A stretch of 64,000 bases of DNA, taken from the NCBI GenBank assembly GCA_965205495.1, contig CBDBHA010000002.1, positions 2,723,260 to 2,787,259 of the forward strand, given 5' to 3'. Of the stretch, positions 1-64,000 are shown piece by piece; within the stretch, counting starts at the first letter, position 1; each line of letters begins with the position of its first letter. The stretch comes from Dehalococcoidia bacterium. GTDB lineage: Bacteria; Chloroflexota; Dehalococcoidia; Lucifugimonadales; UBA3495. The notes under the pieces were generated by a model. That model saw nothing but the letters and a program-made list of their open reading frames with translations, was not told the DNA's origin and searched no databases. Both the position numbers and the translations under genes were made by a program.

Positions 1-166
1 GCTGACTTTCCAGGACACCATCGTTATGTCCTCCGATGCGCCCCTGTTCGATTACCTGGAAAACCCCACCCCCTAGCCGGTCCCACCCCCACCCTTCCCC
101 CTTTTGAGGAAGGGCGGGGGTGTTTATATAAAGCAAATGGGGAAGGATCAGGGTGGCTGAGGGTCT

Positions 167-550
167 TTGAGGGTGGCTGAGGAGTTGCAAAACCAATCGG
201 ATGGCTTAACCCGATATCTAGTAGTTTCGGTGATCCTGGCCAACTGCCTCATTGTGCTGGTGATATTCTATGAGACCCTGTACAAAACCGGCGACTCCTG
301 GTCGGAAACAATCTTAGGGATCGGCCAGGGGATAGGTTCATCGGTTGCCGTATCCATAGCAGTCGTTTCCACTTGGGAGGTCGTTTTGTTGCTATCGGAA
401 AGATACCGTCAAAAGCGTTACAACGAAGGCAAAAACGAAGCGCTAGACCGGGTTAAAGAAGTCCTGGAGCGGACCGGTATCAAACTTCCGCCGGAAACCA
501 GGAAAGAACTTTTCGGAGAAGGTTCCGAGGAGACTCCGCCGCAGGGTTAA
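167..550 (+). CDS. small two-helix membrane protein with charged ERYRxxR(Y/F)xEG tail; family not recognised
   Basis: 127-aa ORF with a TTG start. Hydrophobic stretches LVVSVILANCLIVLVIFY and SSVAVSIAVVSTWEVVLLL are followed by SERYRQKRYNEGK. It has the same architecture and motif as 10726..11106. Confidence 0.5.
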   Translation: MRVAEELQNQSDGLTRYLVVSVILANCLIVLVIFYETLYKTGDSWSETILGIGQGIGSSVAVSIAVVSTWEVVLLLSERYRQKRYNEGKNEALDRVKEVLERTGIKLPPETRKELFGEGSEETPPQG

Positions 551-628
551 GTAGCTGTTCAGAATTGAGGGGTTAGCCCAACCCAAGATCCGTCATTCCC
601 GCGCAGGCGGGAATCCAGGAATCCCAGT
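376..628. repeat. direct repeat copy A (last 58 codons of 167..550 plus 78 nt downstream)
   Basis: By-eye alignment with 714..957 at an offset of 338 bp. The copies are identical except for one base (gcgCagg versus gcgAagg). Confidence 0.9.
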
Positions 629-713
629 CATTTTGAACGTTGGTCACTCCCTTACTATTCTGAATTCTGGCTCGAGGCCGGAATGACGGTTTAATGTCAG
701 GTTGACTCTTTTT

Positions 714-957
714 AGGAGGTCGTTTTGTTGCTATCGGAAAGATACCGTCAAAAGCGTTACAACGAAGGCAAAAACGAAGCGCTAGACCGGGTTAAAGAAG
801 TCCTGGAGCGGACCGGTATCAAACTTCCGCCGGAAACCAGGAAAGAACTTTTCGGAGAAGGTTCCGAGGAGACTCCGCCGCAGGGTTAAGTAGCTGTTCA
901 GAATTGAGGGGTTAGCCCAACCCAAGATCCGTCATTCCCGCGAAGGCGGGAATCCAG
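714..957. repeat. direct repeat copy B; contains a possible 54-codon mini-ORF 724..888
   Basis: Duplicate of 376..628. The junction creates AGGAGG (713-718) 5 nt upstream of an in-frame TTG (724), which reads LLSERYRQKRYNEGK...PPQG*. Confidence 0.85.
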
Positions 958-1025
958 GTCGTACCTGGCATTGCAAGCCTGCCTTTTCTTCAGAATTGCA
1001 TCACTTTGCAATCGTCCTGCCCCCC

Positions 1026-1236
1026 CACCTGTCATTCCGAACCGTAGGGAGGAATCTAAACTCCCTGCCCCTTAACAACCGACCGTCTATACTATGTCTA
1101 CATCATCACCAACGGCAGCAAGAACCTCTGCTTGATTGAATCGTTCAATCCCCGCTGGCGGGACTTGTCCTTGGACTGGAATGATGGCTTAACCGAGGAA
1201 TTTTAGATTCCTCCCTACGGTTCGGAATGACAAGTG
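1026..1236. mobile_element. MITE-like element bounded by perfect 30-bp terminal inverted repeats
   Basis: gtcattccgaaccgtagggaggaatctaaa at 1031-1060 is the exact reverse complement of 1202-1231. The same 30-mer recurs at 18744-18773, 44040-44069, 44588-44617 and 59807-59835. Confidence 0.65.
1087..1206 (+). pseudogene. internally deleted GIY-YIG (UPF0213/COG2827-type) nuclease remnant
   Basis: The frame reads LYYVYIITNGSKNL joined directly to LIESFNPRWRDLSLDW. These are the N-terminal YVYI(L/I)TN strand and the C-terminal NPxWxDL motif of the small GIY-YIG family, with the catalytic middle missing. Confidence 0.55.
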
Positions 1237-1386
1237 GGGTGTTCGGATTGACAGGTAGAGGGACGGAATGACGGTTTCCGGAATGCCGTTCAATGTCAGG
1301 ATGACTCCTCAATTAGGGTGATAGGGTGCCCCATCAATTCTGAACTGTTACAGGGTTAAGGTGCTATTCGACCCCCCTTCGCAGTC

Positions 1387-2283
1387 CTACCCCAGCCCGG
1401 CCAGGACCTGTTGCGCCGTGACGCCGATGTCGGCGGGGGTGGGAATGATGGCCGCCCCCGCCTCCCGCAACGCCCGAATCTTGGCCTCCGCGGTGGCGCC
1501 CTCGCCGGTAATAATCGCCCCGGCATGGCCCATCCGCTTCCCAGGCGGTGCGGTGGCGCCCACGATCAACGCGCAGACCGGCTTGTTCATGTGCTCGCCA
1601 ATGAACGCCGCCGCTTCCTGCTCCATGTTGCCGCCAATCTCTCCGATGAACACCACCATGTCGGTATCAGGGTCCCGGTTGTAGAGGTCCAGAATCTCGA
1701 CGAAGCTGGTGCCGATAATCGGGTCGCCGCCGATGCCAACGCAACTGGACTGGCCGATGCCCAGCCCGGTAAGCTGGCCCACCGCTTCGTAGGTCAACGT
1801 CCCGCTGCGAGAGACGACACCCACCCGCCCCGGCAGATGAATCGCCCCCGGCATTATCCCCACCTTGCAGCGGGCGCCGGGGTTAATCATCCCGGGACAG
1901 TTGGGGCCGATTAACCGCACCGGCTGGTCTTCGGGTCGGCCAGCAATGTACCGCGCCACCCGCACCATGTCCTGCACCGGCACGCCTTCGGTGATGCAGG
2001 CTATCAACGGCACTCCCGCGTCCACCGCCTCAACGACGGCGTCGGCGGCGAAGGGCGGCGGCACGAAGATTAACGCCACGTTCACCCCGGTCTGCTCCAC
2101 CGCTTCATCAACGGAGTCGAACACCGGGACCACGTCGTCAAAGACCTGTCCGCCCCGGCCCGGAGTAACACCGGCCACAACCTTGGTGCCGTAGGCCAGG
2201 CAGGACCGGGCGTGGAAGCTGCCTTCCCGTCCCGTGATCCCCTGCACCATGATCCGCGAGTCCTCGTCTAGTAATATGCCCAT
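1387..2283 (-). CDS. sucD: succinyl-CoA synthetase alpha subunit
   Basis: [24 protein letters not shown]... and GHAGAIITG are typical SucD. The start was chosen at the internal ATG 2283; the ORF extends to 2313. Confidence 0.95.
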
Positions 2284-2373
2284 ACCGGCGGCGCTCCTGA
2301 ATCGGTTTTCCAAAATTATGGGCGCTCCCTGCCGCGCCCTGGTGGTTTAGGCAATTAGACCGGGTTGACGCCC

Positions 2374-3528
2374 CTAAACGGCCTGTTTGATGGCTTGGGC
2401 GGCGTCGGTCAAGGTGTCGGCAAAGGTCACGTTCAACCCCGACTCGGCCAGGATGGACTTCCCCTCTTCCAGGTTGGTGCCCAGCATCCGCACTATCAGC
2501 GGCACCTGGGAGTTGGTCCGCTGATAGGCCAATACGATGCCTCGGGCTGCCACGTCGCAGCGCAAAATCCCGCCAAAGACGTTGACCAGCACCCGCCGGA
2601 CCTTGGGGTCCGACAGCATAATCCCCACCGCCTGGGCCACCTTCTCATCGGTGGCCCCTCCGCCGACGTCCAGGAAGTTGGCGGGAGCGGCGCCCGCGGC
2701 GTTGGTCACGTCCAGGGTAGCCATGGCCAGCCCGGCCCCGTTTACCAGGCAGCCAACGTCACCGTCCAGGTTGACGTAGGCAATGTCCTGATCGGCAGCC
2801 TCGGCTTCCAGGGCGTCTTCCTGGCTGCGGTCCCGCCATGCCTGAAGCTCCGAGTGGCGAAACAGGGCGTCGTCATCCAGGTCCATCTTGGCGTCCAGCG
2901 CGACAATTTGGTCGTCGCCCGTGACGATTAGGGGGTTGATTTCCACCAGAGAACAATCGTTGTCCACAAACACCTGGTACAACTTGGTCATCACCTGGGC
3001 CGCCGCCCGGGCCGCGGCGGGTTCGATGCCCAGCCGCTGGACCAACCGGCGGGTCTGAAAGGGCATTAGCCCCAACACCGGCTCGATGGGCTCCGTGTGG
3101 ATGTCTTCGGGACTGGATTCGGCCACCGATTCAATGTCCATGCCACCGGCGGCGCTGACAATCATCACCGGCCCCCGGAATCCCCGATCGATGGTGATGG
3201 CGACGTAAAGCTCCCGCTTGATGTCGGCTAGCTCCTCCACCAAAAGCTGGTTAATGGGCACGCCCTCCGGCCCGGTCTGGTTGGTCACCAGGCTCCGGCC
3301 CAGCATGGACCGGGCCACTTCCCCGGCTTCCTCGGGAGACCGCACCAGCTTGACCCCGCCGGCCAGCCCGCGCCCACCGGCGTGGACCTGGGCCTTTAGG
3401 GCCGCCCGCCCGCCCATGGACTCAACGGCGGCCTGGGCCTCCTCAACTGTGCTCACCACCTGGTTCTTGGGGACGGCGATGCCGTAGCGGGAGAAAATCT
3501 CCTTGGCCTGGTACTCGTGCAGCTTCAT
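2374..3528 (-). CDS. sucC: succinyl-CoA synthetase beta subunit
   Basis: MKLHEYQAKEIFSRYGIAVP has an ATP-grasp N-terminus, the ORF is 384 aa, and it lies directly upstream of sucD. Confidence 0.95.
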   Translation of the reverse strand: MKLHEYQAKEIFSRYGIAVPKNQVVSTVEEAQAAVESMGGRAALKAQVHAGGRGLAGGVKLVRSPEEAGEVARSMLGRSLVTNQTGPEGVPINQLLVEELADIKRELYVAITIDRGFRGPVMIVSAAGGMDIESVAESSPEDIHTEPIEPVLGLMPFQTRRLVQRLGIEPAAARAAAQVMTKLYQVFVDNDCSLVEINPLIVTGDDQIVALDAKMDLDDDALFRHSELQAWRDRSQEDALEAEAADQDIAYVNLDGDVGCLVNGAGLAMATLDVTNAAGAAPANFLDVGGGATDEKVAQAVGIMLSDPKVRRVLVNVFGGILRCDVAARGIVLAYQRTNSQVPLIVRMLGTNLEEGKSILAESGLNVTFADTLTDAAQAIKQAV

Positions 3529-3651
3529 AAAGCTCCCTGGCGAGGGTCAATTGGGTCTGGAACACAACTCCCGGCCCGGAAAAGCCAATGTACTTTAGAA
3601 ACGCGATTTGAGTCAACGCCGCATCGTCAACGTAAGTGTTCAGAGTCAAGG

Positions 3652-3768
3652 GGTCATTCCGTGCCCCAACCGTCATTCCCGCGGAAGCGGGAATCCAGAA
3701 ATGGCGCGTATGAATAACCTTGCTTGTCGCAAAGCGTTCTGGATTCCGGCTCAAGGCCGGAATGACGG
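3652..3768. repeat. cluster of REP-like hairpin repeats
   Basis: cgtcattcccgcggaagcgggaatccag and ttctggattccggctcaaggccggaatgacgg. The same units occur at 592-627, 930-957 and 63020-63047, and at 48217-48248. Confidence 0.8.
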
Positions 3769-3926
3769 TTCGGTCCCGGGAACGACTCATCAAGTCTGAA
3801 CAATTACCCGTCAACAGGTTAAGGGCGGCGGCGGCGAATGTTGGCGGGGCCCAGAGGCATCCCCCCAATCATGGTGACCGCGTTGGGCCACCATCCTTTG
3901 GAGGGGCCCAGATCGTGAAGCGCGGA

Positions 3927-4466
3927 TTAAGAGGTTAGAACCACTCTTTCGGGCCCGAGACGTATATCTCCGCGAAATACTCGTCGGACTTGGTGAGGCA
4001 CATTATTCCTTCCACCAAACCCACTACCCCCACAACCATCCAGCACAGCCACCCAAGTACGGATGACCCCGGCAATTATGAGGGTGAAATAAGAGAACGA
4101 AAGAGCCGCAGGCAGGATGACAGCCAATACGAAGGCGATGGCGCCGCCAATTGTTTGCAACTTGGCCGGTTTGTAGAGCCCCAGATACCACTTGTGGGCC
4201 CCCACCCAGCCCAATACCAGGGCCAGCACACCGGCCACTACCCGGTTCTTCTCGCCACTGAGCAGGTTGGACAAGTCGGCGCCGACCCCTCCGCCCGACC
4301 CGGGAGCCCGGTAGATGCCGACGGCGTCTTCCCCGGCCACCTCGAAGTCCACCTGCATTCCCCGGTTGGGGTTTACCGTGTCTTTCCACTCGGATCCAGC
4401 AAATTGGTAACGGTTGCCGTCATCTCCCCGGATGATGCCCGAGTTAGTCTGAATAGAAAAATTCAA
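3927..4466 (-). CDS. TM2 domain-containing membrane protein
   Basis: 179 aa. It has a small soluble N-terminal domain, followed by VVAGVLALVLGWVGAHKWYLG (TM2-type GxxGxHxxYLG) and a second hydrophobic helix. Confidence 0.65.
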   Translation of the reverse strand: MNFSIQTNSGIIRGDDGNRYQFAGSEWKDTVNPNRGMQVDFEVAGEDAVGIYRAPGSGGGVGADLSNLLSGEKNRVVAGVLALVLGWVGAHKWYLGLYKPAKLQTIGGAIAFVLAVILPAALSFSYFTLIIAGVIRTWVAVLDGCGGSGFGGRNNVPHQVRRVFRGDIRLGPERVVLTS

Positions 4467-4715
4467 TAGCGGGAGTTGTAGTTCAAGCCGGTATTGGGTT
4501 GGGAGTAACCCTATCCGCCCAGACGTTCCCCGAGGGCTTCCGGCAGATCCGCCAAAGAAAATCGGGAGAAGGCGAAAGCGGTTGGGAGGTGCAATTAGAA
4601 CACGCTAATGCCGGGCCCAGAGGGAAAACCGGACAATGACCCGACGGGTGAAGTGCAGTTCAACCGTCGGGTCCAATTACCCACGGAGCCGGTTCTGTGG
4701 GACGGTCGGATTATT

Positions 4716-6383
4716 TTAGCCGTGACCGGCTTGCCACCCCCAGGGATTCTCAGAAAGTAGCAGATTGATGCGCTCCCGTTCTTGTTCTTCGTGCCGCTGT
4801 TGATTCTCCATTATGGTCCGACGGACCTCGCTTTGACGGCCGGTCTGCCAGGGCGGTTCGGAGATTTCCATAAGCCAACGGTCGTGGTTCCCTACCCAAA
4901 TTTGTCCCAAAGTGTCAATCATAAACATGGGAGAATCTTGGCTAGTCCTGGGTAGGCGATTCCTGTGAACTTCAACAGGTTCCCCGATGAGATTCTTGCC
5001 ATCGGCATCCGCGACAGTAAGTTGATAGTCTCCTTCGGCGCCCGCTTGGTGCGCAACGCAGCGAGAAGCGAAAGGTTTAACCGGATGGAAGTTTCTGGTG
5101 AAGTGTTGATAGGGGGTATATTCAACACTATTCCCGGTTTGCGTGTTCCGCAGAGTGACGTTGATGGGGAGCCGGTTGGTATAAAGGGGATTGTAATCTC
5201 CGCCCGAGACATAGCGAGCCCCCGCACTCAAAGCGGTCAGGTGCGGGTCCGGTATTTCCTCGGGGATCAGGTCTTCGGCGGTGAAAATTTTCTCAGGCCC
5301 AAATTTTTCCCTCAACGATTCTTGCAGAGCAGGAGATTTCGTTGAGCCTCCGAAAAGGATTATTCCTTCCAAATCTTCCCGCAACGCACCGGGCAATTTG
5401 CCCAACTGACACGACGGCGGGACCATACCAATGGGGGACTCTCCCTCCCCTCGCTTCCAGAGCACCTTGGCCGTGATATAAGCTTCCCTAATCGGCAAGG
5501 TGGTATCGTCGACAAAACCCGACTCGGCAAGCACACTTTTCAAGTCATCCAAGGATAAAGTGGTGCTGATATCCACTGACACCGTTGGATTGTCCGGCGT
5601 CAACACCTCTTTGGCGACTCGCAGGTCATGCGGCGCACCGCCATAGTGCAGTTTTTGACTCAACCGATCATCAAGAAACACACCGCCCAGAGACGAGTCT
5701 CCTTGGGATGAGTAGACGACCATTTCGCCGTTCGGCTCAACCTCGGCTATGGCACAATCAAACGAACCACCACCCACATCATAAACCAAGTAAGAACCGG
5801 GCTTTAACCCGCCCAATTCCAGGGCCAAAACTAGAAACAAGATAGGTTCCTCCACAACCCAAGCAAGCTTCCTCTCACTGCCACCCAACTCTGAAAGGAT
5901 ATCCGCCAATTCGCTCCGGTAATCAAGGCCGGTGTGGACTGGGCAGCCCGCCCGCCATGCGAATTGCCCAGTTACGCCGGCCAATTCCAGAGCACGGGCC
6001 AGAATCAGGCTCATTATCTCCTTAACCGGGTACTGGTCACCAAAAATTTCAACGCTCCGGGTGCGAGGATTCCACCAGTCGTCCTTTACAACTCCTCTGA
6101 CATCAAGGTTCCAAGCTACGAACGGATCACTGGATAACGCCCAACGCTTGATGTTGCGCACAACCACCACATCGGGGGACTGATCGTTTAGCTCATCCGC
6201 TGCTTGTCCAATGACCGGGGTTACAGTCCCATCAGGCGCCTTTTGGAAGGCGATTACAGCGGGCATCGTGAAAGAGTCCGCGGTGTCAAGGTGCCTCAAT
6301 TCAGGCAGCGTATCCGGCTTGTCGGGATCCCAAACGGCGATGCGGACATTGGTGGTTCCAAAATCCACGCCTACTACCTGCAT
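4716..6383 (-). CDS. atypical Hsp70/actin-fold ATPase (DnaK-like NBD, non-canonical C-terminal domain)
   Basis: VGVDFGTTNVRIAVW (phosphate 1), YDVGGGSFDCAIAEV (phosphate 2) and ILFGGSTKSPALQESL (adenosine motif). The C-terminal 160 aa are unlike the DnaK SBD. The ATG overlaps the stop of the upstream gene (TAATG). Confidence 0.8.
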   Translation of the reverse strand: MQVVGVDFGTTNVRIAVWDPDKPDTLPELRHLDTADSFTMPAVIAFQKAPDGTVTPVIGQAADELNDQSPDVVVVRNIKRWALSSDPFVAWNLDVRGVVKDDWWNPRTRSVEIFGDQYPVKEIMSLILARALELAGVTGQFAWRAGCPVHTGLDYRSELADILSELGGSERKLAWVVEEPILFLVLALELGGLKPGSYLVYDVGGGSFDCAIAEVEPNGEMVVYSSQGDSSLGGVFLDDRLSQKLHYGGAPHDLRVAKEVLTPDNPTVSVDISTTLSLDDLKSVLAESGFVDDTTLPIREAYITAKVLWKRGEGESPIGMVPPSCQLGKLPGALREDLEGIILFGGSTKSPALQESLREKFGPEKIFTAEDLIPEEIPDPHLTALSAGARYVSGGDYNPLYTNRLPINVTLRNTQTGNSVEYTPYQHFTRNFHPVKPFASRCVAHQAGAEGDYQLTVADADGKNLIGEPVEVHRNRLPRTSQDSPMFMIDTLGQIWVGNHDRWLMEISEPPWQTGRQSEVRRTIMENQQRHEEQERERINLLLSENPWGWQAGHG

Positions 6384-8167
6384 TACTCCGTCTCCTTGGC
6401 ATCGGTCACCATTGCTTTCAACACAACTCTGTCGCCGGTGAACTTGCCGGGCATGATTGCCCCCCGGGCAGATACACGGACCGGAGAGTGGAGCGGAATG
6501 TACTCACCGGCCTTGTGCATAACCGGGTCATAGGGCACTATATCCCCGACGGTCCCGAATTCTTGGGCGCCGGCGGCTCGCAATGCCAGGACAAGCTTGG
6601 GTTCAACATAACGCAACGGTTCCGTGATGCTGGTGTCCTGTTGCCGTATTTCTTGCAAAGCGCCCGAAATCACCGCCAAAATATCCTGCAAAATGTCCAT
6701 TCTGGACACTTCGCGGCCGGCAACAATCTGGGACCGCAGCCTATCCACTTCCCGACCCAGGTTTTCCACCTTCCAACGCTGCTCTTCCAACTGGTCGTCA
6801 AGGGATTCGCGCTGTCGTTCCAGCTCCTCAGCGTGTGCCTGTTCCAAATTGTTGATGTGATCCCGGACCCGCGCCAGCAACACTTCCCAGACGTTTCCTG
6901 TCGCATCCTTGGAGTTGCCAACTAAAACTTCCCGGAGCTCCCGAGACGCCTGCTGGGCCACCCGTTGTTGGCCATCCGTTAATAGCAGTGATGCTATAAC
7001 AAGAAGGTTCAGCCGCGCGGAGGGCGAAGGCGGGCGGGCGACATGCCGACTGGCGCCGATGTAGGCTAGGACTCCCTCATTAGAGTTGTTCCCAGCCCCC
7101 GCACCGACTATCAGTTCACAGAGCGATTGGGTCCTGTCACCAGCAGGCAGGCGGTCAAGGATGCGGTCGAATGCAGAAAACCGGCGAGCGTCCGCCGGTT
7201 CGCGGAGACCGCCAACGATGATTTGCAATGCTAGCGCCGCCTGCTCCCTTCGTCCCACTTGAGGATTGGAACAGGCAGTTTCAAAAAAAGCCCTCGCGTA
7301 TTTGGGGGCTTCCCACCCGCGCCATATTCCTGCGGTAAACTCCTGCTTCCATGCGACGGGTTGCCGGGGGAATTCCCATGCCGAGCGCAGCGATTCAGCC
7401 AGTCTCCCCCCCAAATCAGAAGACTTTGGGCGCAGTGACTCTGGCAAATCATTCGCATTGACGCCCACGTTGAATAACCTGGTCAACAGATAACCAACCT
7501 GGCCGGACAGAGAGTTGGCAACTTCAAGTTCGGAAACCTCCCTGTAACGGTTGAATGCTCGGGTGAGGGCTTCACTCCAACCAACCGCAGGCTGAGGTGC
7601 AGGAAACTCTACGCCCAAAAACGTTTCAGCCCCCCAAAGCGTTTTTTCCAAGGCCGGTCCTATGTCCTTGCCATTAAACTTGCCAAGGGCATTGATTACA
7701 GGCTTGTTTGGAAACCTGCCGGGTGGCATCCCCGAATTGGGAGACTTGAACCAATTCCGCCAGTCGGCTACCGAGGGCGATTTAGTCTTGGAGACTTTAG
7801 CAGAGGCGGGCAGACCCTTCCAAGGCGTGTCGGGAACTCTTTCCACTGGAGTCATGAGAGCAATGGAGCGACTGCCGCGATACCCGAAATTTCGGGTATC
7901 TTTAACCGCCGGCAATACCCGGTCCCACCAGGTTTTCCACGCGAAATCCTTCCCTATATGGGCTTCCAGTTTCTTCCTGATATCGGCGGATTTGGCTTTG
8001 CCTCCCATGGAATGGATGGTTTGGGCAACCAACACCAATGGGGCGTCTCTAGCAAGCCATTCCGTTTCTTCCAAGCAGCCATCGGACTGTCCGAGAACCG
8101 CGGTATCCTGTTCAGGTAGGTCTGGGGGCATGCTTTCATCCTCAGTTGTTTTTACGCCAAACATCAT
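6383..8167 (-). CDS. large protein with C-terminal coiled coil plus GrpE-like domain
   Basis: 594 aa. The coiled coil is NNLEQAHAEELERQRESLDDQLEEQRWKVENLGREVDRLR. It is followed by ...FGTVGDIVPYDPVMHKAGEYIP...GAIMPGKFTGDRVVLKAMVT, which matches the GrpE pattern G.x.DP..H.A...G....R.l..A.V.V. Confidence 0.65.
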   Translation of the reverse strand: MMFGVKTTEDESMPPDLPEQDTAVLGQSDGCLEETEWLARDAPLVLVAQTIHSMGGKAKSADIRKKLEAHIGKDFAWKTWWDRVLPAVKDTRNFGYRGSRSIALMTPVERVPDTPWKGLPASAKVSKTKSPSVADWRNWFKSPNSGMPPGRFPNKPVINALGKFNGKDIGPALEKTLWGAETFLGVEFPAPQPAVGWSEALTRAFNRYREVSELEVANSLSGQVGYLLTRLFNVGVNANDLPESLRPKSSDLGGRLAESLRSAWEFPRQPVAWKQEFTAGIWRGWEAPKYARAFFETACSNPQVGRREQAALALQIIVGGLREPADARRFSAFDRILDRLPAGDRTQSLCELIVGAGAGNNSNEGVLAYIGASRHVARPPSPSARLNLLVIASLLLTDGQQRVAQQASRELREVLVGNSKDATGNVWEVLLARVRDHINNLEQAHAEELERQRESLDDQLEEQRWKVENLGREVDRLRSQIVAGREVSRMDILQDILAVISGALQEIRQQDTSITEPLRYVEPKLVLALRAAGAQEFGTVGDIVPYDPVMHKAGEYIPLHSPVRVSARGAIMPGKFTGDRVVLKAMVTDAKETE

Positions 8168-8346
8168 AACAAACTTGGCGCGGCCGGTGGATCACACGAA
8201 AGCAACAGATCAAGGACTTTACATCGAAGCAGGCGCTTGGAATCAGGACGGCATAGACTGGGCGAAAACCCTGGCCGGCATCCTGGCGGCCATCACCCAA
8301 CGGGACCGTAACCTCGGCGGCGTGAAAGGAACCAGGGAGAGTAACT

Positions 8347-9450
8347 CTACCCTTCCAGCCGGTTCCGAAGGTCTTCCGGCAGCTCCGCCAACCGGCGCCG
8401 GAAGAAGGTGTCCTGCCGCTGAGACACGCTGCGGGCCGCTTCTAAAATCAACTCCACCCCGCCCCGAAAATCGTCCCGGTGGATGTACTCGGCCTCGATT
8501 TTGTCCTCGGGCGCGCCGTTGTGGTAGTTGCCCAGGGGGAAGGCGATGCCGGTGGTGCGGTAGCCGTAGCGCGCGAAGGCGCTGGCTTCACAAACCCCGC
8601 CACTCATCAATTGGCGCTGGACTTTGAACCCGGAGTCCCGCGCTTGCAAAGTCTCTCGGGCCTTGATCAATACAGACTCGGCGTCGGCGTCGAAAGTGGA
8701 CCCGGCGTCACCCACCCGGATCACCGGACCGCCGCCGATCTCCGCTCCAGGCAACGTCCGGCTGGACTCCAACGACACCACCAGGGCGTCCTTCGGCAGC
8801 GTACCGGCCTCGGCCATGGCCCGGGCGCCTACCAGCCCCACCTCCTCGGCGCGGGTGAACACCCCGTAGACGTCCCCCTCGGGAGGCATGGGCGCCAATT
8901 GGGTTAACGCGGCCAGGATGCTGGCGCAGCCTGCCAGGTCGTCCAAGGCCCTCATCCTGATGTAATCGCCACCCAATTCGAAGTCCACCAAGTCGAAGAC
9001 CACCGGCCGAGGCAGGGGAACTGTCTGGGGGGTTTCCAGCCGGATCAGCGCCTGCCGCTGGGCCTCTTCCCCATAGCGGCCGGCAATCACCCCCTTGAGG
9101 TGGTCGCCGTTTTCCAGCAGCACGGAAACGGGGACACCCTCGGCGAAGCTTCCGGCGGGCACTCCTCCGGCGGCCTGCCCCACCAGATAGTCGCCATCCC
9201 GGTCCACCGCTTCAAAACCGGGGTGGTCCATGTGGGCTACGAAGGCGATGGGCGGCGTTTCACCCAGGCCGGTCCCAGACCCGTGCAGGTGGGCGACGAT
9301 GTTGCCGAATTGGTCGTTGACGAAGCTCACCCCCGCCTGGGAAAGGATATCCCGCACCTGAGCGGCGACTCGCTGCTCATAAAAAGCGATGGCGGGTTGG
9401 CTGCCCAGCCGGGAAAGAATGTTAAGGCCCTGGTCCTGGTCTGCGTTCAT
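8347..9450 (-). CDS. M42-family metallopeptidase (FrvX-like aminopeptidase)
   Basis: PPIAFVAHMDHPGFEAV and RALDDLAGCASILAAL motifs. The ORF extends to 9489, and the ATG at 9450 is preferred. Confidence 0.7.
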   Translation of the reverse strand: MNADQDQGLNILSRLGSQPAIAFYEQRVAAQVRDILSQAGVSFVNDQFGNIVAHLHGSGTGLGETPPIAFVAHMDHPGFEAVDRDGDYLVGQAAGGVPAGSFAEGVPVSVLLENGDHLKGVIAGRYGEEAQRQALIRLETPQTVPLPRPVVFDLVDFELGGDYIRMRALDDLAGCASILAALTQLAPMPPEGDVYGVFTRAEEVGLVGARAMAEAGTLPKDALVVSLESSRTLPGAEIGGGPVIRVGDAGSTFDADAESVLIKARETLQARDSGFKVQRQLMSGGVCEASAFARYGYRTTGIAFPLGNYHNGAPEDKIEAEYIHRDDFRGGVELILEAARSVSQRQDTFFRRRLAELPEDLRNRLEG

Positions 9451-9550
9451 GTTTATTTTTCCTGAAATTGGTTTGTGGGCGGCGGACAAAGATGCGGATT
9501 GCTGCCTGCCTGGGGCGATTATACCAAGTCCTGCCCGGCGGCTAGCCCCA

Positions 9551-9559
9551 TGTTATACT
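9551..9559 (+). promoter_or_regulatory. extended -10 element TGTTATACT
   Basis: The 9-mer is identical to the one upstream of argJ (26951-26959). It lies 35 nt upstream of the TTG start at 9594, which has a GGAGG SD. Confidence 0.4.
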
Positions 9560-9593
9560 GCCTCAAAACCCAGCCAACCAACGGAGGTCCAGC

Positions 9594-10670
9594 TTGCTGC
9601 CACAGTTCCGAGTCAGCCAGGAAGACGCCATCAACGTTTCGGGGGACGACCTGAAGCACACGGTGGCCGGTATTTTCGAGAAGATGGGAGTCCCCGCCGA
9701 GGACGCCCTGGTGGGCGCCGACGCCCTGGTGTTGGCCGACCTCCGCGGCGTCGACAGCCACGGCGTTTCCAACATGCTGCGCAGCTACATCAACGGTTAC
9801 ACCAGCGGCCAGATTAACCCCCGCCCCCAAATGAGCATCGTCCGCGAGACTCCCGCCACCGCCAGCATGGACTCGGACCGGGGCCTGGGGGTCATCACCA
9901 CCCCCAAAGCTATGGAACTGGCCATCCGCAAAGCCCATGAAGTCGGCATCGGCATGGTCACCCTGGGCAACGCCCGCCACCTGGGGATGGCCTCCTACCA
10001 CGCCATGCTGGCCCTGGAACACGACATGATCGGGGTCTGCATGACCAGTTGCCCGCCCCGCACCCTGCCCACCTTCGGCGCCGAACCCCGCCTGGGCACC
10101 AACCCCATCGCGGTGGCCGTTCCCACCAAGAACGACCACCCCTTCGTCTTCGACGCCGCCACCAGCTCGGTGGCCCAGAACAAAATCGAAATCGCCCGCC
10201 GCCTGGGGGCCAAGCTGGAACCCGGCTGGCTCGCCACCGAGGACGGCACCCCCATCATGGAAGAGGTCGCCGTCCCCGAGACCTACCACCTGCTGCCCAT
10301 GGGCGCCACCCGGGAACTGGGCTCCCACAAGGGCTACGGCCTCTCCTGCGTGGTGGACATCCTGGCTGGAGTGCTGACGGGCTTCGGCTACGGCGCCGTG
10401 CCGGGACGCCCCAACTTCGGCCACTACGTCGCTGCCTACAACGTGGCCGGGTTCGACGACCCGGACCACTTCAAGGAAAGCATGGACGAGTGGATGCACA
10501 TGATGAAGACCACCCGCCCCGCCGAGGGCCACGAACGGGTCCTGGTGGCCGGACAGCCCGAAGCCGAGATGGAAGTCATCCGCCGGCGGGACGGCATCCC
10601 CCTGCACCCCGAGGTGGTCGACTACATCCAGGACACCTGCGGCGAGCTGGGAGTGGAGTGCCGGTTCTAA
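9594..10670 (+). CDS. Ldh_2 family (malate/L-lactate/ureidoglycolate-type) dehydrogenase
   Basis: 358 aa with LRGVDSHGVSNMLRSYINGY and GSHKGYGLS motifs. The long antisense ORF 9519..10709 is regarded as an artefact. Confidence 0.8.
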   Translation: MLPQFRVSQEDAINVSGDDLKHTVAGIFEKMGVPAEDALVGADALVLADLRGVDSHGVSNMLRSYINGYTSGQINPRPQMSIVRETPATASMDSDRGLGVITTPKAMELAIRKAHEVGIGMVTLGNARHLGMASYHAMLALEHDMIGVCMTSCPPRTLPTFGAEPRLGTNPIAVAVPTKNDHPFVFDAATSSVAQNKIEIARRLGAKLEPGWLATEDGTPIMEEVAVPETYHLLPMGATRELGSHKGYGLSCVVDILAGVLTGFGYGAVPGRPNFGHYVAAYNVAGFDDPDHFKESMDEWMHMMKTTRPAEGHERVLVAGQPEAEMEVIRRRDGIPLHPEVVDYIQDTCGELGVECRF

Positions 10671-10725
10671 AGGGATTGGGAGGGGGTCATCCTTGGACCA
10701 GGTTTGCAATTGCTAAGGCATTGAA

Positions 10726-11106
10726 TTGTTCAGGGACCACGAGTCAGCCTATTTAATAGCATCCGTTACCCTCGTGTGGCTCTTGACCGGCGCGGGGATC
10801 TGGTATGAGATTGATTACAAGGATATCGATTCTCCGGTAGAAACCGTTGCTGCGATTCTTGGATGGGTTAGTTCCGCGATTGCGGTAACGGTCTTGATTC
10901 TCGCCACGGTGGAGGTAGCCATGATATTTGCGGAAAGATACCGGGCCAGGCGTTTTGAAGAAGGCCGGAAAGAAGGCCGCGAAGAAGGCCGGAAGAATCA
11001 GAATGCGCTATGGAGCGCATGGCTCAAGCGTCGCGACGCGGCCCTCGCCAACAACGAGGAATTTAACGAGCCTCCGCCCTCGGCTGGGGAATCGCGGCAA
11101 TCATAA
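10726..11106 (+). CDS. small two-helix membrane protein, paralog of 167..550
   Basis: Two hydrophobic helices are followed by FAERYRARRFEEGRKEGREEGRK. The start codon is uncertain; TTG is taken from the track. Confidence 0.45.
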   Translation: MFRDHESAYLIASVTLVWLLTGAGIWYEIDYKDIDSPVETVAAILGWVSSAIAVTVLILATVEVAMIFAERYRARRFEEGRKEGREEGRKNQNALWSAWLKRRDAALANNEEFNEPPPSAGESRQS

Positions 11107-11122
11107 GCAGGATGAGCCGCAG
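10883..11122. repeat. direct repeat copy A' (3' part of 10726..11106 plus downstream)
   Basis: Aligns by eye with 11213..11487 at an offset of about 330 bp. Copy B' carries an approximately 35-nt expansion in the K/E-rich part. Confidence 0.8.
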
Positions 11123-11212
11123 CGGGAGCGACAGGGCGGCCCGGGTGAAACCGCCCACCGCGAACGGTGTGACCGGCCCCTAGCCCTTCTTCCCGAGCCT
11201 GTCGAAAGGCGG

Positions 11213-11487
11213 CGGCAACGGTCTTGATTCTCGCCACGGTGGAGGTAGCCATGATATTTGCGGAAAGGTACCGGGCCAGGCGTTTTGAAGAGGGCCGCAA
11301 GAAGGGCCTGGAAGAAGCACGGAAGGAGCTCCGGGAGGAAGGCCGGAAGGAAGGCGGAAGGAGCGGGATGCGCTATGGAGCGCATGGCTCAAGCGTCGCG
11401 ACGCGGCCCTCGCCAACAACGAGGAATTTAACGAGCCTCCGCCCTCGGCTGGGGAATCCCAGCAATCATAAGCAGGATGAGCCGCAG
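11213..11487. repeat. direct repeat copy B' (degenerate partial duplicate of the gene 3' end)
   Basis: It reads ...LILATVEVAMIFAERYRARRFEEGRKKG... and then goes out of frame relative to the parent tail. It accounts for the artefactual N-terminus of track ORF 11224..11853. Confidence 0.8.
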
Positions 11488-11547
11488 CAACCCCGAGTCA
11501 AAACTCCCACCGCCAACATTCACTACCAATACTCACGGAGGAAAGCA

Positions 11548-11853
11548 ATGGTCTACCAACTACGCATTTACACCATAAACCGGGGCATGATGGACTCTTG
11601 GCTCAAGGTTTTCAACGAGCACATCCGCCCGCTGCACGACCGCTTGGGAATTCCGGTCCAGAACTCCTGGGTCAACGCCGACCGCACCGAGTTCATCTGG
11701 GTCCGCCGCTTCAACAACTCCGACGAGATTCCGGTCAAAGAGGCCGAATTTTTCGCCTCGCCGGAGCGCACCGCTCTCGCCGACATCCCCACCAGCCACA
11801 TCGCCAAGATGGAAGTGCGGGTAATCGAGGGCGTCGAGGCCGCTGCGGCTTAG
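11548..11853 (+). CDS. NIPSNAP family protein
   Basis: MVYQLRIYTINRGMMDSWLKVFNEHIRPLH... The ATG at 11548 is preceded by GGAGGA. Confidence 0.75.
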   Translation: MVYQLRIYTINRGMMDSWLKVFNEHIRPLHDRLGIPVQNSWVNADRTEFIWVRRFNNSDEIPVKEAEFFASPERTALADIPTSHIAKMEVRVIEGVEAAAA

Positions 11854-11890
11854 ATTACCCCGGCGGGCGGAAGAACCCCTGGGTGAGAAA

Positions 11891-12367
11891 TTACCCGCGG
11901 TTGGCGTCCGGGGCGGGGGCAAAACGTTCCTGGTACCGCTCGGTGATGGCGGCCTCGGCCCGCTTGCTGTGCTCGGCAATGAACTGCTCCAGCCGCTTAA
12001 TCTCCCCCAGCGTCTCCTGGTCTTCCCCGTTGGAGACAATCTGGCGCTTGAGCCGGGACAGGTTGCTCTTGGCCTCATCCACCTGCTGCACCGACTCCAG
12101 GGCGGCCAGCTCGTCCAGGGCCGCCTGTTTCACCGTCAACAGCCTCCGATGAACCGAAAGGGCGTCGTTCAACCGCTCTTCAATCTCCCCCATGGCCGAC
12201 AATGATAGGTCCAGAGGAGTGCTGCCGTAGACCACCTGCCGGGGCAGCCGCCGCAACTGGGTGCGGAACTGGCTAATCATAGATTCCAGTTGCTGCTCTT
12301 TATTGCGAATTTCTGCCAGACTCAGGCGCAGAGTAGCCATCGTCTGCTGTAGCTGGGACATCGACAT
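11891..12367 (-). CDS. hypothetical coiled-coil protein
   Basis: 158-aa ORF with heptad-like, Q/E/L/R-rich composition. No family was recognised. Confidence 0.5.
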   Translation of the reverse strand: MSMSQLQQTMATLRLSLAEIRNKEQQLESMISQFRTQLRRLPRQVVYGSTPLDLSLSAMGEIEERLNDALSVHRRLLTVKQAALDELAALESVQQVDEAKSNLSRLKRQIVSNGEDQETLGEIKRLEQFIAEHSKRAEAAITERYQERFAPAPDANRG

Positions 12368-12414
12368 CAGCTATACCTCACCCCATCATCGTATGGTCTC
12401 TCGGTGGGCCCCAA

Positions 12415-12490
12415 CCCGCTCGTGGTGAGCTTGTCCGACCACCCTTGGCAAGCTGTCCGACCCTTCGTGGTGAGCCTGTCCAACCACAAC
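12415..12490. repeat. short tandem copies of the cgtggtgagc(c/t)tgtcc(g/a)accac repeat family
   Basis: Two to three copies are present. Related units occur at 41961-42228, 44106-44135 (inverted) and 59765-59785. Confidence 0.7.
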
Positions 12491-12501
12491 CGGTCTGCTC
12501 C

Positions 12502-13611
12502 TTAACCCGCGCTGAAACCCACCTGGGGCAGGACACGTTTCAGGGCCTCGATTACCTCTTCAATGTCTTCCCGGCTGACCCAACCCAGGTGGCCGATGCG
12601 GAAAATCTGGCCCACCAGCTTGCCCTGCCCCCCCGCCAAAACCACGTCTTCTTCGTTGCGCATCAGGCTCATCATGCGGGCACCGTCAATATTCTCCGGC
12701 ATCTTGATGGCGGTTACGGTGTCCGAGGCGCGGGCCGGATCGGCGCAGAAAAGCTCCAGCCCCAGATCCGTAACCGCCTCCCGGGTGTATTGGCCGATGT
12801 CGTGGTGGCGGGCGAAGATATTTTCGATTCCCTCGTCGGTCATCTTGTCCAGGGCCAGACGCAGTCCGTAGATGGCCGAAAGGTTGGGAGTCCAGGGCGT
12901 CTGGCCGCTCTCCAGGTAGTGCTTGGCCTCGCCGACATCGAAGTAGAACCGGGGCATGGTGGCAGTTTCGTGGGCCTGCCAGGCGTCCCCGCTCACGCTG
13001 ATGAAAGCCAGCCCCGGCGGGATCATGAACCCTTTTTGCGACGCGGTCCCCACCATGTCGCACTTCCAGCCGTCCACCGGCAGGGGCACGCAACCCAGGC
13101 TGCTCACCGCGTCCACCAGGATGAGCTTGCCGAACTCGTCTTTGACCACCCGGGCCATGTTCTCCAGGTCGTGGGTCACGCCGGTCGAGGTCTCGTTGTG
13201 GGTGATCATCACCGCCTTGATGTCCGGGTCCTGGTTCAACTCGCGGCGGATTAGGTCCGGGTCAATGGCCTCGCCCCACTCCACTTCGACGCGCTTAAGA
13301 TCGGCGTAGTAAGCGTCGGCGATGTCGCAGAAACGGTCGCCGAAGGCGCCGGCGGAGACGCCCAGCACCTTATCCCCGGGGGACAGCACGTTCACCAGCG
13401 CCGCCTCCAGCGAGCCGGTGCCCGAGGAGGTGAGGATGAAGGTGTCGTTTTGGGTCATAAAGACCTGCTTCAGCTTTTCGGTGGCCCCGGTAATCAGCTC
13501 CAGGAACTCCGGGCCCCGGTGGTTGATCATGGGTTCCCCCATGATTTCCACGATGTCCGGCGGTATCGGGGTGGGTCCTGGAGTCCGAAGGTTCTGCCTG
13601 GGGAATCTCAC
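12502..13611 (-). CDS. class V aminotransferase (alanine-glyoxylate/serine-pyruvate type)
   Basis: 369 aa with RTPGPTPIPPDI at the N-terminus and TASQKGFMIPPGLAF (PLP-lysine context). Confidence 0.85.
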   Translation of the reverse strand: MRFPRQNLRTPGPTPIPPDIVEIMGEPMINHRGPEFLELITGATEKLKQVFMTQNDTFILTSSGTGSLEAALVNVLSPGDKVLGVSAGAFGDRFCDIADAYYADLKRVEVEWGEAIDPDLIRRELNQDPDIKAVMITHNETSTGVTHDLENMARVVKDEFGKLILVDAVSSLGCVPLPVDGWKCDMVGTASQKGFMIPPGLAFISVSGDAWQAHETATMPRFYFDVGEAKHYLESGQTPWTPNLSAIYGLRLALDKMTDEGIENIFARHHDIGQYTREAVTDLGLELFCADPARASDTVTAIKMPENIDGARMMSLMRNEEDVVLAGGQGKLVGQIFRIGHLGWVSREDIEEVIEALKRVLPQVGFSAG

Positions 13612-13804
13612 GCTTCCTCCGGTTGGGAAGATTATCGGCTTATTGCAAACACGGCAAGATTATAGCACCTGGGGCAACCTGGGTCGGATAGCCTGTTTCT
13701 CGCAAAAACTAGCAGCGAATCTGGCGGCTTGGACTGGGTATAATGGCAATCCCCAACAAAATCTTGGGACCATGCCATCAAGAGAAAGGCATTAGGAGAG
13801 TACC

Positions 13805-14128
13805 GTGGCAAGATACATAGTGTTTTACATCGCCCCCGAATCGTGGGAAACCAAGGAAGGCGTGACGCCCGAAGACATGCAGAAGGGAATGGAAGCCTGG
13901 ATGGCCTGGGCCCAGCGCTGCGGCGACAGCCTGGTGGACATGGGCGGGCGTCTTGGCGGCGGGTCAACCATCACCAAGTCGGGTACCTCGCCCGGCGGCA
14001 CCAACGTCCGGGGTTATTCGTTCCTGGAAGCGGAGAGCCTGGAAGCCGCTCAAGCCCTCTTGACCGGCCATCCCCACCTGGACTGGGCGGAGGGCTACGA
14101 AATCGAAGTTCACGAGTCTCTGTCCTAG
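13805..14128 (+). CDS. small hypothetical protein, possibly YciI/DGPF-like alpha-beta barrel
   Basis: 107 aa with a GTG start after AGGAGAG, and TATAAT at 13739-13744. The fold assignment is only a guess based on size and the HPHL...EIEVHE ending. Confidence 0.4.
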   Translation: MARYIVFYIAPESWETKEGVTPEDMQKGMEAWMAWAQRCGDSLVDMGGRLGGGSTITKSGTSPGGTNVRGYSFLEAESLEAAQALLTGHPHLDWAEGYEIEVHESLS

Positions 14129-14478
14129 TACTCAGCATTCCTATGCCCGCGTTCCGGGCCGGGCCGGGGTAAGTAACTGCCGAGCCCGCTTTGCAGGTGT
14201 ATGCTCATGGCGAGGCGTGTCGTCCGGACGAAGGCCGAATTGACATTGGTGCGGGTTGCCCGGTACTCAGCATGGTCCGGGAGTCTTACGTCTGCATCAT
14301 TGGTGACGCCCCCACAGGGGCGCTCCCGTTTGGTAGAGTGTGTGATGTTATTGACTCCCTCCGGGTGACGCGCTGACACCGTAGTGGTGGAGGGAGTCAT
14401 GAGCACACGCAAGAGGACCGGGCTCGGCAGTTACTTACCCCTGCATGGCCCGGAACGCGGGCATAGGAATGCTGGTAC
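14128..14478. mobile_element. MITE-like element with about 61-bp terminal inverted repeats
   Basis: The left arm at 14128-14189 (gtactcagcattcctatgcccgcgttccgggcc...ggggtaagtaactgccgagcccg) matches the reverse complement of the right arm at 14418-14478, apart from a short central mismatch. Confidence 0.7.
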
Positions 14479-14907
14479 TAAACTAAAGCCAAGGTGAAAT
14501 GTACATATCGCTAGACCGCACTGTCGGTGGCGCCCAGTTGGGGCCGGGAGGTGATATGAGGAACCGTGGGATCCTTTCGGTCGTCTTCAAGGTCCCGGAA
14601 TGCACATCCCACCTTGGTATTGGGTTAGTACCGTTTCCAGTTAGATTTGTTGATATTGGAAGGCTGCCTCTAACTCTGGATTCCTGCTTGCGCGGGAATG
14701 ATTAACAGATATCCGATATAAGGCATATTCAAGTGGAAACGGTACTAAACCAAAGCCAAGGTGGGATGTACATTCGAGGGGCAATGAAGATTGGCTGAGT
14801 TGCGCCAGGGAAGCCCTCTCATCCGTGCTTGGAGAATGATCCGGCACCGCTGTTTGACCTCCACTATCTGCTATCTGCGCATTTCACCTTGGCTTTGGTT
14901 TAGGTTC
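14474..14907. repeat. four copies of a 24-39 bp motif in alternating orientation (+,-,+,-), about 130-bp spacing
   Basis: GGTACTAAAC(T/C)AAAGCCAAGGTG(A/G)(A/G)ATGTACAT occurs at 14474-14506 (+) and 14741-14773 (+). Inverted copies lie at 14600-14632 and 14881-14903. Confidence 0.8.
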
Positions 14908-15010
14908 AAGATTTTGCAGGCTATCGCTCACGCCCTGGGAATGGATACCCCGGAGTTGCTGATTCGATAGCTGCTGGGCGGTCGCAACGAAGTGGAATGG
15001 ACGCGAAAGT

Positions 15011-18000
15011 ATGGCAGAAGCTGGGAGAAAATCGTTGAGAGCCGTCGAGGACTACCTTGCCGACCTGCGCAAAATCCGCACGTCGGGCGGCGGCACCGCC
15101 GAAACGTCCTACTACCCGTCGCTTACCAACCTGCTGAACGCCGTGGGCGGCGCGCTGAAGCCCAAGGTGTTCTGCATCAACCAAGTGGCAGAGCAGGGCG
15201 CTGGACACCCGGACTTGGGCCTCTTCGCCGCCAACCAAGTGCAGAAAGGCCAACCCAAGTGGGGGCAGGGCCAGAAGCCGGAGTGCGGGGTGGTGGAGGT
15301 CAAGCCCGCCAGCGACGACGCCTGGCTCACCGCCGACAGCCCCCAGGTCAGCAGGTACTGGGGGCTGTACCGGCTGGTGCTGGTCACCAACACCCGCGAC
15401 TTCGTGCTGCTGGGCGAGGACGCGCAGGGCAACTCGGCCAAGCTGGAGACCTTCCGGCTGGCCGACTCCGCCGCCGACTTCGAGGCGAAGCTGCAACACC
15501 CCCGCGCCTTCGCCAACAGCACCGGCCCGGCGCTGGCCGAGTACCTGGGCCGCGCCCTGTCCCACCGGGCGACGCTGGCGGAACCCCGCGACCTGGCCCG
15601 GCTGCTGGCATCCTATGCCCGCGACGGCTTGGCCCGCGTTGAGGCCTCCGGTAACGCCCCTTCCCTCAACGCCGTGCGGTCGGCGCTGGAGGAGGCGTTG
15701 GGCGTCCGTTTCGAGGGCGAGCGTGGCGCGGCCTTCTTCCGCTCGACGCTGGTGCAGACCCTCTTCTACGGTGTCTTCTCCGCATGGGTGCTGTGGGCCC
15801 GGCAGACGCCGGCTCCGGCGGGGCCGTTCAACTGGCATGAAGCCGTCTGGCACCTGCGCGCCCCGGTGCTCCGGGCGCTGTTCCAGCAACTTTCCGACCC
15901 CGGACGCTTGCAGCCGCTGGGACTGGTCGAGGTTCTGGACTGGACGGCGGCGGCCCTGGACCGGGTGGACCGCGACAATTTCTTTGCCAAGTTCAACGAG
16001 GGCGAGGCTGTGCCATACTTCTACGAGCCGTTCCTAGAGGCCTTCGACCCGGCCCTGCGCAAGCAGCTTGGCGTCTGGTACACCCCCGCCGAGGTGGTGC
16101 GCTACATGGTGGCCCGCGTTGACCGCGCCCTCAAGGATGACCTGGGCATCGAGGACGGGCTGGCCGCGGAGAACGTTTACGTTCTCGACCCCTGCTGCGG
16201 CACCGGGGCCTACCTGGCCGAGACGCTGAAGCGGATCGCCGCCAACCTGCGGGGCAAGGGCCTGGGCGCCCTCACTGGGGCGCGAGTGAAGCAGGCCGCG
16301 ACGCAGCGGGTGTTCGGCTTCGAGATAATGCCCGCGCCCTTCGTGGTGGCCCACCTCCAGGTCGGGCTGACCATGCAGGCCCTGGACGCGCCCTTGTCCG
16401 AGGACGGCGGCGAGCGGGCCGGGGTGTTCCTGACCAACGCGCTGACCGGTTGGGAGCCGAGGACGCAGAAGCCGCTGCCCTTCCCGGAGCTGGAGGAGGA
16501 GCGGGACCGGGCTGAAAGGGTGAAGCAGGACACGCTGGTGCTGGTCATCCTCGGCAACCCTCCTTACAACGCCTTCGCTGGCGTAGCCATTGATGAGGAA
16601 CGGGAACTCTTCGAAGCCTATCGTCAAACTCACAAGGTTCAATTGCATGAAAGCAAGGGGTTGATTGACCTCTACATACGCTTTTTCCGCATGGCCGAGC
16701 GGCGCATCGCAGAGAAGACCGGGCGGGGCATCGTCTGCTTCATCTCCAACTACTCGTGGCTGGACGGACTGTCATTCGCGGGAATGCGTGAACGCTACCT
16801 CGAAGCCTTCGACGCCATCCGAATCGACTGTCTCAATGGAGACAAGTACAAGACGGGTAAGGTAACGCCAGACGGCAGGCCAGACCCCAGCATTTTCTCC
16901 ACGCCGGGTGACCCGGTAGGCATACAGGTGGGCACCGCCATCGCCACGCTGGTCAGGAAGGCCGACCACGCCCCCGCCGAATCCATAGGCTTCCTACACC
17001 TGTGGGGCCAAGCCAAACGCGAAGAACTAATGGCGACTGAAGAATCTGGACCATCAACCCTATATGACCACATATCCCCAAACTTGGCCTTGGGGTTGCC
17101 CTTCACGCCGATGGCAGTCAACCGGGAATGGAGCAACTGGCCGTCGCTGCCAGACCTGTTCCCCACCTCATTCGCAGGGGCAAAAACAAACCGGGACAGC
17201 TTCCTTGTAGACATTGATCTTGACCGGTTGAAGGCTAGGGTTGTTGATTATTTCAAAGTTGGCCTGGGCCACGATGAAATTGCCCGCCTGTATCCAGTGA
17301 TAATGAACACCCTGCGGCATTTTGATGCACGCTCAACTCGCGATGTCCTGCTGAAGCGTGGCGGCCCGACTGAAGCCGGATTCATAAAATTCGCTTTTCG
17401 GCCGTTTGACATTCGTTCGCTCTACTGGGAGGTAGACACCAAACTCTTGAACGATAAGAGGGCCGATTACAGATACCAGGTTTTTGCTGGAAACAGGAGC
17501 TTAGTGGCGCAACAGAAACCACGTAGGGAATGGTCGCCGCCGCAGGTCATTTCCAGCCTTGGTTGCCATGATCTCATTGACCGCGGCGCTACTTGCTTTC
17601 CTGCCTGGCTCCGCGACGATGGCTTGGCCCTTGACGGCGGCGGGGAGCGACGGCACCCCAACCTGTCGCCCGCCGCGCAAGGCTACCTCGACCGGCTGGG
17701 GCTGGGGGTAGAGGACCTGTTCCACCACGTGCTGGCGGTGCTGCACGACCCGGCCTACCGCGAGGCCAACGCCGGGGCGCTACGGATGGAGTGGCCCCGC
17801 ATCCCGCTGCCCGGCTGGCCGGACGGGGACGCCACTGGGGCTGCCGACGAGATGGCCGCCTCCGCCGCCCGCGGGCGTGAGCTGGCCCGGCTGCTGGACC
17901 CGGAGACGCCGGCGCCAGGCGTCACCGCCGGCGCGCTGCGCACTGAACTGGCGGCCATCGCTGTCCCAACCACCGCCGACGGACGGAACATGAGCGGCGG

Positions 18001-18361
18001 CGACTTCGCACTGACCGCCGGTTGGGGCCACTTCGGTGCCGGAGACGCCGTGATGCCGGGCCAGGGCCGCGCTGTGGAGCGCGACTACACCGCCGCCGAG
18101 CGCGAGACGATGGCCGCCGCCGCCAACGTTCTCGGCCATGCCACGGTCGATGTCCACCTGAACGGCAACGCCCACTGGAGGAACGTCCCTGCCGCCGTCT
18201 GGAACTACAAGCTGGGCGGCTACCAAGTGCTCAAGAAGTGGCTCTCCTACCGCGAGCACCGCGTATTGGGCCGCAACCTGCTGCCCGAGGAGGCGCAGCA
18301 CTTCACCGACACCGCCCGGCGCATCGCGGCGATTCTGCTGGCGGGGGCGGCTGGGCGCTAA
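15011..18361 (+). CDS. single-chain type IIG-like restriction-modification enzyme (PD-ExK nuclease + gamma N6-adenine MTase + C-terminal specificity domain)
   Basis: 1116 aa. Motifs are GHPDLGLF...GVVEVKP (PD-ExK), VLDPCCGTGAYL (motif I), ILGNPPYNAF (motif IV), and a C-terminal WNYKLGGYQVLKKWLSYRE typical of the type ISP/YeeA-like C-terminal domain. Confidence 0.85.
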   Translation: MAEAGRKSLRAVEDYLADLRKIRTSGGGTAETSYYPSLTNLLNAVGGALKPKVFCINQVAEQGAGHPDLGLFAANQVQKGQPKWGQGQKPECGVVEVKPASDDAWLTADSPQVSRYWGLYRLVLVTNTRDFVLLGEDAQGNSAKLETFRLADSAADFEAKLQHPRAFANSTGPALAEYLGRALSHRATLAEPRDLARLLASYARDGLARVEASGNAPSLNAVRSALEEALGVRFEGERGAAFFRSTLVQTLFYGVFSAWVLWARQTPAPAGPFNWHEAVWHLRAPVLRALFQQLSDPGRLQPLGLVEVLDWTAAALDRVDRDNFFAKFNEGEAVPYFYEPFLEAFDPALRKQLGVWYTPAEVVRYMVARVDRALKDDLGIEDGLAAENVYVLDPCCGTGAYLAETLKRIAANLRGKGLGALTGARVKQAATQRVFGFEIMPAPFVVAHLQVGLTMQALDAPLSEDGGERAGVFLTNALTGWEPRTQKPLPFPELEEERDRAERVKQDTLVLVILGNPPYNAFAGVAIDEERELFEAYRQTHKVQLHESKGLIDLYIRFFRMAERRIAEKTGRGIVCFISNYSWLDGLSFAGMRERYLEAFDAIRIDCLNGDKYKTGKVTPDGRPDPSIFSTPGDPVGIQVGTAIATLVRKADHAPAESIGFLHLWGQAKREELMATEESGPSTLYDHISPNLALGLPFTPMAVNREWSNWPSLPDLFPTSFAGAKTNRDSFLVDIDLDRLKARVVDYFKVGLGHDEIARLYPVIMNTLRHFDARSTRDVLLKRGGPTEAGFIKFAFRPFDIRSLYWEVDTKLLNDKRADYRYQVFAGNRSLVAQQKPRREWSPPQVISSLGCHDLIDRGATCFPAWLRDDGLALDGGGERRHPNLSPAAQGYLDRLGLGVEDLFHHVLAVLHDPAYREANAGALRMEWPRIPLPGWPDGDATGAADEMAASAARGRELARLLDPETPAPGVTAGALRTELAAIAVPTTADGRNMSGGDFALTAGWGHFGAGDAVMPGQGRAVERDYTAAERETMAAAANVLGHATVDVHLNGNAHWRNVPAAVWNYKLGGYQVLKKWLSYREHRVLGRNLLPEEAQHFTDTARRIAAILLAGAAGR

Positions 18362-18439
18362 TGGGACGGATTGGGCGTCCCGCATTTTGTGACCTGGGGC
18401 CGAGTTTTCAGCCCCAGAGTTAACCCGTCACCCAACCTT

Positions 18440-18873
18440 CTCCCGGTCATTCCGGCCGAAGCGAAGAATCTAATCCATCAGGGCAATCGCGTCTTGCCCA
18501 CCGGCATCCCCGAATTGTCATTCCGAGCGGAGCGAGGAATCTGAAATCCCTCGGAGCAAGGGTAGTCCGGTATCGCAAAGCGTCTCATCCGGAGGATTTT
18601 AGATTCTTCCTCCGCTCCGCTCGGGTGCCCGTCAGATTTTCGCGGGAAGCGGTCCCTTGGGTGGTTGGGCCAGGCCTTTTCGTCGTCGTAAGCACCCCCC
18701 TACGACGACGAGTCCACGGGCCAACGGGTTGGGGGCGATGGATTTTAGATTCCTCCCTGCGGTTCGGAATGACAGGTAGGGGGTCGGAATGTCCTCCGCG
18801 AAAATCTGACGGGCACCCGCTCCGTCAGAATGACATTGTGAGAAAGTTAAGACGCGATTGCCCTGTCTAATCC
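18440..18873. repeat. nested palindromic REP/MITE cluster
   Basis: Three inverted pairs are nested: 18472-18497/18848-18873, 18624-18647/18791-18818, and a central 11-bp-stem hairpin at 18676-18712. Family repeats are embedded within. Confidence 0.8.
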
Positions 18874-18903
18874 ATACCCCAGCATCCCATCCGGCTAAAG
18901 AAT

Positions 18904-18912
18904 TGCTATAAT
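18904..18912 (+). promoter_or_regulatory. extended -10 (TGCTATAAT) placed for a leaderless pcrA mRNA
   Basis: TATAAT at 18907-18912 is followed by 6 nt and then the ATG at 18919. There is no SD. Confidence 0.55.
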
Positions 18913-18918
18913 TGCCCC

Positions 18919-21165
18919 ATGTCTACCGGGTTGGCTGTGTTGGAGGGGCTGAATCCGCCCCAACGGGAGGCGGTGGAAACCGTTGACGGGCCGCTTTTGA
19001 TTGTCGCCGGCCCCGGCAGCGGCAAGACCCGGGTTATCACCCACCGCATCGCCTACCTGGTGCGGGCCCACGACGTTTATCCCCACCGCATCGCCGCCGT
19101 TACCTTCACCAACAAGGCCGCCCGGGAGATGCGCGACCGCCTGGCCCAGCTGGTCGGACCCAACGCCAATTCCCTAACCGTCGGCACCTTTCATTCCTTC
19201 TGCGCCCGTCTATTGCGCGACTACGGCGACCTCGTCGGCCTGTCCCGCAGCTACTCCATCTACGACTCCGACGACCAACTTTCCCTCATCAAAGCAGGGA
19301 TGCAGTTGGCCGGGATCGACCAGAAAAACCACCACCCCCGGGCCATCCAGGCCGTCATCTCCAAGGCCAAGAGCCAACTTGTAGATGCCCGGGGCCTGCA
19401 ACGCAACGCCGGTGACTACTTCGAGGAAATCTCGGCCCGCGTCTACCACCACTACGAGGCAATGCTTTCCCGCAACAACGCCGTGGACTTTGACGATCTG
19501 CTCCTCAAGGCCGTCCAGGCCCTGGAAACCGTCGACGCCGTCCGGGAGCACTACCACCAACGCTACCGGTACCTGATGATTGACGAGTTCCAGGACACCA
19601 ACATCGCCCAATACCGGCTGTCCCAACTCCTCACCGGCCCCGAACACAACATCTGCGTCGTCGGCGACCCGGACCAGTCCATCTACTCCTGGCGCAACGC
19701 CGACATCCGCAACATCCTCTCCTTCCAGCAGGACTATCCCGAGGCCAAGACCATCACCCTGGATCAGAACTACCGCTCCACAAGCACCATCCTGGACACC
19801 GCCAAGAAACTGATTTCGGCCAACGGTATGCGGCTGGACCAGGACCTGTTCACCGACAATCCCCAGGGCGACCCGGTGGTGGTCCACGAAGCCTACGACG
19901 GCGACGAGGAAGCGGCTTTCGTAATCACGGAAATCGACCGGCTGGCGCGCCACAAACAGTTCAAGGCCGGCGACTGCGCCGTCATGTACCGGGTCAACGC
20001 CCAGTCCCGGGCCCTGGAAGAAGCCTGCCTGCACCTGGGGCTGCCCTACCGCTTGGTGGGCGGCGTCCGGTTCTACCAGCGGCGCGAGGTCAAGGACCTG
20101 TTGGCCTACCTCCACTTCCTCCAGAACCCTGCCGACGAAATCAACCTGTCCCGGGTAATTAACGTGCCGCCCCGGGGCATCGGGGCCAAAACCCTCCAGG
20201 ACCTGCGCCGCTGGGCCCAGAGTCAAGACCTGGCCCTGTTCCCGGCCATGCAACGGGTCGCGGCGGCCCGGCAAGCCGGAACCCCCATCCCGGTCAAGCT
20301 CACCAGCCGCGCCGTCAACTCCATCTCCGCCTTCGTGACCCTGGCCGACCGGCTCATCGGCCTGTCCCAACGCGCCGCCATCGTCCAACTGTTGGACCTG
20401 GTGCTGGAGGAGTCGGGACTGCGCCACCAGATTCAAAACAGCGACGACTCGCCCGATGAACGCTGGGAAAACCTGTTGGAAGTCCGCCAACTGGCCCAGG
20501 AGTTTGACGCCGAAGACCCGCCCAACGGCCTGGCCTCCCTGCTGGAGCGCGTCTCCCTGGTGGCCGACGTGGACAGCTACGACGAGCAAGAAGACTGCCT
20601 GACCCTCATCACCCTGCACCAGGCCAAGGGGCTGGAATTCCCGGTAGTGTTCATAACCGGCCTGGAAGAAGGACTGCTGCCCCACATCCGCTCCATGGAC
20701 AGCCAGGCGGAACTGGAAGAGGAACGGCGCCTTTGCTACGTGGGCATCACCCGCGCCCAGGAAAGGCTCTACCTGCTGCGGGCCTTCCGGCGGGGCATGA
20801 TGGGTCAGACCCGCCCCACCCTGGCCTCCCGCTTTCTGAGCGAAATCCCGACGAAAAGCCTCACCTCGGCGGCCCAGCAATCGGGCCGTCCGGCGTCGCC
20901 CCACGCCGGGGTATCCCAGGGAATGCGCGCTCCGGTGGTCACTCAGGACCCCTGGAGGCATTCCGCGCGCCCGGCGGTCCCCACGCCCCAGCGGGCCGCG
21001 CTGCGGGTGGGCGACAACGTGCGCCACAAAGTATTCGGGGAAGGCGTCGTCCTGGACCACACCCCTTCCGACAGCGACTACGAGGTAACCATCCAGTTCG
21101 CCGAGGGAGTGGGGGTGAAACGCCTGCTTCTCAGCTTGGCGCCCCTGGAAAAGGTGGAGGCCTAG
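18919..21165 (+). CDS. pcrA: ATP-dependent DNA helicase PcrA/UvrD
   Basis: 748 aa with LNPPQREAV, AGPGSGKT and DEFQDTN motifs. The long antisense ORF 19210..21264 is regarded as an artefact. Confidence 0.95.
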   Translation: MSTGLAVLEGLNPPQREAVETVDGPLLIVAGPGSGKTRVITHRIAYLVRAHDVYPHRIAAVTFTNKAAREMRDRLAQLVGPNANSLTVGTFHSFCARLLRDYGDLVGLSRSYSIYDSDDQLSLIKAGMQLAGIDQKNHHPRAIQAVISKAKSQLVDARGLQRNAGDYFEEISARVYHHYEAMLSRNNAVDFDDLLLKAVQALETVDAVREHYHQRYRYLMIDEFQDTNIAQYRLSQLLTGPEHNICVVGDPDQSIYSWRNADIRNILSFQQDYPEAKTITLDQNYRSTSTILDTAKKLISANGMRLDQDLFTDNPQGDPVVVHEAYDGDEEAAFVITEIDRLARHKQFKAGDCAVMYRVNAQSRALEEACLHLGLPYRLVGGVRFYQRREVKDLLAYLHFLQNPADEINLSRVINVPPRGIGAKTLQDLRRWAQSQDLALFPAMQRVAAARQAGTPIPVKLTSRAVNSISAFVTLADRLIGLSQRAAIVQLLDLVLEESGLRHQIQNSDDSPDERWENLLEVRQLAQEFDAEDPPNGLASLLERVSLVADVDSYDEQEDCLTLITLHQAKGLEFPVVFITGLEEGLLPHIRSMDSQAELEEERRLCYVGITRAQERLYLLRAFRRGMMGQTRPTLASRFLSEIPTKSLTSAAQQSGRPASPHAGVSQGMRAPVVTQDPWRHSARPAVPTPQRAALRVGDNVRHKVFGEGVVLDHTPSDSDYEVTIQFAEGVGVKRLLLSLAPLEKVEA

Positions 21166-21184
21166 CCGCCGCAACCGCGGGACT

Positions 21185-22003
21185 ATGCGGGACCGGGCCG
21201 GCAGATTCACCAACGCGACGGCTTTTGAGCTATTCATCATAGCTCTAATCATTCTCAATGGCATCGCGCTGGGACTGGAGACCTTCCCCCGCTTCGCCGC
21301 GCCCTACGCTTTTTGGCTCGGCCTGACCCAAAAGGCGGTTTTGGGAGTGTTCATCATTGAGGCGGCCCTCAAGATATTCGCGGTATTTCCCCAGCCCCAG
21401 CGTTATTTCCAAAACGGCTGGAACATCTTCGACTTTCTGGTCATTGTGGCGTCGCTAATCCCAGCCACCGGCGGGTTGGCGGTGGTGGCCCGGCTGGCCC
21501 GCCTCCTGCGGGTGCTGCGGCTGATTTCGGCGGTGCCGGAGCTTCGGCTGATCGTGGCAACCCTGGTGCGTTCCATCCCCAGCATGTTGAACATCGTGGG
21601 CCTGATGAGCCTGGTTTTTTACATTTACGCCATCGTCGGCTACCAGGTGTTCCACGAGCACGACCCATCTCACTGGGGCCACCTGGGCCTCGCCCTGCTG
21701 TCCCTGTTCCAGATCGTTACGCTGGAAGGATGGGTGGAAATCATGGCCGTGGCCATGCAATTGCACCCGTTGGCCTGGCTGTACTTCGTCAGTTTTGTGG
21801 TGTTGGGGACCTTCGTGGTCATCAACCTGTTTATCGCCGTGGTAATCAACAATTTGGACCAGGCCAAGCAGGAACGGTTGCGGGAGCTGGAGGCCCCCCC
21901 ATCCCAGGAGGCCCTCCTAGAGGAAATCCGGTCGACCCAACGGTCATTGCGACGCCTGGAGGAGCAGCTTCGGCGGCTGCCTCCCGGTGGTCCCCAATCT
22001 TGA
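21185..22003 (+). CDS. bacterial voltage-gated cation (BacNav/NaChBac-family) channel
   Basis: 272 aa. It has S4 RLARLLRVLRLISAVPELR, a pore FQIVTLEGW and a C-terminal coiled coil EEIRSTQRSLRRLEEQLRRL. Confidence 0.85.
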   Translation: MRDRAGRFTNATAFELFIIALIILNGIALGLETFPRFAAPYAFWLGLTQKAVLGVFIIEAALKIFAVFPQPQRYFQNGWNIFDFLVIVASLIPATGGLAVVARLARLLRVLRLISAVPELRLIVATLVRSIPSMLNIVGLMSLVFYIYAIVGYQVFHEHDPSHWGHLGLALLSLFQIVTLEGWVEIMAVAMQLHPLAWLYFVSFVVLGTFVVINLFIAVVINNLDQAKQERLRELEAPPSQEALLEEIRSTQRSLRRLEEQLRRLPPGGPQS

Positions 22004-22070
22004 AATTAAAAAGGGCCGCGGCGGTTCTCGATCCGTCAACCTTTCCAAAAACCGGCCAGCGAGGAGTCTT

Positions 22071-22508
22071 TTGTCTAAGGAACTAACCGTAAAACTGGTG
22101 GAAACCGAGGAAGAACTTCAGGGCGCCATCGAAGTGCGGATGCGGGTCTTCGTCCAGGAACAGCAGATCCCCGCCGAAGAGGAATTGGACGAGGCCGACA
22201 ACACCGCCACCCATGCCGTAGCCATTCAGGGAGACAAAGTCGTCGGCACGGGCCGCCTGATCCTGCGCGACGACGGCCTGGCCCAAATCGGCCGCATGGC
22301 GGTGGACCAGCACTCCCGCCGCCGGGGAACGGGAGGCCAAATCCTCTTGTTTCTGGAGGACCAGGCCCGGGCCCAGGGCTTCTCCGAAAGCATCCTCCAC
22401 GCCCAGGAATACGTCAAAATTTTCTACGCCCAACACGGCTATCAGGAACACGGCGAAACCTTCCTGGAAGCCAACATCCCCCACATAGAAATGCGGAAAA
22501 ACCTGTAG
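22071..22508 (+). CDS. GNAT family N-acetyltransferase
   Basis: RMAVDQHSRRRGTGGQILLFLE (acetyl-CoA motif Q/RxxGxG). The TTG at 22071 follows GAGGAG. The ORF in the track starts at 21987. Confidence 0.8.
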   Translation: MSKELTVKLVETEEELQGAIEVRMRVFVQEQQIPAEEELDEADNTATHAVAIQGDKVVGTGRLILRDDGLAQIGRMAVDQHSRRRGTGGQILLFLEDQARAQGFSESILHAQEYVKIFYAQHGYQEHGETFLEANIPHIEMRKNL

Positions 22509-22659
22509 GCGCAGGAACCGTTGGCGTCGGCTGGACAGGGCCAGCCCCTTCCCTTAACATTACGCATCAGCAGCCGCTTCCCACAACGATTTGACCCGGA
22601 GAGAGCATCGAGTTTCTCGACGTGGGTGTTTAGGGCAACCAACAGCGGAGGTGCGTGCG

Positions 22660-23478
22660 ATGCGGAACGAGTTCATAGGCGACATCGGGGACTTCGCCAA
22701 TCATGGGATCTTACGTGTACTATGTGGAACACCGGAGGAGCCCGTAGATGGTCTGAAGCTGGGTGTTATCGAGTATTTCAATAGGTCAACCGATGCGGAT
22801 TCGGGAAAAAGCCATGGAAACCGGATCGGATATCTTAAAGTCTCAAAATACAACAACTCGACGTACAAGAAGTGCGATCCAGCTCTCTATAACGCTCTTC
22901 AAAAACTGGTAGGCAAAAGCCTAGCGAGCAGAGCCGAACTCAAAATCGACCCAGACAGGGCTAAGAGTCTCCTACCTGTGGGTGAGCGATACTGCCATGC
23001 TGATATTACTGCTCGCGAGCGCAAGGATTGGCTAAAATGTGCTATCCAGAAAATGGGGAACAATACCAACTTCGTATTTGTCAACCCTGACATCGGTATC
23101 GCGAGTAAGAAACAAGAGAAAAATGTGGGCCCAGCTTATGCAACTATGGAAGAGTTTCGGCAAATCCTTAAGGGAGACAAGGGCCTTATCATATATCAGC
23201 AAATAGGTCAGGGCATGAAAAAGGGTCAGAACGCGGAAGGCTTCATTGAGAAGAGAGCATGTCGTTTGATGCACGAACTGAAACGAAGTCAGCTTTGGGG
23301 ATTCCGGTGGCGTCGTGAGGTCGGCCGAGCTTATTTCATAGTGCCGGGAACTGAAGAGGATAAAGCCAAGATTAAAGAGCGTTTGAAAGCCTTTGAGCAA
23401 AGCCCGTGGAGGAAAAAAGGACACTTCTGTGTGAGGGAATTCCAATGCCCCAATCCTAAGAAGGTGTGTGAGAAATAG
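22660..23478 (+). CDS. hypothetical protein (low-G+C orphan)
   Basis: The ATG at 22660 follows GGAGG. Motifs are FIGDIGDFANHGILR, FVFVNPDIGI and LIIYQQ. G+C is about 45% by eye. No family was recognised. Confidence 0.6.
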   Translation: MRNEFIGDIGDFANHGILRVLCGTPEEPVDGLKLGVIEYFNRSTDADSGKSHGNRIGYLKVSKYNNSTYKKCDPALYNALQKLVGKSLASRAELKIDPDRAKSLLPVGERYCHADITARERKDWLKCAIQKMGNNTNFVFVNPDIGIASKKQEKNVGPAYATMEEFRQILKGDKGLIIYQQIGQGMKKGQNAEGFIEKRACRLMHELKRSQLWGFRWRREVGRAYFIVPGTEEDKAKIKERLKAFEQSPWRKKGHFCVREFQCPNPKKVCEK

Positions 23479-23482
23479 CGAT

Positions 23483-23700
23483 CAAGTCGGGTTAAGCGTC
23501 TTGAGCATCAAGTTGACCATCGCTATATGAACCCATGCCTACCTGGTTTCCGGCAGTCCCTCGTAGTCCTTGCTCAGCCGCTGGCACTGGTTCAGCCAGG
23601 TCAAGATGCGCTGCAACACCCACCACCGGGGCAACCCCTCGAAGCGGTGGCCGTACGGATTCCGACGCACCACGCTCAGCACCCTGCCCAGGTGGCCCGA
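23483..23700 (-). pseudogene. IS5-family DDE transposase C-terminal remnant
   Basis: The minus strand reads ...VVRRNPYGHRFEGLPRWWVLQRILTWLNQCQRLSKDYEGLPETR*AWVHIAMVNLMLKRL. This matches the LPRRWVVERTfaWLnrcRRLSKDYE...AMIrLMLrRL tail with an internal TAG (23539-23541). The N-terminal approximately 80% is absent. Confidence 0.7.
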
Positions 23701-24054
23701 TGAACATTCATAACGGAATTAGGTTGCCTCACCTAAGCCCAACGGACGATGCGTTGGTTCGGCTTAATTCCCATCCTTGGCAAAGCACGGGATGACCATG
23801 AAGGAAGTAGCGGAACTGGTAATTTTCTCCAACGAACTGTTGGACCCTCCTCAGTAGTAGACGAACCCAGTTATCTCGAAATCGTCCGGCGGGCATACGT
23901 CCCTTTACAGGAAGCCGAAACCGCTAGGTGGTCCATCAACGGTCGCTGGGAGGGAGACGGAAAGGGGGGGCAAGGGGGATTACGGCATCGAGATTTTAAT
24001 CCCGAAACAAATTCAACAAAACTCCAATAACCTGGGCTGACGCCAGAACCCCCG

Positions 24055-25335
24055 CTACAACCGCCCCTCCAACTGGTTGATTACCAGCCCCGTCGGCAGC
24101 TTCGGGTAGAAAAACGTCGACTTGGACGGCAGCCGCTGCCCGCCCCCCACTATCGACTCGAAAGCGTCCATGGGAAAGGGCTTCAACAGGAACGCCAACT
24201 GCTGTCGGCCCGACTTCACCTGTTCCACCGTCAATTCCGCGTCGTGCCCGTAATTGACGTATTCGGTCACCCGGTCTCCCAGCACCGGCTTTAGCACCTT
24301 CTCATCCAACACCCACGCCTCCGATACCGCCAACTCGCCCCAATCCCGCCAATCAATGCTCGGCCGCAGCATCAGCAAGTACGCTTCGTCGGAGTGCGGC
24401 CCCAGCATGGCCAGGGCGTGGCCGTCTTTGCCTAGAAAGGCAACCTGCTCCAGCAGCCGGCCCATGCCGCCCTCCTCCAGGGTCACCGGCTGGATTTCAA
24501 ACAGTTCGTCCAGGTTCTCCCGGATTTGCGTCAGCTCCGCCGGGGACAGGCCGTTCATTGTGCGGTGGTAGGGGAGCAGCAGCAGGCCCGGATCGTCAAA
24601 CTCCACCAATGTCATCATCACGTAACGGTGGGCATCGTCGGCGCCGCCGGACTCCTGCTTACGGTTGAAGCGCAGCGCCGCTTCGTACCGGTGGTGGCCG
24701 TCGGCCAGAAACAGCGGCCGGTCTTGGAAGAACTCGGTAATGGCCCGCTGCGCTGCCGGCGAGTCCACCCGCCACAGCGCGACGCCGTCCTCCGTCTCAC
24801 CAACGATTTCCAACTCGGGTTCCGCCGCCATGATTTCTTGGAATACCGGCGCCAGCGTCCCTTCGGCGTCCCGGTACAGGGTCATGATGGGGCTGAACTG
24901 GGCCCGGCAGAACTCCAGCAATGCCACCCGGTCCAGCACCGCCGGCTCCCGGGTGAACTCGTGGGGCAGCACCACCCCCTCGTCGTAGTCCTCCACCTGC
25001 ACCCCCCCGAAGAGCCCCAAGTGGCTGCGGGTCACCCCGCCCAGCCGGTAGCTGTGACGCATCAGGTAGAAGCAGGGTTCCCCCTCCCGCCGCAACGCCC
25101 CCGACGCCAGCCAGTCCTGGAACAGCCCGGCGGCCTGGCGGTAACCGGCCTCCGGGTCCACCGGGTCCGGCTGCTCCCCGCCTTCCAAATGCACCGCGTT
25201 GAAGGGACTGAGGCTTTCCAGCCGCTGCTTCAACTCAGGACCGATCATGTCGTAGGGCGGACACAAAAGGGAGCCGGCCTCCCCCGCCACCCTGGAATCG
25301 TACCGGCACCCGCGAAAAGGACGGACCACAGCCAT
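24055..25335 (-). CDS. DUF1015 family protein
   Basis: MAVVRPFRGCRYDS...LLCPPYDMI is the typical DUF1015 N-terminus. The ORF extends to 25392. Confidence 0.8.
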   Translation of the reverse strand: MAVVRPFRGCRYDSRVAGEAGSLLCPPYDMIGPELKQRLESLSPFNAVHLEGGEQPDPVDPEAGYRQAAGLFQDWLASGALRREGEPCFYLMRHSYRLGGVTRSHLGLFGGVQVEDYDEGVVLPHEFTREPAVLDRVALLEFCRAQFSPIMTLYRDAEGTLAPVFQEIMAAEPELEIVGETEDGVALWRVDSPAAQRAITEFFQDRPLFLADGHHRYEAALRFNRKQESGGADDAHRYVMMTLVEFDDPGLLLLPYHRTMNGLSPAELTQIRENLDELFEIQPVTLEEGGMGRLLEQVAFLGKDGHALAMLGPHSDEAYLLMLRPSIDWRDWGELAVSEAWVLDEKVLKPVLGDRVTEYVNYGHDAELTVEQVKSGRQQLAFLLKPFPMDAFESIVGGGQRLPSKSTFFYPKLPTGLVINQLEGRL

Positions 25336-25465
25336 CAAAACCCCCCAAAAGAAAACTACAATGTTCCCCGGGACATACCCAAACCCGGGCAAGACGATTA
25401 TAGGCAGGCCAAGGTCAAGCGTCCAGAATTTCCGCCCCGTCCCCGGGCGGCGCGGTTCTAAACCC

Positions 25466-26566
25466 CTATTCCTGGATCAACGGCAACTGCTCTTCGGGTA
25501 CGGCTGTAGCAATCTGGAAGGCATCAGGGTTGAACCGGTACGCCCGGGTCCGGGTCTTTCCTTCCACCAGCAAAACTCCCGCTTCAACCAGGGCCGCCAG
25601 GTCGCGCGACGCCGTCGCGGGCGACACCCCGGTGATTTCCATATAGTCCGAGCGGGTCATCCTCCCCGCCTGCCGGACAAAGGCAATTCCATCAACGTGA
25701 CGCGCCGAAAACCCTTTTCCCTCGAACAGGCTCCGCCCTTCCTCTATCATGCGGTGCCAATCGGAGAGTGTCGCCGCTAAGTCCTCCGCCTCCCAGTTCA
25801 GTTCTTGAAGGAAAAACCCCAACCAAGGGGTTGCGTCATACCCGCTATCGAAACGTTCCCCGAGAGTCCGCTCCAAGATGCCGAAATACTCATCCCGGTC
25901 TTTAAACAAACGGGACTCCAAAGACACCAGTTTCCGGAAGCCATACAACGACCGTTGCAGCAACAGGGAGGAAAGGCCCCGCGCCGTCCGTCCATTACCG
26001 TCCCAGAAGGGATGTACCGCCACCAAGTGCAGGTGGGCAATCCCAGCCTTCACGGCCTGGTGCATTCCGGTCTCTTCCCGCAGCCAAACGGCGAACTCCC
26101 GCATCAAGACCGGCACATCCCCCTGGCCGGGCGGACTGAACTGTCCAACCGTGTTCTGGCCCCGGCGGTATACACCGGGGGTCAGCATTTCCGAAGCGCC
26201 GTACATGAACTTGCGGTTCAGTTCCCGAATCACCAATTCATCAATGGGAATGTCCGGCTGGTCACTCAGGTAGTCGATGAATTGGTACGCCTCCAAGGCG
26301 TTGATGTTCGCCTGTTCGTCTGCGGTGTATCGGCCCGTCACGCGCCGCCCGACCAGTTCTGCCACCGCGCTTTCATCGAGGGCGGCTCCCTCGATCCTGG
26401 TGGTGCCGGAGGCCCGCTTGACCGCGATTTCCCGTTGCAGCCAAATTTCATGGCGGGGCATCAAAAGCCGGTTATCGATCAACCAGCGTTGCCGCTCCAA
26501 GTCCTGAACCAACCCTTGGATATGCCCGGTTAGCTCGAAATTCGGGGCGAAGATACTATCATTCAT
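25466..26566 (-). CDS. Fic family protein (class II-like, with C-terminal wHTH)
   Basis: HPFWDGNGRTARGL is the Fic motif. The N-terminal TTRIEG fits the inhibitory (S/T)xxxE(G/N) motif. The C-terminal ITGVSPATASRDLAALVEAGVL is HTH-like. Confidence 0.9.
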   Translation of the reverse strand: MNDSIFAPNFELTGHIQGLVQDLERQRWLIDNRLLMPRHEIWLQREIAVKRASGTTRIEGAALDESAVAELVGRRVTGRYTADEQANINALEAYQFIDYLSDQPDIPIDELVIRELNRKFMYGASEMLTPGVYRRGQNTVGQFSPPGQGDVPVLMREFAVWLREETGMHQAVKAGIAHLHLVAVHPFWDGNGRTARGLSSLLLQRSLYGFRKLVSLESRLFKDRDEYFGILERTLGERFDSGYDATPWLGFFLQELNWEAEDLAATLSDWHRMIEEGRSLFEGKGFSARHVDGIAFVRQAGRMTRSDYMEITGVSPATASRDLAALVEAGVLLVEGKTRTRAYRFNPDAFQIATAVPEEQLPLIQE

Positions 26567-26793
26567 GCTTGTTCAGTTCCAATAATAACAACTTATCATA
26601 TCGGGTTGATAGTAATGATAGTATCACTAACCAATTAGAGACTCAAATGCCCATCCAACGCCGCCAGTTGCCCCACGCGGGACAGGGTCTTTCGCCCATC
26701 AACCATCACCCACCCTCCGTCACCTCTTCCCCTCCGTTCGCCTTTAGCTCGCCGAAGGGTCGCCCTCAGCCCGGTGTCACCCCGACCGACCTT

Positions 26794-26822
26794 TGTCACC
26801 CCGAGCGTAGCGAGGGGTCTAA
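26794..26822. repeat. tgtcaccccgagcg(t/g/c)agc(g/a)agg(g/t)g(t/c)ctaa repeat family
   Basis: Copies lie at 26794-26822, 49494-49533, 58290-58329 and 62924-62963, all in the same orientation. Confidence 0.8.
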
Positions 26823-26950
26823 CCTCCCTACCCAACAATCCCCGCCAAAATCACTACAGGCTCCCCCCACCAACACCACCCAACCTCTACCTGAAAAACC
26901 CAAAAATCCCCAGCCCGGCAAGACCTCCGCTTTCGGCCCCAAAACCGGTA

Positions 26951-26959
26951 TGTTATACT
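26951..26959 (+). promoter_or_regulatory. extended -10 element TGTTATACT upstream of argJ
   Basis: TGT+TATACT lies about 95 nt upstream of the argJ ATG. Confidence 0.4.
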
Positions 26960-26966
26960 CGCTTCC

Positions 26967-26989
26967 GGCGCGCGGGGCGCCCCTTTTTT
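26967..26989 (+). promoter_or_regulatory. terminator-like hairpin plus T6 in the argJ leader (possible attenuator)
   Basis: GGCGC-gcggg-GCGCC (26967-26981) is followed by ccTTTTTT (26984-26989). It lies between the putative -10 and the argJ start. Confidence 0.3.
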
Positions 26990-27053
26990 CTCCCAATTCC
27001 CCAGGCCCGCCGCCTCGTTGGAAAAACTCATCTGCTGCGGGGGAGTTATTCAA

Positions 27054-28271
27054 ATGCCCGGCCCAATCACCTTCATCGATGACGGCGCCGTTACCACGCC
27101 CCAGGGCTTCTCCGCCGGGGCCACCTACGCTGGGCTCAAGACCTACTCCGAAGACAAGCTCGACCTGGGCCTCATCGTCTCCGACCTCCCCTGCGTCGCC
27201 GCCGGCGTCTTCACCACCAGCGCCATCAAGTCCTCCACCGTCACCGTTAACCGCGAAAACCTGGCCCAGAGCCTTTCCCGGGCCATCATCGTCAACGCGG
27301 GCATCGCCAACACCTCCGTGGGGCGGCAGGGGTACATCGACGCCCAGGAAATGACATCCCTGGCCGCCCGCAAAATCGGCGCCCAACCCAACGAAGTCCT
27401 GGTTTGCAGCACCGGCGTCATCGGCGTCGAACTCCCCATGTCCCTCATCCGCACCGGCGTCGACGTTATCCAGCTTTCCCCCGGCGGAGGCCATGACGTA
27501 GCCAGGGCCATGATGACCACCGACACCCGCCCCAAGGAAGTGGCGGTGTCCTTTGGAATCGAAGGGCGCCAGGTCCATTTGGGTGGCGTGGCCAAGGGGT
27601 CGGGGATGATTCACCCCAACATGGCCACCATGCTTTCTTTCATCACCACCGACGCCGCCGTGGAAGCCAACTTCCTTCAGGACACCCTGCGCGAAGTGGC
27701 CGACTCGTCCCTGAACATGCTGTCGGTGGACGGCGACACCAGCACCAACGACACGGTGCTGGTCCTGGCCAACGGCATGGCCGGCAACACCCCCATATCC
27801 GCCGGATCTCCCGAAGCCGATACCTTCCGGCAGGCCCTCCTGGAGACGTGCATCTACCTCACCCGGGAGTTGGCCCGGGACGGCGAAGGGGCGTCTCATC
27901 TGATAACCGTCGAAGTCAGCGGGGCCGCGACGCTGGACGACGCCCGCAAGGCGGCCCGCACCATATCCGCCTCCAACCTGGTCAAGTCGGCGGTCTACGG
28001 CGCCGACCCCAACTGGGGCCGGATTCTCATGGCCGTGGGACGCAGCGGAGCCGCCGCCGCCGAAAGCAAGATTGACCTGTTCGTCAACGGGGTGTGCATC
28101 ATGGAGGCCGGCAGTCCGGTGCCCTTCCACCGGGACGCGGTGGTGGCCCTGATGCGGCAACCCGAAGTGTCGATTCGGGTAAACCTCAACCTTGGCCCCG
28201 GCGAGGCCACCGCCTGGGGCTGCGACCTGACCCAGGAATACGTCATCATCAACAGCGCCTACACCACCTAA
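27054..28271 (+). CDS. argJ: bifunctional ornithine acetyltransferase/N-acetylglutamate synthase
   Basis: ATMLSFITTDA is the autoproteolysis site, and TNDT is present. The ORF extends to 27018. The antisense ORF 26796..28313 is an artefact. Confidence 0.95.
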   Translation: MPGPITFIDDGAVTTPQGFSAGATYAGLKTYSEDKLDLGLIVSDLPCVAAGVFTTSAIKSSTVTVNRENLAQSLSRAIIVNAGIANTSVGRQGYIDAQEMTSLAARKIGAQPNEVLVCSTGVIGVELPMSLIRTGVDVIQLSPGGGHDVARAMMTTDTRPKEVAVSFGIEGRQVHLGGVAKGSGMIHPNMATMLSFITTDAAVEANFLQDTLREVADSSLNMLSVDGDTSTNDTVLVLANGMAGNTPISAGSPEADTFRQALLETCIYLTRELARDGEGASHLITVEVSGAATLDDARKAARTISASNLVKSAVYGADPNWGRILMAVGRSGAAAAESKIDLFVNGVCIMEAGSPVPFHRDAVVALMRQPEVSIRVNLNLGPGEATAWGCDLTQEYVIINSAYTT

Positions 28272-28341
28272 GCTGTTTCGGGACCACCCAAGACCATCCG
28301 GTCGCGCGTTCATTTCGCCATGCTAGGCCACGTTTATCTAT

Positions 28342-29145
28342 TTGGAGGAGAGAGTGTCGGGCCCACCGATAGTCGTTAAAATCGGGGGCAGCACCCTGGG
28401 CAGCCACGATACCAGCCTCAAAGACCTGGTTACCCTGCAACAACAGGGGCAAAACGTGGTGGTGGTGCACGGCGGCGGCAACGTCATCTCCGACTGGATG
28501 CAGCGTCAGGGCATTCCGCCCCGCTTTGTCAACGGCCTCCGCGTCACCGACGCCCCCAGCCTGGACATCGTGGTCGCGGTGCTCACCGGCCTCATCAACA
28601 AGGAACTGGTCTGTATGCTCCACAATCTGGGCGGACGGGCCGTGGGCATCAGCGGCATCGACGGCGGTATCCTGGAAGCCTACATCGCCAACCCGGACCT
28701 GGGGTTCGTGGGCGAGATTACCCAGGTCAACCCCGCCCCCCTGCAAGCCCTGAGCGACAGCGGGTTCATCCCCATGATGGCCCCCCTGGCCATGCACCGT
28801 CACGACGGCACCGGCCACGCCGGCAAACCGCTGAACATCAACGGTGACACCGTAGCCGGAGCGGTTGCCCGGGCACTGGGGGCGGAACGCCTCATCTTCC
28901 TCACCGACGTCCCCGGGATAATGGACGGCAACGGGAGAGTCATCCCCCACCTCGACCTGCGGCGGGCCAGCATCCTCCGCCGTTCCCCGGTCATCAGCGG
29001 CGGCATGATTCCCAAGCTGGACGCCTGCCTGCTCGCCCTGGAGCAGGTGCCCCAGGCCGACATCGTCGACGGCACCCAGCCCGATATGCTGCTCAACTGC
29101 CTCAACGGTTCCGCATCCGGCACCCGGATCGTCGCCGCCCTCTAG
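28342..29145 (+). CDS. argB: acetylglutamate kinase
   Basis: IVVKIGGS and VVVHGGG motifs. An alternative GTG start lies at 28354, after GGAGGAG. Confidence 0.95.
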   Translation: MEERVSGPPIVVKIGGSTLGSHDTSLKDLVTLQQQGQNVVVVHGGGNVISDWMQRQGIPPRFVNGLRVTDAPSLDIVVAVLTGLINKELVCMLHNLGGRAVGISGIDGGILEAYIANPDLGFVGEITQVNPAPLQALSDSGFIPMMAPLAMHRHDGTGHAGKPLNINGDTVAGAVARALGAERLIFLTDVPGIMDGNGRVIPHLDLRRASILRRSPVISGGMIPKLDACLLALEQVPQADIVDGTQPDMLLNCLNGSASGTRIVAAL

Positions 29146-29367
29146 CCCCGCCGTAGAACCAGGTCCGCGGGTGGGGTGGCCCTACATCCCCGAACGAGCG
29201 GAATCGCCAATGATTGTGCATTTCATTGTGTTCCTCGAAACTCACGTTAGGCAGCCCAGCGGCGGTAGACTTGGGATTGCAGGGAGGGCGGAGGGTGATT
29301 AGACTATTTGGCAACCGGACTACAACAGACGCCAGCGCAGGATAACCGCAGCGAAGGACAGCAGATC

Positions 29368-30504
29368 ATGTCCACTGAACAACGTGAAGATAACCTTCAC
29401 CTTCCGAGCCTTTCAATAAGGGGCTTCAGGGGGATTGGAGACCTGTCCATACCTAAATTGGCCCGCGTAACGTTAATTGCGGGGATGAATGATACCGGCA
29501 AAACCTCAATCCTTGAAGGAGTCCGCCTGCTCATGGAAGGAGCAACCCCTGAGGTGATAGGCGAAATATTGCAGTTCCGAGAACAGGATACCGAGGCATT
29601 TTCTAACGATGGGGAAAGTCCCAGCAGCGAGACTTTCCTCCTGTCCGCACTTTTCCACGGGTTTCCGCAACTTTCGGAGTGCTCGGACCCAATTGTGATC
29701 TCATGCGGCGATAACTCCCATCAAATACATTTGCAGGTAGGCTGGTTCTCGGAAATAATCGAGGAGGACGGCAGCACTAGATTAATTCCTGCTGAAACGG
29801 ACCCCCCTGGGGAACACGCCAATATACCGGCATTGATCGTTACAACCGGGAAAAACAGAAGAGTCTACAATTTTGGGCGAATTGATAGATTCGCTTCCAC
29901 CCGTCGCGCTCGCTTTCGTTCCAACCAGCGCCGAGTGTCCTCCCGGCTCGTCAATGCTTCTGGACAAGATCGGACGGCAATGCTGGGACCCTTATGGGAC
30001 AACATCTCGATAACTGAACAGGAACCGCATGTTGTGGAAGCGTTGCGAATCATAGACCCGCAGATTTCTGCTGTTTCGATGGTTGGCGAACAATCTTTGA
30101 GTTCTGCCAGGACAGCCGTGGTACGCTCCGACAACTTTGGTCGGCGGGTGCCGCTCCACTCATTCGGGGATGGCATGAATCGGCTTTTCGGCATAATTTT
30201 ATCACTCGTCAACGTCGACGGCGGAGTTCTTTTGATTGATGAGTTCGAGAATGGTATGCATTATACGGTGCAGCTCGATGTGTGGCGTATGGTATTTCGG
30301 CTGGCGGAAGACCTCAACGTGCAAGTCCTAGCAACTACGCACAGTTTGGACTGCGTGGCAGGCTTCAGACAGGCTGCTGCTGAACGAGAAAAAACCGAAG
30401 GGCTTCTTTTACGTATAGACCGAATAGGTGACCGAATGCGGGCCGTGGAATACACCGAGGAAGACCTCCGCATCGCCATTGCCCAACGGATTGAAATAAG
30501 GTAA
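29368..30504 (+). CDS. ABC/OLD-type AAA ATPase (AAA_15/AAA_21-like)
   Basis: Walker A is GMNDTGKTS, Walker B is VLLIDEFENGMH, and LATTHS is present. G+C is about 50%. The ORF extends to 29308. Confidence 0.8.
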   Translation: MSTEQREDNLHLPSLSIRGFRGIGDLSIPKLARVTLIAGMNDTGKTSILEGVRLLMEGATPEVIGEILQFREQDTEAFSNDGESPSSETFLLSALFHGFPQLSECSDPIVISCGDNSHQIHLQVGWFSEIIEEDGSTRLIPAETDPPGEHANIPALIVTTGKNRRVYNFGRIDRFASTRRARFRSNQRRVSSRLVNASGQDRTAMLGPLWDNISITEQEPHVVEALRIIDPQISAVSMVGEQSLSSARTAVVRSDNFGRRVPLHSFGDGMNRLFGIILSLVNVDGGVLLIDEFENGMHYTVQLDVWRMVFRLAEDLNVQVLATTHSLDCVAGFRQAAAEREKTEGLLLRIDRIGDRMRAVEYTEEDLRIAIAQRIEIR

Positions 30505-30506
30505 CG

Positions 30507-31193
30507 GTGGTCTCCCCCGAGAGCCTGGTGACAACTAATCGCATTCTCCTTGTGGAAGGGCAAGACGACAAACACTTCGTTTGGCAATTTTGCGGGCAAC
30601 ACCCCTCAACATTTTCAATTGCAAGGTTAGAATATGAGATGCGCGTGACCTTGAACGGTCACATGTCGACCTTCCTAATCTCTGACAAAGGCAACCAGAG
30701 CGAACTGATTAGTTCTATCCGCCAAGAGGTCGTAGTTGCAGGGCGTCAGACCTTGGGTATCGTCGTTGATACCGACGACGACGTTGAGGATTGCTGGGAC
30801 AGGATAAAGCAAGAATTATCCCGGGAAAAGGTTCAAACCCCTCTCACCCCTAGCCAAAACGGTACGATAATACCGGAGCAAACCTTCCAGCCCCGCGTGG
30901 GCATTTGGTTGATGCCGGATAATGGGTCTAAAGGAGAACTTGAGGATTTCGTCGCCAAGATGATTCCCGGTAATGACCCGGTATGGCCGTTATCCCGGGG
31001 TTACATCAATCAAATCAATGCCGGAGATAGGAAATTCCCTGTGGACAAGACCCAGAAAGCCGAACTTTATTCCTGGCTGGCCGCCAGAAAGGAACCCAGC
31101 CGAATGGGAGCAGCCGTCGGCGCCGGAGACTTGGATGTTAATGGCTACCCCTGTAAGGAATTCCTCGCCTGGCTCATCCAACTGTTCGGTTAG
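30507..31193 (+). CDS. stand-alone TOPRIM-like protein (DUF4435/DUF3226/DUF4276-type partner of the ATPase)
   Basis: The GTG lies 2 nt after the ATPase stop. Motifs are ILLVEGQDDKHF (conserved Glu), GIVVDTDDDVED (DxD) and GIWLMPDNGSKGELEDF. Confidence 0.65.
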   Translation: MVSPESLVTTNRILLVEGQDDKHFVWQFCGQHPSTFSIARLEYEMRVTLNGHMSTFLISDKGNQSELISSIRQEVVVAGRQTLGIVVDTDDDVEDCWDRIKQELSREKVQTPLTPSQNGTIIPEQTFQPRVGIWLMPDNGSKGELEDFVAKMIPGNDPVWPLSRGYINQINAGDRKFPVDKTQKAELYSWLAARKEPSRMGAAVGAGDLDVNGYPCKEFLAWLIQLFG

Positions 31194-31385
31194 TGTGCCT
31201 TTCGGTTCCATCCACTGACCTCGTTCCTCCCGTTTTAATCCGCCTGCCGAGACTCTCCCAAGATCACGCCTCCATCCGTTTTATCCCACACTCCCAAACG
31301 AGAACCCGTGCGGCGTCCAACACCTAAATTCCTGCGGCGTTACCCCTTCATGGACAATTCCAAAATGCAGGCATTTTCCGCAACC

Positions 31386-31394
31386 TGTTAGAAT
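31386..31394 (+). promoter_or_regulatory. extended -10 (TGTTAGAAT) placed for a leaderless UPF0182 mRNA
   Basis: TAGAAT at 31389-31394 is followed by 6 nt (cccccc) and then the ATG at 31401. There is no SD. Confidence 0.5.
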
Positions 31395-31400
31395 CCCCCC

Positions 31401-34163
31401 ATGAGCTACGACCTCAGCAACGACGCCGAAGGTTCGGCCACCGTCCTGCCCGGCATCTCCGCCCTTCACCTGCGCCGCTTAATCCGCTTCACCGCCATCC
31501 TGCTGGCCCTGGCGTTGACCCTTCTCCTGCTCTGGTGGGGCATTGGCATCTACACCAACGTCCTCTGGTTCAGTCACCTGGGTTTCCTCGGAGTCTTCAC
31601 CAAAATCGCCCTGGCCAAGGCAGGACTGTTCGCGGGCGGGACCATTCTGTCCGGCGCCCTTCTCGGCGCAAACTTTTACCTGGCCGCTCGTTTGTCCCGC
31701 GGCCCCTCGACCCTGCCCATCACCGCCGAATCCCTCCGGCTGATGTATGCCGTGGCCGGCGCCGTGGCAATTTTGACCGTTCTCATATCCGCCCCCATCT
31801 TTGGCTCCGCCGCCGCCGCCCGCTGGGAGCCGCTGCTGCTGCTTTTCAACTACGTGCCTTTTCAGGTGGCCGACCCCGCCTTCGGAAGGGACGTTTCCTT
31901 CTACGTGGTCGTCCTCCCCCTGCTCAACCTGGTCCAGGGCTGGCTGATGGGCTTGATAATCACCGCCCTCGCGGCCTCGCTGGCCCTTTACGTGGCAATC
32001 TTCAGCCTGCGGGGCGTCAACCTGCTGATCAGCCCCCGTATGCTGAAACACCTGGCCTACCTGGGCGCCTTCCTCATGCTGACCCTGGCCTTCCAGCACG
32101 TCCTGAACATCTACGAGCTTGTCCTCTCCTCCGGGGTCGCCGTCGTCTACGGGGCAACCTATACCGACATCAAAGCCCGCATCCCGGTGCTATGGTTCCT
32201 CACCGTCATCGCCCTGCTGGCGGCGGTGGGCTTGGGCATAAGCCCATTCTATAGGGGCCTGCGCCTCGTCTTCGGTTCCTTCAGCCTCTGGGTGGTCATG
32301 GCGCTGCTGGCGGGGTTGGCCTTTCCCGCCCTGTTCCAGCGGTTTCAGGTCTCTCCCAACCTGTTCACCCGGGAGGAACCCTACATTCGCAACAACATCC
32401 TGGCCACCCGCGCCGCCTATCAACTGGACCAAATCCAGGAACGCCCCTACGCTGCTGACGGCCGGCTGGACCAGGCCGCCATCGACGAGAACCAGAACAC
32501 GGTGGAAAACATCCGCCTCTGGGAACCGTCCCCTTTGAAGGACGTCTACAACCAGCTCCAATTTATCAACCTGTATTACAACTTCCTTAACATGGACTCC
32601 GACCGCTACCGGGTGGACGGCGAACTGACGCAGGTCCTGGTGGCGGCCCGCGAGCTGAACCCGGATACTCTGTCCCAAGACCAAAACTGGGTTAACAGCC
32701 GGCTCCAATACACTCACGGCTATGGCGTCGCCATGAGCCCCGTCACCGGCTTTACCCCGGGAGAGGGGCGGCCCGAGTTCTTGATCCGCGACATCCCCAT
32801 CCAGAGCGAACTCCCGGTCTCCCTCCCCGAAATTTACTACGGCGAGTCGCCTGCAACATTCGCCATCGTCAACACCAGCTTGCGGGAAGTGAACCCCGAC
32901 CCCGAATATACCGGCTACGCCGGCTCCGGCGGAATCCACCTGGACTCCACCCTGCGGCGCCTGGCCTTCGCCATCCAACTGGCCGACATCAACGTGCTGC
33001 TCAGCGACCGCATCGAGCCCCACAGCCGGTTGCAATACCGCCGTCAGATAAAAGAACGGGTCCGGACCCTGGCCCCCTTCCTGAAACTGGACCGGGACCC
33101 CTATCCGGTGCTGGACTCTCAGGGCAAGCTCTGGTGGATTCTGGACACTTACACCACCACCACCCGCTACCCCTATTCCACTCCCTTCCAACCGCCCGAC
33201 GACAACCCGCCCTTCAACTACATCCGCAACAGCGTCAAGGTGACCATCGACCCCTACAACGGCGATGTCGTGTTCTATGTCATCGACCCGCAAGACCCCC
33301 TCACCCAGATGTACCGCCGAGCCTTTCCCGCCTTGTTCCAGGACGGTTCCGAAATGCCCGCCGACCTGCGGGAGCACTGGCGCTATCCCAACGGCATCTT
33401 CTCCACCCAGGCCCAGCTTTACCTCCGTTACCACGTCACCGACCCCCAGGTGTTTTTCAACGGGGCGGAGCAATGGGCCATCCCCCTGGAGACCAGCATC
33501 GCCAAGCCCGGCCTGGCCGTGGTGCCCTCCTACCTGATCCTCCAGCTCCCCGGCCGGCAACGGGAAGAGTTCGTGCTGCTCTTGCCTCTAACTCCCGCCA
33601 GCGGGAAGAAAAACCTGGTGGCTTGGCTGGCCGCCCGCAGCGACCCACCCAACTACGGCCAGGTGCTCAGCTTTCATCTGCCCGAACACCGGCAGATCGA
33701 CGGCCCCAACCAGGTGGAGGCCCGCATCGAAAACGACCAGTCGGTTTCCCAGCAATTCACCCTCTGGGGGGCGGGCTCGGGCTCCGATATTATCCGGGGG
33801 CAAGTGCTGGTAATTCCCATCGCCGATACGATAATCTACGTTGAACCTCTGTATCTCCAATCGTCCGCCTTGGCCTTTCCTGAGCTAAAAAAGGTTATAC
33901 TAGCCGACGGCAACAACCTGGTTATGGCCGACACCATCCAGGAAGGAATCACCAGGCTGGTCGAAGCCGCCTCCCCCCGCGATGGACCCTTGCCGCAACT
34001 GCAACAGTTGGACGAGCAGGTCAACGAATTGCAAGAGTCATTGGACCAACTGGAACGAGGATTATCCCAACTGAGAGAAGCGCTTCAGGGGGATTTGTCC
34101 CCCAAAACGCCGGAGGGTACGGGGGAGTTACCCCCTGATGAAAAAGAAGGAGGAACCCCATGA
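31401..34163 (+). CDS. UPF0182 family integral membrane protein
   Basis: 920 aa. It has an N-terminal block of about 7 hydrophobic helices, a large soluble region, and a C-terminal ...IIYVEPLYLQSS...FPELKKVILA. The stop overlaps the argD ATG (ATGA). Confidence 0.8.
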   Translation: MSYDLSNDAEGSATVLPGISALHLRRLIRFTAILLALALTLLLLWWGIGIYTNVLWFSHLGFLGVFTKIALAKAGLFAGGTILSGALLGANFYLAARLSRGPSTLPITAESLRLMYAVAGAVAILTVLISAPIFGSAAAARWEPLLLLFNYVPFQVADPAFGRDVSFYVVVLPLLNLVQGWLMGLIITALAASLALYVAIFSLRGVNLLISPRMLKHLAYLGAFLMLTLAFQHVLNIYELVLSSGVAVVYGATYTDIKARIPVLWFLTVIALLAAVGLGISPFYRGLRLVFGSFSLWVVMALLAGLAFPALFQRFQVSPNLFTREEPYIRNNILATRAAYQLDQIQERPYAADGRLDQAAIDENQNTVENIRLWEPSPLKDVYNQLQFINLYYNFLNMDSDRYRVDGELTQVLVAARELNPDTLSQDQNWVNSRLQYTHGYGVAMSPVTGFTPGEGRPEFLIRDIPIQSELPVSLPEIYYGESPATFAIVNTSLREVNPDPEYTGYAGSGGIHLDSTLRRLAFAIQLADINVLLSDRIEPHSRLQYRRQIKERVRTLAPFLKLDRDPYPVLDSQGKLWWILDTYTTTTRYPYSTPFQPPDDNPPFNYIRNSVKVTIDPYNGDVVFYVIDPQDPLTQMYRRAFPALFQDGSEMPADLREHWRYPNGIFSTQAQLYLRYHVTDPQVFFNGAEQWAIPLETSIAKPGLAVVPSYLILQLPGRQREEFVLLLPLTPASGKKNLVAWLAARSDPPNYGQVLSFHLPEHRQIDGPNQVEARIENDQSVSQQFTLWGAGSGSDIIRGQVLVIPIADTIIYVEPLYLQSSALAFPELKKVILADGNNLVMADTIQEGITRLVEAASPRDGPLPQLQQLDEQVNELQESLDQLERGLSQLREALQGDLSPKTPEGTGELPPDEKEGGTP

Positions 34164-35350
34164 CCAAGAGCGAAGAGTGGATCGCTATCGAACAGAAATA
34201 CTACGCCCAGACGGTCCGCCGCCAGCCGGTGGTCATCGTCAAGGGTGAGGGCACCCGGGTCTGGGATGCCGACGGCAAGGAATATCTGGACTTTGTGGCC
34301 GGCTGGGCCGTCGACAACCTGGGACACTGCCATCCCGTCATCACCCAGGCCATCGTCGAGCAGGCCGGCACCCTGCTCCAGACCTCCAACCAATTCTTCA
34401 CCGTCCCCCAGCTCCAACTGGCCGAGCTCCTGGTCGAAAATAGCTGCCTCGACCGGGTCTTTTTCGGCAACAGCGGCGCCGAGGCCAACGAGGGCGCATT
34501 GAAGCTGGCTAAGCGGTACGGCAAGCTGCACCGGGACGGGGCCTACGAGGTCATTACCGCCTTCAATTCCTTCCACGGCCGCACCGCCACCACCGTCGCC
34601 GCCACCGGCCAACCCCACTACCAGGAGGCTTTCCTGCCCCTGCAACCCGGCTTCGTCCACGTCGACTTCAACGACGTTGAAGCCATCATGAACGCCACCA
34701 CCGACCAAACCGCCGCGGTGATGCTGGAGCCGGTGCAGGGCGAGGGCGGCGTCAACATCCCCGACGACGACTATCTGGTCCGCGTCCGGCAGTGGTGCGA
34801 CCAGAACAACCTGCTGCTGATTCTCGACGAGGTCCAGACCGGACTGGGACGCCTGGGCAGCCTGTTTGGATACCAGGAATACAACGTGGAGCCCGACGTT
34901 ATGACCCTGGCCAAGGGCCTGGGCTACGGCGTCCCCATCGGCGCTTTCATGTCCAAGGAAGCGGCAATGGCCCTGGTCCCCGGCGACCACGGCTCGACCT
35001 TCGGCGGCAACGCCCTGACCACCGCCGCCGCCTACGCCGGCACCAAGTTCCTTATCGACAATGACATCCCGGCCCACGTCAAGGATATGGAGACCCACCT
35101 GATGGACCGCCTCAACGGCCTCAAGGCCCGTTTCTCCTTTATTACCGACGTCCGGGGCAAGGGACTCCTCACCGCCATGGAATTCGACGGCGATATCTCC
35201 GGGCAGGTGCTGACCAACGCCAACGAAGCCGGGATTTTGCTCAACGGCGTCCGCCCCAACGCGGTCCGCTTCATGCCCCCCCTCACCGTCACCGCCGAGG
35301 AGATTGACGAGGCCGTCGGTCGCCTGGAAAACGCCCTGGCAAAGGTTTAA
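34160..35350 (+). CDS. argD: acetylornithine aminotransferase
   Basis: 396 aa, a class III aminotransferase (FGNSGAEANEGALKLA, DEVQTGLGRLG, TLAKGLG). AAGGAGG SD. Confidence 0.9.
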   Translation: MTKSEEWIAIEQKYYAQTVRRQPVVIVKGEGTRVWDADGKEYLDFVAGWAVDNLGHCHPVITQAIVEQAGTLLQTSNQFFTVPQLQLAELLVENSCLDRVFFGNSGAEANEGALKLAKRYGKLHRDGAYEVITAFNSFHGRTATTVAATGQPHYQEAFLPLQPGFVHVDFNDVEAIMNATTDQTAAVMLEPVQGEGGVNIPDDDYLVRVRQWCDQNNLLLILDEVQTGLGRLGSLFGYQEYNVEPDVMTLAKGLGYGVPIGAFMSKEAAMALVPGDHGSTFGGNALTTAAAYAGTKFLIDNDIPAHVKDMETHLMDRLNGLKARFSFITDVRGKGLLTAMEFDGDISGQVLTNANEAGILLNGVRPNAVRFMPPLTVTAEEIDEAVGRLENALAKV

Positions 35351-35390
35351 CCTTCGCCGTCAAGTTGTGGGAGGAGCAAGCCGCAAAATC

Positions 35391-35624
35391 ATGAGTCTGG
35401 TAATTTCCGATGATTTGCTGCGTATCGCCGGCCTGTCTGAAGAGGAGCTTCGGGAAGAGATTGCCGTCTTGCTTTTCCAGCAAGAGAGACTAACCTTGGG
35501 GCAAGCGAGCCGGCTGGCCCGAACCAGCCAAGCTGAGTTTCTTCGGGTATTGGGCCACCGCCAGATACCGGTCCACTACGGCGTTACCGAGTTCCAAGAG
35601 GACTTGAAGACGCTGCAAGGATAA
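35391..35624 (+). CDS. UPF0175 family antitoxin-like protein
   Basis: MSLVISDDLLRIAGLSEEELREEIAVLLFQQERLTLGQASRLA is typical UPF0175. The ORF in the track starts at 35304. Confidence 0.7.
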   Translation: MSLVISDDLLRIAGLSEEELREEIAVLLFQQERLTLGQASRLARTSQAEFLRVLGHRQIPVHYGVTEFQEDLKTLQG

Positions 35625-35632
35625 CCATTGGT

Positions 35633-35713
35633 TTGGTCGTTGTGAGCGATGCTTCCCCGATCATTAGTTTGGCGTCCACAGGGCAAAAAGGTATGGAAAT
35701 TTGGAACGCATAA
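35633..35713 (+). pseudogene. truncated DUF3368-type PIN toxin (first approximately 20 codons only)
   Basis: It reads LVVVSDASPIISLASTGQK and then diverges, with a stop at 35711-35713. It overlaps the start of the next gene. Confidence 0.5.
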
Positions 35714-35931
35714 TCATTGATCCCAAGGTAATGGTGGGCAAGCCGGTTATTCGGGGGACCAGGATGACCGTTCAGTTCATCCTGGGAATGCTCGCCCATG
35801 GCTCAACTATCGAAGACATTATTGGCGAATACCAGGACCTGACCCGCGGAGACGTGCTGGCCTGTATCGGTTTCGCCAAGGAAGCCCTCGAAAACACCGA
35901 CTTTATTCCTTTGGCGGTCGAGAGCCAATAA
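35701..35931 (+). CDS. DUF433 family protein (antitoxin-like)
   Basis: IIIDPKVMVGKPVIRGTRMTVQFIL...GEYQDLTRGDVLACIGFA is typical DUF433. Confidence 0.8.
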   Translation: MERIIIDPKVMVGKPVIRGTRMTVQFILGMLAHGSTIEDIIGEYQDLTRGDVLACIGFAKEALENTDFIPLAVESQ

Positions 35932-36291
35932 ATTCGCTTTCTTGTAGACGAATGCGCTGGCCCCACCGTCGCAATGTGGCTAGTTGAACTTCAACATGAC
36001 GTCCGTTCGATTCATCAAGTCGCCCGTGGCTCGGACGACGACAAGGTTCTGCAAATGGCGATCGATGAGAACCGTATTTTGATCACTTGTGACAAAGACT
36101 TTGGTGAAATGGTCTTCCGAGAACGAAAGAACCACAATGGGGTGGTGTTGCTGAGGTTAGATGATGAACGCGCCGATAATAAAATCGCGGTCCTCAGCAG
36201 GTTGCTAGAACAATACCCCGACCGGCTAGCCAACAACTTCGTCGTAGCAACCGAAGCTGGGGTCCGCATCGCCGGCCTGGGGGGCAGGTAA
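35932..36291 (+). CDS. DUF5615 (Mut7-C/PIN-like) family protein
   Basis: IRFLVDECAG...ILITCDKDFG. The conserved N-terminal LVDE lies upstream of the first ATG (35974), so a non-ATG start (ATT 35932) directly after the DUF433 stop is implied. Confidence 0.7.
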   Translation: MRFLVDECAGPTVAMWLVELQHDVRSIHQVARGSDDDKVLQMAIDENRILITCDKDFGEMVFRERKNHNGVVLLRLDDERADNKIAVLSRLLEQYPDRLANNFVVATEAGVRIAGLGGR

Positions 36292-36356
36292 GCCGGAAAC
36301 CAGGGAAGCGGTCCGCAATATTGACTTTTCCAGCAAAAGGAGTAAACGAAAAGGTA

Positions 36357-37544
36357 ATGTCAGTAGATAAAATAGTCCTCGCCTTCAGCGGCGGGCTGGA
36401 TACCTCGGTGGCCGTCCCCTGGCTCAAGGAACAGTACGGCGCCGAAATCATCACCTTGACCATGGACCTCGGCATGGTGGACCTGGATGCCATCCGCAGC
36501 CGTGCCCTCGCCGTGGGCGCGTCCAAGGCCCTGACCATCGACGCCCAGGACACCCTGGTTGAAGAGTTCATCTTCCCCACCCTCCAAGCCGGCGCCATCT
36601 ACGAAGGGGCCTACCCCCTCGCCACCGCCCTGGGCCGCCCCCTCATCGCCCGCTGCCTCGCCCAAGCCGCCCTCACCGAAGGGGCCTCCGCCGTGGCCCA
36701 CGGCTGCACCGGCAAGGGCAACGACCAGGTGCGTATCGACGTTGGCGTCGCCGCCCTGGCCCCCGGGGTCCGCGTAATCGCCCCCATCCGCGACTGGGGC
36801 ATGTCCCGTGAAGACGAACTGGACTACGCCCGGGAGCGCAACCTCCCCATCAGCCCCAGCCGCAGCCGCTTCTCGACGGACGAAAACCTCTGGGGCCGCA
36901 GCGCCGAGGCCGGCGAGTTGGAAGACCCCAACCTGGAACCGCCGGAAGAAGCCTTCGAGTGGACCAAGCCGGTCAACGAAACACCCTCCGGCCCAACCTA
37001 CCTGGAAATCCACTTTGAACAGGGCATACCCACCGCCGTCGACGGCGCGGCCATGAACGGCGCGGCCCTCATCCGCCACCTCAACACCATCGCCGGCGAA
37101 AATGGCGTGGGCCGCATCGACCACGTTGAAAACCGGCTGGTGGGCATCAAGTCGCGTGAAATCTACGAGGCCCCCGCCGCCGTGCTGCTCCACGCCGCCC
37201 ACCAGTCCCTGGAGGCCATGACCCTCAGCAAAGACCAAGCCAGGACCAAGGCCCGCCTCGCCCAGGAATACGCCGACATCGTCTACAACGGCCTCTGGTT
37301 CACCACCCACCGCCAGGACCTGGACGCCTACGTTCAGAGCACCCAGCGTTACGTCACCGGCGACATCCGGGTGCGCCTGCACCGTGGCGCCTGCACCGTG
37401 GTCGGCCGCCAGGCTCCCCAGGCTCTCTACCAACACCAACTGGCAACCTACGACCGGGGCGACGAGTTCGACCACTCCGCCGCCGAGGGCTTCATCTCCA
37501 TCTACGGCCTGCCCGTCCGCATCCAAAACCGGGTCCAGCCCTAA
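36357..37544 (+). CDS. argG: argininosuccinate synthase
   Basis: MSVDKIVLAFSGGLDTS. The ORF extends to 36321. The antisense ORF 36360..37526 is an artefact. Confidence 0.95.
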   Translation: MSVDKIVLAFSGGLDTSVAVPWLKEQYGAEIITLTMDLGMVDLDAIRSRALAVGASKALTIDAQDTLVEEFIFPTLQAGAIYEGAYPLATALGRPLIARCLAQAALTEGASAVAHGCTGKGNDQVRIDVGVAALAPGVRVIAPIRDWGMSREDELDYARERNLPISPSRSRFSTDENLWGRSAEAGELEDPNLEPPEEAFEWTKPVNETPSGPTYLEIHFEQGIPTAVDGAAMNGAALIRHLNTIAGENGVGRIDHVENRLVGIKSREIYEAPAAVLLHAAHQSLEAMTLSKDQARTKARLAQEYADIVYNGLWFTTHRQDLDAYVQSTQRYVTGDIRVRLHRGACTVVGRQAPQALYQHQLATYDRGDEFDHSAAEGFISIYGLPVRIQNRVQP

Positions 37545-37572
37545 CCAGTGTTAAAATGTCCCCAGCCTAACC

Positions 37573-38397
37573 GTGAATGAACGAGGTCCAACCCCAATGA
37601 CCACCCCCGCAACCCAACCCGCTTACCTGCTAGCCGCCCTGCAACGGGTCATCGAAGGGCTCAAGGCTTGTCGGCCCGAGCAGATAGTCCTCTTCGGGTC
37701 GCTGGCCCGCGGCGACGCCGGGGAAGGCAGCGACATCGACCTCATAGTCATCAAAGATACTGACCTGCCCCGCCACGACCGCGCGAGGGAATGCACAGAC
37801 CTCCTTCCCGCCCATCTGGGCGTGGGAGTGGACATCATCGTCTACACCACCCATGAAGTGGCAAGGATGATTGAACGGCGCAACCCCTTCCTGGCCGCGG
37901 CCTTCACCGACGGCGTGGTAGTCTACGACCGCAACCCCGCCCCCGGACCCCCTTCCCTAAAGTCCCGGCTCAAGGAACCGACAATGGAATCGCGTCTACG
38001 CAACGGGCACGTCTGGCTGGACTCCGCCGCAGACGACTTGAGAGTAAGCCGTGTGGTGTTCAATGCGGGCTTCGCTAACTTCGCCTGCTTCCACGCCCAG
38101 CAGGCCACCGAAAAATCCCTCAAAGCTTTCCTCATCTACTGCGGCTTTATCCTGGAACGCTCCCATTCGGTGGATGAATTGGCCCAAAGGTGCGCCGCGC
38201 AGGACCCCGATTCCGTTGCCATTGCCGACGATGCCCACACCGTAACCGGTTTTTACCTGGACACCCGTTACGCTACCAATGACAATGGTTTCATCCTGAT
38301 TCAGTACGACCTCTCCCAAGCGGAGGTCGCGTTGGAAGCCGCCGACAAGGTCTTCACTTTCGTCCTGTCTAGGATTCCGCCCCGCCCCCAGGAATAG
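37573..38397 (+). CDS. fused nucleotidyltransferase (MNT) - HEPN domain protein
   Basis: LFGSLARGDAGEGSDIDLIVI (GSxxRGx..DxD NTase) is followed by FHAQQATEKSLKAFL...ERSHSVDEL...LDTRY (HEPN). An alternative start lies at ATG 37597. Confidence 0.8.
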   Translation: MNERGPTPMTTPATQPAYLLAALQRVIEGLKACRPEQIVLFGSLARGDAGEGSDIDLIVIKDTDLPRHDRARECTDLLPAHLGVGVDIIVYTTHEVARMIERRNPFLAAAFTDGVVVYDRNPAPGPPSLKSRLKEPTMESRLRNGHVWLDSAADDLRVSRVVFNAGFANFACFHAQQATEKSLKAFLIYCGFILERSHSVDELAQRCAAQDPDSVAIADDAHTVTGFYLDTRYATNDNGFILIQYDLSQAEVALEAADKVFTFVLSRIPPRPQE

Positions 38398-38426
38398 CCG
38401 CTCCTATACCAAGCCAAGGAGGATAC

Positions 38427-39593
38427 ATGACCGTAGCCAGCCGAATGATGGACCTGGGCACCGAGACCGCCTTCGAGGTCCTGGCCAAGGCCCGGGCCCT
38501 GGAAGCCCAGGGCAAGGACGTTATCCACCTGGAAATCGGCGAACCCGACTTCGACACTCCCCGCCACATCGTCGAGGCCGGCATCCGCGCCCTCCAGGAC
38601 GGCCAGACCCACTACGGCCCCACCCCCGGCCTCCCCCAACTGCGCGAGGCCATCGCTCGCAACAGCCGGGAAGTGCGCGGCATCGACACCGACCCGTCCC
38701 ACGTCGTCGTCACCCCCGGGGCCAAGCCCATCATGTTCTACGTGATGCTGGCCATCGGTGAACCCGGCGTCGAAATTATCTACCCCAACCCCGGCTTTCC
38801 CATCTACGAGTCTATGATCCGCTTTTCCGGCGCCACCCCCGTCCCCATGCGCCTCTTCGAGGAGTCGGGCTACCACCCGGACCTCGACGACCTGGCTTCC
38901 AAAATCACCGATAAGACCCGCCTCATCATCCTCAATTCCCCGGAAAACCCCTGCGGCTCCGCCCTCACCCGCCAGGAATTGGAGACCATCGCCAACCTGG
39001 TCAAGCAGCGGGACGACATCTACGTGATGGCCGACGAGATTTACAAGGACATCATCTACACCGGCAAACACTTCAGCATCGCCGCCTTTCCCGACATGCC
39101 CCAGCGCACCATCATCCTCGACGGCTTCTCCAAGAGCTACGCCATGACCGGCTGGCGGCTGGGCTACGGCATCATGCCCCCGGAACTGGTCCCCCACATC
39201 ACCAAACTGGCGGTCAACAGCGTCTCCTGTGCCGCCACCTTCAGCCAGATCGCCGCCATCGCCGCCCTGGACGGCCCCCAGGACGAGGTACACGCCATGA
39301 CCGCCGAGTTCTCCCAACGCCGCCGCCTGATTACCGACGGCCTCCGCAGCATCGACGGCATCAACTGCCCCGAACCCGAAGGCGCCTTCTACGTCTTCCC
39401 CAGCATCCAGGGCACCGGCCTGTCCAGCGCCGAGTTCGAGGAACGCTCCTTGCAGGAAGCGGGGGTGGCCATCCTATCCGGCTCCGCCTTCGGCGAGTAC
39501 GGCGAAGGCTACGTCCGCCTCTCCTACGCCAACTCCGAAGAGAACATCCAAATCGCCCTGGACCGCCTAACCCGCTTCGTCCAGGGCCTCTAA
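38427..39593 (+). CDS. class I pyridoxal-phosphate aminotransferase (aspartate aminotransferase-like)
   Basis: 388 aa with FSKSYAMTGWRLGY (PLP-lysine motif) and an AAGGAGG SD. Confidence 0.9.
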   Translation: MTVASRMMDLGTETAFEVLAKARALEAQGKDVIHLEIGEPDFDTPRHIVEAGIRALQDGQTHYGPTPGLPQLREAIARNSREVRGIDTDPSHVVVTPGAKPIMFYVMLAIGEPGVEIIYPNPGFPIYESMIRFSGATPVPMRLFEESGYHPDLDDLASKITDKTRLIILNSPENPCGSALTRQELETIANLVKQRDDIYVMADEIYKDIIYTGKHFSIAAFPDMPQRTIILDGFSKSYAMTGWRLGYGIMPPELVPHITKLAVNSVSCAATFSQIAAIAALDGPQDEVHAMTAEFSQRRRLITDGLRSIDGINCPEPEGAFYVFPSIQGTGLSSAEFEERSLQEAGVAILSGSAFGEYGEGYVRLSYANSEENIQIALDRLTRFVQGL

Positions 39594-39651
39594 ACCCCCG
39601 CACGGCCGTTTTTCGAGACATAATCACTACCAAAAGACCCTCTCAAGAAAT

Positions 39652-39849
39652 ATGCCCAAGGTTCGGGATGCAGTAAGGATGTTGCAACAGGATGGTTGGC
39701 GGTTAGCGAGGACGCGCGGCAGTCACCGGCAGTTCCGTCACCCGAACAAGCCAGGTACGGTAACGATTGCAGGTCATCCCAGCCACGACTTAGCTCCAGG
39801 CACTTGGGCTAGTATTCGTAAACAAGCCGGGTTAACAGAGACAGAATAG
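39652..39849 (+). CDS. hicA: HicA family mRNA interferase toxin
   Basis: 65 aa: ...LQQDGWRLARTRGSHRQFRHPNKPGTVTIAGHPSHDLAPGT. Confidence 0.9.
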   Translation: MPKVRDAVRMLQQDGWRLARTRGSHRQFRHPNKPGTVTIAGHPSHDLAPGTWASIRKQAGLTETE

Positions 39850-39851
39850 CA

Positions 39852-40058
39852 ATGAAATACGTGGTAGTAGTAGAAAAGACACCAAACAACTACTCGGCTT
39901 TCGTTCCCGATTTGCCTGGTTGTGTCGCCACCGGGACAACGGAAGAAGAAATCCGCGTGTTAGTCCACGAAGCCATCAAACTCCACCTCCAAGGTATGCG
40001 GGCGGAGGGAATTACCCCACCCCAACCGCTGACCACCACCATGTTGGTAGAAATTTAA
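39852..40058 (+). CDS. hicB: HicB family antitoxin (UPF0150)
   Basis: 68 aa: MKYVVVVEKTPNNYSAFVPDLPGCVATGTTEEE... It starts 2 nt after hicA. Confidence 0.9.
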   Translation: MKYVVVVEKTPNNYSAFVPDLPGCVATGTTEEEIRVLVHEAIKLHLQGMRAEGITPPQPLTTTMLVEI

Positions 40059-40086
40059 AAGTAAACCTCGGCGCGGAGGTCCAATA

Positions 40087-40545
40087 ATGTTCATCAAAGT
40101 CGAACCCGCCGGGTTCTTCATGTACACCGTCCAAATGGCCTTCGACCTCGAAAACCCGGACAGCGAAGACGCCCTGGTCAAGGACTACCTCACCGGCCAC
40201 GAGTTGGAGCCCCGCTACCAATGGGAAGCCGACATCGACGGCCGCAACTGCCAGTGGTTCCAGTTCGGCGGCTGCTACCTGGGCAACCACCTCCAGGGCA
40301 TCGGCCAAATCCAACGCAACGCCGTAGAAGTTGAACTTCTCACCGAAGAAATAAACCGCAGCCTGGACTCCAACCCCCAGCAAACCGACGCACTAACCGA
40401 AGAGTCCCGCCAAAACCTGGTAACCGCCCTGATTACCGAACTCCACCAACCAGAAATCTTCGCCCCCAACGAAGATGGCCTCCTGGCCGTCAACCTGGAC
40501 CAGGAACAATTTTCCAAAACTCTCCATCGCCTCCTCCCCGCCTAA
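40087..40545 (+). CDS. hypothetical protein
   Basis: 152-aa ORF with a GGAGG SD and host-like G+C. No family was recognised. Confidence 0.5.
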   Translation: MFIKVEPAGFFMYTVQMAFDLENPDSEDALVKDYLTGHELEPRYQWEADIDGRNCQWFQFGGCYLGNHLQGIGQIQRNAVEVELLTEEINRSLDSNPQQTDALTEESRQNLVTALITELHQPEIFAPNEDGLLAVNLDQEQFSKTLHRLLPA

Positions 40546-40591
40546 CCCTACCCGGTTCCTGGTGAGCCCTTGAAACCACCACCCAGCAAAA

Positions 40592-40628
40592 AGCCCCGCC
40601 AACTCAAAACAGGCGGGGCTTTACTTTC
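40592..40628. terminator. bidirectional intrinsic terminator
   Basis: AGCCCCGCC-11 nt-GGCGGGGCT is flanked by caaaaa upstream and tttactttc downstream. It lies between the converging gene 40087..40545 and the tRNA. Confidence 0.6.
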
Positions 40629-40637
40629 AAAATTCCT

Positions 40638-40711
40638 TGGAGCGGGCGATGGGAATCGGACCCACGTGACTAGCTTGGAAGGCTAGAGCTCTACCACTGA
40701 GCTACGCCCGC
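40638..40711 (-). tRNA. tRNA-Gly (anticodon UCC), CCA encoded
   Basis: The reverse complement is GCGGGCGTAGCTCAGTGGTAGAGCTCTAGCCTTCCAAGCTAGTCACGTGGGTCCGATTCCCATCGCCCGCTCCA. The cloverleaf folds with a 7-bp acceptor stem and the anticodon loop CTTCCAA. Confidence 0.9.
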
Positions 40712-40848
40712 AAATTTTGGCAGGGACACCATTATAATTCGCCCAGGTCAGGGAACCAACCCCTACGCCAAGGACTTCAGTTCCTTTAAAGTGTCGTCCA
40801 GAGCGTCACGTAGGACCTAAACCCCGGCCTTTTAAACGGGGTTGCTCC

Positions 40849-41898
40849 CTACCGCCCCACCGCGTTAATTATGCTCTGCACCACCTCCGGCCCCGGTTTT
40901 ATCGACCCATCATCAACCCCGTGCATTGCCTCCACAATGGCGTCGTTGAACGGCGTCTCAACCCCATTCTCCCGGCCCTTGCTGCAAATCAACCCGTTCA
41001 TGAAGTCGATTTCCGAGTGCCGCCCCTTGTGCACGTCCTGGGCCATCGACGCCAGCCAGTTCACCCGGCCCCGCTGGGTCGACATGAAATCGTCCAGCTC
41101 CTCGTAAACGTCCCCCGTGTCGGCATCGGCCCACACCGCCGCCGGTTTCCCGTTGATGGCAACCACGTCCAACCCCTGGGCCAACCCCACCTGCGCCCCT
41201 TCCTTGGCCAGGTGAATCCGGATCATCCGGCAGCGCAAGTCGTCAGCCATGTCCTGGGAACCCAGCGTCGACATCGCCGAGATTGCGTTGCCCATCCCGT
41301 TCTGGCACAACTTCGCCCACCGCTCGCCCCACAGGTTATCGGTGGCATAGGCGGCGTCGATAACGTCCATCTTGCCGGCGATGTGCTCCGACCGAGGAGT
41401 TATCTTCCCGTCCTGCTCCCCCACCCGGAACACCGTGTAGCCGTGGTCCCGCCCGGGCGCGCCGCCCCGGTTGACGTGCCCCGGCTCCCACAGCGCCACC
41501 TCAATGTGCGACGCGATGCACCCAATCTCCCGGTCCTGCCCCACGATCCCCCCGATAATCGGGTCGTTCCAGCAGTTCTGCAACGAGATAAAATATCCTT
41601 CCGGCTTCACGTACCGCTTGATGAAATGCGTCGCCCATTCGGTGTCGTAGGACTTCATGGAGATGAAGGCGTAGTCGAAGGCCTCCGTGATCCCCTGGGC
41701 ATCGGTCAGGTGCATGGCCTTCACCGGCACGGTGAAGTCGCCCTGACTGCCGCTGGCCCGCAGACCGTCGGCCCGCACCTTTTCGACGTGCTCCGGCCAC
41801 ATATCAATGATCGTAACGTCCTCACCCTCCCGCGACAGATACGCCGCCGTGTAGCTGCCCAAAGCTCCGGCTCCCATAATAGCGATGCGATCACCCAT
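40849..41898 (-). CDS. ketopantoate reductase (ApbA/PanE) family oxidoreductase
   Basis: MGDRIAIMGAGALGSYTAAYL Rossmann N-terminus, 349 aa. The antisense ORF 40921..42057 is an artefact. Confidence 0.75.
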   Translation of the reverse strand: MGDRIAIMGAGALGSYTAAYLSREGEDVTIIDMWPEHVEKVRADGLRASGSQGDFTVPVKAMHLTDAQGITEAFDYAFISMKSYDTEWATHFIKRYVKPEGYFISLQNCWNDPIIGGIVGQDREIGCIASHIEVALWEPGHVNRGGAPGRDHGYTVFRVGEQDGKITPRSEHIAGKMDVIDAAYATDNLWGERWAKLCQNGMGNAISAMSTLGSQDMADDLRCRMIRIHLAKEGAQVGLAQGLDVVAINGKPAAVWADADTGDVYEELDDFMSTQRGRVNWLASMAQDVHKGRHSEIDFMNGLICSKGRENGVETPFNDAIVEAMHGVDDGSIKPGPEVVQSIINAVGR

Positions 41899-41960
41899 TT
41901 CAAGTCCTCCTATTTTCCCTTTTATACGTCAATCCCATTGGTGGCGAGCCCCCCACCCTC

Positions 41961-42228
41961 CAGTCCGTTCGTCCTGAGCCCGTCGAAGGGCCAACGGACG
42001 GTCGCACTAAACACCCAACCCGTTGGTGGTGAGCCTCCCCAACCCGTTTCGTGTTGAGCCCCGTCGAACCACCCCAACCCTGCAAACACCCAGTCCGTTC
42101 GCCCTGAGCCCGTCGAAGGGCCAACGGACGGTCGCACTAAACACCTATCCCGTTCGTGGTGAGCCTCCCCAACCCATTTCGTAGTAAGCCTCCCCAACCC
42201 GTCCGTGGTGAGCCCGTCGAACCACCTT
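41961..42228. repeat. two tandem approximately 130-bp repeat units
   Basis: cagtccgttcg(t/c)cctgagcccgtcgaagggccaacggacggtcgcactaaacacc starts at 41961 and again at 42091. The following approximately 75 nt are related. Confidence 0.85.
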
Positions 42229-42234
42229 CCTGTC

Positions 42235-43812
42235 TTAAAGCTCCACCAGCCGCGCGCTGTAAACGTGAGGCAGGTCTTGAATCTCTTGCAGCACCGGCGC
42301 GGGCACCGGATCGTCCAACCCCAATACCATCATGGCCCGCCCCCGGGGGCTCAACCGCCCCACCTTCATGAAGCTGATGTTGATGTTGTGCCGCCCCGCC
42401 ACCGTGCCCACCGCGCCCACCGACCCGGGTTGGTCCCGGTTGTCGACAAACAGCAAATACGGAGCCGACAACTCCAGGTCCATGGGGTAATCGTTAACCT
42501 TGACGATGCGCGGCCCGTCTTTTAGCGACGTCCCCGCTAGGCTGATCCCCTCCTTGGTGGTATGCAGCGTCACCGTAATCAAGCTGGCATACTCGGCGCT
42601 CTGACTGCTCTTCTGCTCGGTGATGCTCAGGCCCCGCCGCCGCGCCAACAGCGGCGCGTTGATGACGTTGACCTGCTCCGCAATCACCGGCGACAGCAGC
42701 CCTTCCAGCACCGACGCCCCCAAAATGGCCGTGTCGTGCTCCGCCACCTCCCCCTGGTACTGGACTGTGACGCCCACGAATTGGTCTTCCGCCAGGTGGG
42801 TCAACAGCTTGCCCAGCAGCCCCGCCACCAGGATGTAGGGGGCCACAATCTCCTGGACTTCGGGCCGCACAAAGGGCGCGTTCACCGTGTTGGCCGCCGG
42901 CCGCCCGGCCAGGATGGCCAGGACCTGTTCGGCGGCTTCGATGGCTACCTCCCGTTGCGCCTCCTCCGTCGACGCCCCCAGGTGGGGCGTGGCAATGACC
43001 TTGGGGTGTTGGGCCAGACTCCAATCCTTGGGCGGCTCGTCGGTAAAGACATCCAACGCCGCCGCGCCCAGCTTCCCGGCGTCTAATGCCTCCAGCAGCG
43101 CCGCTTCGTCAACAAGTTCACCCCGCGCCACGTTGATGAGCCGCGCGTCGGACTTCATCAGGGCCAGCTCGCGCGCTCCGATCAGCTTGTTGGTGCTGGG
43201 AGTCAAGGGCGTGTGCAGCGTCACGAAATCGGCGGCGCTCAACAGCTCTTCCAGGCCCACCAGCCGCGCTCCCAGCCGCCCAGCAAAGTCGGGCGATACG
43301 AAGGGGTCGTAGGCCAGCAATTGCACCCCAAAGGCCCGGGCCCGCCGCGCTACTTCCGTCCCGACGCGCCCCAGCCCGACCACCCCCAACACCTTGTCCC
43401 GTACCTCGATGCCCATGAACTCGCTGCGCCGCCACTCCCCTTTCCGCATCGACGCATACGCCTGCGGCACGTTGCGGGCCAACGCCAGCATCAACGCCAA
43501 CGTATGCTCGGCGGCGGCCACCGTGTTGCCGAGGGGAGCGTTGACCACCGGAATCCCGGCTTGGGTCGCGGCCTCCAGGTTGATGTTGTCCACGCCGATG
43601 CCGGCCCGGGCAATCACCCGCAGCCTGGCGCCGGCCTCGATGACCTTGGGGGTTACTTTCGTCTCGCTGCGGACCACCAGGGCCTCGTAATCCCCGATGG
43701 TGTCCACCAGTTCCGACTCCTTCAATCCCCGCTTGACGTCCACCTCCGCCTGCGTCCCCAAAAGGTCCAACCCCTCAGACGCGATGGCATCGGTAACCAA
43801 AATTTTCGACAT
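42235..43812 (-). CDS. serA: D-3-phosphoglycerate dehydrogenase with C-terminal ACT domain
   Basis: MSKILVTDAIASEGLDLL..., an NAD-binding GLGRVG motif, and 525 aa from the ATG at 43812. The ORF extends to 43839. Confidence 0.9.
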   Translation of the reverse strand: MSKILVTDAIASEGLDLLGTQAEVDVKRGLKESELVDTIGDYEALVVRSETKVTPKVIEAGARLRVIARAGIGVDNINLEAATQAGIPVVNAPLGNTVAAAEHTLALMLALARNVPQAYASMRKGEWRRSEFMGIEVRDKVLGVVGLGRVGTEVARRARAFGVQLLAYDPFVSPDFAGRLGARLVGLEELLSAADFVTLHTPLTPSTNKLIGARELALMKSDARLINVARGELVDEAALLEALDAGKLGAAALDVFTDEPPKDWSLAQHPKVIATPHLGASTEEAQREVAIEAAEQVLAILAGRPAANTVNAPFVRPEVQEIVAPYILVAGLLGKLLTHLAEDQFVGVTVQYQGEVAEHDTAILGASVLEGLLSPVIAEQVNVINAPLLARRRGLSITEQKSSQSAEYASLITVTLHTTKEGISLAGTSLKDGPRIVKVNDYPMDLELSAPYLLFVDNRDQPGSVGAVGTVAGRHNINISFMKVGRLSPRGRAMMVLGLDDPVPAPVLQEIQDLPHVYSARLVEL

Positions 43813-44035
43813 AAACTTCTTATCCAAAGACGTCCCCACTGGGACGCCGCACCCTCTTCAACAGGCCCTCCCAACGCTCACCACCCTCAACGGTTGCCCC
43901 AACCTAAGATATAGAAACCCGCAAATCAGCGCAACCACCGGCCCAAGCCCCAAGGGGTCAGTAACTTGTCCAGGTAGAGTCCGATTGGGTTTGGCAGGGA
44001 AGGTGGAATCCGAAGTTGGGGATTGGGTTTGGCAG

Positions 44036-44622
44036 GGATTTTAGATTCCTCCCTACGGTTCGGAATGACAGGTTGGGGGGGTCGGAATTGCGGGAAGTGG
44101 GTCGGCCCTTCGACGTGTGGTTCGACGGGGCTCACCATGATGGCGCAGGATGATGACCTTGAAGGTGGGATTTTTAAGGTGCTGGGACTTTTTAGGACAT
44201 TTGCTTCTTAGGATTGGTTTGGGGGTTGGACTTGTGCTTGTTTCGGCTGAACCGGGTTGGGGGCGGTTGGGGTGATATTCTTGGTAGATTGGACCTTTTA
44301 GGGCATTTTGGGAGTATTTTGGCGGTTATTGGGACATTGGGCTGGTTGTGCAGGCTGGCCGGTCCGGAAGGGTGGATTCTTGGGGTTAGGTCTGGTAGAT
44401 ATTATGGTAGAGAGTCGTCACCGGATGTGGCAAGGGGTAAGTGTCAGTGATTGGGGGGGTGGGGTCCTTCGACGTGGCTCAGGATGATAGTCCTATGGGC
44501 TCACCATAATGGCTCAGGGTTGAAGCCAGGGCCTTTTAATTCTCCCCAAATGCCGCTTCGACCCCCCTCACTCCGACCCCCCAACCGGTCATTCCGAACC
44601 GTAGGGAGGAATCTAAAATCCA
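44036..44622. mobile_element. approximately 590-bp composite MITE-like element with a C-depleted G/T-rich core
   Basis: The inverted 30-mers at 44040-44069 and 44588-44617 are the same TIR as the element at 1026..1236. Internal direct repeats lie at 44106-44155 and 44465-44518. In the core 44160-44400, C is about 11% by count. Confidence 0.6.
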
Positions 44623-44767
44623 TCGCCGCCAGCCCGTTTGCCAGGATTAGCCGCCGCAACCCCCCCACAACGACAATGAAAAAGCCCGCCCACTAACGTG
44701 AGTCCGTTGGCTCCGGAGTCTGGCAGACCGGTATAATCACACTAATCTCTATTTGTGACCGGGCAAG

Positions 44768-46051
44768 GTGAGCCTCATGACAACCCAAATCCCTTACATC
44801 AACAACGCTCTGCGAGAGTATCGCAACGCCCTTTCGAAAGAATGCGCAAGCGGAGTCGCCACGGAACACTCCTATCGCCCGGCTCTCAAAACGCTGCTTG
44901 AAACACTGGGGGGAGAGGGTACCTTAGCCGTAAATGATCCAACCCACGTGGCTGCAGGAGCACCCGACTTTATAGTCGAAAACCACGGAATCCCCATCGG
45001 GCACGTTGAATGCAAGGATATCGCCAATGATCTGAGTGAAACGGAAAAAAGTGAACAACTGCGGCGTTACATGCTCGGTTTGCCCAACCTAATACTGACC
45101 GACTACCTGGAATTCCGATGGTATGTGGAAGGTCAATTGAGAGATTCCGCCCGTCTCGGTGCAGTGGCCCCAAACGGGGCGATCGTACCAGAGTCGTCGG
45201 GGGCCCAAGGCGTCGCCGCATTGCTTGACTCCTTTTTTAACTCGGGAGTACCGATAGTCAACACACCCCATGACCTAGCCCGACGCATGGCCGCCAAGGC
45301 CCGACTCCTACGGGAAGGAATAGCCAGAACTTTGGCCCAGGAAAACGAGGACGGGCAGTTGCACAGATACCTGGAAGCTTACCGAAAGGTTCTGATTGCC
45401 AGCCTCACCCCGGAAAACTTCGCGGACATGCAGGCCCAGACCTTCACCTACGGCCTGTTTGCGGCCAGATGCCACCACCAAAACGGGAGAAGCGGACCTT
45501 TCACCCGACAATCGGCGGTTTTCACCAACACGACCCCATTCCTGCAGGATGTGTTCTCTACTATCGCCGGACCCAACATCGACCCCGGTATTGCCTGGAT
45601 CGTTGATGACTTAGCCAGGCTTCTCGGCCAAGCCGACATGTCAGCCATTCTTGCCGATTTCGGGAGTCCCACGAGTGACCATGACCCAGTGGTGCATTTC
45701 TACGAGGACTTCCTCCACGCCTACGACCCAGAGTTGCAGGAGCTGCGAGGCGTTTACTACACCCCTGCGCCGGTAGTGTCGTACATCGTCCGCAGCATTG
45801 ACGCGCTCCTCAAGGACAACTTCTTCCTAAACGACGGATTAGCGGACACTCAGACCATCCATGTCGAAAATCCCGACGGGTCGCAGACGGAGAGCTCCAA
45901 GGTTCTCATTCTCGACCCTGCCGCCGGAACGGGTACATTCCTTCGAGAAGTAATCGTATCGGTACGAACAACCATTTTAGAAAAAGGACTGGGAGGTGCT
46001 TGGCCAGACTACGTGGAAAACCACCTTCTACCGCGGCTGTTCGGGTTCTAA
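44768..46051 (+). CDS. N-terminal part of a second type IIG-like R-M enzyme (PD-ExK nuclease + MTase motif I), ends at an in-frame TAA
   Basis: GAPDFIVENHG...GHVECKD (PD-ExK) and ILDPAAGTGTFL (motif I). It is collinear with 15011..18361 up to ...RLFGF*. G+C is about 50-53%. Confidence 0.8.
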   Translation: MSLMTTQIPYINNALREYRNALSKECASGVATEHSYRPALKTLLETLGGEGTLAVNDPTHVAAGAPDFIVENHGIPIGHVECKDIANDLSETEKSEQLRRYMLGLPNLILTDYLEFRWYVEGQLRDSARLGAVAPNGAIVPESSGAQGVAALLDSFFNSGVPIVNTPHDLARRMAAKARLLREGIARTLAQENEDGQLHRYLEAYRKVLIASLTPENFADMQAQTFTYGLFAARCHHQNGRSGPFTRQSAVFTNTTPFLQDVFSTIAGPNIDPGIAWIVDDLARLLGQADMSAILADFGSPTSDHDPVVHFYEDFLHAYDPELQELRGVYYTPAPVVSYIVRSIDALLKDNFFLNDGLADTQTIHVENPDGSQTESSKVLILDPAAGTGTFLREVIVSVRTTILEKGLGGAWPDYVENHLLPRLFGF

Positions 46052-46057
46052 CTCCTA

Positions 46058-48016
46058 ATGGCACCCTACGCTGTCTGCCACCTCAAGCTAGCCCAGGAGT
46101 TGGCAGGACCGGAAGCCGGTTTTGAACTGCCGGGCGGTTGCGGACTCAATGTCTTTCTTACCAACACACTGGAAGAACCCCATGAAGTGTCCCAAGGTCA
46201 GATAGCCCTCATGTCCCACGCCATCGCCCAAGAATCTACTAAAGCGGACGCCGTAAAACGAGACCACCCAGTAATGGTTATTCTGGGAAACCCGCCCTAC
46301 TCGGGTCATTCAGCTAACAAAGGCGAGTGGATTAAAAACCTGTTGCGTGGCAAGGACGGCACCGAAACCACCGGTAACTACTTCGAGGTTGATGGAAGTC
46401 CACTTAAAGAACGCAACATGAAGTGGGTCTCCGATGACTACGTAAAATTCATTCGCTACGCTCAACGCCGCATTGAGCGCACTAGGGAAGGGATATTAGG
46501 TTTCGTTACCAACCACGGTTATCTGGACAGTCCCACTTTCCGAGGTATGCGTCAGAGCCTTCTGGAAACCTTTGACCACATTTACGTGCTGGATCTCCAC
46601 GGAAACACAAAAAAGAGGGAGCGTTCTCCTGACGGGGGCAAAGACGAAAACGTCTTCGACATCCAGCAGGGCGTGGCGATTGGGTTGTTCGTGAAGTTCA
46701 AACAAGCCGATCAAGGCCCCGCGAAAGTGTACCACTCCGACGTTTTCGGAGAAAGGGGGTCAGGAAATAGTGGAAAGTACCCCTGGTTGGCCGCCAACGA
46801 CGTTACCACCACCAAATGGACGGAGTTGACCCCGAAACCCCCCCACTTCTTGTTCATTCCTCATGATGAAGGATTAACCGAGGAGTACTACGCGGGATGG
46901 AGCATTCCCAAAGTCTTCCCTATCAACTCGGTGGGTGTGACTACTGCCAGAGACAAATTCGCGATTCACTTCTCAGAGGATCGAGTTTCAAAATTGATTG
47001 GTGAGTTCGTAGACCTCAACCCCGAAGATGCCAGGATGATCTATCAATTGGGCAAGGACACCGATGACTGGAAAGTCAGCCTAGCCCAAAACGATATCAA
47101 GAACTCTGGGACAAGCCTCGAGTTGATAAAGTCTATTCTTTATAGACCGTTTGACACTCGATACACTTACTACTCCGGGAACAACCGGGGATTCATTTGT
47201 AGAACTCGGAAAAATGTCATGCACCACATGCTTGCGGGCCCCAATTATGGTCTTGCGACTTCCAGAGGAACCGAAATTGCGCGGGGGTGGGAGCATGTTT
47301 TTGTGTCCAAGGGGCTTATGCAACTCCACGCCGTTTCAACAAAAGAAACGAACTATCTCTTCCCGCTCTACAATTATCCGACCGAAGCACAAGAGAACAT
47401 CGGTCAGGTTCGGGAACCCAACATCAGTGCTGAATTCACCGAATCAGTCTCCAACGTTCTAGGGTTGGAATTCACTACTGCCGAATACGGCGATTTGCGG
47501 ACAACCGTGGGTCCTAATGACCTTTTCAATTATATCTACGCCGTTCTTCACAGTCCTGATTACCGCCAACGTTACGCTGACTTTCTCAAGTCCGACTTCG
47601 CGCGAGTGCCTCTCACCACCAACCTCGACCTCTTCACCGAGCTGACGGCTCTGGGTCAGAGGATGAAAACGCTGCACTTGATGGAATCTGCCGCGGACTC
47701 TATGCCATCCTACCCGCAAACAGGGACCAACCAAGTGGACAAAGTACGGTACCTCTCTCCCAAAGGGGAAGAATTGGGGCGGGTCTACATCAACAAGGAC
47801 CAGTACTTCGAAGGCGTGAGTCCTGAAACTTGGGATTTCCACATTGGAGGCACCCGACCCGCAGACAAGTGGCTTAAGGACCGCAAAGGCCGGGCCCTCA
47901 CTTTTGACGACATCGGGCATTACCGCCAGATCTGCGCCGTCCTGTCCGAATCCCGTGAACTCATGGCACAGATAGACCGGACCATCGAGGCCCACGGCGG
48001 ATGGCCACTACAATAA
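46058..48016 (+). CDS. C-terminal part of the same type IIG-like enzyme (MTase motif IV + specificity domain)
   Basis: It is in the same frame as 44768..46051 and restarts at an ATG 2 codons after the TAA. Motifs are ILGNPPYSGH (motif IV) and a C-terminal WDFHIGGTRPADKWLKDRKGR. Confidence 0.8.
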   Translation: MAPYAVCHLKLAQELAGPEAGFELPGGCGLNVFLTNTLEEPHEVSQGQIALMSHAIAQESTKADAVKRDHPVMVILGNPPYSGHSANKGEWIKNLLRGKDGTETTGNYFEVDGSPLKERNMKWVSDDYVKFIRYAQRRIERTREGILGFVTNHGYLDSPTFRGMRQSLLETFDHIYVLDLHGNTKKRERSPDGGKDENVFDIQQGVAIGLFVKFKQADQGPAKVYHSDVFGERGSGNSGKYPWLAANDVTTTKWTELTPKPPHFLFIPHDEGLTEEYYAGWSIPKVFPINSVGVTTARDKFAIHFSEDRVSKLIGEFVDLNPEDARMIYQLGKDTDDWKVSLAQNDIKNSGTSLELIKSILYRPFDTRYTYYSGNNRGFICRTRKNVMHHMLAGPNYGLATSRGTEIARGWEHVFVSKGLMQLHAVSTKETNYLFPLYNYPTEAQENIGQVREPNISAEFTESVSNVLGLEFTTAEYGDLRTTVGPNDLFNYIYAVLHSPDYRQRYADFLKSDFARVPLTTNLDLFTELTALGQRMKTLHLMESAADSMPSYPQTGTNQVDKVRYLSPKGEELGRVYINKDQYFEGVSPETWDFHIGGTRPADKWLKDRKGRALTFDDIGHYRQICAVLSESRELMAQIDRTIEAHGGWPLQ

Positions 48017-48353
48017 GGGAGCCTCTGAACAACGAGGCTTGAGCCAGGTTTTGCACCCGCTGCCCCCTGGGTTAACCGGCCAGGCAGCCTTGGGCAGTCT
48101 TTAAGTTAAACAGTCCCGGTAGCGGCCCCCGAAACGCTGCACCGATTCGGACTCGTTGAGCTAGCCATCCATTCCTGGGGCACTGAGATTGTAGAACTGT
48201 TGCAAGCACAAGCAGTTCTGGATTCCGGCTCAAGGCCGGAATGACGGTTTAATGTTAGGGTTTCCCCTTAACTCTGAACACTTACGCGGAGGCGCGTTGT
48301 TCACCAGTCCCCTGTCCTACCCGCCGGCCGTAAGCCGTCGTGGAATCGGCGGG

Positions 48354-49307
48354 TCAGTAGTCTTCCGGCATCAGGATGACGGTAACGTTGTTAGCCGCCG
48401 CCAGCGCGGTCCGTTGCTCGTCGATACGCGCTCCAATAACTGCGGGTATCGCCAGGCTGCCAGTGGCGGCAGCGAGTATTCCGGCCCGCTCAGAAGCCCT
48501 GGTGATGTCCCGGTCGCCGATGGTGATGGATGCCTCGGCAGCCACATAAACCTCCAGGCCGTCGTTCTGGCGCCGGCCATTGAAAATCAGGTCCACCGCC
48601 CACAGTTCGCCAACCTGTTCGAGGGTGATGGTCCCGCGCCCTTCGGCTTGGTTCACGAGTTCTTGGAGTTCGGGGGTCAGGCCGGTCCTAGCTCCGTAGA
48701 GGACCCTGGCCGAGCGGAACTGCAACTGTTGCGCGGCGAAGGTCCTGATGTTCTTTTCCACCTTGTATTCGTAGTTAGCTCCGAAACCGTTATCCATTCT
48801 ACCGTTCAACTGGTTGGCCGTGTCTTCGATTTTCCTGTTCAGTTGGTTGGCCGTGTCGTCAATTTTGGCGTTCAACTGGTTGGCCGTGTCGTCAATTTTC
48901 CTGTCCAGTCGGTTGGCCGTGTCGTCTATTTTGCTGTTCAACTGGTTGGCCAACTGGTTGGCCGTGTCTTCGATTTTCCTGTCTAGCCGGTTGGCCGTTT
49001 CGTCTATTTTGCTGTTCAACTGGTTGGCCGTGTCGTCTATTTTCCTGTCCAGCGCTTCGGTGCGGGCATAGATTGTTTCGTTAACCTGGGTCAGGCCGGA
49101 TTTTAGCTCGCCGACGTCATTTTCCAGCCGTTCCAGCCGCTCGTTGGTCAGGCGGTTGCTCTCCTGCGTCAGACGGACGAACTCGGCGAAGTGCCCGGGC
49201 AACTCCAGCAACTCTTGACTCAGCAGTATGCTGCGGATGGTGTCGGCCCAGTCCGGGTTTTCCCGAAGGATCCGGGCCAAGTCTTCGATGCCGTTGATGG
49301 TGGTCAT
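48354..49307 (-). CDS. coiled-coil protein with seven 11-residue repeats and a C-terminal PD-(D/E)XK-like (DUF3782/DUF1626-like) domain
   Basis: 317 aa. It has KI(D/E)DTANQLN(S/R/A) repeated seven times, followed by ...WAVDLIFNG...EVYVAAEASITIGDRDITRASERAGIL... Confidence 0.7.
   Translation of the reverse strand: MTTINGIEDLARILRENPDWADTIRSILLSQELLELPGHFAEFVRLTQESNRLTNERLERLENDVGELKSGLTQVNETIYARTEALDRKIDDTANQLNSKIDETANRLDRKIEDTANQLANQLNSKIDDTANRLDRKIDDTANQLNAKIDDTANQLNRKIEDTANQLNGRMDNGFGANYEYKVEKNIRTFAAQQLQFRSARVLYGARTGLTPELQELVNQAEGRGTITLEQVGELWAVDLIFNGRRQNDGLEVYVAAEASITIGDRDITRASERAGILAAATGSLAIPAVIGARIDEQRTALAAANNVTVILMPEDY
48804..49046. repeat. seven tandem 33-bp repeats (one with a 12-nt insertion), in-frame within 48354..49307
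   Basis: The units gttcaactggttggccgtgtcgtcaattttcct begin at 48804, 48837, 48870, 48903, 48936, 48981 and 49014. Confidence 0.9.
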
Positions 49308-49604
49308 GGACCAATTATACCTCCATTTCCTTGAAAGTCGCCCTGGGATGTTCCCACCGCCATTGGGTCACCGCCAGGACCACTCCCTCCGACAACCCGG
49401 CCCAAACCCACTCCACATCCTGCTGCCACTTCACCCCAAGCGCACCCTCTTTCCTCCGAATGACACTTTAAGCGCACCCTAACCTTCTCCCTTCTGTCAC
49501 CCCGAGCGGAGCGAGGTGTCTAAAATCCCTGCCCTGGCGCCTACCCCTAAACGAAAGGGCCCCACCCGCCGGTGCGCCCCTCAGCCGCGTCAATTCCGAA
49601 GCCT

Positions 49605-50063
49605 TTACGCCGGCGGGCCGTTCACCCGCTGCGCCAAATTCTTGGCAAACTCGTCCAGGGCCATATTGGCCTTCCGGCGGATGATCGGCTGGCCCAACTC
49701 CCCCAACCGGCCCATGAACGTCGTGTCGCTGTCGATTAGAAGCTCGGTCTGCCCGTCGGCCTGGTCTTCCAGCCGGATCGCAACTTCCGACTTCACCCCG
49801 CCGCCAACCCGCCGATCCGAAGCCTCCACCAGAAACCGCGCCTCCCCCTTGTCCTCGTCCTGCTCCAAAAGTTGAATCGTTCCCGACAAATTCAACGAAA
49901 TCGGCCCCACCCGCACCCGCATCACCGCCTCAAACTTCCCACCCTCCAGGGAAGACACCTCGCCAATCCCCGGCACGCACGCGGCGGCTAAGGGAACATT
50001 CATCACCAACCTCCAGGTCGTGTCCCGGTCCGCCGGCACCATGCAGCGGTTTTCCAGTTTCAT
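49605..50063 (-). CDS. coxG: CoxG/SRPBCC family carbon monoxide dehydrogenase subunit G-like protein
   Basis: MKLENRCMVPADRDTTWRLVMNVPLAAACVPG..., 152 aa. Confidence 0.8.
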   Translation of the reverse strand: MKLENRCMVPADRDTTWRLVMNVPLAAACVPGIGEVSSLEGGKFEAVMRVRVGPISLNLSGTIQLLEQDEDKGEARFLVEASDRRVGGGVKSEVAIRLEDQADGQTELLIDSDTTFMGRLGELGQPIIRRKANMALDEFAKNLAQRVNGPPA

Positions 50064-50161
50064 CTATGTGTCCCCCTGTCCTACTGCGTAGTTTCCAATT
50101 CCCATAATGCCAGGGGCGCACCAATATGTGCGCCCCCATTGGTTCCTACTTTGCCGAAGCG

Positions 50162-51034
50162 CTACCCCGCGTTGGCCGCCGCCGCTTGGATGGCGCGGCG
50201 GGCAAAGACCTCGGCCATGTCCCGCTTGTACCCCGCCGAACCCCGGTAGTCGTCCAGGGGATCAACCACGTCCTTTACCAGAGCAGCCGCCGCCCGGGTG
50301 TTCTCCTCCGTCAACGGCCTTCCCCTCAGGGCGTCTTCGGCGTCGGTGGCGTGGATCGCCGTAATCCCCACCGCGCCCAACGCCAGCTTGATTTCCTGGC
50401 AGACGTTCCCCTCTCCGACGGTAACAATGGCCGCCGCCGATACCGTCGGGTAGTCGTCGGCGGTGCGGGGCAGAAACTTCAGGTAGGCCGTCCCCGATCC
50501 CGTCGGCGCTGCGGGAATGGTAACCTTGGTCAGCACCTCGCCGGGCCGCACGTCGGTCTCGTAATAGTCCACCAAAAAGTCTTCCAACGCCACTTCCCGC
50601 TCCCCGTTGGCCGAAACCAGGGTCACCGTGGTCCCCAGGGTAATCAGCGTCGGCGGCGGGTCCTGGCTGGGATCGCCGTGGACCAGCCCGCCCCCCACCG
50701 TCGCCATGTGCCGGATGCGCGGCGTTGCCACGTGGCGGTAGGTCTCGCCCACGATGGGGACGGCCGAGGCCACGACTGGACTGGTGGCAGCCTCCTGCTG
50801 GGTGCAAAGCGCGCCGATGGTCAACCCGGCGTTCCCGTTGGACGTCTGCTCGATGCTGTTCATCCCCGGCACCCGCCGCAAGTTTATGACATGCTCCGGC
50901 TGCACCAGCCGCTGCTTCATCTGAATGACCAGCGCGGTCCCGCCGGCCATCACCCGGGCGTCGTCGCCGTAGGTGTCCAGCAGGCTGAAAACCTCTTCCA
51001 TGCTGGTGGGATTGTGAAACTGGAAGTCGATCAT
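50162..51034 (-). CDS. coxM: FAD-binding medium subunit of a xanthine dehydrogenase/CO dehydrogenase-family enzyme
   Basis: 290 aa: MIDFQFHNPTSMEEVFSLL...GGTALV... It overlaps coxS by 4 nt. Confidence 0.85.
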   Translation of the reverse strand: MIDFQFHNPTSMEEVFSLLDTYGDDARVMAGGTALVIQMKQRLVQPEHVINLRRVPGMNSIEQTSNGNAGLTIGALCTQQEAATSPVVASAVPIVGETYRHVATPRIRHMATVGGGLVHGDPSQDPPPTLITLGTTVTLVSANGEREVALEDFLVDYYETDVRPGEVLTKVTIPAAPTGSGTAYLKFLPRTADDYPTVSAAAIVTVGEGNVCQEIKLALGAVGITAIHATDAEDALRGRPLTEENTRAAAALVKDVVDPLDDYRGSAGYKRDMAEVFARRAIQAAAANAG

Positions 51035-51510
51035 CGGTTGGCCTCCTGGGTGGGGCCGATGGCCGCGACGATGGACTCAAGAATCTTGTAGTAACCCGTA
51101 CACCGGCATAGGTTCCCCATCATCCACTCCCGGATTTCCTCTTCGGTCGGGCTGGGATTCACATCCAAGAGGGCCTTGGCCGCCATGATCTGCCCGGGGG
51201 TGCAGATGCCGCACTGGAACCCGCCGTAGTCGACGAAGGCCTGCTGCAACGGGTGCAGCCGCCCGTCCTGCGCCAGCCCCTCGATGGTGGTTATCTCCGC
51301 GCCGTCGGCGGCCACCGCCAGGGTCAGGCACGAGGCAATCATGTTCCCGTCCACCAGAACGGTACACGCCCCGCAAACTCCGACGCTGCAACCTTCCTTG
51401 GTGCCGGTCAGCCCCAAATCGTAGCGCAAACAGTCCACCAAAAGACGGCGGGCCGGAACTTCCAATTCATGCTGAACCCCGTTAACGGTTAAGGTAATGC
51501 TCTGGTCCAT
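51031..51510 (-). CDS. coxS: (2Fe-2S)-binding small subunit of a xanthine dehydrogenase/CO dehydrogenase-family enzyme
   Basis: GCSVGVCGACTV and QCGICTPG cysteine clusters. The ORF extends to 51525. Confidence 0.9.
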   Translation of the reverse strand: MDQSITLTVNGVQHELEVPARRLLVDCLRYDLGLTGTKEGCSVGVCGACTVLVDGNMIASCLTLAVAADGAEITTIEGLAQDGRLHPLQQAFVDYGGFQCGICTPGQIMAAKALLDVNPSPTEEEIREWMMGNLCRCTGYYKILESIVAAIGPTQEANR

Positions 51511-51632
51511 AAGCCGTCCTCTCAATCTCTCGTAATCCCGTACGCCCTAAGCCTGTCCAAGGGCAGACGAACCCTTCATCAAACCACCCCATGGTATACC
51601 GGCGCCATTTTAGTGGCAAGGGAGTGTCCCAA

Positions 51633-52244
51633 TTAAGGTGTTACGCCAACCAGAACCAAGGGGACTGCCGGCACCCCCCGTCCCTGACGGACAACATTGA
51701 GCAAGTCCCGCTCATAATAAGGCACACCGGAGGACATCCCCCGTTCCAGTTCCTTCATGGGAAGGATTTCAATGCCCACGTCGATTACGTCCGAGACATA
51801 GAAACTCAAATGCTTTACGAACAGGTCATGGGCGACAAAGGCATATTTACCGAACTGCACCTCGACCGCAACGCGGTCTTTTACGCAATCTGTCTGGTTG
51901 TAAGACATGATCGGGGTTTGCCCGGCTTCTTCTATCGCTAGTTTCTGCTCGCTCTCGGGAAGGCCGTAAATGCCTCGCAGGATTTTTCCGTCATCAGTGA
52001 CCCAAAACGTACTTCGGCGCTCACTCCACCCCAAGCCCCGAAACCTTTCCTTAAACGCCTGGTTCATGTCGGTGGGGGAGAAAAGGAGCCTGCCTCGCAG
52101 GGTTCTTTCCCTTGAGACCTTGGTCCGACAAGCAGAGGCCTCTATCCCGGCAATTGCAGCTTGAACTTCTTCCCACAACTCCTTGCGGTGAACGAGCAGG
52201 TATTCCTCGCCGTTCAGGTGCGAGTAGCGATTCTTTATTTGCAT
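51633..52244 (-). CDS. type II restriction endonuclease, BglII/BamHI-fold-like
   Basis: 203 aa. DCVKDRVAVEVQFGK gives a D-x9-E-x-Q spacing like the BglII catalytic core. It overlaps the MTase stop by 1 nt (TGATG). G+C is about 52%. Confidence 0.6.
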   Translation of the reverse strand: MQIKNRYSHLNGEEYLLVHRKELWEEVQAAIAGIEASACRTKVSRERTLRGRLLFSPTDMNQAFKERFRGLGWSERRSTFWVTDDGKILRGIYGLPESEQKLAIEEAGQTPIMSYNQTDCVKDRVAVEVQFGKYAFVAHDLFVKHLSFYVSDVIDVGIEILPMKELERGMSSGVPYYERDLLNVVRQGRGVPAVPLVLVGVTP

Positions 52245-53170
52245 CAGTGCCCGCCATTGGGCTTATTGGGGTCGTAGATAGGTTTGCCCATTGGCCGAGT
52301 TGGCAGGTTGCCCTCGTACAGTCGTTGGACTCGTTGCCAGGCAATATTGACGTACTCAGGAACGATATCGCATCCATAGGCAACCCGCCCGTGCTTCAAT
52401 GCAGCAACAATTGACGACCCGGCCCCCATATAAGGATCGAAAACGTGATCTCCCAAATTGGTCATGGACAGAACAAGCCGTTCCACCAGCTCCACCGGGA
52501 ATTGACACGGATGGATCGTCTTTTCTGGGTGATTGGATTTGACATTGGGGAATTCCCAAACGTCGCTCGGGTTCTTCCCTTTCGGATTCCCCGATAGCTT
52601 ACCGGCGTTAGGTCCCTTGAAATGGCGCTTGCCGGGATACTTGGACGGAACCCTGATCGGGTCCAGGTTCCAGGTGTAGCAGTCGTTCTTCGTCCACCAA
52701 TTGATGGTTTCGTACCGGCCGGAAAGTCGCCTGGAGGAGTGCAGACCATGCCCGAAGTGCCAAACAATCCGGTTCCGAAGTTTCAGTCCCAGTTTTCGGA
52801 ACACGGGGTAAAGGACTGCGTCGAGAGGCACGATCTCCCCATTGTTGACGTAGTTGCCGACCTGCCAGCATATCGATCCTTGTGGATGTAGAACCCGGAC
52901 ACATCCGGCGATGACTTCCTCCTGCAGTTCGAGGTAGGTGTCGAAAGAGGTTCTGGACTCGTAGTCCTTTCCCAAATTGTATGGGGGCGAAGTGACCACA
53001 AGCTTCATCTGGTCATCAGGCAACTGCCCCAAGAAACTAAGGTTGTCTTCACAAGCCAAAACGACTTGGTCACCGGGTATATCCTGACGATCGCCCTTTG
53101 GGGAAAGAGCCAACGCCAGTCTCCCCTGAGTTTTTTCCGTTAGGGATTGGATATTATTAGCAGAGTGCAT
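52244..53170 (-). CDS. beta-class N4-cytosine/N6-adenine DNA methyltransferase
   Basis: LVVTSPPYNLGKDYE (motif IV SPPY) precedes FDPYMGAGSS (motif I). The ATG at 53170 is preferred; the ORF extends to 53335. Confidence 0.85.
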   Translation of the reverse strand: MHSANNIQSLTEKTQGRLALALSPKGDRQDIPGDQVVLACEDNLSFLGQLPDDQMKLVVTSPPYNLGKDYESRTSFDTYLELQEEVIAGCVRVLHPQGSICWQVGNYVNNGEIVPLDAVLYPVFRKLGLKLRNRIVWHFGHGLHSSRRLSGRYETINWWTKNDCYTWNLDPIRVPSKYPGKRHFKGPNAGKLSGNPKGKNPSDVWEFPNVKSNHPEKTIHPCQFPVELVERLVLSMTNLGDHVFDPYMGAGSSIVAALKHGRVAYGCDIVPEYVNIAWQRVQRLYEGNLPTRPMGKPIYDPNKPNGGH

Positions 53171-53200
53171 AGGCAGTACCCTCTCGCGCCACCCATCATC

Positions 53201-53228
53201 TAAGTAGATGCCTGTAAGTAGATGCCTG
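53201..53228. repeat. perfect tandem 14-mer (taagtagatgcctg x2) upstream of the MTase gene
   Basis: 53201-53214 and 53215-53228 are identical. They lie 31-58 nt upstream of the MTase ATG on the minus strand. Confidence 0.85.
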
Positions 53229-53344
53229 TCTCCACCCAGCTTTTGCTGCCGGTTCGACTCTCGATTGACGGGTAATCTACTACAGTACAGGCTAGGTGGA
53301 CTATAATGGCTTCGCCAGCACGAGTCCACCGACAATCGTAAGTG

Positions 53345-53460
53345 TTCAGAATTGCTGAGTCATCTTGACATTAAACCGTCATTCCGGACTCGAGCCGGAA
53401 CCCGAAATCCCGGTCATTTCGAACGCTGGTCCCTCCCGATCATTCTGGATTCCAGATCAA
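53345..53460. repeat. mosaic REP/MITE repeat
   Basis: gacattaaaccgtcattccggactcgagccggaa is the inverted form of 664-700. ...cggtcatttcgaacgctggtccctcc... is related to 627-655. Confidence 0.7.
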
Positions 53461-53464
53461 AGCC

Positions 53465-53638
53465 TGCGCCGTCGCCCTCTTCCCCGCCGACCTCAGCCGC
53501 CCGCCCCGCCAATGGGTCGGACGCTCCCATAATATCCAACGCTGGACCGAAATACCCCTGGGCAGCCACTTCGCCGCCCTGGAAGAACCCGACCTGTTAG
53601 CCAAGGACATCCGCGCCTTCTGCCAAGCCTATCCCTAG
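53465..53638 (+). pseudogene. 3' fragment of an epoxide hydrolase-type alpha/beta hydrolase gene
   Basis: The frame reads CAVALFPADLSRPPRQWVGRSHNIQRWTEIPLGSHFAALEEPDLLAKDIRAFCQAYP*. This is the typical C-terminal end (W.E...GGHFAALEEPELLA.DIR.F). No upstream coding part is present. Confidence 0.65.
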
Positions 53639-53685
53639 GGGTCCAAAACCACTGACAACAGCCCCTTAGCCCTTGCCGTTTCCTG

Positions 53686-53694
53686 TGATAAAAT
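53686..53694 (+). promoter_or_regulatory. extended -10 (TGATAAAAT) placed for a leaderless transcript
   Basis: TAAAAT at 53689-53694 is followed by 6 nt and then the ATG at 53701. There is no SD. Confidence 0.45.
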
Positions 53695-53700
53695 TGGCCC

Positions 53701-54180
53701 ATGCCTTCTGCTACCTGGCGAACTTTCGATAGCTATGTTCAACCGGCCCTCATCGAATCGGGTCGGATGAGCGTCTTGATCCCCCTGGCGATTCTTTACT
53801 GGACCACCGTTTTTATCGCCCTGGTAGAGATGGCTTCGGGTCTGTCCGGCCTTGAAACAACCTTCACCTTCGTGGCGGACGCTTTTCTTCCAATGATCAC
53901 CGCCGTTTCCCCCATCTGGGCAATCATAGGCGCCTGTTTCTGCAGGTACGCCCTCTGTTTCGGCATAGTAAAAGTGGTCCAATTCGTCCTGCCGTCCCGT
54001 TTCTGGCCGGGCCTCCGCTCCCCTCTCACCCAGTGGACCTCCGGGTCGACCCCAACTCCCCATAACCTGGCCCCTCCGGCCCACCGGTTGCCCCGGCTTT
54101 TCCTCCTCCTCACCTCCCCCAGCCGCACGGTTTCAAGTACAGCTTCCGATTTGTCCGGCTCCACGCCGCTGCTGAATTAA
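53701..54180 (+). CDS. hypothetical membrane protein
   Basis: 159-aa ORF with three hydrophobic segments and a P/S-rich tail. Support comes only from the leaderless-promoter geometry. Confidence 0.4.
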   Translation: MPSATWRTFDSYVQPALIESGRMSVLIPLAILYWTTVFIALVEMASGLSGLETTFTFVADAFLPMITAVSPIWAIIGACFCRYALCFGIVKVVQFVLPSRFWPGLRSPLTQWTSGSTPTPHNLAPPAHRLPRLFLLLTSPSRTVSSTASDLSGSTPLLN

Positions 54181-54271
54181 CCCCCTTCTTCCCCCCTGGT
54201 CTGCCAACACCGGCGTCACCGGCGCCCGGGCTAATTCTCTATTTTCCTATAGAAAAAGGGGTTAATTTCAG

Positions 54272-55033
54272 TTGTCCTGCAACATAAACACGCTCAAAAC
54301 TGCTATCGCCATCATGTTCTTGCTGGCCGGGATCCTGGCCCTCACCGGCTGCCAGAACCTCTCCCCCATCGAGGAGCGGCTCAATGCCCTGGAAACCCAG
54401 CATACCCAACAGGCCACCCAAATCGAAACCGCCATGGACCTCATCGACTCCGTAACCGAAAGCGCATCCAATATCGCTGCGGTCCAGCAGTCCCAAGACC
54501 AGGACATTGCAACGAACCGCCTTGCCCTGGCCGACGCCGCTTCAAAACACGTCGAGACCAGCGCCCTGGTGGGAACAGTGCAAGAGGGCTTGGCTGCCAT
54601 TGAAGGTCAACTAACCCGCAGCGAGGAGGCGTTGACCCGGCAAAAGGAGACTCTGGAACGGGTCCAGGAGCAGGTGGACCAAAGCGCCACCGGGCTCACC
54701 GGCCTCTCCGACACCGTTGACCAACTTCGGGACGTCACGGCGGCGGCTGAAGGGGACACGAACCGGTTGGCCAACGGTTTTTGCGAGATTGACTACCACA
54801 CTATCACCTTGAGGGCAGTGTTGGGATACCTTCTGGTCGAGACCGGCAAACCCCAGCATTTGCGTTTTCGAAAGTTGTCGGCCAACGAACTCGCCGACAT
54901 CACCTTCGACGGCGTAGCCAACGATTACTACAACGAAGACGAGGACACCCATTGCCTCCGGAAGAAAAACGGTACTTTCGAATTGCTAAACCCCGATGAA
55001 GAAGACGGGGAAGCGCAAGAGGAACCGGGTTAA
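54272..55033 (+). CDS. coiled-coil lipoprotein
   Basis: The signal peptide has the lipobox LALTGC. It is followed by Q/E/T-rich coiled-coil-like sequence, and the protein is 253 aa. Confidence 0.65.
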   Translation: MSCNINTLKTAIAIMFLLAGILALTGCQNLSPIEERLNALETQHTQQATQIETAMDLIDSVTESASNIAAVQQSQDQDIATNRLALADAASKHVETSALVGTVQEGLAAIEGQLTRSEEALTRQKETLERVQEQVDQSATGLTGLSDTVDQLRDVTAAAEGDTNRLANGFCEIDYHTITLRAVLGYLLVETGKPQHLRFRKLSANELADITFDGVANDYYNEDEDTHCLRKKNGTFELLNPDEEDGEAQEEPG

Positions 55034-55143
55034 CAGCCATAGGTGAAAGACGACCCCTGGGAACGGCATCGCATCGCCGTTCCCAGGGGACACCCATCTA
55101 ACAACCGCCCCAAAACCTTGACAGCCTCCCATCCAATGTGAAA

Positions 55144-55157
55144 GTCTGAATTCAGAC
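55144..55157. promoter_or_regulatory. perfect 14-bp palindrome GTCTGAATTCAGAC upstream of pfp
   Basis: Seen directly in the sequence, ending 25 nt before the ATG at 55183. Confidence 0.35.
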
Positions 55158-55182
55158 ATTCTTCCACGGGGTTGGGGCGACT

Positions 55183-56520
55183 ATGACCACTGCACCGGCC
55201 AAATTGGGCATCCTGGTGGGCGGCGGCCCCGCCCCAGGCATCAACTGCATCATCAGCTCGGTCACCATCGAGGCAATCAACGCCGGTATCGACGTCCTCG
55301 GCATCTACGACGGCTTCCAACACCTCATCTCCGGCGATACCTCCCTGGCCCACCCCCTGGCCATCCCCGATGTCTCCTCCATCCACTTCCAGGGCGGCTC
55401 CATCCTCCGCACCTCCCGGGCCAACCCCACCCGCCGCCAGGAAGACCTGGACCGGGTCGTCCATACAATTCAGGAGCTTCGCCTCGACTACCTGGTCACC
55501 ATCGGCGGCGATGACACCGCCTACGCCGCCGCGGAGGTCGCCGGCGCGTTGAACGGCCAAGTCCGCATCGCCCACGTCCCCAAGACCATCGACAACGACC
55601 TGCCCCTGCCCGGAGGGATGCCCACCTTCGGCTACGAGACCGCCCGCCACGTTGGGACCCAGACCATCCGCAACCTGATGGAAGACTCCCGCACCACCAA
55701 CCGCTGGTACTTTGCGGTGGTCATGGGCCGCACCGCCGGCTTCCTGGCCCTGGGCATCGGCAAGGCCGCCGGCGCCACCCTCACCCTCATCCCCGAGGAG
55801 TTCCCAGGGGAGACAATTCCCCTGGACCAGGTCGTCCACCAACTGGAAGGCGCCATCCTCAAACGCAAAACCATGGGACGCAACCGGGGCGTCGCCATCA
55901 TCGCCGAAGGCATCGGCGGGAAGCTGGACCCGGAGGAACTGGCCAACACCCCCGGCGTATCCCTGGACCGCGACCCCTACGGCCACCTGCGCCTCAGCGA
56001 AATCCCCCTGGCCAACATCCTGCGGCGCGAGGTGGAACGCCGCTTCTCCCAGCGCGGCGACCCCATGTCCATCGTGTCCACCACCCTGGGCTACGAACTG
56101 CGCTCCGCCATGCCCATACCCTTCGACATAGACTACACCCGCACCCTCGGTTACGGCGCCGTGGAATTCCTGCTGACCTCCCCCAAAGGCCCGGCCCTGG
56201 CCAACGGCGGCCTGGTCTGCCTGGACCACGGCCGCCTGCAAGCCCTGACCTTCGCCGAACTGCGCGACCCGGAGACCGGGCGCACTCGCGTCCGCACCGT
56301 GGACCTGGACTCGGAGCATTACGTGGCCGCCCGCAAATACATGATCCGTCTGGAACCCCGTGACCTGACCAACCCGGAGCGGCTGGACCGTTTGGCCGCC
56401 GCCGCCAACCAGTCCCCCGACGATTTTCAAAAAGACTTCGGCTCGGCGGTGGGCCTGACCACGCCCGCCCCACTACCGGCAACCCGGCCCGGACAACCTG
56501 TCCCCGCCGCCGACAACTAA
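55183..56520 (+). CDS. pfp: 6-phosphofructokinase, PPi-dependent type by signature residues
   Basis: GGGPAPGIN, TIGGDDTAYAA (Asp instead of Gly) and PKTIDNDL (Lys instead of Gly). The antisense ORF 55030..56430 is an artefact. Confidence 0.85.
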   Translation: MTTAPAKLGILVGGGPAPGINCIISSVTIEAINAGIDVLGIYDGFQHLISGDTSLAHPLAIPDVSSIHFQGGSILRTSRANPTRRQEDLDRVVHTIQELRLDYLVTIGGDDTAYAAAEVAGALNGQVRIAHVPKTIDNDLPLPGGMPTFGYETARHVGTQTIRNLMEDSRTTNRWYFAVVMGRTAGFLALGIGKAAGATLTLIPEEFPGETIPLDQVVHQLEGAILKRKTMGRNRGVAIIAEGIGGKLDPEELANTPGVSLDRDPYGHLRLSEIPLANILRREVERRFSQRGDPMSIVSTTLGYELRSAMPIPFDIDYTRTLGYGAVEFLLTSPKGPALANGGLVCLDHGRLQALTFAELRDPETGRTRVRTVDLDSEHYVAARKYMIRLEPRDLTNPERLDRLAAAANQSPDDFQKDFGSAVGLTTPAPLPATRPGQPVPAADN

Positions 56521-56558
56521 CCCCCTTCCACTTTTCCCACCCCACTGGAAAAGTTAAA

Positions 56559-56590
56559 GGCGCGCCAATCGGTGCGCCCTCCTTTTAATT
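56559..56590 (+). terminator. intrinsic terminator after pfp
   Basis: GGCGCGCC-aatc-GGTGCGCC (one G-U pair) is followed by ctccTTTTaatt. Confidence 0.5.
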
Positions 56591-56679
56591 CCTACCCGCG
56601 CCGCCGTCCTATCGGACCTACCCCCGGTTTGCCGACAACCCCGGTCCGGCGTTCTTGCCTCCGGTGGTTGGTCCGGTTC

Positions 56680-57126
56680 CTAGCCCCAGTCCTCGCTTAC
56701 TTCCAACACAACAACGCCGCTTTCATCCGCTAGTTGTTGGTCCTGCGGATCAATGGAGTAACCGGCCACCACCGCCACCGACTCCTCCCCGAACATGGGG
56801 GCCAAGATATGCGCGGTCTCCAACGCCCGGGAAATGTCCTCGGAGCGGATCTTGATCGACACCTCCACCGCAACCCAAACGGGACTCGACGTTCCCCGCC
56901 GGCGGGCCGTCAGAATGAAGTCAGTGAATATTATCCGTCGCTCTTGTTCTCTACTGATCAACTGGCTGTCGACGCTATCTTCAACCGTGTACCTAAACTC
57001 TGTACGCATTTCCTGGACCGGACTAAACATTATTTCCGTCCGCCGGACGTCCAGCTTCTCACTGATTAACGGCACAATCCTGCCGTTCAGCCGCAACTCC
57101 AGGGCCCATTCCTTCAAGGAACTCAC
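56680..57126 (-). CDS. hypothetical protein sharing the PD-(D/E)XK-like C-terminal domain of 48354..49307
   Basis: 148 aa. FTDFILTARRRG...VWVAVEVSIKIRSEDISRALETAHILAPMFGEESVAVVAGYSIDPQDQ aligns with AVDLIFNGRRQN...VYVAAEASITIGDRDITRASERAGILAAATGSLAIPAVIGARIDEQ. Confidence 0.6.
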   Translation of the reverse strand: MSSLKEWALELRLNGRIVPLISEKLDVRRTEIMFSPVQEMRTEFRYTVEDSVDSQLISREQERRIIFTDFILTARRRGTSSPVWVAVEVSIKIRSEDISRALETAHILAPMFGEESVAVVAGYSIDPQDQQLADESGVVVLEVSEDWG

Positions 57127-57217
57127 GTCAACCTTTACCCCCTACATCGCCTTCAACCCCCTGCGCCCCCGGTTATTAACCACCTCATCAAAGGGCAAAC
57201 TACCCGCCCGGTGGAAC

Positions 57218-58048
57218 CTATACCTCCAGGGCCGTGTCTTCCCGGTTGGCCCACTCTCCCATGGAAGCGTCATAATTCTTGGCCCGATCATAACCCAGCA
57301 TCGTCAGCAGGAACGTTCCGTGCGCCGCACGGATGCCCCCCTGTCAATAAGCGAAAACCGCTTTGTCCGCCGTAATCCCCCGCTCCTCCAGCAAGGCCCG
57401 GACCTCCCCCGCGGGCTTGAAACGGTGATTGTCCCTCTCCATAACATTGAACCACTCCAAATGAATTGCCCCCGGAATGTGCCCCAGCCGTTGGTTCCCC
57501 CGGCTGTTGCTCCCGTCGTACTCACCGTCGCTGCGGACGTCCCAAACCACGGTGTCCGACAACGAGCAGGCCTCCTTGAGCTCATCGGTTTTTACAATAA
57601 TGGAGTCATCGGGCTGGGGAGTGAAAGTGGCCCCGCTGCGCGCCGCCACCCGGTCGAAGCTGATGGGCCGCCCCTCCTGCACCCAGCTTCGCCATCCCCC
57701 GTTCATCAACTTGACGTTGCTGTGGCCGTAGTAGTTCAACGCCCACCAAAAGCGCGCCGCGTACAGGCTCTGGTTGTTGTCGTAGGCGATGACCAGCGAG
57801 TCGTCGCCAATGCCCAACCGCTGGCACATGGCGGCAAACCCGTCCGGGGGCAGGATGTGGACCCGCCCGGTATCCGGGTCTTTTTGATAGTTATCGGGAA
57901 TCAACACCGCTCCGGCAATGTGCCCCCGCAGGTATCCCGCCTCCACGTCCGTGTCCACCAAAACCACCCCTGGGTCTTCAAGGTGGGCCTCCACCCATTC
58001 GGGTTCCACCAAAAACTCCGGGTGCGCGTACCCTTCTCCAGTGGTCAT
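57218..58048 (-). CDS. two-domain rhodanese (thiosulfate/3-mercaptopyruvate sulfurtransferase) with in-frame TGA at the catalytic Cys position
   Basis: The ATG at 58048 follows AGGAGG. The ORF stops at TGA 57344-57346, in the context KAVFAY[TGA]QGGIRAAHGTF. The frame stays open for 41 further codons (...LGYDRAKNYDASMGEWAN...) to the TAG at 57218-57220. Confidence 0.7.
57317..57333 (-). other. SECIS-like hairpin 11 nt downstream of the in-frame UGA
   Basis: The mRNA is UCCGUGC-GGC-GCACGGA (7-bp stem, loop GGC). The apical loop lies about 18 nt from the UGA. Confidence 0.4.
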
Positions 58049-58289
58049 AGCCCCTCCTGTCCCCATGCGTCCAAATTTTGGCCGCCCCATTGTAGGTTGG
58101 CCCCAACAAAAGGGTCAACCAACTCCCACCATCCCGCGTCATCTTACCCCCGTCGCCCCTCTTCCATCACCCGCCAACTGTCACTCGTCACCCATCCCCA
58201 GGAGCCCCCTCCACCACCCTGACCCCTCTCTAACACTGAGCTCCCCCTCTGTCACCCCGACCCTTCTTCTGCCACCCGAGCCTCCCCTC

Positions 58290-58329
58290 TGTCACCCCGA
58301 GCGTAGCGAGGGGCCTAAAATCCCTGCCC
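58290..58329. repeat. tgtcaccccgagcgtagcgaggggcctaaaatccctgccc repeat
   Basis: It belongs to the same family as 26794, 49494 and 62924. A partial copy lies at 58246-58262. Confidence 0.8.
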
Positions 58330-58532
58330 ACCACAATCCCCAACCCTGGATTCCAGCCTCCGCCACAATCACCACTGGAAAACGCCAACCCCCCGTCAAA
58401 ACTAACCTGGTCCTACCCGAAAAACCGTATCACCCTGGTCACTCCACTGCGCCCGTCCCACTGTTCACTCCCTCCCTTCTTGACCATCCCCCCTCCCAAC
58501 CATTACATTCCAATCCCCAACAACCCCCACCC

Positions 58533-59348
<816 letters not shown>

Positions 59349-59375
59349 AATGGGCTCAACTCTAGGCCGGATACC

Positions 59376-59471
59376 TCAAACCACTGTGCCGATTTTCGCC
59401 AAATCCAGCCACTTCCAAGGCGTCCCTTTGACCGCTCGGTAAAAGAGATTGAACCCATCGGGAAATCCAAA
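59376..59471 (-). pseudogene. truncated N-terminal fragment of a second NYN-domain gene copy
   Basis: It reads FGFPDGFNLFYRAVKGTPWKWLDLAKIGTVV*, compared with MKTNFYIDGFNLYYRAVKGTPYKWLDLAQVCRAL in 60974..61609. Confidence 0.6.
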
Positions 59472-59579
59472 AGCTCGTAACAACGTCAGGGGAGGATATC
59501 CGGGTTGTCAACGGTTAAATGTCATTGAATCACTACCCAATTCTCAACTCGCCCAACCACCCATCCCATTTTTGTTGCC

Positions 59580-59609
59580 GGGCAAAACAAAGACCGCCTT
59601 TCGGCGGCC
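59580..59609 (-). terminator. terminator-like hairpin (degenerate copy of 61624..61655)
   Basis: The minus strand reads GGCCGCC-gaaa-GGCGGTC with one mismatch in the longer stem, followed by TTTGTTTTG. Confidence 0.4.
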
Positions 59610-59992
59610 CTGACCCTACCAACTAATTGACAGGGACGGTACGAAAATATAAGATTTCGGCCCATGAACTTTATCAATCATACAACCGTCGATAAAAAGC
59701 CTTTTTATTCTACCCAAATGCCGCTTCCAGCCCCCTGATCAATGTTATTCAGAATCCCTCCGCTCGCCCTGAGCCCGTCGAAGGTTCATTCCGACCGCCC
59801 CTACCTGTCATTCCGACCGCAGGGAGGAATCTAAAATCCTTCGCCTCCGCCTGTTTGCCCCAGGATTCCTCGTCGGAAGCTCCCCACAACGACAATGAAA
59901 AGACCCTGGGGAAAAGTCCGCTCTTTGACCAGCCGAAGGCACCGGGCATCAGTCGAAGTTGGGCTCCCCACAACCCTGCTGGGACGAATCTG

Positions 59993-60778
59993 ATGCCGAT
60001 CAGAGCCGGTGGGAACTTGGCGGGGCGATGGGTAGTTGTCGCGGCATTGGCCTTCTGGCTGGCGTGCAATCCGGCTGCCACGCCGTTACCGATGGGGAAT
60101 GCCGGCCCCGCGGAACTTCCGCCGTTGGGCCGGGCGCCCGTCCCTCCGGATGCCACCGCCCCAGTCGTCGCGCCCACTCAAGACCTCCGGCTCCGCCCGG
60201 CACCAACCCAGGCCGAACAATCTCAACCTGAAATTTCCCAGGAATTCAACCCGGCGGAACCGCCGGAACCCGACCCCCCACCGCCCAATACCCCAACACC
60301 GGCGCCAACCGTCACCCCAACCGCCACGCATCCTCCGCCTCCCACTCCAACGCCGCTACCCACACCCACTCCTCTCCCAACCGCTGCACCTACTCCAACG
60401 CCCGAGCCGACCCCCACTCCGTTGCCCACTCCCACCGCAACCCCGGAGCCAACCCCAACAGCAACGCCCCTTCCCACCGCCGCGCCAACGCCCACCCAGG
60501 TTCCGCGTCCCACCCCAACGGTGGCCCTTCCCCCAAACCCCTCGCCACCCGGGCCCGGTCAGTTGGGAAGGAAAGGGTGCAGGACCGGGCAGATTGACGT
60601 CAACCGAGCGGCCCAAGGCAATTTGGAAGACATCATCCACATCGGACCGTCGCGGGCAGCCGAGATGGTCGGATCGCGGCCCTTCGCATCGGTGGAAGAC
60701 CTGGTGCGAATAAAAGGCATTGGCCCATCACGGTTGGCCGACATCATTGGGCAGGGTTTGGCCTGCGTAGCCCGTTGA
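59993..60778 (+). CDS. ComEA-like helix-hairpin-helix DNA-binding lipoprotein with Pro/Thr-rich linker
   Basis: The lipobox is AFWLAC. An approximately 100-aa PTPTPLPTPT... linker follows. The C-terminus is IDVNRAAQGNLEDIIHIGPSRAAEMV...VRIKGIGPSRLADII (two HhH motifs). Confidence 0.75.
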   Translation: MPIRAGGNLAGRWVVVAALAFWLACNPAATPLPMGNAGPAELPPLGRAPVPPDATAPVVAPTQDLRLRPAPTQAEQSQPEISQEFNPAEPPEPDPPPPNTPTPAPTVTPTATHPPPPTPTPLPTPTPLPTAAPTPTPEPTPTPLPTPTATPEPTPTATPLPTAAPTPTQVPRPTPTVALPPNPSPPGPGQLGRKGCRTGQIDVNRAAQGNLEDIIHIGPSRAAEMVGSRPFASVEDLVRIKGIGPSRLADIIGQGLACVAR

Positions 60779-60973
60779 GGCGTCCGGCAGCTATGGGGCC
60801 GGGCCTTTTCATTCTCCCCGCAACGACAATCAAAAGGCCCGGCTTCCAGGACAATCGCGTTTTAACTGCGGAGGCCTTCCAGCAGATAGTCCTCTCTCCA
60901 ACCGGCCTAGAGGCGTTTCCCCGGGAAGCCCACCTTCAACCTGGATTCGTCCCGAGTCCACCGAAACACCCAC

Positions 60974-61609
60974 CTACCAGCCCACCGGCTTGGTAATCAC
61001 CCCATTAACATCCGTCAACTGCTCAGGGAACTGGCTATCCCGCAAAGTGTTCGGCCGCAGCCGCCGAGTAAAAGTAGCAACCGCTGCCAGTTCTTTGGGG
61101 GTGGCTGCCTTCTGGTCCAAATTTGGGTTAACTATGCCGACCGGCAACCCCAACCTTTCGTTGACCATTCCGACCGGCAGCGCCAGGTCCGCATCATTGG
61201 AAATCACTATAGCCTGCTCGTAATCGCCCTCGAACCCGTCAACCAAAAGGTGGGTGGCCAGATTGACGTCGGTACCCTTCTCTTCTGTATCAAAAACTTC
61301 TACCAAACGCGGCTCCCCTGGAATGGCCGCAACCAGAGGGCGACGTATTCGCCGCGCTCGGAACTGTCCATAATGCACGGAAATGCCTGAAATGGTTTCC
61401 AGAGCCCGTATGTAAATTAGCTGCCGGCGGGGGGCTTGAAGATTTCCTGGCCTCGGTTGGACTAATGCGGTGAAATACCGAATATGGTTTACTTGGTGGG
61501 ACGGTGCCAACGCCCGGCAGACCTGGGCCAAGTCCAGCCACTTATAGGGAGTACCCTTTACCGCCCGGTAATACAGGTTGAATCCATCAATATAGAAGTT
61601 CGTCTTCAC
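60974..61609 (-). CDS. NYN (LabA-like) domain protein
   Basis: 211 aa with a GTG start: KTNFYIDGFNLYYRA..., ...TEEKGTDVNLATHLL... and AIVISNDADLA. Confidence 0.8.
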   Translation of the reverse strand: MKTNFYIDGFNLYYRAVKGTPYKWLDLAQVCRALAPSHQVNHIRYFTALVQPRPGNLQAPRRQLIYIRALETISGISVHYGQFRARRIRRPLVAAIPGEPRLVEVFDTEEKGTDVNLATHLLVDGFEGDYEQAIVISNDADLALPVGMVNERLGLPVGIVNPNLDQKAATPKELAAVATFTRRLRPNTLRDSQFPEQLTDVNGVITKPVGW

Positions 61610-61623
61610 GCCGCCACTCCCCG

Positions 61624-61655
61624 CACAAAAACAAAGACCGCCTTTCGGCGGTCTT
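61624..61655 (-). terminator. strong intrinsic-terminator-like hairpin immediately 5' of the NYN gene RBS
   Basis: The minus strand reads AAGACCGCC-gaaa-GGCGGTCTT (9 bp) followed by TGTTTTTGTG. It ends 14 nt before the GTG at 61609. Confidence 0.55.
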
Positions 61656-61766
61656 GACCCTACCAGCGAAGTGATAGGGGGGGTACGTATCCAGCCTATA
61701 GCGAAAGGATTTCATTGTCAAGCGCCAAATGTCAGTAACAACGTCGTCCACCCCAAGGAGCCATCC

Positions 61767-62903
61767 ATGGACTTCAACCTAACCCCACAACAACAAGACC
61801 TCCAGCAAATGACCCGCAACCTCGCCCAAACCCAAATCCAACCCCTGGCCGCCCAGGCCGACGAGTCCAACCACGTCTCCCCCGAGCTCATGTCCATCCT
61901 CGCCGGCTCCGGCTTGCTCCGCCACACCGTCCCAGAAGAATACGGCGGCTACGGCATCCGGGTCACCGACCTCTGCATCATCCGCGAAGAACTGGCCCAG
62001 GTCTGCGGCCAGGCCGACACCAACTTCATCATGCAGGGGCTGGGCAGCTTCCCCATCACCCTCGGCGGCACCCCGGAACAGAAAGCCAAATACCTGCCTC
62101 CCATCGCCAACGGTGAAGCCATCGCCGCCTTCGCCCTAACCGAACCCCACGCCGGCTCCGACGTCCTCAGTATGACCACCTCCGCCGTCCAGGAAGACGA
62201 CGAATGGGTCATCAACGGCGCCAAGAAGTTCATCTCCCAGGCCGGCGACGCCCAGACCTACACCGTCTTCGCCAAGACCGACCCCCGGGCCGGCAGCCGG
62301 GGCATTTCCGCCTTCATCGTCGAGCAGCACACCCCCGGCTTCGACGACTCCCAACGCCTCGACCTCATGGCTCCCCATCCCATCGGCGCTCCCGTCTTCA
62401 CCGATTGCCGCATTCCCTACACCAACATCATCGGCGAACCCGGCCAGGGCATCCGCCTGGCCCTGGGCACCCTCAACACCTTCCGCACCACCGTCGCCGC
62501 CGCCGCCATCGGCATGGCCCAGGCCGCCTACGAGGCCGCCCTCGACTTTTCCCGCAACCGCATCATCGGCGGCCAACCCCTCTCCGGCCTCCAGGCCACC
62601 CAGTTCAAACTGGCCGACATGGCCGTGTCCCTCGACGCCGCCCGCCTCCTCTGTTACCGCGCCGCCTGGCTCAAGGACTCGGGCCAGGAAAACGTCATCA
62701 AAGAGGCCTCCTACGCCAAGCTCTTCGCCACCGAAGCCGCCACCCGAATCATCCACGAAGCGGTCCAAATCCACGGCGGCGCCGGCCTGGAAAAAGGCGC
62801 CAGGGTCGAACAACTCTACCGCGAAATCCGCGCCCTAACCATCTACGAAGGCACCTCCGAAGTCCAACGCCAGACCATCGCCCGCCAAATCCTCCGTGAA
62901 TAA
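61767..62903 (+). CDS. acyl-CoA dehydrogenase
   Basis: MDFNLTPQQQDLQQMTRNLA... and ...IYEGTSEVQRQTIAR. The ATG follows AAGGAG. The ORF extends to 61671. Confidence 0.9.
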   Translation: MDFNLTPQQQDLQQMTRNLAQTQIQPLAAQADESNHVSPELMSILAGSGLLRHTVPEEYGGYGIRVTDLCIIREELAQVCGQADTNFIMQGLGSFPITLGGTPEQKAKYLPPIANGEAIAAFALTEPHAGSDVLSMTTSAVQEDDEWVINGAKKFISQAGDAQTYTVFAKTDPRAGSRGISAFIVEQHTPGFDDSQRLDLMAPHPIGAPVFTDCRIPYTNIIGEPGQGIRLALGTLNTFRTTVAAAAIGMAQAAYEAALDFSRNRIIGGQPLSGLQATQFKLADMAVSLDAARLLCYRAAWLKDSGQENVIKEASYAKLFATEAATRIIHEAVQIHGGAGLEKGARVEQLYREIRALTIYEGTSEVQRQTIARQILRE

Positions 62904-62923
62904 TCACCCCCACCACTCCCCCA

Positions 62924-63110
62924 TGTCACCCCGAGCGCAGCAAGGGGTCTAAAATCCCTGCCCAACACCATCCCCACCCTGGGATGCAGGACAATTGCAA
63001 ACTCCTTACGAACACCTATCGTCATTCCCGCGCAGGCGGGAATCCAGGTCGTATCTGGCCTGGCAAGCCTCCCTTTCCTCAGAATTACATCGCTTTGCAA
63101 TCGTCCTGCT
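62924..63110. repeat. REP/MITE mosaic
   Basis: 62924-62963 is a tgtcaccccgagcg... unit. 63019-63110 matches 930-1020 by eye (cgtcattcccgcg.aggcgggaatccaggtcgta.ctggc...cagaatt.catc.ctttgcaatcgtcctgc). Confidence 0.8.
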
Positions 63111-63148
63111 TTGGGATTCCCAACCCCTCCAGCACCACCCAACCCAGG

Positions 63149-63157
63149 TGGTATACT
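63149..63157 (+). promoter_or_regulatory. extended -10 (TGGTATACT) upstream of arsM
   Basis: TATACT at 63152-63157 is followed by an approximately 160-nt G-poor, C/A-rich leader and then AAGGAG plus the ATG at 63321. Confidence 0.4.
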
Positions 63158-63320
63158 AAACCCAACCCAACAGAAAACCACCCACTCGCCACCGCCTACC
63201 AAAGTCAACGACGGTGACGCAAAATCCCATCCAACCAAAACCCAACCGCCATCCCCGCCAACTCCAACAATCGAACCTGGCAACAGTTGCAAACGCCCCA
63301 AAAAACTAAGGAGACCCCCT

Positions 63321-64000
63321 ATGTCCACCAACCAAGACCAAGAAATAAAAGACCTCGTCCGCCAACGCTACGGCGACCGCGCCCGTCGCGTCATCCAATT
63401 ATCCCCCGCCGCTCCCGCACCCGACGACTTTTGCGCTGACCCATCCTGCGGCGACTCAGGCTGCTGCTCCCCCGCCGACCTCGACCGCGCCCTCCACCTC
63501 TACTCCCAGGCCCAAATCAACAACCTCCCGGTCGAGGCCGTCGCCGCCTCCGCCGGTTGCGGCAACCCCACCGCTCTGGCCCAACTCCAGCTAGGGGAAA
63601 GAGTTCTCGACCTGGGCTCCGGCGGCGGTATCGACTGCTTCCTCGCCGCCCGGCAGGTCGGCGATTCCGGCCACGTCATCGGCCTCGACATGACCCCCGA
63701 CATGCTGGCCCTCGCCAACAAGAACCGCGACAACCTCGGCCTCACCAACGTCGAGTTCGTCCGGGGCGAGATGGAGCAAATCCCCCTCCCCGAAGCCCAC
63801 GTCAACGTCGTCATCTCCAACTGCGTGGTCTGCCTCTCCCCCGACAAAGACGCCGTCTTCCGCGAGACCTTCCGCGTCCTCACCCCCGGCGGCCGCATCC
63901 ACATCTCCGACATGATGTCCCTAACTGATGAAGGCCCCGCCCGCACCGACCCCGAAGCCTGGGCCTCCTGCGTCGCGGGCGCCGAACCCCGCGCCACCTA
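63321..64000 (+). CDS. arsM: arsenite S-adenosylmethionine methyltransferase (partial, runs off the window)
   Basis: MSTNQDQEIKDLVRQRYG..., the Cys motifs GCCSP and GCGNP, VLDLGSGGGID (SAM motif I) and SNCVVCLSPDK. It is not in the ORF track because no stop codon falls inside the window. Confidence 0.85.
   Translation, partial: MSTNQDQEIKDLVRQRYGDRARRVIQLSPAAPAPDDFCADPSCGDSGCCSPADLDRALHLYSQAQINNLPVEAVAASAGCGNPTALAQLQLGERVLDLGSGGGIDCFLAARQVGDSGHVIGLDMTPDMLALANKNRDNLGLTNVEFVRGEMEQIPLPEAHVNVVISNCVVCLSPDKDAVFRETFRVLTPGGRIHISDMMSLTDEGPARTDPEAWASCVAGAEPRAT

What the first reader, a model, noticed from the sequence alone, without database searches (positions are those of the whole stretch)
4716..8167. 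Dedicated non-canonical Hsp70 module: actin-fold ATPase translationally coupled to a 594-aa protein ending in a GrpE-like exchange-factor domain
Seen: the 555-aa protein has all three Hsp70 nucleotide-binding signatures (DFGTTN, DVGGGSFD, FGGSTKSP). Its last approximately 160 aa do not look like a DnaK substrate-binding domain or lid. The upstream gene ends with TAATG overlapping the Hsp70 start. Its C-terminus is a long charged coiled coil followed by FGTVGDIVPYDPVMHKAGEY...GAIMPGKFTGDRVVLKAMVT. This is collinear with the E. coli GrpE pattern (VI..tnVPLDPNVHQAIAMV...[21 protein letters not shown]). The approximately 430 N-terminal residues match nothing I recognise. G+C is about 55-57%, lower than the flanks. 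Inference: this is a self-contained Hsp70/NEF pair with a novel client- or sensor-like N-terminal region. It is possibly accessory (stress, defence or secretion related) rather than the housekeeping DnaK-GrpE system.
Basis: partly seen in the sequence, partly recalled or inferred. Interest (0 to 1): 0.7.

Follow-up and report, generated by a model that had tools for sequence, protein, structure and literature searches.

The report
Specialised Hsp70 with GrpE-fused adaptor
Two overlapping genes, conserved as a pair in Dehalococcoidia bacteria, encode a stripped-down Hsp70 ATPase and a partner whose tail is a distant GrpE-type exchange-factor domain and whose head resembles RNA-polymerase-binding modules, so this looks like an undescribed dedicated chaperone machine, possibly aimed at transcription.

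Summary
Window 4716..6383(-) encodes a 555-aa Hsp70 paralogue. It overlaps by one base (TAATG) a partner gene at 6383..8167(-), whose true start is probably 8131 (582 aa).

The Hsp70 call is solid: every sequence and fold match is to DnaK/Hsp70, none to MreB or ParM.

The GrpE call survives profile tests but only as remote homology:
- A profile of partner C-termini finds M. tuberculosis GrpE as the top PDB hit (E 7.6e-4).
- Profile-profile comparison gives 90-92% probability (E about 1e-6). The signal lies in the globular C-terminal domain, and reversed controls score below 1%.
- A canonical GrpE model ranks 38 partner ORFs ahead of every other ORF among 4645.
- Pfam's GrpE threshold is not reached, and the AlphaFold model of this region is unreliable.

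The pair is adjacent in 69 of 69 loci, all Dehalococcoidia, among housekeeping genes. No J-protein is conserved next to it and nothing matches defence-system models.

The partner's "unrecognisable" N-terminus is a winged helix (Pfam HTH_GRAD) followed by an alpha-solenoid. Most orthologues, but not this one, add a UvrD-type Tudor domain. That Tudor-winged-helix module matches the extensions of long GreA proteins.

Best reading: a dedicated Hsp70/exchange-factor-adaptor pair, possibly targeted to RNA polymerase. It is a new variant of a known kind.

The parts
4716..6383 (-). Gene for the 555-aa Hsp70 paralogue (stop codon 4716-4718)
   Evidence: The ORF is and its translation. Pfam HSP70 matches at E 2.8e-15. 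All 115 PDB sequence hits shown are Hsp70s. The AlphaFold model has pLDDT 89.1 and pTM 0.88. The Foldseek top 50 are all Hsp70s.
5208..6383 (-). Nucleotide-binding domain (residues 1-392), with the catalytic set retained
   Evidence: Residues 2-365 align to the DnaK NBD. D7, G9, T10, K79, E179, P180, D202, G204-G206, S207 and D209 are invariant in 79 homologues. The positions equivalent to DnaK R167, N170 and T173, which bind the J-domain, read W, E and I (alignment).
5166..5195 (-). Linker-like hydrophobic segment PLYTNRLP (residues about 397-406)
   Evidence: R404 and P406 are invariant and L405 nearly so. The correspondence with the DnaK linker and first SBD strand (VLLLDVTPLSLGI) is by position and by eye only, so it is an inference.
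4863..5165 (-). C-terminal beta-rich domain (residues 407-507), possibly a degenerate SBD-beta
   Evidence: Strands at 407-413, 419-422, 453-459, 464-470, 486-489, 495-498 and 503-507 are predicted at pLDDT mostly 85-91. The best Foldseek hits are two-domain Hsp70s with 565-637 aligned columns. Profile-profile comparison with a DnaK SBD alignment is negative (probability 0.6%).
4752..4841 (-). Single C-terminal helix (residues 515-544), preceded by the conserved motif PPWQT
   Evidence: The helix is in the model. W512, Q513 and Q517 are nearly invariant. PPWQT is found in 42 of the 68 related loci.
6383..8131 (-). Gene for the partner protein, 582 aa from the probable start at 8131 (the ORF extends to 8167; stop codon 6383-6385)
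   Evidence: Homologues lie directly upstream of the Hsp70 gene in 69 of 69 loci. The family has 264 representatives at E <= 1e-3 among 1.84 billion representative proteins.
7856..8077 (-). Winged-helix domain (residues 19-92), Pfam PF27167 HTH_GRAD
   Evidence: The model shows H-H-H-H followed by a beta hairpin at pLDDT 73-87. The precomputed Pfam hit to HTH_GRAD is weak. Orthologues match the long-GreA models PRK14720 (best E 1e-14) and PRK06330 (best E 8.3e-10). The window protein alone reaches only E 0.15.
6920..7771 (-). Alpha-helical solenoid (residues 121-404), beginning with the conserved DWxxW...PPGRxPTK motif
   Evidence: The model has helices 121-404 at pLDDT mostly 75-94. Foldseek finds only generic HEAT/TPR-like repeats at E >= 6.7e-3. 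Conserved columns are listed.
6641..6892 (-). Long charged helix, probably a coiled coil (residues 414-497)
   Evidence: A single helix 414-497 is predicted. It produces coiled-coil-type chance hits. On its own this part gives no GrpE signal (probability 1.1%).
6401..6616 (-). GrpE-like globular C-terminal domain (residues 506-577): second bundle helix plus beta-domain
   Evidence: Profile-profile comparison with five GrpE proteins of solved structure gives probability 91.6% and E 8.1e-7 over 64 columns, against 0.3% for the reversed control. The full region gives 90.2% and E 1.5e-6. The top PDB hit of the family profile is M. tuberculosis GrpE 8gb3_E at E 7.6e-4. In the reciprocal GrpE HMM search the window ORF scores E 7.8e-4.
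6381..6400 (-). Translational-coupling junction: AAGGAG Shine-Dalgarno-like sequence inside the partner's 3' end, then TAATG
   Evidence: The sequence is. A Shine-Dalgarno-like motif occurs in 63 of 68 related loci, and TAATG or TGATG in 50 of 68.

Best explanation
This is a lineage-specific two-protein machine of Dehalococcoidia.

The downstream gene encodes a catalytically competent Hsp70 paralogue. It has a nucleotide-binding domain, a short linker, a small beta-domain and one helix. It has no lid and lacks the DnaK residues that bind J-domains.

The upstream gene encodes its dedicated partner. At the C-terminus a long helix, presumably a dimeric coiled coil, carries a GrpE-derived domain. 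By analogy with GrpE-DnaK, this domain is inferred to clamp the ATPase domain and open it for ADP/ATP exchange. The rest of the partner is an adaptor made of a winged helix (HTH_GRAD) and a roughly 280-residue alpha-solenoid. Most orthologues also carry a UvrD/PcrA-type Tudor domain at the N-terminus.

The same Tudor-winged-helix module sits in the unexplained extensions of the long GreA transcript-cleavage factors of spirochaetes and chlamydiae. The UvrD/PcrA Tudor domain is a known RNA-polymerase interaction domain. The adaptor is therefore inferred to bring the Hsp70 ATPase to RNA polymerase or to a transcription complex, which the ATPase cycle then remodels or releases. The logic, an exchange-factor domain fused to a targeting module, is that of the eukaryotic BAG proteins.

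Shown: Hsp70 identity, remote GrpE homology of the tail, strict gene pairing and coupling, and the domain content of the adaptor.
Inferred: physical complex, exchange activity, dimerisation and the RNA-polymerase target.
For: Hsp70 identity:
- Pfam HSP70 matches at E 2.8e-15.
- The PDB sequence hits are all Hsp70 NBDs.
- The model has pLDDT 89, and the Foldseek top 50 are all Hsp70s, best E 3.6e-25.
- The catalytic residues are invariant in 79 homologues.

GrpE-like tail:
- With a profile of 40 partner C-termini, three GrpE proteins are among the top four PDB hits out of 177,635 sequences: 8gb3_E at E 7.6e-4, 3a6m at 0.03 and 4ani at 0.1.
- hhalign gives probability 90.2%, E 1.5e-6 over 106 columns.
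- The signal resides in the globular part (91.6%, E 8e-7), and reversed controls score below 1%.
- In the reciprocal search, a GrpE HMM places 38 partner ORFs before any other among 4645 ORFs.
- NCBIfam GrpE model PRK14164 matches residues 432-588 at E 7e-4.
- The Arg aligned with E. coli GrpE R183 (GDRV) is nearly invariant.

Pairing:
- The two genes are adjacent in 69 of 69 loci. A 1-nt overlap occurs in 50 of the 68 related loci and an SD-like motif in 63 of 68.
- No other gene is universally linked.

Adaptor:
- The model shows a winged helix plus a solenoid.
- Pfam assigns HTH_GRAD.
- The orthologues' extra domain matches UvrD Tudor structures 7egs_B (E 3.3e-5) and 6yi2 (E 4.3e-5).
- Among 36 orthologues, 11 match PRK06330 and 9 match PRK14720, the long-GreA fusion models, with best E 1e-14. 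These and UvrD are the only families hit.
- The UvrD/PcrA Tudor domain binds RNA polymerase (PMC7585439, PMC5397179, PMC8318588).
Against: - The GrpE match is below Pfam's gathering score (12.6 against 25.8 bits). It is found in only 4 of 40 members scanned singly.
- The AlphaFold model of residues 474-582 has pLDDT below 50, so there is no structural confirmation.
- Three loci (L043, L052, L053) have partners that stop within the coiled coil and lack the GrpE-like domain. Four loci (L011, L017, L018, L050) lack the YDPxxH segment. Exchange activity therefore cannot be indispensable to the pairing.
- The window's own partner lacks the Tudor domain, and its winged helix matches the GreA models only at E 0.15. 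The RNA-polymerase link rests on orthologues and on domain analogy.
- No interaction, ATPase or exchange data exist.
- No J-protein is linked, so the trigger of hydrolysis is unknown.
Confidence: 0.55

Rival explanations
1. The GrpE-derived tail is only a docking or tethering module that holds the Hsp70 paralogue in a stable complex. It has no nucleotide-exchange role. The partner is a scaffold, and the ATPase acts as a switch or sensor rather than as a cycling chaperone.
For: - Three of 69 loci keep the pairing without the GrpE-like domain.
- Four loci lack the most conserved GrpE motif.
- The homology is very remote.
- The Hsp70 paralogue lacks a lid and the residues that bind J-domains.
Against: - The GrpE-like globular domain, including the Arg aligned to GrpE R183, is conserved across most of the family.
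- The ATPase catalytic residues are invariant, which argues for a working nucleotide cycle.
Confidence: 0.18
2. Both proteins are accessory co-chaperones of the housekeeping DnaK system. The paralogue would act on DnaK through NBD-NBD contacts as Hsp110 does on Hsp70. Alternatively, or in addition, the GrpE-like tail would act on canonical DnaK and recruit it to the adaptor's target.
For: - This role has been proposed for bacterial 'DnaK derivates' in general (PMC13580251).
- The paralogue has no recognisable substrate-binding sequence.
Against: - Strict adjacency and translational coupling in 69 loci point to a 1:1 functional pair.
- The GrpE-like domain is far diverged from canonical GrpE, as expected if its client NBD is the equally diverged paralogue.
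Confidence: 0.12
3. It is an anti-phage or conflict system of the kind in which Hsp70-like ATPases accompany GTPases or McrBC-type modules.
For: - Hsp70 with GrpE occurs in GAP1-N2 GTPase conflict systems (PMC7159879).
- Hsp70-like domains plus HEAT-like repeats occur in CoCoNuT systems (PMC11090510).
- G+C of the pair is lower than that of the flanks.
Against: - There is no significant PADLOC hit.
- No effector, GTPase, McrB or nuclease gene is linked.
- The neighbours are housekeeping genes (sucCD, M42 peptidase, Ldh_2), and synteny is conserved within subclades.
- The lower G+C is a property of the genes in 47 of 63 loci, not a sign of a local island.
Confidence: 0.06
4. The resemblance to GrpE arises by chance or by convergence. 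The tail would be an unrelated coiled coil plus a small beta-domain.
For: - No curated GrpE model passes its cut-off.
- The full-length profile found only coiled-coil noise in the PDB.
- The structure model is unreliable in this region.
Against: - The signal comes from the non-coiled-coil part, at E about 1e-6, with reversed controls negative.
- Three independent GrpE structures are among the top four PDB hits.
- The reciprocal search ranks 38 partners first.
- The match is collinear from the long helix to the C-terminus.
Confidence: 0.09

Closest known systems
[quoted passage not shown]
   Same: - An Hsp70-type ATPase domain with the full catalytic set.
- A partner built from a long helix followed by a GrpE-like helix and beta-domain.
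- The two genes lie in one operon.
   Different: - The ATPase has no recognisable substrate-binding sequence or lid and lacks the J-domain contact residues.
- The GrpE-like domain is the last roughly 120 residues of a 582-aa multidomain protein rather than a free-standing protein of about 200 aa.
- Both proteins score far below the family cut-offs: 56 bits against 648-822 for the DnaK models, and 12.6 against 25.8 for Pfam GrpE.
- No dnaJ is linked.
Eukaryotic BAG-family exchange factors (for example BAG1)
   Same: The working logic is the same: an Hsp70 exchange-factor domain is fused to modules that take the chaperone to a particular place or client.
   Different: The exchange domain is unrelated (a BAG three-helix bundle rather than GrpE). 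The kingdom differs and so do the targeting modules. This is an analogy only, drawn from general knowledge of the family.
Bacterial 'DnaK derivates' (YegD, HscC, and the myxobacterial paralogues reviewed in PMC13580251)
   Same: An Hsp70 NBD is retained while the substrate-binding domain is altered or truncated. Their functions are largely unknown.
   Different: - This family has its own conserved, translationally coupled GrpE-like partner.
- It is confined, as far as was seen here, to Dehalococcoidia.
- It does not match the YegD model beyond E 5.9e-4.
Long GreA fusion proteins of spirochaetes and chlamydiae (NCBIfam PRK14720, PRK06330) and the UvrD/PcrA C-terminal Tudor domain
   Same: The Tudor-winged-helix module of the partner family matches an internal segment of these GreA extensions (best E 1e-14). 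Its Tudor part matches UvrD C-terminal-domain structures (E 3.3e-5).
   Different: Here the module is joined to a solenoid, a coiled coil and a GrpE-like domain, not to a Gre cleavage domain or a helicase. The window's own protein has lost the Tudor part.
CoCoNuT CnuD proteins (Hsp70-like NBD/SBD plus HEAT-like repeats; PMC11090510)
   Same: An Hsp70-like unit is combined with helical repeats and coiled coils.
   Different: - The CnuD ATPase motifs are degenerate, whereas here they are intact.
- There is no McrBC, HEPN or other defence gene nearby.
- The repeats lie on a separate protein that carries a GrpE-like domain.

Membership tests
Hsp70 (PF00012) | Actin-fold nucleotide-binding domain with the phosphate-1, phosphate-2 and adenosine motifs | tested here: met
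   Pfam matches at E 2.8e-15, above its 20.6-bit cut-off. Residues 2-365 align to the DnaK NBD. The Foldseek top 50 are all Hsp70s.
Hsp70 (PF00012) | Catalytic residues equivalent to DnaK D8, K70, E171, D194 and T199 | tested here: met
   D7, K79, E179 and D202 are invariant, and T199 is replaced by an invariant S207, in 79 homologues (alignment).
Hsp70 (PF00012) | Substrate-binding beta-sandwich after a hydrophobic linker | tested here: inconclusive
   There is no sequence signal against a DnaK SBD alignment (probability 0.6%). A confident beta-domain is nevertheless predicted at 407-507, and the best fold matches are two-domain Hsp70s aligned over 565-637 columns. The domain could not be searched separately.
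Hsp70 (PF00012) | Alpha-helical lid | tested here: not met
   Only one 30-residue helix (515-544) follows the beta-domain.
Canonical DnaK (NCBIfam equivalogs NF001413, TIGR02350) | Score above the curated cut-off; J-domain contact residues R167, N170 and T173 | tested here: not met
   The scores are 56.5 and 54.6 bits against cut-offs of 648 and 822. The aligned positions read W, E and I. The role of these residues is recalled from knowledge of DnaK-DnaJ work.
GrpE (PF01025) | Sequence match to the family model above the curated threshold | tested here: not met
   Pfam GrpE gives E 0.11 and 12.6 bits against 25.8. NCBIfam PRK14164 gives E 7e-4 and 19.6 bits against 167. Four of 40 members hit Pfam GrpE at E <= 1.
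GrpE (PF01025) | Remote homology of the bundle helix plus beta-domain by profile methods | tested here: met
   hhalign gives 90.2% (E 1.5e-6) for the full region and 91.6% (E 8e-7) for the globular part. Reversed controls give 0.8% and 0.3%. The top PDB hit is GrpE 8gb3_E. The reciprocal search ranks 38 of 38 partners first.
GrpE (PF01025) | Long N-terminal helix that forms the dimer stalk | tested here: inconclusive
   An 84-residue helix (414-497) is predicted directly before the GrpE-like part. Dimerisation could not be tested, and confidence drops below 50 from residue 474.
GrpE (PF01025) | Three-dimensional fold of the C-terminal domain and docking on NBD lobe IIB | not testable with these tools
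   The monomer model has pLDDT below 50 at residues 474-582.
GrpE (PF01025) | Conserved FDPxxHxA motif and C-terminal GRxxRxAxV motif | tested here: met
   The window has YDPVMHKA and GDRVVLKAMV. The His is invariant and the Arg nearly invariant in the family. Four loci lack the first motif.
GreA-associated Tudor-winged-helix module (Pfam HTH_GRAD; NCBIfam PRK14720 and PRK06330 internal segment) | Winged helix matching the module | tested here: inconclusive
   For the window protein there is only a weak precomputed Pfam hit and E 0.15 to PRK14720. For orthologues that align to it throughout, the best E-values are 1e-14 and 8.3e-10. The model shows a winged-helix topology at residues 19-92.
GreA-associated Tudor-winged-helix module (Pfam HTH_GRAD; NCBIfam PRK14720 and PRK06330 internal segment) | UvrD/PcrA-type Tudor domain before the winged helix | tested here: not met
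   The domain is absent from the window protein and its closest relatives, which begin just before the winged helix. It is present in about 25 of 38 aligned family members (37 of them orthologues), with 7egs_B at E 3.3e-5.
Known anti-phage defence systems (PADLOC-DB 2.0) | Match to any component model | tested here: not met
   The Hsp70 paralogue has no hit. The partner has only coiled-coil-type hits at E >= 0.012.
MreB/ParM/FtsA actin-like proteins | Best sequence or fold match to these families | tested here: not met
   None appears among the PDB sequence hits shown or in the Foldseek top 50.

The most novel reading that the evidence does not exclude
A bacterial counterpart of the BAG principle. 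A GrpE-derived exchange-factor domain is fused to an RNA-polymerase-binding Tudor-winged-helix module. It recruits a private, lid-less Hsp70 to transcription complexes, where ATP-driven cycles release, recycle or repair RNA polymerase. This would be a chaperone-based transcription-rescue factor alongside Mfd, HelD, RapA and UvrD.
Probability: 0.25. Interest if true: 0.8.

Novelty: new variant of a known kind. Interest (0 to 1): 0.62.

Why it matters
- Bacterial GrpE is known as a free-standing housekeeping factor. A GrpE-derived domain built into a targeting adaptor, always paired with its own Hsp70 paralogue, would show that bacteria also direct Hsp70 machines through their exchange factors, as eukaryotes do with BAG proteins.
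- It gives one family of the largely unexplored 'DnaK derivates' (PMC13580251) a concrete partner and a testable mechanism.
- It links the unexplained N-terminal extensions of the long GreA proteins of spirochaetes and chlamydiae to a second protein context. That may help to assign a function to the extensions.
- If the RNA-polymerase link holds, it would be a new class of transcription-associated remodelling factor in a widespread but uncultured bacterial class.

Tried and rejected
- The full-length partner profile searched against the PDB returned only coiled-coil noise. The search had to be repeated with the C-terminal 123 residues.
- A third word-indexed homologue search, with a 38-sequence alignment, found only 8 proteins. 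It did not deepen the alignment available for structure prediction.
- AlphaFold on the partner with 11 sequences left the GrpE-like region at pLDDT below 50. Foldseek with that model gave only generic helical repeats. There is therefore no structural test of GrpE.
- The exhaustive profile search listed only the best 150 of 264 hits, all family members. It could not show whether canonical GrpE proteins appear in the tail of the list.
- Profile-profile comparison of the Hsp70 C-terminus with a DnaK SBD alignment was negative.
- No CIRCE heat-shock operator occurs in the window, and the promoter and terminator scans are at chance level.
- A search for a linked J-domain gene found one case in 69 loci (L061), so it is not a feature of the system.
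- The idea that a conserved C-terminal NP[FW]GWQ tail docks on the partner's solenoid was dropped. The tail occurs only in the window's subclade: 11 of the 68 related loci plus the window.
- Other conserved neighbours were sought. MaoC-like hydratases and a Gfo/Idh/MocA oxidoreductase are shared by one subclade of 34 loci, on the opposite strand. This was taken as inherited synteny, not functional linkage.
- No source gives either family a name, and no paper mentions PF27167 or HTH_GRAD.

Full report
**1. What is in the sequence.**

On the minus strand, ORF 6383..8167 (594 aa) is followed by ORF 4716..6383 (555 aa). The junction reads ...GAGACGGAGTAATGCAGG, so the stop TAA of the first gene and the ATG of the second share base 6383, and AAGGAG lies just upstream.

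The upstream gene probably starts at the ATG at 8131 (M13 of the ORF). That ATG is preceded by GAGGA and gives 582 aa, the length of the identical database protein P0001.

G+C of the pair is 55.2% against 62.5% in the flanks.

**2. The 555-aa protein is an Hsp70 paralogue.**

- Pfam HSP70 matches above threshold (E 2.8e-15).
- Residues 2-365 align to DnaK nucleotide-binding domains, and all listed PDB sequence hits are Hsp70s.
- With 79 homologues AlphaFold gives a confident model (pLDDT 89.1, pTM 0.88). Its 50 best Foldseek matches in the PDB are all Hsp70s (DnaK 2v7y, E 3.6e-25). MreB, ParM and FtsA do not appear.
- The catalytic set is invariant in the family: D7, K79, E179, D202 and G204-G206, with Ser replacing DnaK T199.
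- It is not a canonical DnaK. NCBIfam DnaK and HscA models score about 55 bits against cut-offs above 600.
- The positions aligned to DnaK R167, N170 and T173, known from DnaK-DnaJ work as J-domain contacts (my knowledge), read W, E and I.

After the ATPase domain comes the conserved segment PLYxxRLPxxxTL, then a beta-rich domain (strands between 407 and 507) and a single helix (515-544) that starts at the conserved PPWQT.

A profile of this region shows no similarity to a DnaK substrate-binding-domain (SBD) alignment (probability 0.6%). The best fold matches, however, are two-domain Hsp70 structures aligned over 565-637 columns, not NBD-only entries. I read this as a possible degenerate beta-subdomain of the SBD (SBD-beta) without a lid, but it is not settled.

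**3. The partner's tail is a remote GrpE relative.**

Single-sequence scans give only hints: Pfam GrpE at E 0.11 and NCBIfam GrpE PRK14164 at E 7e-4 for residues 432-588. A full-length family profile is swamped by coiled-coil matches.

Using 40 C-termini of 123 aa taken from related loci (alignment A3):

- The profile's best hit among 177,635 PDB sequences is M. tuberculosis GrpE (8gb3_E, E 7.6e-4). T. thermophilus GrpE (E 0.03) and G. kaustophilus GrpE (E 0.1) are also in the top four.
- Profile-profile comparison with an alignment of five GrpE proteins of solved structure (A6) gives probability 90.2% and E 1.5e-6 over 106 collinear columns. The match runs from the end of the long helix to the C-terminus.
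- Controls show that the signal is not compositional. The globular part alone gives 91.6% (E 8e-7). The coiled-coil part alone gives 1.1%. Reversed GrpE alignments give 0.8% and 0.3%.
- In the reciprocal direction, an HMM of the five GrpE sequences was searched against all 4645 ORFs of the loci. It lists 38 partner ORFs before the first unrelated ORF (best E 6.5e-5; window E 7.8e-4).

The His of YDPxxH is invariant. The Arg of GDRV, aligned to E. coli GrpE R183, is nearly invariant.

What is missing is structure. The AlphaFold model of the partner (11 sequences) predicts an 84-residue helix (414-497), a further helix and short strands, as expected for GrpE. Confidence is below 50 from residue 474 onwards. 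No multimer prediction was possible.

**4. The pair is a conserved unit.**

A scan of one genome per species returned 68 loci with a full-length relative of the Hsp70 paralogue (34-55% identity). All are from Dehalococcoidia/Chloroflexota MAGs.

- In every locus, and in the window, a homologue of the partner lies directly upstream on the same strand.
- Among the 68 related loci, 50 have the 1-nt TAATG or TGATG overlap and 63 have a Shine-Dalgarno-like motif inside the partner's 3' end.
- No other gene is universally linked.
- The neighbours in the window are sucC/sucD, a TM2-domain protein, an M42 peptidase and an Ldh_2 dehydrogenase. One subclade of 34 loci shares other metabolic neighbours on the opposite strand.
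- A J-domain gene is adjacent in one locus only (L061).
- No canonical dnaK, grpE or dnaJ lies in the 64-kb window.
- There is no CIRCE element and no significant PADLOC match.
- The lower G+C recurs in 47 of 63 loci. It is therefore a property of the genes, not evidence of an island.
- The partner family has 264 representatives at E <= 1e-3 among 1.84 billion representative proteins. The Hsp70 paralogue has at least 384 homologues. No source gives either a name.

**5. The partner's N-terminal two-thirds.**

The model shows a winged helix (residues 19-92) and then an alpha-helical solenoid (121-404) at pLDDT mostly 75-94. The solenoid has only generic HEAT/TPR-like fold matches. The precomputed Pfam assignment is PF27167, named HTH_GRAD, and is a weak hit. 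That model is not in the local Pfam copy, and no paper mentions it.

Most orthologues, about 25 of the 38 aligned sequences, carry an extra domain of about 55 residues at the N-terminus. The window protein and its closest relatives do not. A profile of this extra domain matches the C-terminal Tudor domain of UvrD: 7egs_B at E 3.3e-5, 6yi2 at 4.3e-5 and 9dqs at 2.5e-3.

When 36 N-terminal regions were scanned against NCBIfam, only three families were hit at E <= 0.01:

- PRK06330, 'transcript cleavage factor/unknown domain fusion protein': 11 members, best E 8.3e-10.
- PRK14720, the 906-position long 'GreA' model, positions about 307-438: 9 members, best E 1e-14.
- UvrD: 1 member.

The Tudor-winged-helix pair is thus a module shared with the unexplained extensions of long GreA proteins. 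GRAD presumably stands for GreA-associated domain; that is my inference.

The UvrD/PcrA Tudor domain is an established RNA-polymerase interaction domain (PMC7585439, PMC5397179, PMC8318588). The window protein alone reaches only E 0.15 against PRK14720. It does align with its orthologues throughout this region, with invariant W, P, L and F positions.

**6. How it most likely works.**

Shown:
- An intact Hsp70-type ATPase.
- A GrpE-derived domain at the end of a long helix in a protein that always precedes the ATPase gene.
- Translational coupling of the two genes.
- An adaptor with a winged helix, a solenoid and, in most orthologues, a UvrD-type Tudor domain.

Inferred:
- The tail dimerises through the helix and binds the ATPase domain as GrpE binds DnaK, promoting ADP release.
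- The adaptor takes the complex to a target.
- The target is RNA polymerase or a transcription complex. This rests on the known partners of the Tudor domain and on the GreA context.

There are precedents for Hsp70s acting on the transcription machinery (from my knowledge, not tested here). DnaK reactivates heat-damaged RNA polymerase and controls sigma-32. E. coli HscC has been reported to associate with sigma-70.

What triggers hydrolysis is open. No J-protein is linked, and the J-contact residues are not conserved.

**7. Evidence that limits the claim.**

- Three loci (L043, L052, L053) have partners of 519-535 aa that end within the coiled coil. No GrpE-like sequence is detectable downstream, yet they are still paired with a (more divergent) Hsp70 paralogue.
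- Four loci lack the YDPxxH segment.

The adaptor-ATPase association therefore does not depend only on the GrpE-like domain. The rival view, that the tail is a tether rather than an exchange factor, remains reasonable.

**8. Comparison with what is known.**

The system works like DnaK-GrpE, but neither protein is a member of the curated DnaK or GrpE families.

- It belongs with the 'DnaK derivates' recently described as the dark matter of the bacterial chaperone network (PMC13580251).
- It differs from the Hsp70-GrpE pairs in GAP1-N2 GTPase conflict systems (PMC7159879). It also differs from the CoCoNuT CnuD proteins (PMC11090510) in having intact ATPase motifs, no linked defence genes and housekeeping surroundings.
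- I found no description of a GrpE-like domain fused to a targeting adaptor, and none of this gene pair.

I rate it a new variant of a known kind, with moderate to high interest. The Hsp70 and pairing claims are firm. The GrpE homology is probable. The exchange activity and the RNA-polymerase target are hypotheses with clear tests.

Noticed in passing
L020:5172-5350, L056:5070-5300 and about 25 of the 38 aligned partner-family sequences; absent from window 8131-8167: Most orthologues of the partner carry an N-terminal UvrD/PcrA-type Tudor domain (7egs_B, E 3.3e-5). The window's protein and its nearest relatives have lost it.
   Followed up: yes
L043:5363-6922, L052:5392-6972, L053:5389-6996: In one subclade the partner ends within the coiled coil and has no GrpE-like domain. 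It is still followed by a divergent Hsp70 paralogue that carries insertions and a different C-terminal tail.
   Followed up: partly
L011, L017, L018, L050 (partner C-termini): These partners have an internal deletion that removes the YDPxxH segment, the most GrpE-like motif, while the final APGVxVRG...GDRVLLKA strand region is kept.
   Followed up: no
L061:4424-5086: A 220-aa J-domain plus zinc-finger (truncated DnaJ-like) gene lies directly upstream of the partner gene on the same strand. It is preceded by a large DNA methyltransferase-like gene (2334-4094). This is the only one of 69 loci with a linked J-protein.
   Followed up: partly
L006 and L068 (both on contig CBDDED010000003.1): One Dehalococcoidia genome carries two copies of the whole pair, about 1.3 Mb apart. 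The Hsp70 paralogues are 54% and 51% identical to the window protein.
   Followed up: no
window 3927-4466 (-): A 179-aa TM2-domain protein (Pfam TM2, E 3.9e-9) lies about 250 nt downstream of the Hsp70 paralogue on the same strand. It is kept in the near-identical contigs L078-L080 but is not conserved in the wider set of loci.
   Followed up: partly
window 4719-4760 (-) and 11 of the 68 related loci: The Hsp70 paralogues of the window's subclade end in a conserved NP[FW]GWQxGHG tail that is absent from the rest of the family.
   Followed up: partly
window 15011-18361 (+): A 1116-aa ORF shows strong internal swings in G+C, from about 0.70 down to 0.56 and back to 0.69. It was not examined.
   Followed up: no

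Follow-up and report, generated by a model that had tools for sequence, protein, structure and literature searches.

An ABC ATPase/DUF3226 gene pair in the arginine cluster of a Dehalococcoidia bacterium is a candidate PARIS/AbiL-like abortive-infection module

The DNA analysed here (the window) is a 64,000-nucleotide stretch of a Dehalococcoidia bacterium genome (GenBank assembly GCA_965205495.1, contig CBDBHA010000002.1, positions 2,723,260 to 2,787,259). Two adjacent genes, hereafter A and B, lie within its arginine cluster in the order argJ, argB, A, B, UPF0182, argD-like and argG, and are co-oriented with the arg genes (Table 1). A first-pass annotation, made from the sequence, had described the pair as wedged into this cluster and proposed that it is a candidate defence pair consisting of an ABC-type ATPase and a TOPRIM-like partner. 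The ORFs are as it described, with the TAA of gene A 2 nt ahead of the GTG of gene B, and the translations contain every motif it listed: GMNDTGKTS, LLIDEFENGMH and TTHS in gene A, and LLVEGQDDKHF, IVVDTDDDVED and WLMPDNGSKGELEDF in gene B. The arrangement of the A/B junction suggests translational coupling and is typical of the family: of 62 related loci, 53 have a gap of 1–5 nt between the A stop and the B start.

Table 1. Features of the arginine cluster and the A/B gene pair, in window coordinates
Feature	Position	Strand	Basis
argJ	27018-28271		ORF + Pfam
argB	28342-29145		ORF + Pfam
Left junction, variable intergenic region from argB stop to A start	29146..29367	+	Comparison with L158 and L027
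Allele-replacement tract relative to near-conspecific L157/L158	29150..30878	+	60-nt window identity
Gene A, ABC-type (SMC/Rad50/PtuA-like) ATPase, 378 aa	29368..30504	+	Pfam, PADLOC, motifs, AF2/Foldseek
A/B junction, TAA - 2 nt - GTG	30502..30509	+	Sequence
Gene B, DUF3226 protein, 228 aa, TOPRIM-like N-terminal core and helical C-terminal region	30507..31193	+	Pfam, PADLOC, AF2, conservation
Right junction, intergenic region up to UPF0182	31194..31400	+	Alignments with relatives
UPF0182	31401-34163		ORF + Pfam
argD-like	34160-35350		ORF + Pfam
argG	36321-37544		ORF + Pfam

Two start codons are available for gene A, ATG 29368 and an alternative TTG at 29308. The ATG appears to be the better choice, because the closest homologues are 378 aa long, conservation with the related locus L027 starts at this ATG, and an AAGGA Shine–Dalgarno-like motif (29354-29358) lies 9 nt upstream. 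The stretch AAGGACAGCA...ATGTCC is shared with L027. For gene B, GTG 30507 was accepted as the right start on the basis of homologues that are 226-230 aa long and cover the N-terminus.

Gene A contains a Walker A motif (G39-x4-G44 K45 T46), a Walker B motif (D291 E292), an H-loop (H325) and a signature-like motif (S265-x-G267-x-G269-x2-R272), which are invariant or nearly invariant across 59-74 homologues. The protein exceeds the Pfam cut-offs for AAA_15 (5.7e-19) and AAA_21 (3.7e-18). Among PADLOC models, it matches PDC-M38A (PDLC04611; 3.5e-84, residues 12-378 on profile positions 2-383 of 383) and AbiLi (PDLC02336; 7.8e-53, residues 14-378 on 4-340 of 340) over essentially their full lengths. 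Matches to the AriA models are confined to residues 184-329 (2.4e-22 and 2.1e-18) and score far below those to PDC-M38A and AbiLi; HEC-01A gave 2.9e-13. The N-terminus shows weak matches to RecF, SMC_N and Rad50 models, and no NCBIfam model matched over its cut-off (RecF, for example, at 26 bits vs. 172). Foldseek searches with the AF2 model (pLDDT 80.5) returned PtuA, an SMC head, Rad50 and GajA as top matches (E 5e-13 to 1e-10), bearing out the earlier reading of gene A as an ABC-type ATPase. From sequence and model, gene A is an intact SMC/Rad50/PtuA-type ABC ATPase, with a predicted role as sensor or scaffold.

The first-pass annotation could not place gene B by eye in DUF4435, DUF3226 or DUF4276 and suggested that it may be an undescribed variant; profile searches instead place it clearly in DUF3226 (PF11536; E 5.3e-47, 160.7 bits vs. 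a gathering threshold of 27; residues 12-227 cover profile positions 2-207 of 208). It also matches PADLOC PDC-M38B (PDLC04624; 6.6e-36, residues 7-227 on 9-218 of 220). Searches with the window's gene B gave no match whatever in NCBIfam, no AriB or DUF4435 match at E <= 1 in Pfam and PADLOC, and no AbiLii or HEC-01B match in PADLOC. Clustered at 50% identity, DUF3226 falls into about 3,900 groups, and a literature search found no paper on it.

Conservation and structure prediction point to a TOPRIM-like core at approximately residues 10-140 of the gene B model. The candidate catalytic residues are E17, D21, D88, D90, D138/N139 and E146. Across 128 sequences, E17 is conserved in 127, D21 in 120, D88 in 127, N139 in 127 and E146 in all 128; position 90, Asp in the window, is occupied by Asp in 71 of the sequences and by Asn in 56. 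Gly18 of the LLVEG motif is kept in 124 of the 128. In the AF2 model (pLDDT 94.5, pTM 0.90), strand 12-16 places E17 at the end of strand 1, D88 ends strand 82-88, and the secondary-structure elements follow the order b1-E, a1, b2, a2, b3-DxD, a3, b4, which is that of TOPRIM domains.

Profile comparisons of the wider family lead in the same direction, with all links to TOPRIM families sitting under the curated thresholds. OLD-like_TOPRIM (PF20469) is the second most-matched Pfam family, reached by 18 of 56 DUF3226 members (best 0.016), and DUF4276 and DUF4435 also appear among the sub-threshold Pfam matches. In PADLOC, the corresponding sub-threshold matches are to HEC-01B (12/56, best 2e-4), AbiLii (3/56, 9e-4), AriB (2/56) and GajA (2/56); AriB/DUF4435 matches involve 1-2 of the 56 members at 0.005-0.04. 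The sub-threshold partner matches are to TOPRIM partners only. An hhalign comparison, which used single P2 Old and PDB sequences and not an OLD-TOPRIM profile, aligned gene B residues 9-90 with P2 Old residues 390-455, in its TOPRIM region (E 3.7e-4, probability 36%); a homologue search with the P2 Old C-terminus yielded 5 fragments, and tblastn against plasmids yielded none. The top PDB sequence match of a deeper profile (A7) was AriB (E 0.083, aligned AriB residues 17-64), with gene B E17 falling opposite AriB E26. AriB E26 is catalytic, and the E26A variant is a dead enzyme (PMC11464382, PMC12409363). The hhalign, PF20469 and AriB matches all converge on the same motif region of gene B.

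Structure searches were less informative. Confident as the gene B model is, Foldseek against PDB and BFVD found no significant TOPRIM structure (TM-scores 0.2-0.3) and returned only generic alpha/beta proteins (Arf/Ras GTPases, MTAN and peptidyl-tRNA hydrolase), and phmmer/hmmsearch of gene B and alignment A1 against PDB sequences gave nothing relevant. The TOPRIM acidic signatures noted at the outset stand, together with weak profile links to OLD, AriB, AbiLii and HEC-01B, and this convergent weak evidence from sequence and model suggests that gene B is a TOPRIM protein. It is predicted to be a metal-dependent nuclease effector. In the public gene call, gene B is cut to 184 aa and loses the Glu at the catalytic position. 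This shortened call is a gene-calling artefact, and as a result the automated annotation of this genome hides the nuclease motif.

The composition of the locus sets the pair apart from its surroundings. G+C is 0.51-0.53 over 29250-31250, vs. 0.62-0.67 in argJ/argB and 0.60-0.64 downstream, so that the values first given by eye (about 50% against about 68% in argJ) were roughly right. No convincing direct or inverted repeats were found flanking the pair in the window. Nor did other possible traces of how it was inserted come to light: there is no tRNA within 9 kb of it, no Rfam family and no integrase or transposase. A promoter/terminator scan gave unremarkable consensus matches inside genes only. 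Relatives that lack the pair have conserved the last approximately 40 nt of the right junction, which include a –10-like TAGAAT (31389-31394). The window's arg operon also holds cassettes resembling toxin-antitoxin (TA) systems: UPF0175/DUF433/DUF5615, MNT-HEPN and Fic.

In six relatives the site is empty, argB running straight into UPF0182. These empty sites, the low G+C and the scatter of the family over many phyla indicate that the pair was inserted between argB and UPF0182 by horizontal transfer, as the first reading had proposed. Four related genomes have the pair in syntenic position in their arg locus, and the arg context is absent in 79 of 80 genome loci. A role as a conserved component of the arg locus was ruled out by these 79 loci and the six empty sites; within the closest clade the pair is syntenic there, where it behaves as a hypervariable allele and not as a core arg gene. 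It is scarcely credible that the pair is a decaying, non-functional insertion remnant or that it serves a function in arginine metabolism. The clade-level synteny and the public gene B call of just 184 aa would fit such a reading, which is largely refuted by homologue lengths, the context of the loci and the empty sites: both ORFs are full length relative to homologues, their catalytic motifs are intact, and the short call is artefactual.

Comparison with the near-conspecific loci L157 and L158 reveals an allele replacement. DNA identity to L158 in 60-nt windows is 0.97-0.98 before approximately 29140, 0.20-0.75 over 29140-30878 and 0.83-0.98 from 30879, with a drop from about 97% to 30-48% just past the argB stop (~29150). 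The divergent tract spans the left intergenic region, all of gene A and the N-terminal half of gene B (about residues 1-124). At the protein level, the window shares 38-39% identity with L157/L158 in A, 50-53% in the N-terminal half of B and 87% in its C-terminal half, vs. 96-99% in the flanking genes. This pattern places a recombination breakpoint within gene B. L157/L158 also carry, directly after argB, a second copy of the right-junction region and the first ~75 nt of UPF0182. Diversifying pressure on a sensor could explain both the extreme divergence of A and its exchange together with the TOPRIM half of B.

More than 518 loci of the pair were found, scattered over many phyla, with the motifs kept across 59-128 homologues. 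In 80 of 80 related genome loci, A lies directly upstream of B as a separate, co-oriented gene. DUF3226 invariably has an AbiLi-like ABC ATPase as its partner. Divergence of A and B is correlated across the family (Mantel r about 0.6, p 0.001), and the window vs. L157 is the only discordant pair in this comparison. A specific family-wide co-variation of A with the N-terminal half of B was considered and rejected (Mantel r 0.61 vs. 0.57).

The genomic surroundings of the family bear on defence-island association, which was borne out in part. Some related loci directly abut, or lie within, type IIG, type I or DUF499-type restriction-modification (R-M) loci, and R-M or TA genes lie within 10 kb of the pair in 28 of 80 loci, a count made without a background control; many loci, including the window's, sit among housekeeping genes, and most nearest neighbours across the 80 loci are ordinary metabolic genes. 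Distant DUF3226 pairs occur on very small plasmids beside rep genes and a BrnT/BrnA pair, and pairs also occur next to phage tail genes and on a prophage-like contig. Just two weak relatives were found among 2.9 million viral contigs, and none in a phage collection. Another reading is that of a RecF/RecR-like or SMC-like housekeeping pair acting in repair or maintenance of host DNA. RecR is a TOPRIM protein (Aravind 1998, cited in PMC12409363), and such a role would account for the weak N-terminal RecF, SMC_N and Rad50 matches of gene A and for its fold, which is like SMC and Rad50 heads. We consider it very improbable, since the NCBIfam scores are far under cut-off, close relatives do without the pair and have empty sites, the pair is patchy across phyla, low in G+C and carried on plasmids and a prophage-like contig, and its A alleles are 38% identical between genomes with 96-99% identical flanks.

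Full-length matches of both proteins and adjacent, co-oriented genes identify the pair by sequence as a member of the already catalogued PADLOC candidate system PDC-M38, in line with the initial proposal of a candidate defence pair. No defining feature differs; the window's copy is distinguished by lying in a biosynthetic operon and not inside an R-M, BREX or DISARM locus. The prediction of PDC-M38 rested on cassettes found inside BREX, DISARM and type I R-M loci, a setting comparable to the R-M embedding of some loci related to the window's pair. PDC-M38 is one of 145 PDC systems that are candidates in PADLOC, and is a catalogue entry only, without named domains or mechanism (Payne et al., bioRxiv 10.1101/2024.01.29.577857). 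A literature search found no paper mentioning PDC-M38 and no experiment on any DUF3226 or PDC-M38 member.

Among better-described systems, PARIS (class 4 OLD-like) likewise splits an AAA_15/21-type ABC ATPase from a stand-alone TOPRIM protein (PMC11464382, PMC12409363), and its AriA and AriB diverge together, as is generally true of A and B. However, the window's A matches AriA over the C-terminal third only (378 aa vs. 55 kDa for AriA), its B has no AriB/DUF4435 match (228 aa vs. 35 kDa for AriB), and the survey of partner domains by Burman et al. (2024) does not include DUF3226. AbiL of Lactococcus (AbiLi/AbiLii) also combines an ATPase with a TOPRIM/OLD-like protein (PMC13064643), and A matches AbiLi over its full length, but the absence of an AbiLii match indicates that B belongs to a different family than AbiLii. 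[quoted passage not shown] HEC-01 gave no protection in the one published screen. OLD and Gabija GajA (classes 1-2) contain the same two catalytic modules, and the A fold matches the GajA ATPase, but ATPase and TOPRIM are fused there, whereas the window has two ORFs split by a TAA, no helicase partner such as GajB and no PF20469 match at the Pfam threshold.

On balance, we think that the two genes probably form a self-contained module, acquired by horizontal transfer, of an "ABC ATPase + split TOPRIM nuclease" supergroup, with an abortive-infection function. This supergroup also holds PARIS, AbiL, RloAB and HEC-01, with OLD and Gabija as fusions. Judged by analysis of the locus and its relatives, the pair's most likely function is abortive infection by a sensor and a nuclease, in the manner of PARIS and AbiL. 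If it works as PARIS does (Burman et al. 2024, PMC11464382; PMC12409363), A would oligomerize and keep B inactive. Using ATP, A would sense a phage-encoded trigger, or the signal of a disabled first-line defence such as restriction, and would then release or activate B. As a putative two-metal TOPRIM nuclease, B would cut an essential nucleic acid and thereby stop the infected cell and the phage; it may act on tRNA like AriB, or on DNA like OLD and GajA. Several observations weigh against this reading: Foldseek found no TOPRIM structure for B, the profile links to TOPRIM families are all sub-threshold, the second Asp of the DxD motif is replaced by Asn in 56 of 128 members, most neighbours are metabolic genes, relatives are scarce among viral contigs, and HEC-01 did not protect in its screen.

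The same components could instead form a selfish toxin-antitoxin or addiction module, with B as the toxic nuclease and A as the antitoxin. It would have no dedicated role against phages and would persist through post-segregational killing or as a hitch-hiker in an essential operon. The pairs on very small plasmids near rep genes and BrnT/BrnA, the other TA-like cassettes in the window's arg operon and the many loci without defence genes nearby would suit such a module, and PARIS itself acts as a type II TA system. We regard this as rather unlikely: an ATP-driven ABC ATPase of 378 aa would be an unusually elaborate antitoxin, and embedding in R-M loci together with a sensor-like, hypervariable A points to phage-driven selection. 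An addiction activity would also be compatible with defence, PARIS being both.

A further proposal can be made tentatively, with the balance of judgement slightly against it: within split ABC-ATPase/TOPRIM immunity, DUF3226/PDC-M38 may form a functional branch of its own with a separate trigger and nucleic-acid target, the latter not being the tRNA-Lys of AriB. The specificity unit of this branch would consist of the ATPase and the nuclease's TOPRIM core, which genomes that are otherwise near-identical would exchange through recombination at a fixed chromosomal slot inside an essential biosynthetic operon. Near-identical genomes with A alleles that are 38% identical provide an unusually clean natural experiment, and the breakpoint inside gene B suggests which parts of A and B must stay matched. 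The TOPRIM link to the PARIS, AbiL and OLD effectors gives PDC-M38 a testable mechanism and a list of residues. Should the proposal of a distinct branch be true, uncultured Dehalococcoidia would hold a natural "allele library" of sensors.

Re-reading of the window sequence placed both open reading frames where the first-pass annotation had put them, and every motif quoted there was found in the translations of A, the ABC-type ATPase gene, and B, the gene that follows the A TAA after 2 nt with a GTG start. An upstream TTG at 29308 offers A an alternative start, adding 20 residues. The ATG is the better choice, because the closest homologues are 378 aa long, similarity to the allele of L027 (a Dehalococcoidia MAG with the same arg context) starts there, and an AAGGA motif conserved with that allele lies 9 nt upstream. 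For B, homologues of 226–230 aa span the N-terminus, so the GTG is correct. The public gene calls, 398 aa for A (P0274, from the TTG) and 184 aa for B (P0001, starting at M45, which cuts off 30507–30638 and with it the LLVEG glutamate), therefore look wrong at both starts, since homologue lengths fit 378 and 228 aa.

Coordinates of the A–B pair and of associated features in the window and compared loci
Feature	Sequence	Position	Strand	Remark
Fic/DOC + winged-HTH gene	Window	25466–26566	-	
A, ABC-type ATPase	Window	29368..30504	+	378 aa from ATG
B, DUF3226 protein	Window	30507..31193	+	228 aa from GTG
UPF0182 5′ region, original	Window	31381–31466		
UPF0182 5′ copy	L158	6648–6736		
UPF0182 5′ copy	L157	3757–3845		
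-10-like TAGAAT	Window	31389–31394		6 nt 5′ of UPF0182 ATG
UPF0182	Window	31401–34163		
UPF0182	L027	10691–13534		
UPF0182 stop/argD start overlap	Window	34160–34163		
UPF0175 + DUF433 + DUF5615 cassette	Window	35304–36291		TA-like; G+C ~0.52
Fused nucleotidyltransferase-HEPN ORF	Window	37573–38397		MNT-HEPN type
A–B-type pair	L084	6865–8609		
A–B-type pair	L155	2402–4141		

A scores above the Pfam thresholds for AAA_15 and AAA_21, and B is a full-length DUF3226 protein (PF11536; E 5.3e-47, 160.7 bits vs a cut-off of 27), an assignment that could not be made by eye in the first pass. In PADLOC-DB, A matches PDC-M38A (3.5e-84) and B matches PDC-M38B (6.6e-36), which together make up a single candidate system. 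AbiLi is a further full-length match of A (7.8e-53), and AriA matches part of A (2.4e-22); B has no other PADLOC-DB match, and neither protein has a model in NCBIfam. Given that both HMMs and the gene arrangement agree, the pair of ABC ATPase and DUF3226 protein is very probably a member of PDC-M38, and the earlier suggestion that B might be an undescribed variant was not borne out. PDC-M38 is one of the 145 “phage defence candidates” of Payne et al. (bioRxiv 10.1101/2024.01.29.577857), proposed by “guilt-by-embedding” in BREX, DISARM and type I R-M loci and stated by the authors to be untested. Their supplementary table assigns to it the cassettes FAM_01405>>FAM_00135 and FAM_00005>>FAM_00745, the FAM_00005 ATPase being common to a PDC-M38 cassette and HEC-01 (10.1101/2024.01.29.577857). 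A text search of a paper library returned no mention of DUF3226, PF11536 or PDC-M38.

The Walker A (G39, G44, K45, T46), signature-like (S265-x-G267-x-G269-x2-R272), Walker B (D291, E292) and H-loop (H325) residues of A are invariant or nearly so among 59–74 homologues. The AlphaFold2 model of A (pLDDT 80.5, pTM 0.83) gave 253 Foldseek matches at E ≤ 1e-3, including the Septu and retron PtuA proteins, SMC/cohesin heads, Rad50 and Gabija GajA (E 5e-13 to 1e-10). Together, the motifs and the model agree with the first reading of A as an ABC-type ATPase and indicate a compact enzyme of a type found repeatedly as sensor or scaffold in defence systems. A repair pair resembling RecF/RecR, to which the SMC- and Rad50-like fold might also point, is very improbable.

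That B is a TOPRIM protein is likely, and this identity is the weakest link of the reading. The model of B (pLDDT 94.5, pTM 0.90) shows its elements in TOPRIM order: a strand (12–16) ending in E17-G18, a helix (19–30), a hairpin (36–49) that is absent from homologues of ~206 aa and is thus an insertion, a strand (54–60), a helix (64–75), a strand (82–88) ending in D88-x-D90, a helix (93–105), a strand (130–136) and a helical C-terminal region. In a 128-sequence family alignment, E17 (127/128), D21 (120/128), D88 (127/128), N139 (127/128) and E146 (128/128) are near-invariant. The second Asp of “DxD” (position 90) is conserved in 71 of the 128 sequences and replaced by N in 56; with E17, D88 and E146 essentially invariant, this suggests that the metal site of the family may differ from canonical TOPRIM.

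Profile comparisons point in the same direction. Among 56 family members scanned with Pfam, OLD-like_TOPRIM was the most frequent match after DUF3226 (18/56, best E 0.016), followed by DUF4276 (3/56) and DUF4435 (1/56). The meaningful secondary PADLOC matches of the same 56, namely HEC-01B (12, best 2e-4), AbiLii (3, 9e-4), AriB (2) and GajA (2), are all TOPRIM partners of ABC ATPases. With hhalign, B residues 9–90 fell on residues 390–455 of phage P2 Old, exactly its TOPRIM region, and E improved from 0.007 to 3.7e-4 (probability 36%) on deepening the profile. The deep profile ranked AriB first among 177,635 PDB sequences in hmmsearch (E 0.083), the LLVEGxxD alignment placing E17 of B on E26 of AriB, the residue whose substitution in the E26A enzyme abolishes catalysis (PMC11464382, PMC12409363). 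No TOPRIM-family sequence match of B reaches a curated threshold. The TOPRIM reading of the first pass thus stands on acidic residues, element order and weak partner matches, but not on structure search, as Foldseek against PDB and BFVD found no significant TOPRIM structure for the model, only generic alpha/beta folds at TM-scores of 0.2–0.3.

Relatives of B are encoded at >518 loci in the genome collection, in Dehalococcoidia and other Chloroflexota, Binatia, Nitrospirales, Latescibacterota, Acidobacteriota, Rhodothermales, Spirochaetia, and Alpha- and Gammaproteobacteria; an exhaustive search found 3,857 family clusters (50% identity, E ≤ 1e-3) among 1.84 billion. In the 80 loci kept for neighbourhood analyses, an A homologue lies directly upstream of B on the same strand in every case, with a gap of 1–5 nt between A stop and B start in 53 of 62 loci, and no further neighbouring family is shared by more than 10. 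Many of the genomes are MAGs with isolate names that point to marine hosts, sponges or corals (APA_bin, SB0664_bin, RHO1_bin of ‘Candidatus Palauibacter rhopaloidicola’, Plut_, Entotheonella), and many belong to one large long-read MAG series; judged by these record names alone, the family may be over-represented in symbiont communities of this kind.

Distant pairs (~24% identity) occur on small plasmids of Acinetobacter, Klebsiella and Citrobacter. Acinetobacter pairs (L082, NZ_CP035939.1; L083, NZ_CP038011.1) lie on 9.7–13.8 kb plasmids by rep, tet(39) or BrnT/BrnA; one ATPase (L083) is annotated in two fragments and may thus be disrupted. On a Plesiomonas megaplasmid (L084, NZ_CP027853.1) the pair is downstream of P2-like tape-measure, gpX and gpD-like tail genes, and on one IMG/VR contig (L155, IMGVR_UViG_3300046458_000053) it adjoins baseplate and tail-fibre genes, positions that suggest prophage cargo. 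No DUF3226 pair was found in the GenBank phage collection.

In the window the pair is, as first described, wedged into an arginine cluster: DUF1015, Fic/DOC-HTH, argJ, argB, [A, B], UPF0182, an argD-type aminotransferase, UPF0175/DUF433/DUF5615 and argG, with A and B co-oriented with the arg array. A metagenome scan with the window's ArgB yielded 70 loci. Six relatives with ArgB 69–80% identical (L085, L088, L089, L090, L092, L093) have an empty site, argB being followed after 33–190 nt by UPF0182, and argB abuts argD in more distant ones; sequence comparison therefore identifies the pair as an insertion into an ancestral argJ-argB-(UPF0182)-argD-argG array. G+C is 0.51–0.53 over 29250–31250, vs 0.62–0.67 in argJ/argB and 0.60–0.64 downstream. 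The empty sites, this low G+C and the spread over many phyla uphold the proposed horizontal acquisition. The idea of a conserved core component of the arg locus was rejected, since this context occurs in only 1 of the 80 genome loci (L027) and six relatives have the empty site. A role in the arg pathway, or a remnant, is the least probable reading.

The closest relatives of B (P0002 and P0003, 68–69%) occupy the same site on the near-conspecific contigs L157 and L158. ArgJ (96%), ArgB (99%), UPF0182 (96%), ArgD (98%) and ArgG (96–97%) are almost identical there, yet A is only 38–39% identical. Compared with L158, the DNA is ~97% identical as far as the argB stop, 20–75% from ~29150 to ~30878, and 83–98% from ~30879, a breakpoint at B residue ~125, just before PRVGIWLMPDN. 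The C-terminal half of B is accordingly 87% identical and the N-terminal half 50–53%. The window's A is nearest (67–69%) to ATPases whose B partners are only 52–56% identical to the window's B. Between the window and L157/L158, the difference is a recombination tract that spans the left intergenic region, A and the half of B with the TOPRIM core. A third allele sits at this site in L027 (A 37%, B 46%; arg genes 89–94%), so related genomes have at least three highly divergent alleles in a single slot. Family-wide, A and B co-diverge (Mantel r 0.61 for the N-terminal and 0.57 for the C-terminal half of B, p 0.001), and in a comparison of 64 modules only window-vs-L157 is strongly discordant; the exchange is thus a single event and no general shuffling rule.

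Right after argB, L157 and L158 carry a ~95-bp copy of the UPF0182 promoter-like region with the first ~75 nt of its ORF, so that their A–B is flanked by a direct repeat of the target; the window's left flank has no copy. The copy in L157 and L158 is a footprint of the original insertion into the UPF0182 5′ end. A search for repeats, tRNA, RNA families or mobility genes found none explaining the insertion. The UPF0182 -10-like element is kept (TAAAAT or TAGAAT) in L027 and empty-site L085, and L088 and L092 give no alignment at this point; its conservation so close to the ATG suggests a leaderless transcript. UPF0182 is 68% identical in L027 (arg neighbours 89–94%) and 54–59% in L085, L088 and L092 (69–85%), and is absent from more distant arg clusters, which makes it an earlier insertion in its own right or else a gene that evolves fast.

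In this clade, four small TA- or defence-like insertions lie at separate places in the arg operon; the Fic gene is on the opposite strand, and the other three are co-oriented with the arg genes. The Fic gene, between DUF1015 and argJ, is absent from L157/L158 (L158 homology stops at 25444 and resumes at 26760) and occurs at the corresponding position in L085 and L092, which are more distant. Between argD and argG, L157 has UPF0175, DUF3368 and a HicB-like gene, L158 has UPF0175, DUF3368, DUF433 and DUF5615, and L088, L089 and L093 have a gap of ~40 nt; the window seems to have lost DUF3368. The MNT-HEPN region directly after argG is called as two genes in L158 and one in L157.

Across loci, defence-island co-occurrence was partly supported. 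A minority of 127 nearest neighbours are defence genes (type IIG R-M/DrmMI, HmaB, MADS, NsnB, NYN, Fic), but many are oxidoreductases and other metabolic genes. A recurrent R-M/TA-type family lies within 10 kb in at least 28 of 80 loci, a raw count without background control. More telling are direct juxtapositions: a type IIG enzyme ends ~10–430 nt from A in three loci (L016, L047, L064), the pair sits between a large methylase-like gene and a HEPN_Swt1-DUF499 ATPase in two (L019, L032), and type I hsdMS/hsdR follow B in two (L007, L051). These independently reproduce the embedding pattern behind the PDC-M38 prediction. A purely selfish TA or addiction module, which is not exclusive of defence, is a minor possibility.

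In PARIS, a hexamer of AriA sequesters AriB, ATP-dependent recognition of phage proteins such as Ocr frees it, and the freed AriB dimerises and cleaves tRNA-Lys (PMC11464382, PMC12409363). The pair described here combines an intact ABC ATPase with a DUF3226 protein carrying TOPRIM-like near-invariant acidic residues; the genes are obligately adjacent, probably translationally coupled and horizontally acquired, with allelic hypervariability concentrated on A. By analogy, we favour, with modest confidence, a PARIS-like mechanism in which A would keep B inactive, sense a phage-derived trigger and then release or activate B, a putative two-metal nuclease causing abortive infection; its substrate might be tRNA, the target of AriB, or DNA, that of Old and GajA. 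Outside PDC-M38, the pair belongs to none of the systems compared: B lacks an AriB/DUF4435 match and A matches AriA only in part; A matches AbiLi whereas B lacks an AbiLii match; HEC-01 matches are weak; and OLD and Gabija proteins are fused, unlike the separate genes here. It may nevertheless work like them. A phylogenetic survey of PARIS lists the partner domains PF20469, PF14491, PF13707 and PF14103, and not DUF3226 (Burman et al. 2024; PMC11464382, PMC12409363). To PDC-M38, catalogued but uncharacterised, the present analysis adds a probable link between DUF3226 and TOPRIM, corrected starts for both genes, and empty-site and allele-swap evidence at the arg slot.

Follow-up and report, generated by a model that had tools for sequence, protein, structure and literature searches.

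A predicted selenocysteine-containing two-domain rhodanese of a SAR202 (Chloroflexota) bacterium, with an in-frame UGA at the catalytic position

A rhodanese gene whose catalytic codon reads TGA may end at that codon, may be a gene broken by mutation, or may encode a selenoprotein. This question was raised by a locus in a 64,000-nt stretch of DNA (hereafter the window) from a Dehalococcoidia bacterium, the host being a marine or sponge-associated member of SAR202 (Chloroflexota). It was approached through the reading frame, the relatives of the gene, the RNA downstream of the UGA, and the decoding apparatus of the genome.

Reading frame and catalytic column

On the minus strand, the frame opened by ATG 58048 read ...ITADKAVFAY-TGA(57346–57344)-QGGIRAAHGTFLLTMLGYDRAKNYDASMGEWANREDTALEV-TAG(57220–57218). 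The original prediction had given this TGA, its context and 41 open codons to the TAG, and all of them were recovered. With genetic code table 11 the listed ORF ended at 57344, whereas translation with TGA as U gave a full coding sequence of 276 codons plus TAG (57218..58048, minus strand), in which the single in-frame TGA corresponded to residue 235 in the context FAY-U-QGGIRAAHG. The 41 post-UGA codons with the true stop TAG occupied 57218..57343 (minus strand), as supported by dN/dS and homology; neither frameshifts nor further in-frame stops were observed in the rhodanese frame. A Shine-Dalgarno-like GGAGG was seen by inspection at 58053..58057 (minus strand), 4 nt upstream of ATG 58048, and a promoter-like TTGACC-18 nt-TACAAT, a consensus match at 10 of 12 positions, lay at 58089..58118 (minus strand), some 40 nt in front of the ATG. 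The start at 58048 was favoured over the upstream ATG 58090, because the promoter-like site overlaps the latter and because the orthologs, 273 to 293 aa long, had the same ends as the 276-codon frame.

The predicted protein contained two Pfam PF00581 rhodanese stretches (9.5e-33), the best of them at residues 16–124. This stretch represented an N-terminal, non-catalytic rhodanese domain (57677..58003, minus strand), delimited by Pfam and by alignment with 1UAR, 3HWI and 1E0C, and had Asp (Y-D-N-N) at the position of the catalytic Cys. The C-terminal catalytic domain, residues ~150–270 (57239..57601, minus strand), was delimited by PDB alignments and had the TGA in its middle. The protein thus shows the layout of the two-domain rhodaneses (COG2897, cd01448 + cd01449), two rhodanese folds in tandem of which the first is inactive. 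Solved two-domain rhodaneses were aligned over residues 6–269, with E values of 2e-50 for 1UAR and 5e-38 for 1E0C, in addition to 3HWI and 3AAX, and the segment past the UGA was homologous to the end of the solved domains. In these alignments the TGA column fell on the loop Cys of 1UAR, 3HWI and 3AAX and on Cys230 of Azotobacter RhdA (1E0C), which is the catalytic Cys of that enzyme; the TGA had been placed at the active-site Cys from the outset, and the alignments bear this out. The in-frame UGA (57344..57346, minus strand), located by ortholog and PDB alignment, was thus the first codon of the active-site loop U-Q-G-G-I-R: the six-residue loop x-Q-G-G-I-R was kept in the C-terminal domain, with a UGA-encoded residue (Sec) instead of Cys at its first position. 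Sec at this position is a nucleophile chemically equivalent to Cys. Since the matches to solved rhodaneses reached E = 1e-50, the fold and the catalytic column can be regarded as fixed.

The NCBIfam model PRK11493 (sseA) aligned with residues 12–274 at 123 bits, below its cut-off of 250, and therefore the gene was not considered an SseA equivalog. No NCBIfam model was found to cover the Sec-rhodanese family, which accounts for the ending of the best 120 database relatives, all of them annotated as 'sulfurtransferases', at 233–234 aa. A Cys-type paralogue with the loop C-R-I-G-E-R, sharing 39% identity, was present in the same genome.

The neighbours in the window were genes for a divergent short-chain dehydrogenase and a PPi-type phosphofructokinase, and a 148-aa ORF (56680-57126, minus strand) situated 91 nt downstream of the rhodanese gene on the same strand, which had no Pfam match and was not conserved beside the rhodanese gene in relatives. 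ORFs from the flanks (±3 kb) of 80 related loci and from the window were clustered, many clusters being spurious antisense ORFs of G+C-rich DNA. No neighbour gene was common to the window and the 80 loci, and hence no conserved operon partner was assigned. An acyl/acetyl-CoA-synthetase-like gene was located upstream in 35 of the related loci and was absent at the window locus.

The UGA column and its hairpin in relatives

Sixty-one genomes of the same order were searched with stops read through, and each frame was re-derived. TGA was found at the catalytic column in 54/54 gene copies, distributed over 48 of the 61 genomes and sharing 45% to 88% identity, with the ortholog motif Y/H-U-Q-[GA]-G-[ILV]-R-[AS]-[AS]-[HN]; two distant orthologs (L073 and L074) carried TGT (Cys) at this column. 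A scan of GTDB species genomes yielded 80 further loci, all from Dehalococcoidia, Chloroflexota or SAR202 MAGs, and all of the 99 copies that they carry had TGA. For matches outside the order, an even sample of 401 Chloroflexota genomes was searched, giving 11 further single-TGA matches in other orders and classes; TGA at the catalytic column was confirmed in all seven orthologs fetched (L157–L163, 51% to 62% identity). Cys forms were found in this sample at 38% to 49% identity. The Cys-form sequences L073, L074 and L164–L167 possessed C-Q-G-G-I-R-A-A-H. In a tree of Sec and Cys forms, the Cys forms sat among the Sec forms with weak support, and the well-supported branches force one change only. 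An alignment of orthologs had been suggested for deciding between Cys and TGA at this column; it gave TGA, occasionally Cys, with conserved sequence downstream.

Several features of this family were observed in passing. L157, from a genome of another family of the same class (G105, 62% identity), nested in the window's own family beside L040 with 98% SH-aLRT support, suggesting gene transfer or a misplaced genome bin. Two Sec-rhodanese genes were present in 19 of the 80 related loci (among L078–L100) and also in G012, G014, G017, G018, G019 and G030; the paired copies were mostly in tandem, with the Y-U-Q-A-G-L-R-A-A-H type upstream of the Y-U-Q-G-G-I-R-A-A-H type, both with TGA and hairpin, and only the latter type was seen in this genome and its genus. 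The codon preceding the UGA (57347–57349) was TAT in 45 of the 50 cases encoding Tyr, while Tyr elsewhere in the rhodanese gene was mostly TAC and the Cys forms had TAC before the Cys codon; the base following the UGA, the first of the codon 57341–57343, was always C (CAR, Gln). TAT before and C after the UGA may represent a context effect on recoding.

Downstream of the UGA, a SECIS hairpin, UCCGUGC-GGC-GCACGGA (57317..57333, minus strand), was located by folding and comparative data within codons 239–244 (I-R-A-A-H-G). Its first base is the 11th nt past the UGA and its loop G is at +18, in agreement with the sequence, the 11-nt distance and the loop G at about 18 nt given in the original prediction. 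The 17-nt hairpin folded at -9.9 kcal/mol (z = -3.08), and a single-sequence fold of 70 nt gave z = -1.76, which is non-significant alone; the significance of the hairpin therefore rests on comparative data. In the alignment of 54 sequences, a 6-bp core (57318–57332; columns 21–26 with 30–35) and the GGC triloop (57324–57326) were kept, whereas the outermost U-A pair of the 7-bp stem first proposed was not conserved. RNAalifold returned an empty consensus structure for the 54-sequence coding alignment, and so the structure was named by hand and its pairs were then counted: 87% of cells were paired versus 16–65% for slid partners, a control partly biased in favour of the structure because the latter came from one of the aligned sequences. 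Compensatory changes were observed at two pairs, G-C to U-A in six sequences through coupled Ala-to-Ser and His-to-Asn replacements, arising at least two times as judged from the Sec/Cys tree, and C-G to G-C in two sequences. As most stem positions were invariant, covariation rests on these two pairs.

Codon usage told the same segment apart from the remainder of the gene. Among TGA forms, synonymous variation collapsed only in codons 239–243, where the dominant codons were ATC for Ile239 (41/45), CGT for Arg240 (50/54), GCG for Ala241 (47/48) and Ala242 (51/51), and CAC for His243 (42/44), versus four to six codons in use at Arg and Ala columns elsewhere in the gene. Cys forms encode the same peptide with CGG, CGC or AGA for Arg, GCC, GCT or GCA for Ala, and CAT for His; in these, the same 17-nt segment had -1.6 to -2.5 kcal/mol versus -9.9 kcal/mol, and the hairpin was not formed. 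CGT at Arg240 was found in 57/61 Sec forms versus 0/6 Cys forms (Fisher p = 2e-6, a value overstated by treating relatives as independent). These findings indicate that selection acts on the hairpin as an RNA element and that this element goes with the UGA. The doubt that TGA-containing homologues might have no conserved hairpin was removed: TGA forms keep the hairpin, with compensatory changes and with its synonymous sites frozen, and Cys forms do not have it.

A scan of 57100–57500 against Rfam at E ≤ 10 gave two chance-level matches and no SECIS family. Similar hairpins were observed in the same genome downstream of the UGA of selD (GGACCUG-GUG-CAGGUCC, -10.0 kcal/mol) and of a UGSC-family gene (UCGUGCA-GUG-UGCACGA, -8.2 kcal/mol), both with the same 7-bp stem and a G-starting triloop, 20–28 nt after their UGA. 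The UGSC-motif selenoprotein gene is located outside the window (G000:C2, ~2839000–2840200) and has its SECIS loop at +20; its SECIS has a CGUGC...GCACG core in common with that of the rhodanese, which hints at a sequence preference of the SelB of this organism. Like the SECIS of E. coli fdhF, the rhodanese element is a hairpin directly past the UGA with an 11-nt spacer and a small apical loop starting with G; it differs in having a short perfect stem of 6–7 bp and a triloop (GGC or GUG), and no equivalent of the bulged U was seen. A distance of 11 nt is likewise needed by the minimal fdhF SECIS, and in the bSECISearch model the apical loop may lie 16–37 nt from the UGA.

The canonical stem was lost in one clade (L035, L041, L044 and L046, from G017, G009, G035 and G013, respectively), whose sequences read ...IRAANS with CGA/AAC/AGT codons. 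A hairpin, GCGAACA-GUG-UGUUCGU, was predicted 8 nt further downstream in these four, which looks like a possible relocation of the SECIS. L052 was also devoid of the canonical hairpin, and its alternative hairpin is a prediction only.

Decoding of the UGA

The genome, 3.82 Mb and 99.96% complete, in which the window is G000:C2:2723260-2787259, contained all four components of Sec decoding for which a search had been proposed in the original prediction. SelA (547 bits), SelB (347 bits, including the C-terminal part) and SelD (396 bits) scored above the curated cut-offs, selD itself having a TGA, and ARAGORN identified a 97-nt tRNA-SeC with anticodon UCA. SelA was encoded in 57 of the 61 genomes of the order. 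It was lacking in G051, one of the two genomes with a Cys form, and none was found in the TGA-form genome G026, 93% complete, where the absence is probably due to incompleteness. As a separate observation, the 5' region of selD, comprising its own Sec codon (SHCAG-U-AAKLS) and SECIS, was present in two copies outside the window, forming a perfect tandem direct repeat of 222 nt (G000:C1:175999-176442, loci L011/L016; copies starting at 175999 and 176221); the region has either truly been duplicated or been doubled by the assembly.

From these sequence data it is highly probable (roughly 0.93) that the locus is a functional selenoprotein gene, with SelB/SECIS-directed Sec at the catalytic position of a two-domain sulfurtransferase of the RhdA/SseA type. 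The selenocysteine reading of the original prediction is thus upheld by the Sec machinery, the TGA/Cys column of the orthologs and a hairpin specific to TGA forms. In the proposed mechanism, SelB-GTP-Sec-tRNA(Sec) would bind the stem that begins 11 nt downstream when the ribosome reaches the UGA (57346–57344); Sec would be inserted and 41 more codons translated up to the UAG, giving a 276-residue enzyme. By homology, Sec235 at the base of the U-Q-G-G-I-R loop would take up sulfane sulfur or selenium as an Se-S(H) or Se-Se(H) intermediate and would then hand the atom to an acceptor, as the Cys-persulfide does in ordinary rhodaneses.

A different outcome at the same codon would be that the UGA serves mostly as a terminator or is decoded otherwise, through near-cognate read-through by Trp, Cys or Arg or through Cys delivered by SelB, so that a 234-residue fragment or a non-Sec enzyme would be the main product and the Sec form minor or dependent on selenium supply. 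Sec insertion in bacteria is indeed limited in efficiency and selenium-dependent, leaky termination could also be favoured by the context of the UGA, with a conserved TAT in front and a C behind, and the reading as Sec was made at the level of sequence rather than of protein. Against this, the 234-residue fragment would end ahead of the catalytic loop, miss the final 41 residues of the domain and have no active site; the hairpin under selection is of the same form as the SECIS elements of selD and UGSC in this genome, and is lost exactly where the codon is Cys; and the full Sec pathway is kept across the order. Predominant termination or non-Sec decoding is therefore considered improbable, and Sec insertion remains the preferred reading.

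Still less probable is the alternative named in the original prediction, a recent TGC/TGT-to-TGA nonsense mutation that has truncated the rhodanese at 234 residues and left a pseudogene. It would agree with table-11 gene calling, which ends at the TGA, and with the length of 233–234 aa in the public protein records of close relatives (best 120 database relatives). However, more than 150 gene copies, which span classes and include identities as low as 45%, are fixed for TGA at this one column, and the frame has no frameshift or other stop. Over about 1200 ortholog pairs, dN/dS was 0.21–0.22 after the TGA versus 0.26 before it, and S262, W266 and D260 were invariant while their codons varied synonymously; the 41 codons past the UGA are translated and under purifying selection. 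The stretch was matched in sequencing runs from at least nine studies, one labelled as a sponge metagenome, and contigs were aligned from four runs of four studies. No variant was observed at the TGA in these contigs, which answers the possibility that TGA is a minor allele in the population. Metatranscriptome contigs, which have no direction and may include DNA, were present on both sides of the TGA. Summed contig depth rose about 100-fold over 57316–57351, the 36 nt containing the UGA and the hairpin, in three of the four runs, reaching 4145 in the metatranscriptome versus 3–60; contigs from many other strains matched only this block and diverged on either side, and this provides an independent sign of its conservation at the nucleotide level. 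At the nucleotide level the block around the TGA is the most conserved part of the gene, which also argues against a decaying gene. TGA conservation, downstream dN/dS and invariance in the four runs together exclude the pseudogene for practical purposes.

Genome-wide reassignment of TGA as a sense codon (codes 4 or 25), which would require no special element and has the open frame itself as its sole point in favour, was rejected on stop-codon usage and is scarcely credible: TGA is an ordinary stop elsewhere, since it ends 333 of the 1214 long open frames in this genome and 7 of the 54 orthologs (true stops TAG 32, TAA 14, TGA 7), it also ends the neighbouring HHH-domain gene, and machinery specific to Sec is present.

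Relation to known rhodaneses and meaning for the family

Sec-containing rhodaneses were predicted previously from marine DNA. The Sargasso Sea data led in 2005 to the prediction of 15 new selenoprotein families, among them 'Rhodanese-related sulfurtransferase' COG2897, of which one member was depicted with its SECIS (PMC1088965); 'Sulfurtransferase COG2897' appeared again in Olavius symbionts in 2007 (PMC1976440), cd01449 and COG2897 forms were included in the GOS selenoproteome in 2008 (PMC2398784), and a 2026 review lists a Sec-rhodanese 'form 4, UxxG' (PMC13188914). The mention of such marine-metagenome predictions in the original prediction was correct (PMC1088965, PMC2398784). The COG2897/cd01449 Sec family is likewise of the two-domain SseA/COG2897 type, with UGA at the catalytic Cys of the C-terminal, cd01449-type domain in a UxxG motif, a coding-region SECIS directly downstream with G in the apical loop, a marine origin and widespread Cys homologues. 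By architecture, motif and marine origin, rather than by alignment to the representatives AACY01016424 and MCY3690685.1, we infer that the present gene is a COG2897 UxxG protein of 'form 4'. The papers on this family gave no host lineage, whereas here the Sec form was near-universal in one order of Dehalococcoidia (SAR202) and often in tandem in relatives. No report tying SAR202 to a Sec-rhodanese was found in the literature searched.

Among Cys enzymes, the thiosulfate sulfurtransferases RhdA of Azotobacter vinelandii (1E0C) and 1UAR of Thermus thermophilus have the same fold and length and an inactive N-terminal domain. The RhdA loop, C230-Q-T-H-H-R, has the C/U-Q....R frame in common with the Sec enzyme, and so has RhdA the C-terminal GEWGNHPDTPVE tail. 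The differences lie in Sec for Cys, in the loop (Q-G-G-I-R versus Q-T-H-H-R or R-I-G/A-E-R) and in the SECIS, for which the Cys enzymes have no need. NF041203 ('rhodanese_LYCAU, rhodanese-related (seleno)protein') and the COG0607 Sec-rhodaneses (forms 1–3) also have Sec in or next to the rhodanese loop, but these are single-domain proteins of ~126 aa with CxU or UxxS, whereas the window protein is two-domain with UxxG. The match to NF041203 was weak, 29.8 bits against a cut-off of 115 and in the N-terminal domain; membership was rejected on this score and on the UxxG motif.

The gene is very probably a real, ordinary member of a selenoprotein family predicted 20 years ago, and no concept is changed by it. 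Its value lies partly in annotation. Gene callers and databases truncate the protein at residue 234, and the catalytic loop is consequently missing from public records, as in the best 120 relatives; functional inferences on SAR202 sulfur metabolism thus rest on broken models, and hundreds of records would be put right by a selenoprotein model built for this family. The family, so far represented only by anonymous reads from metagenomes, gains a host lineage and an estimate of prevalence. Further value lies in the within-genome SECIS consensus and in the possible SECIS relocation in one clade, while the Sec and Cys forms with identical active-site peptides constitute a natural data set for separating RNA-level from protein-level constraint.

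A wider proposal can be put forward only as a speculation that is unlikely to hold as a whole. The RhdA-type sulfurtransferase would be an obligate selenoenzyme in SAR202 and its marine or sponge-associated relatives among the Chloroflexota, with Sec in ~80% of the genomes of the order, often in tandem and among the most nucleotide-conserved blocks of the community; it would act in selenium (perselenide) and sulfane trafficking that ties sulfur cycling to selenium supply, and one clade would have a relocated SECIS. If this were true, the hairpin 8 nt downstream in that clade would be a natural relocation of a SECIS inside a segment coding for the active site, and the sulfur cycling of abundant dark-ocean bacteria would be tied to the supply of selenium.
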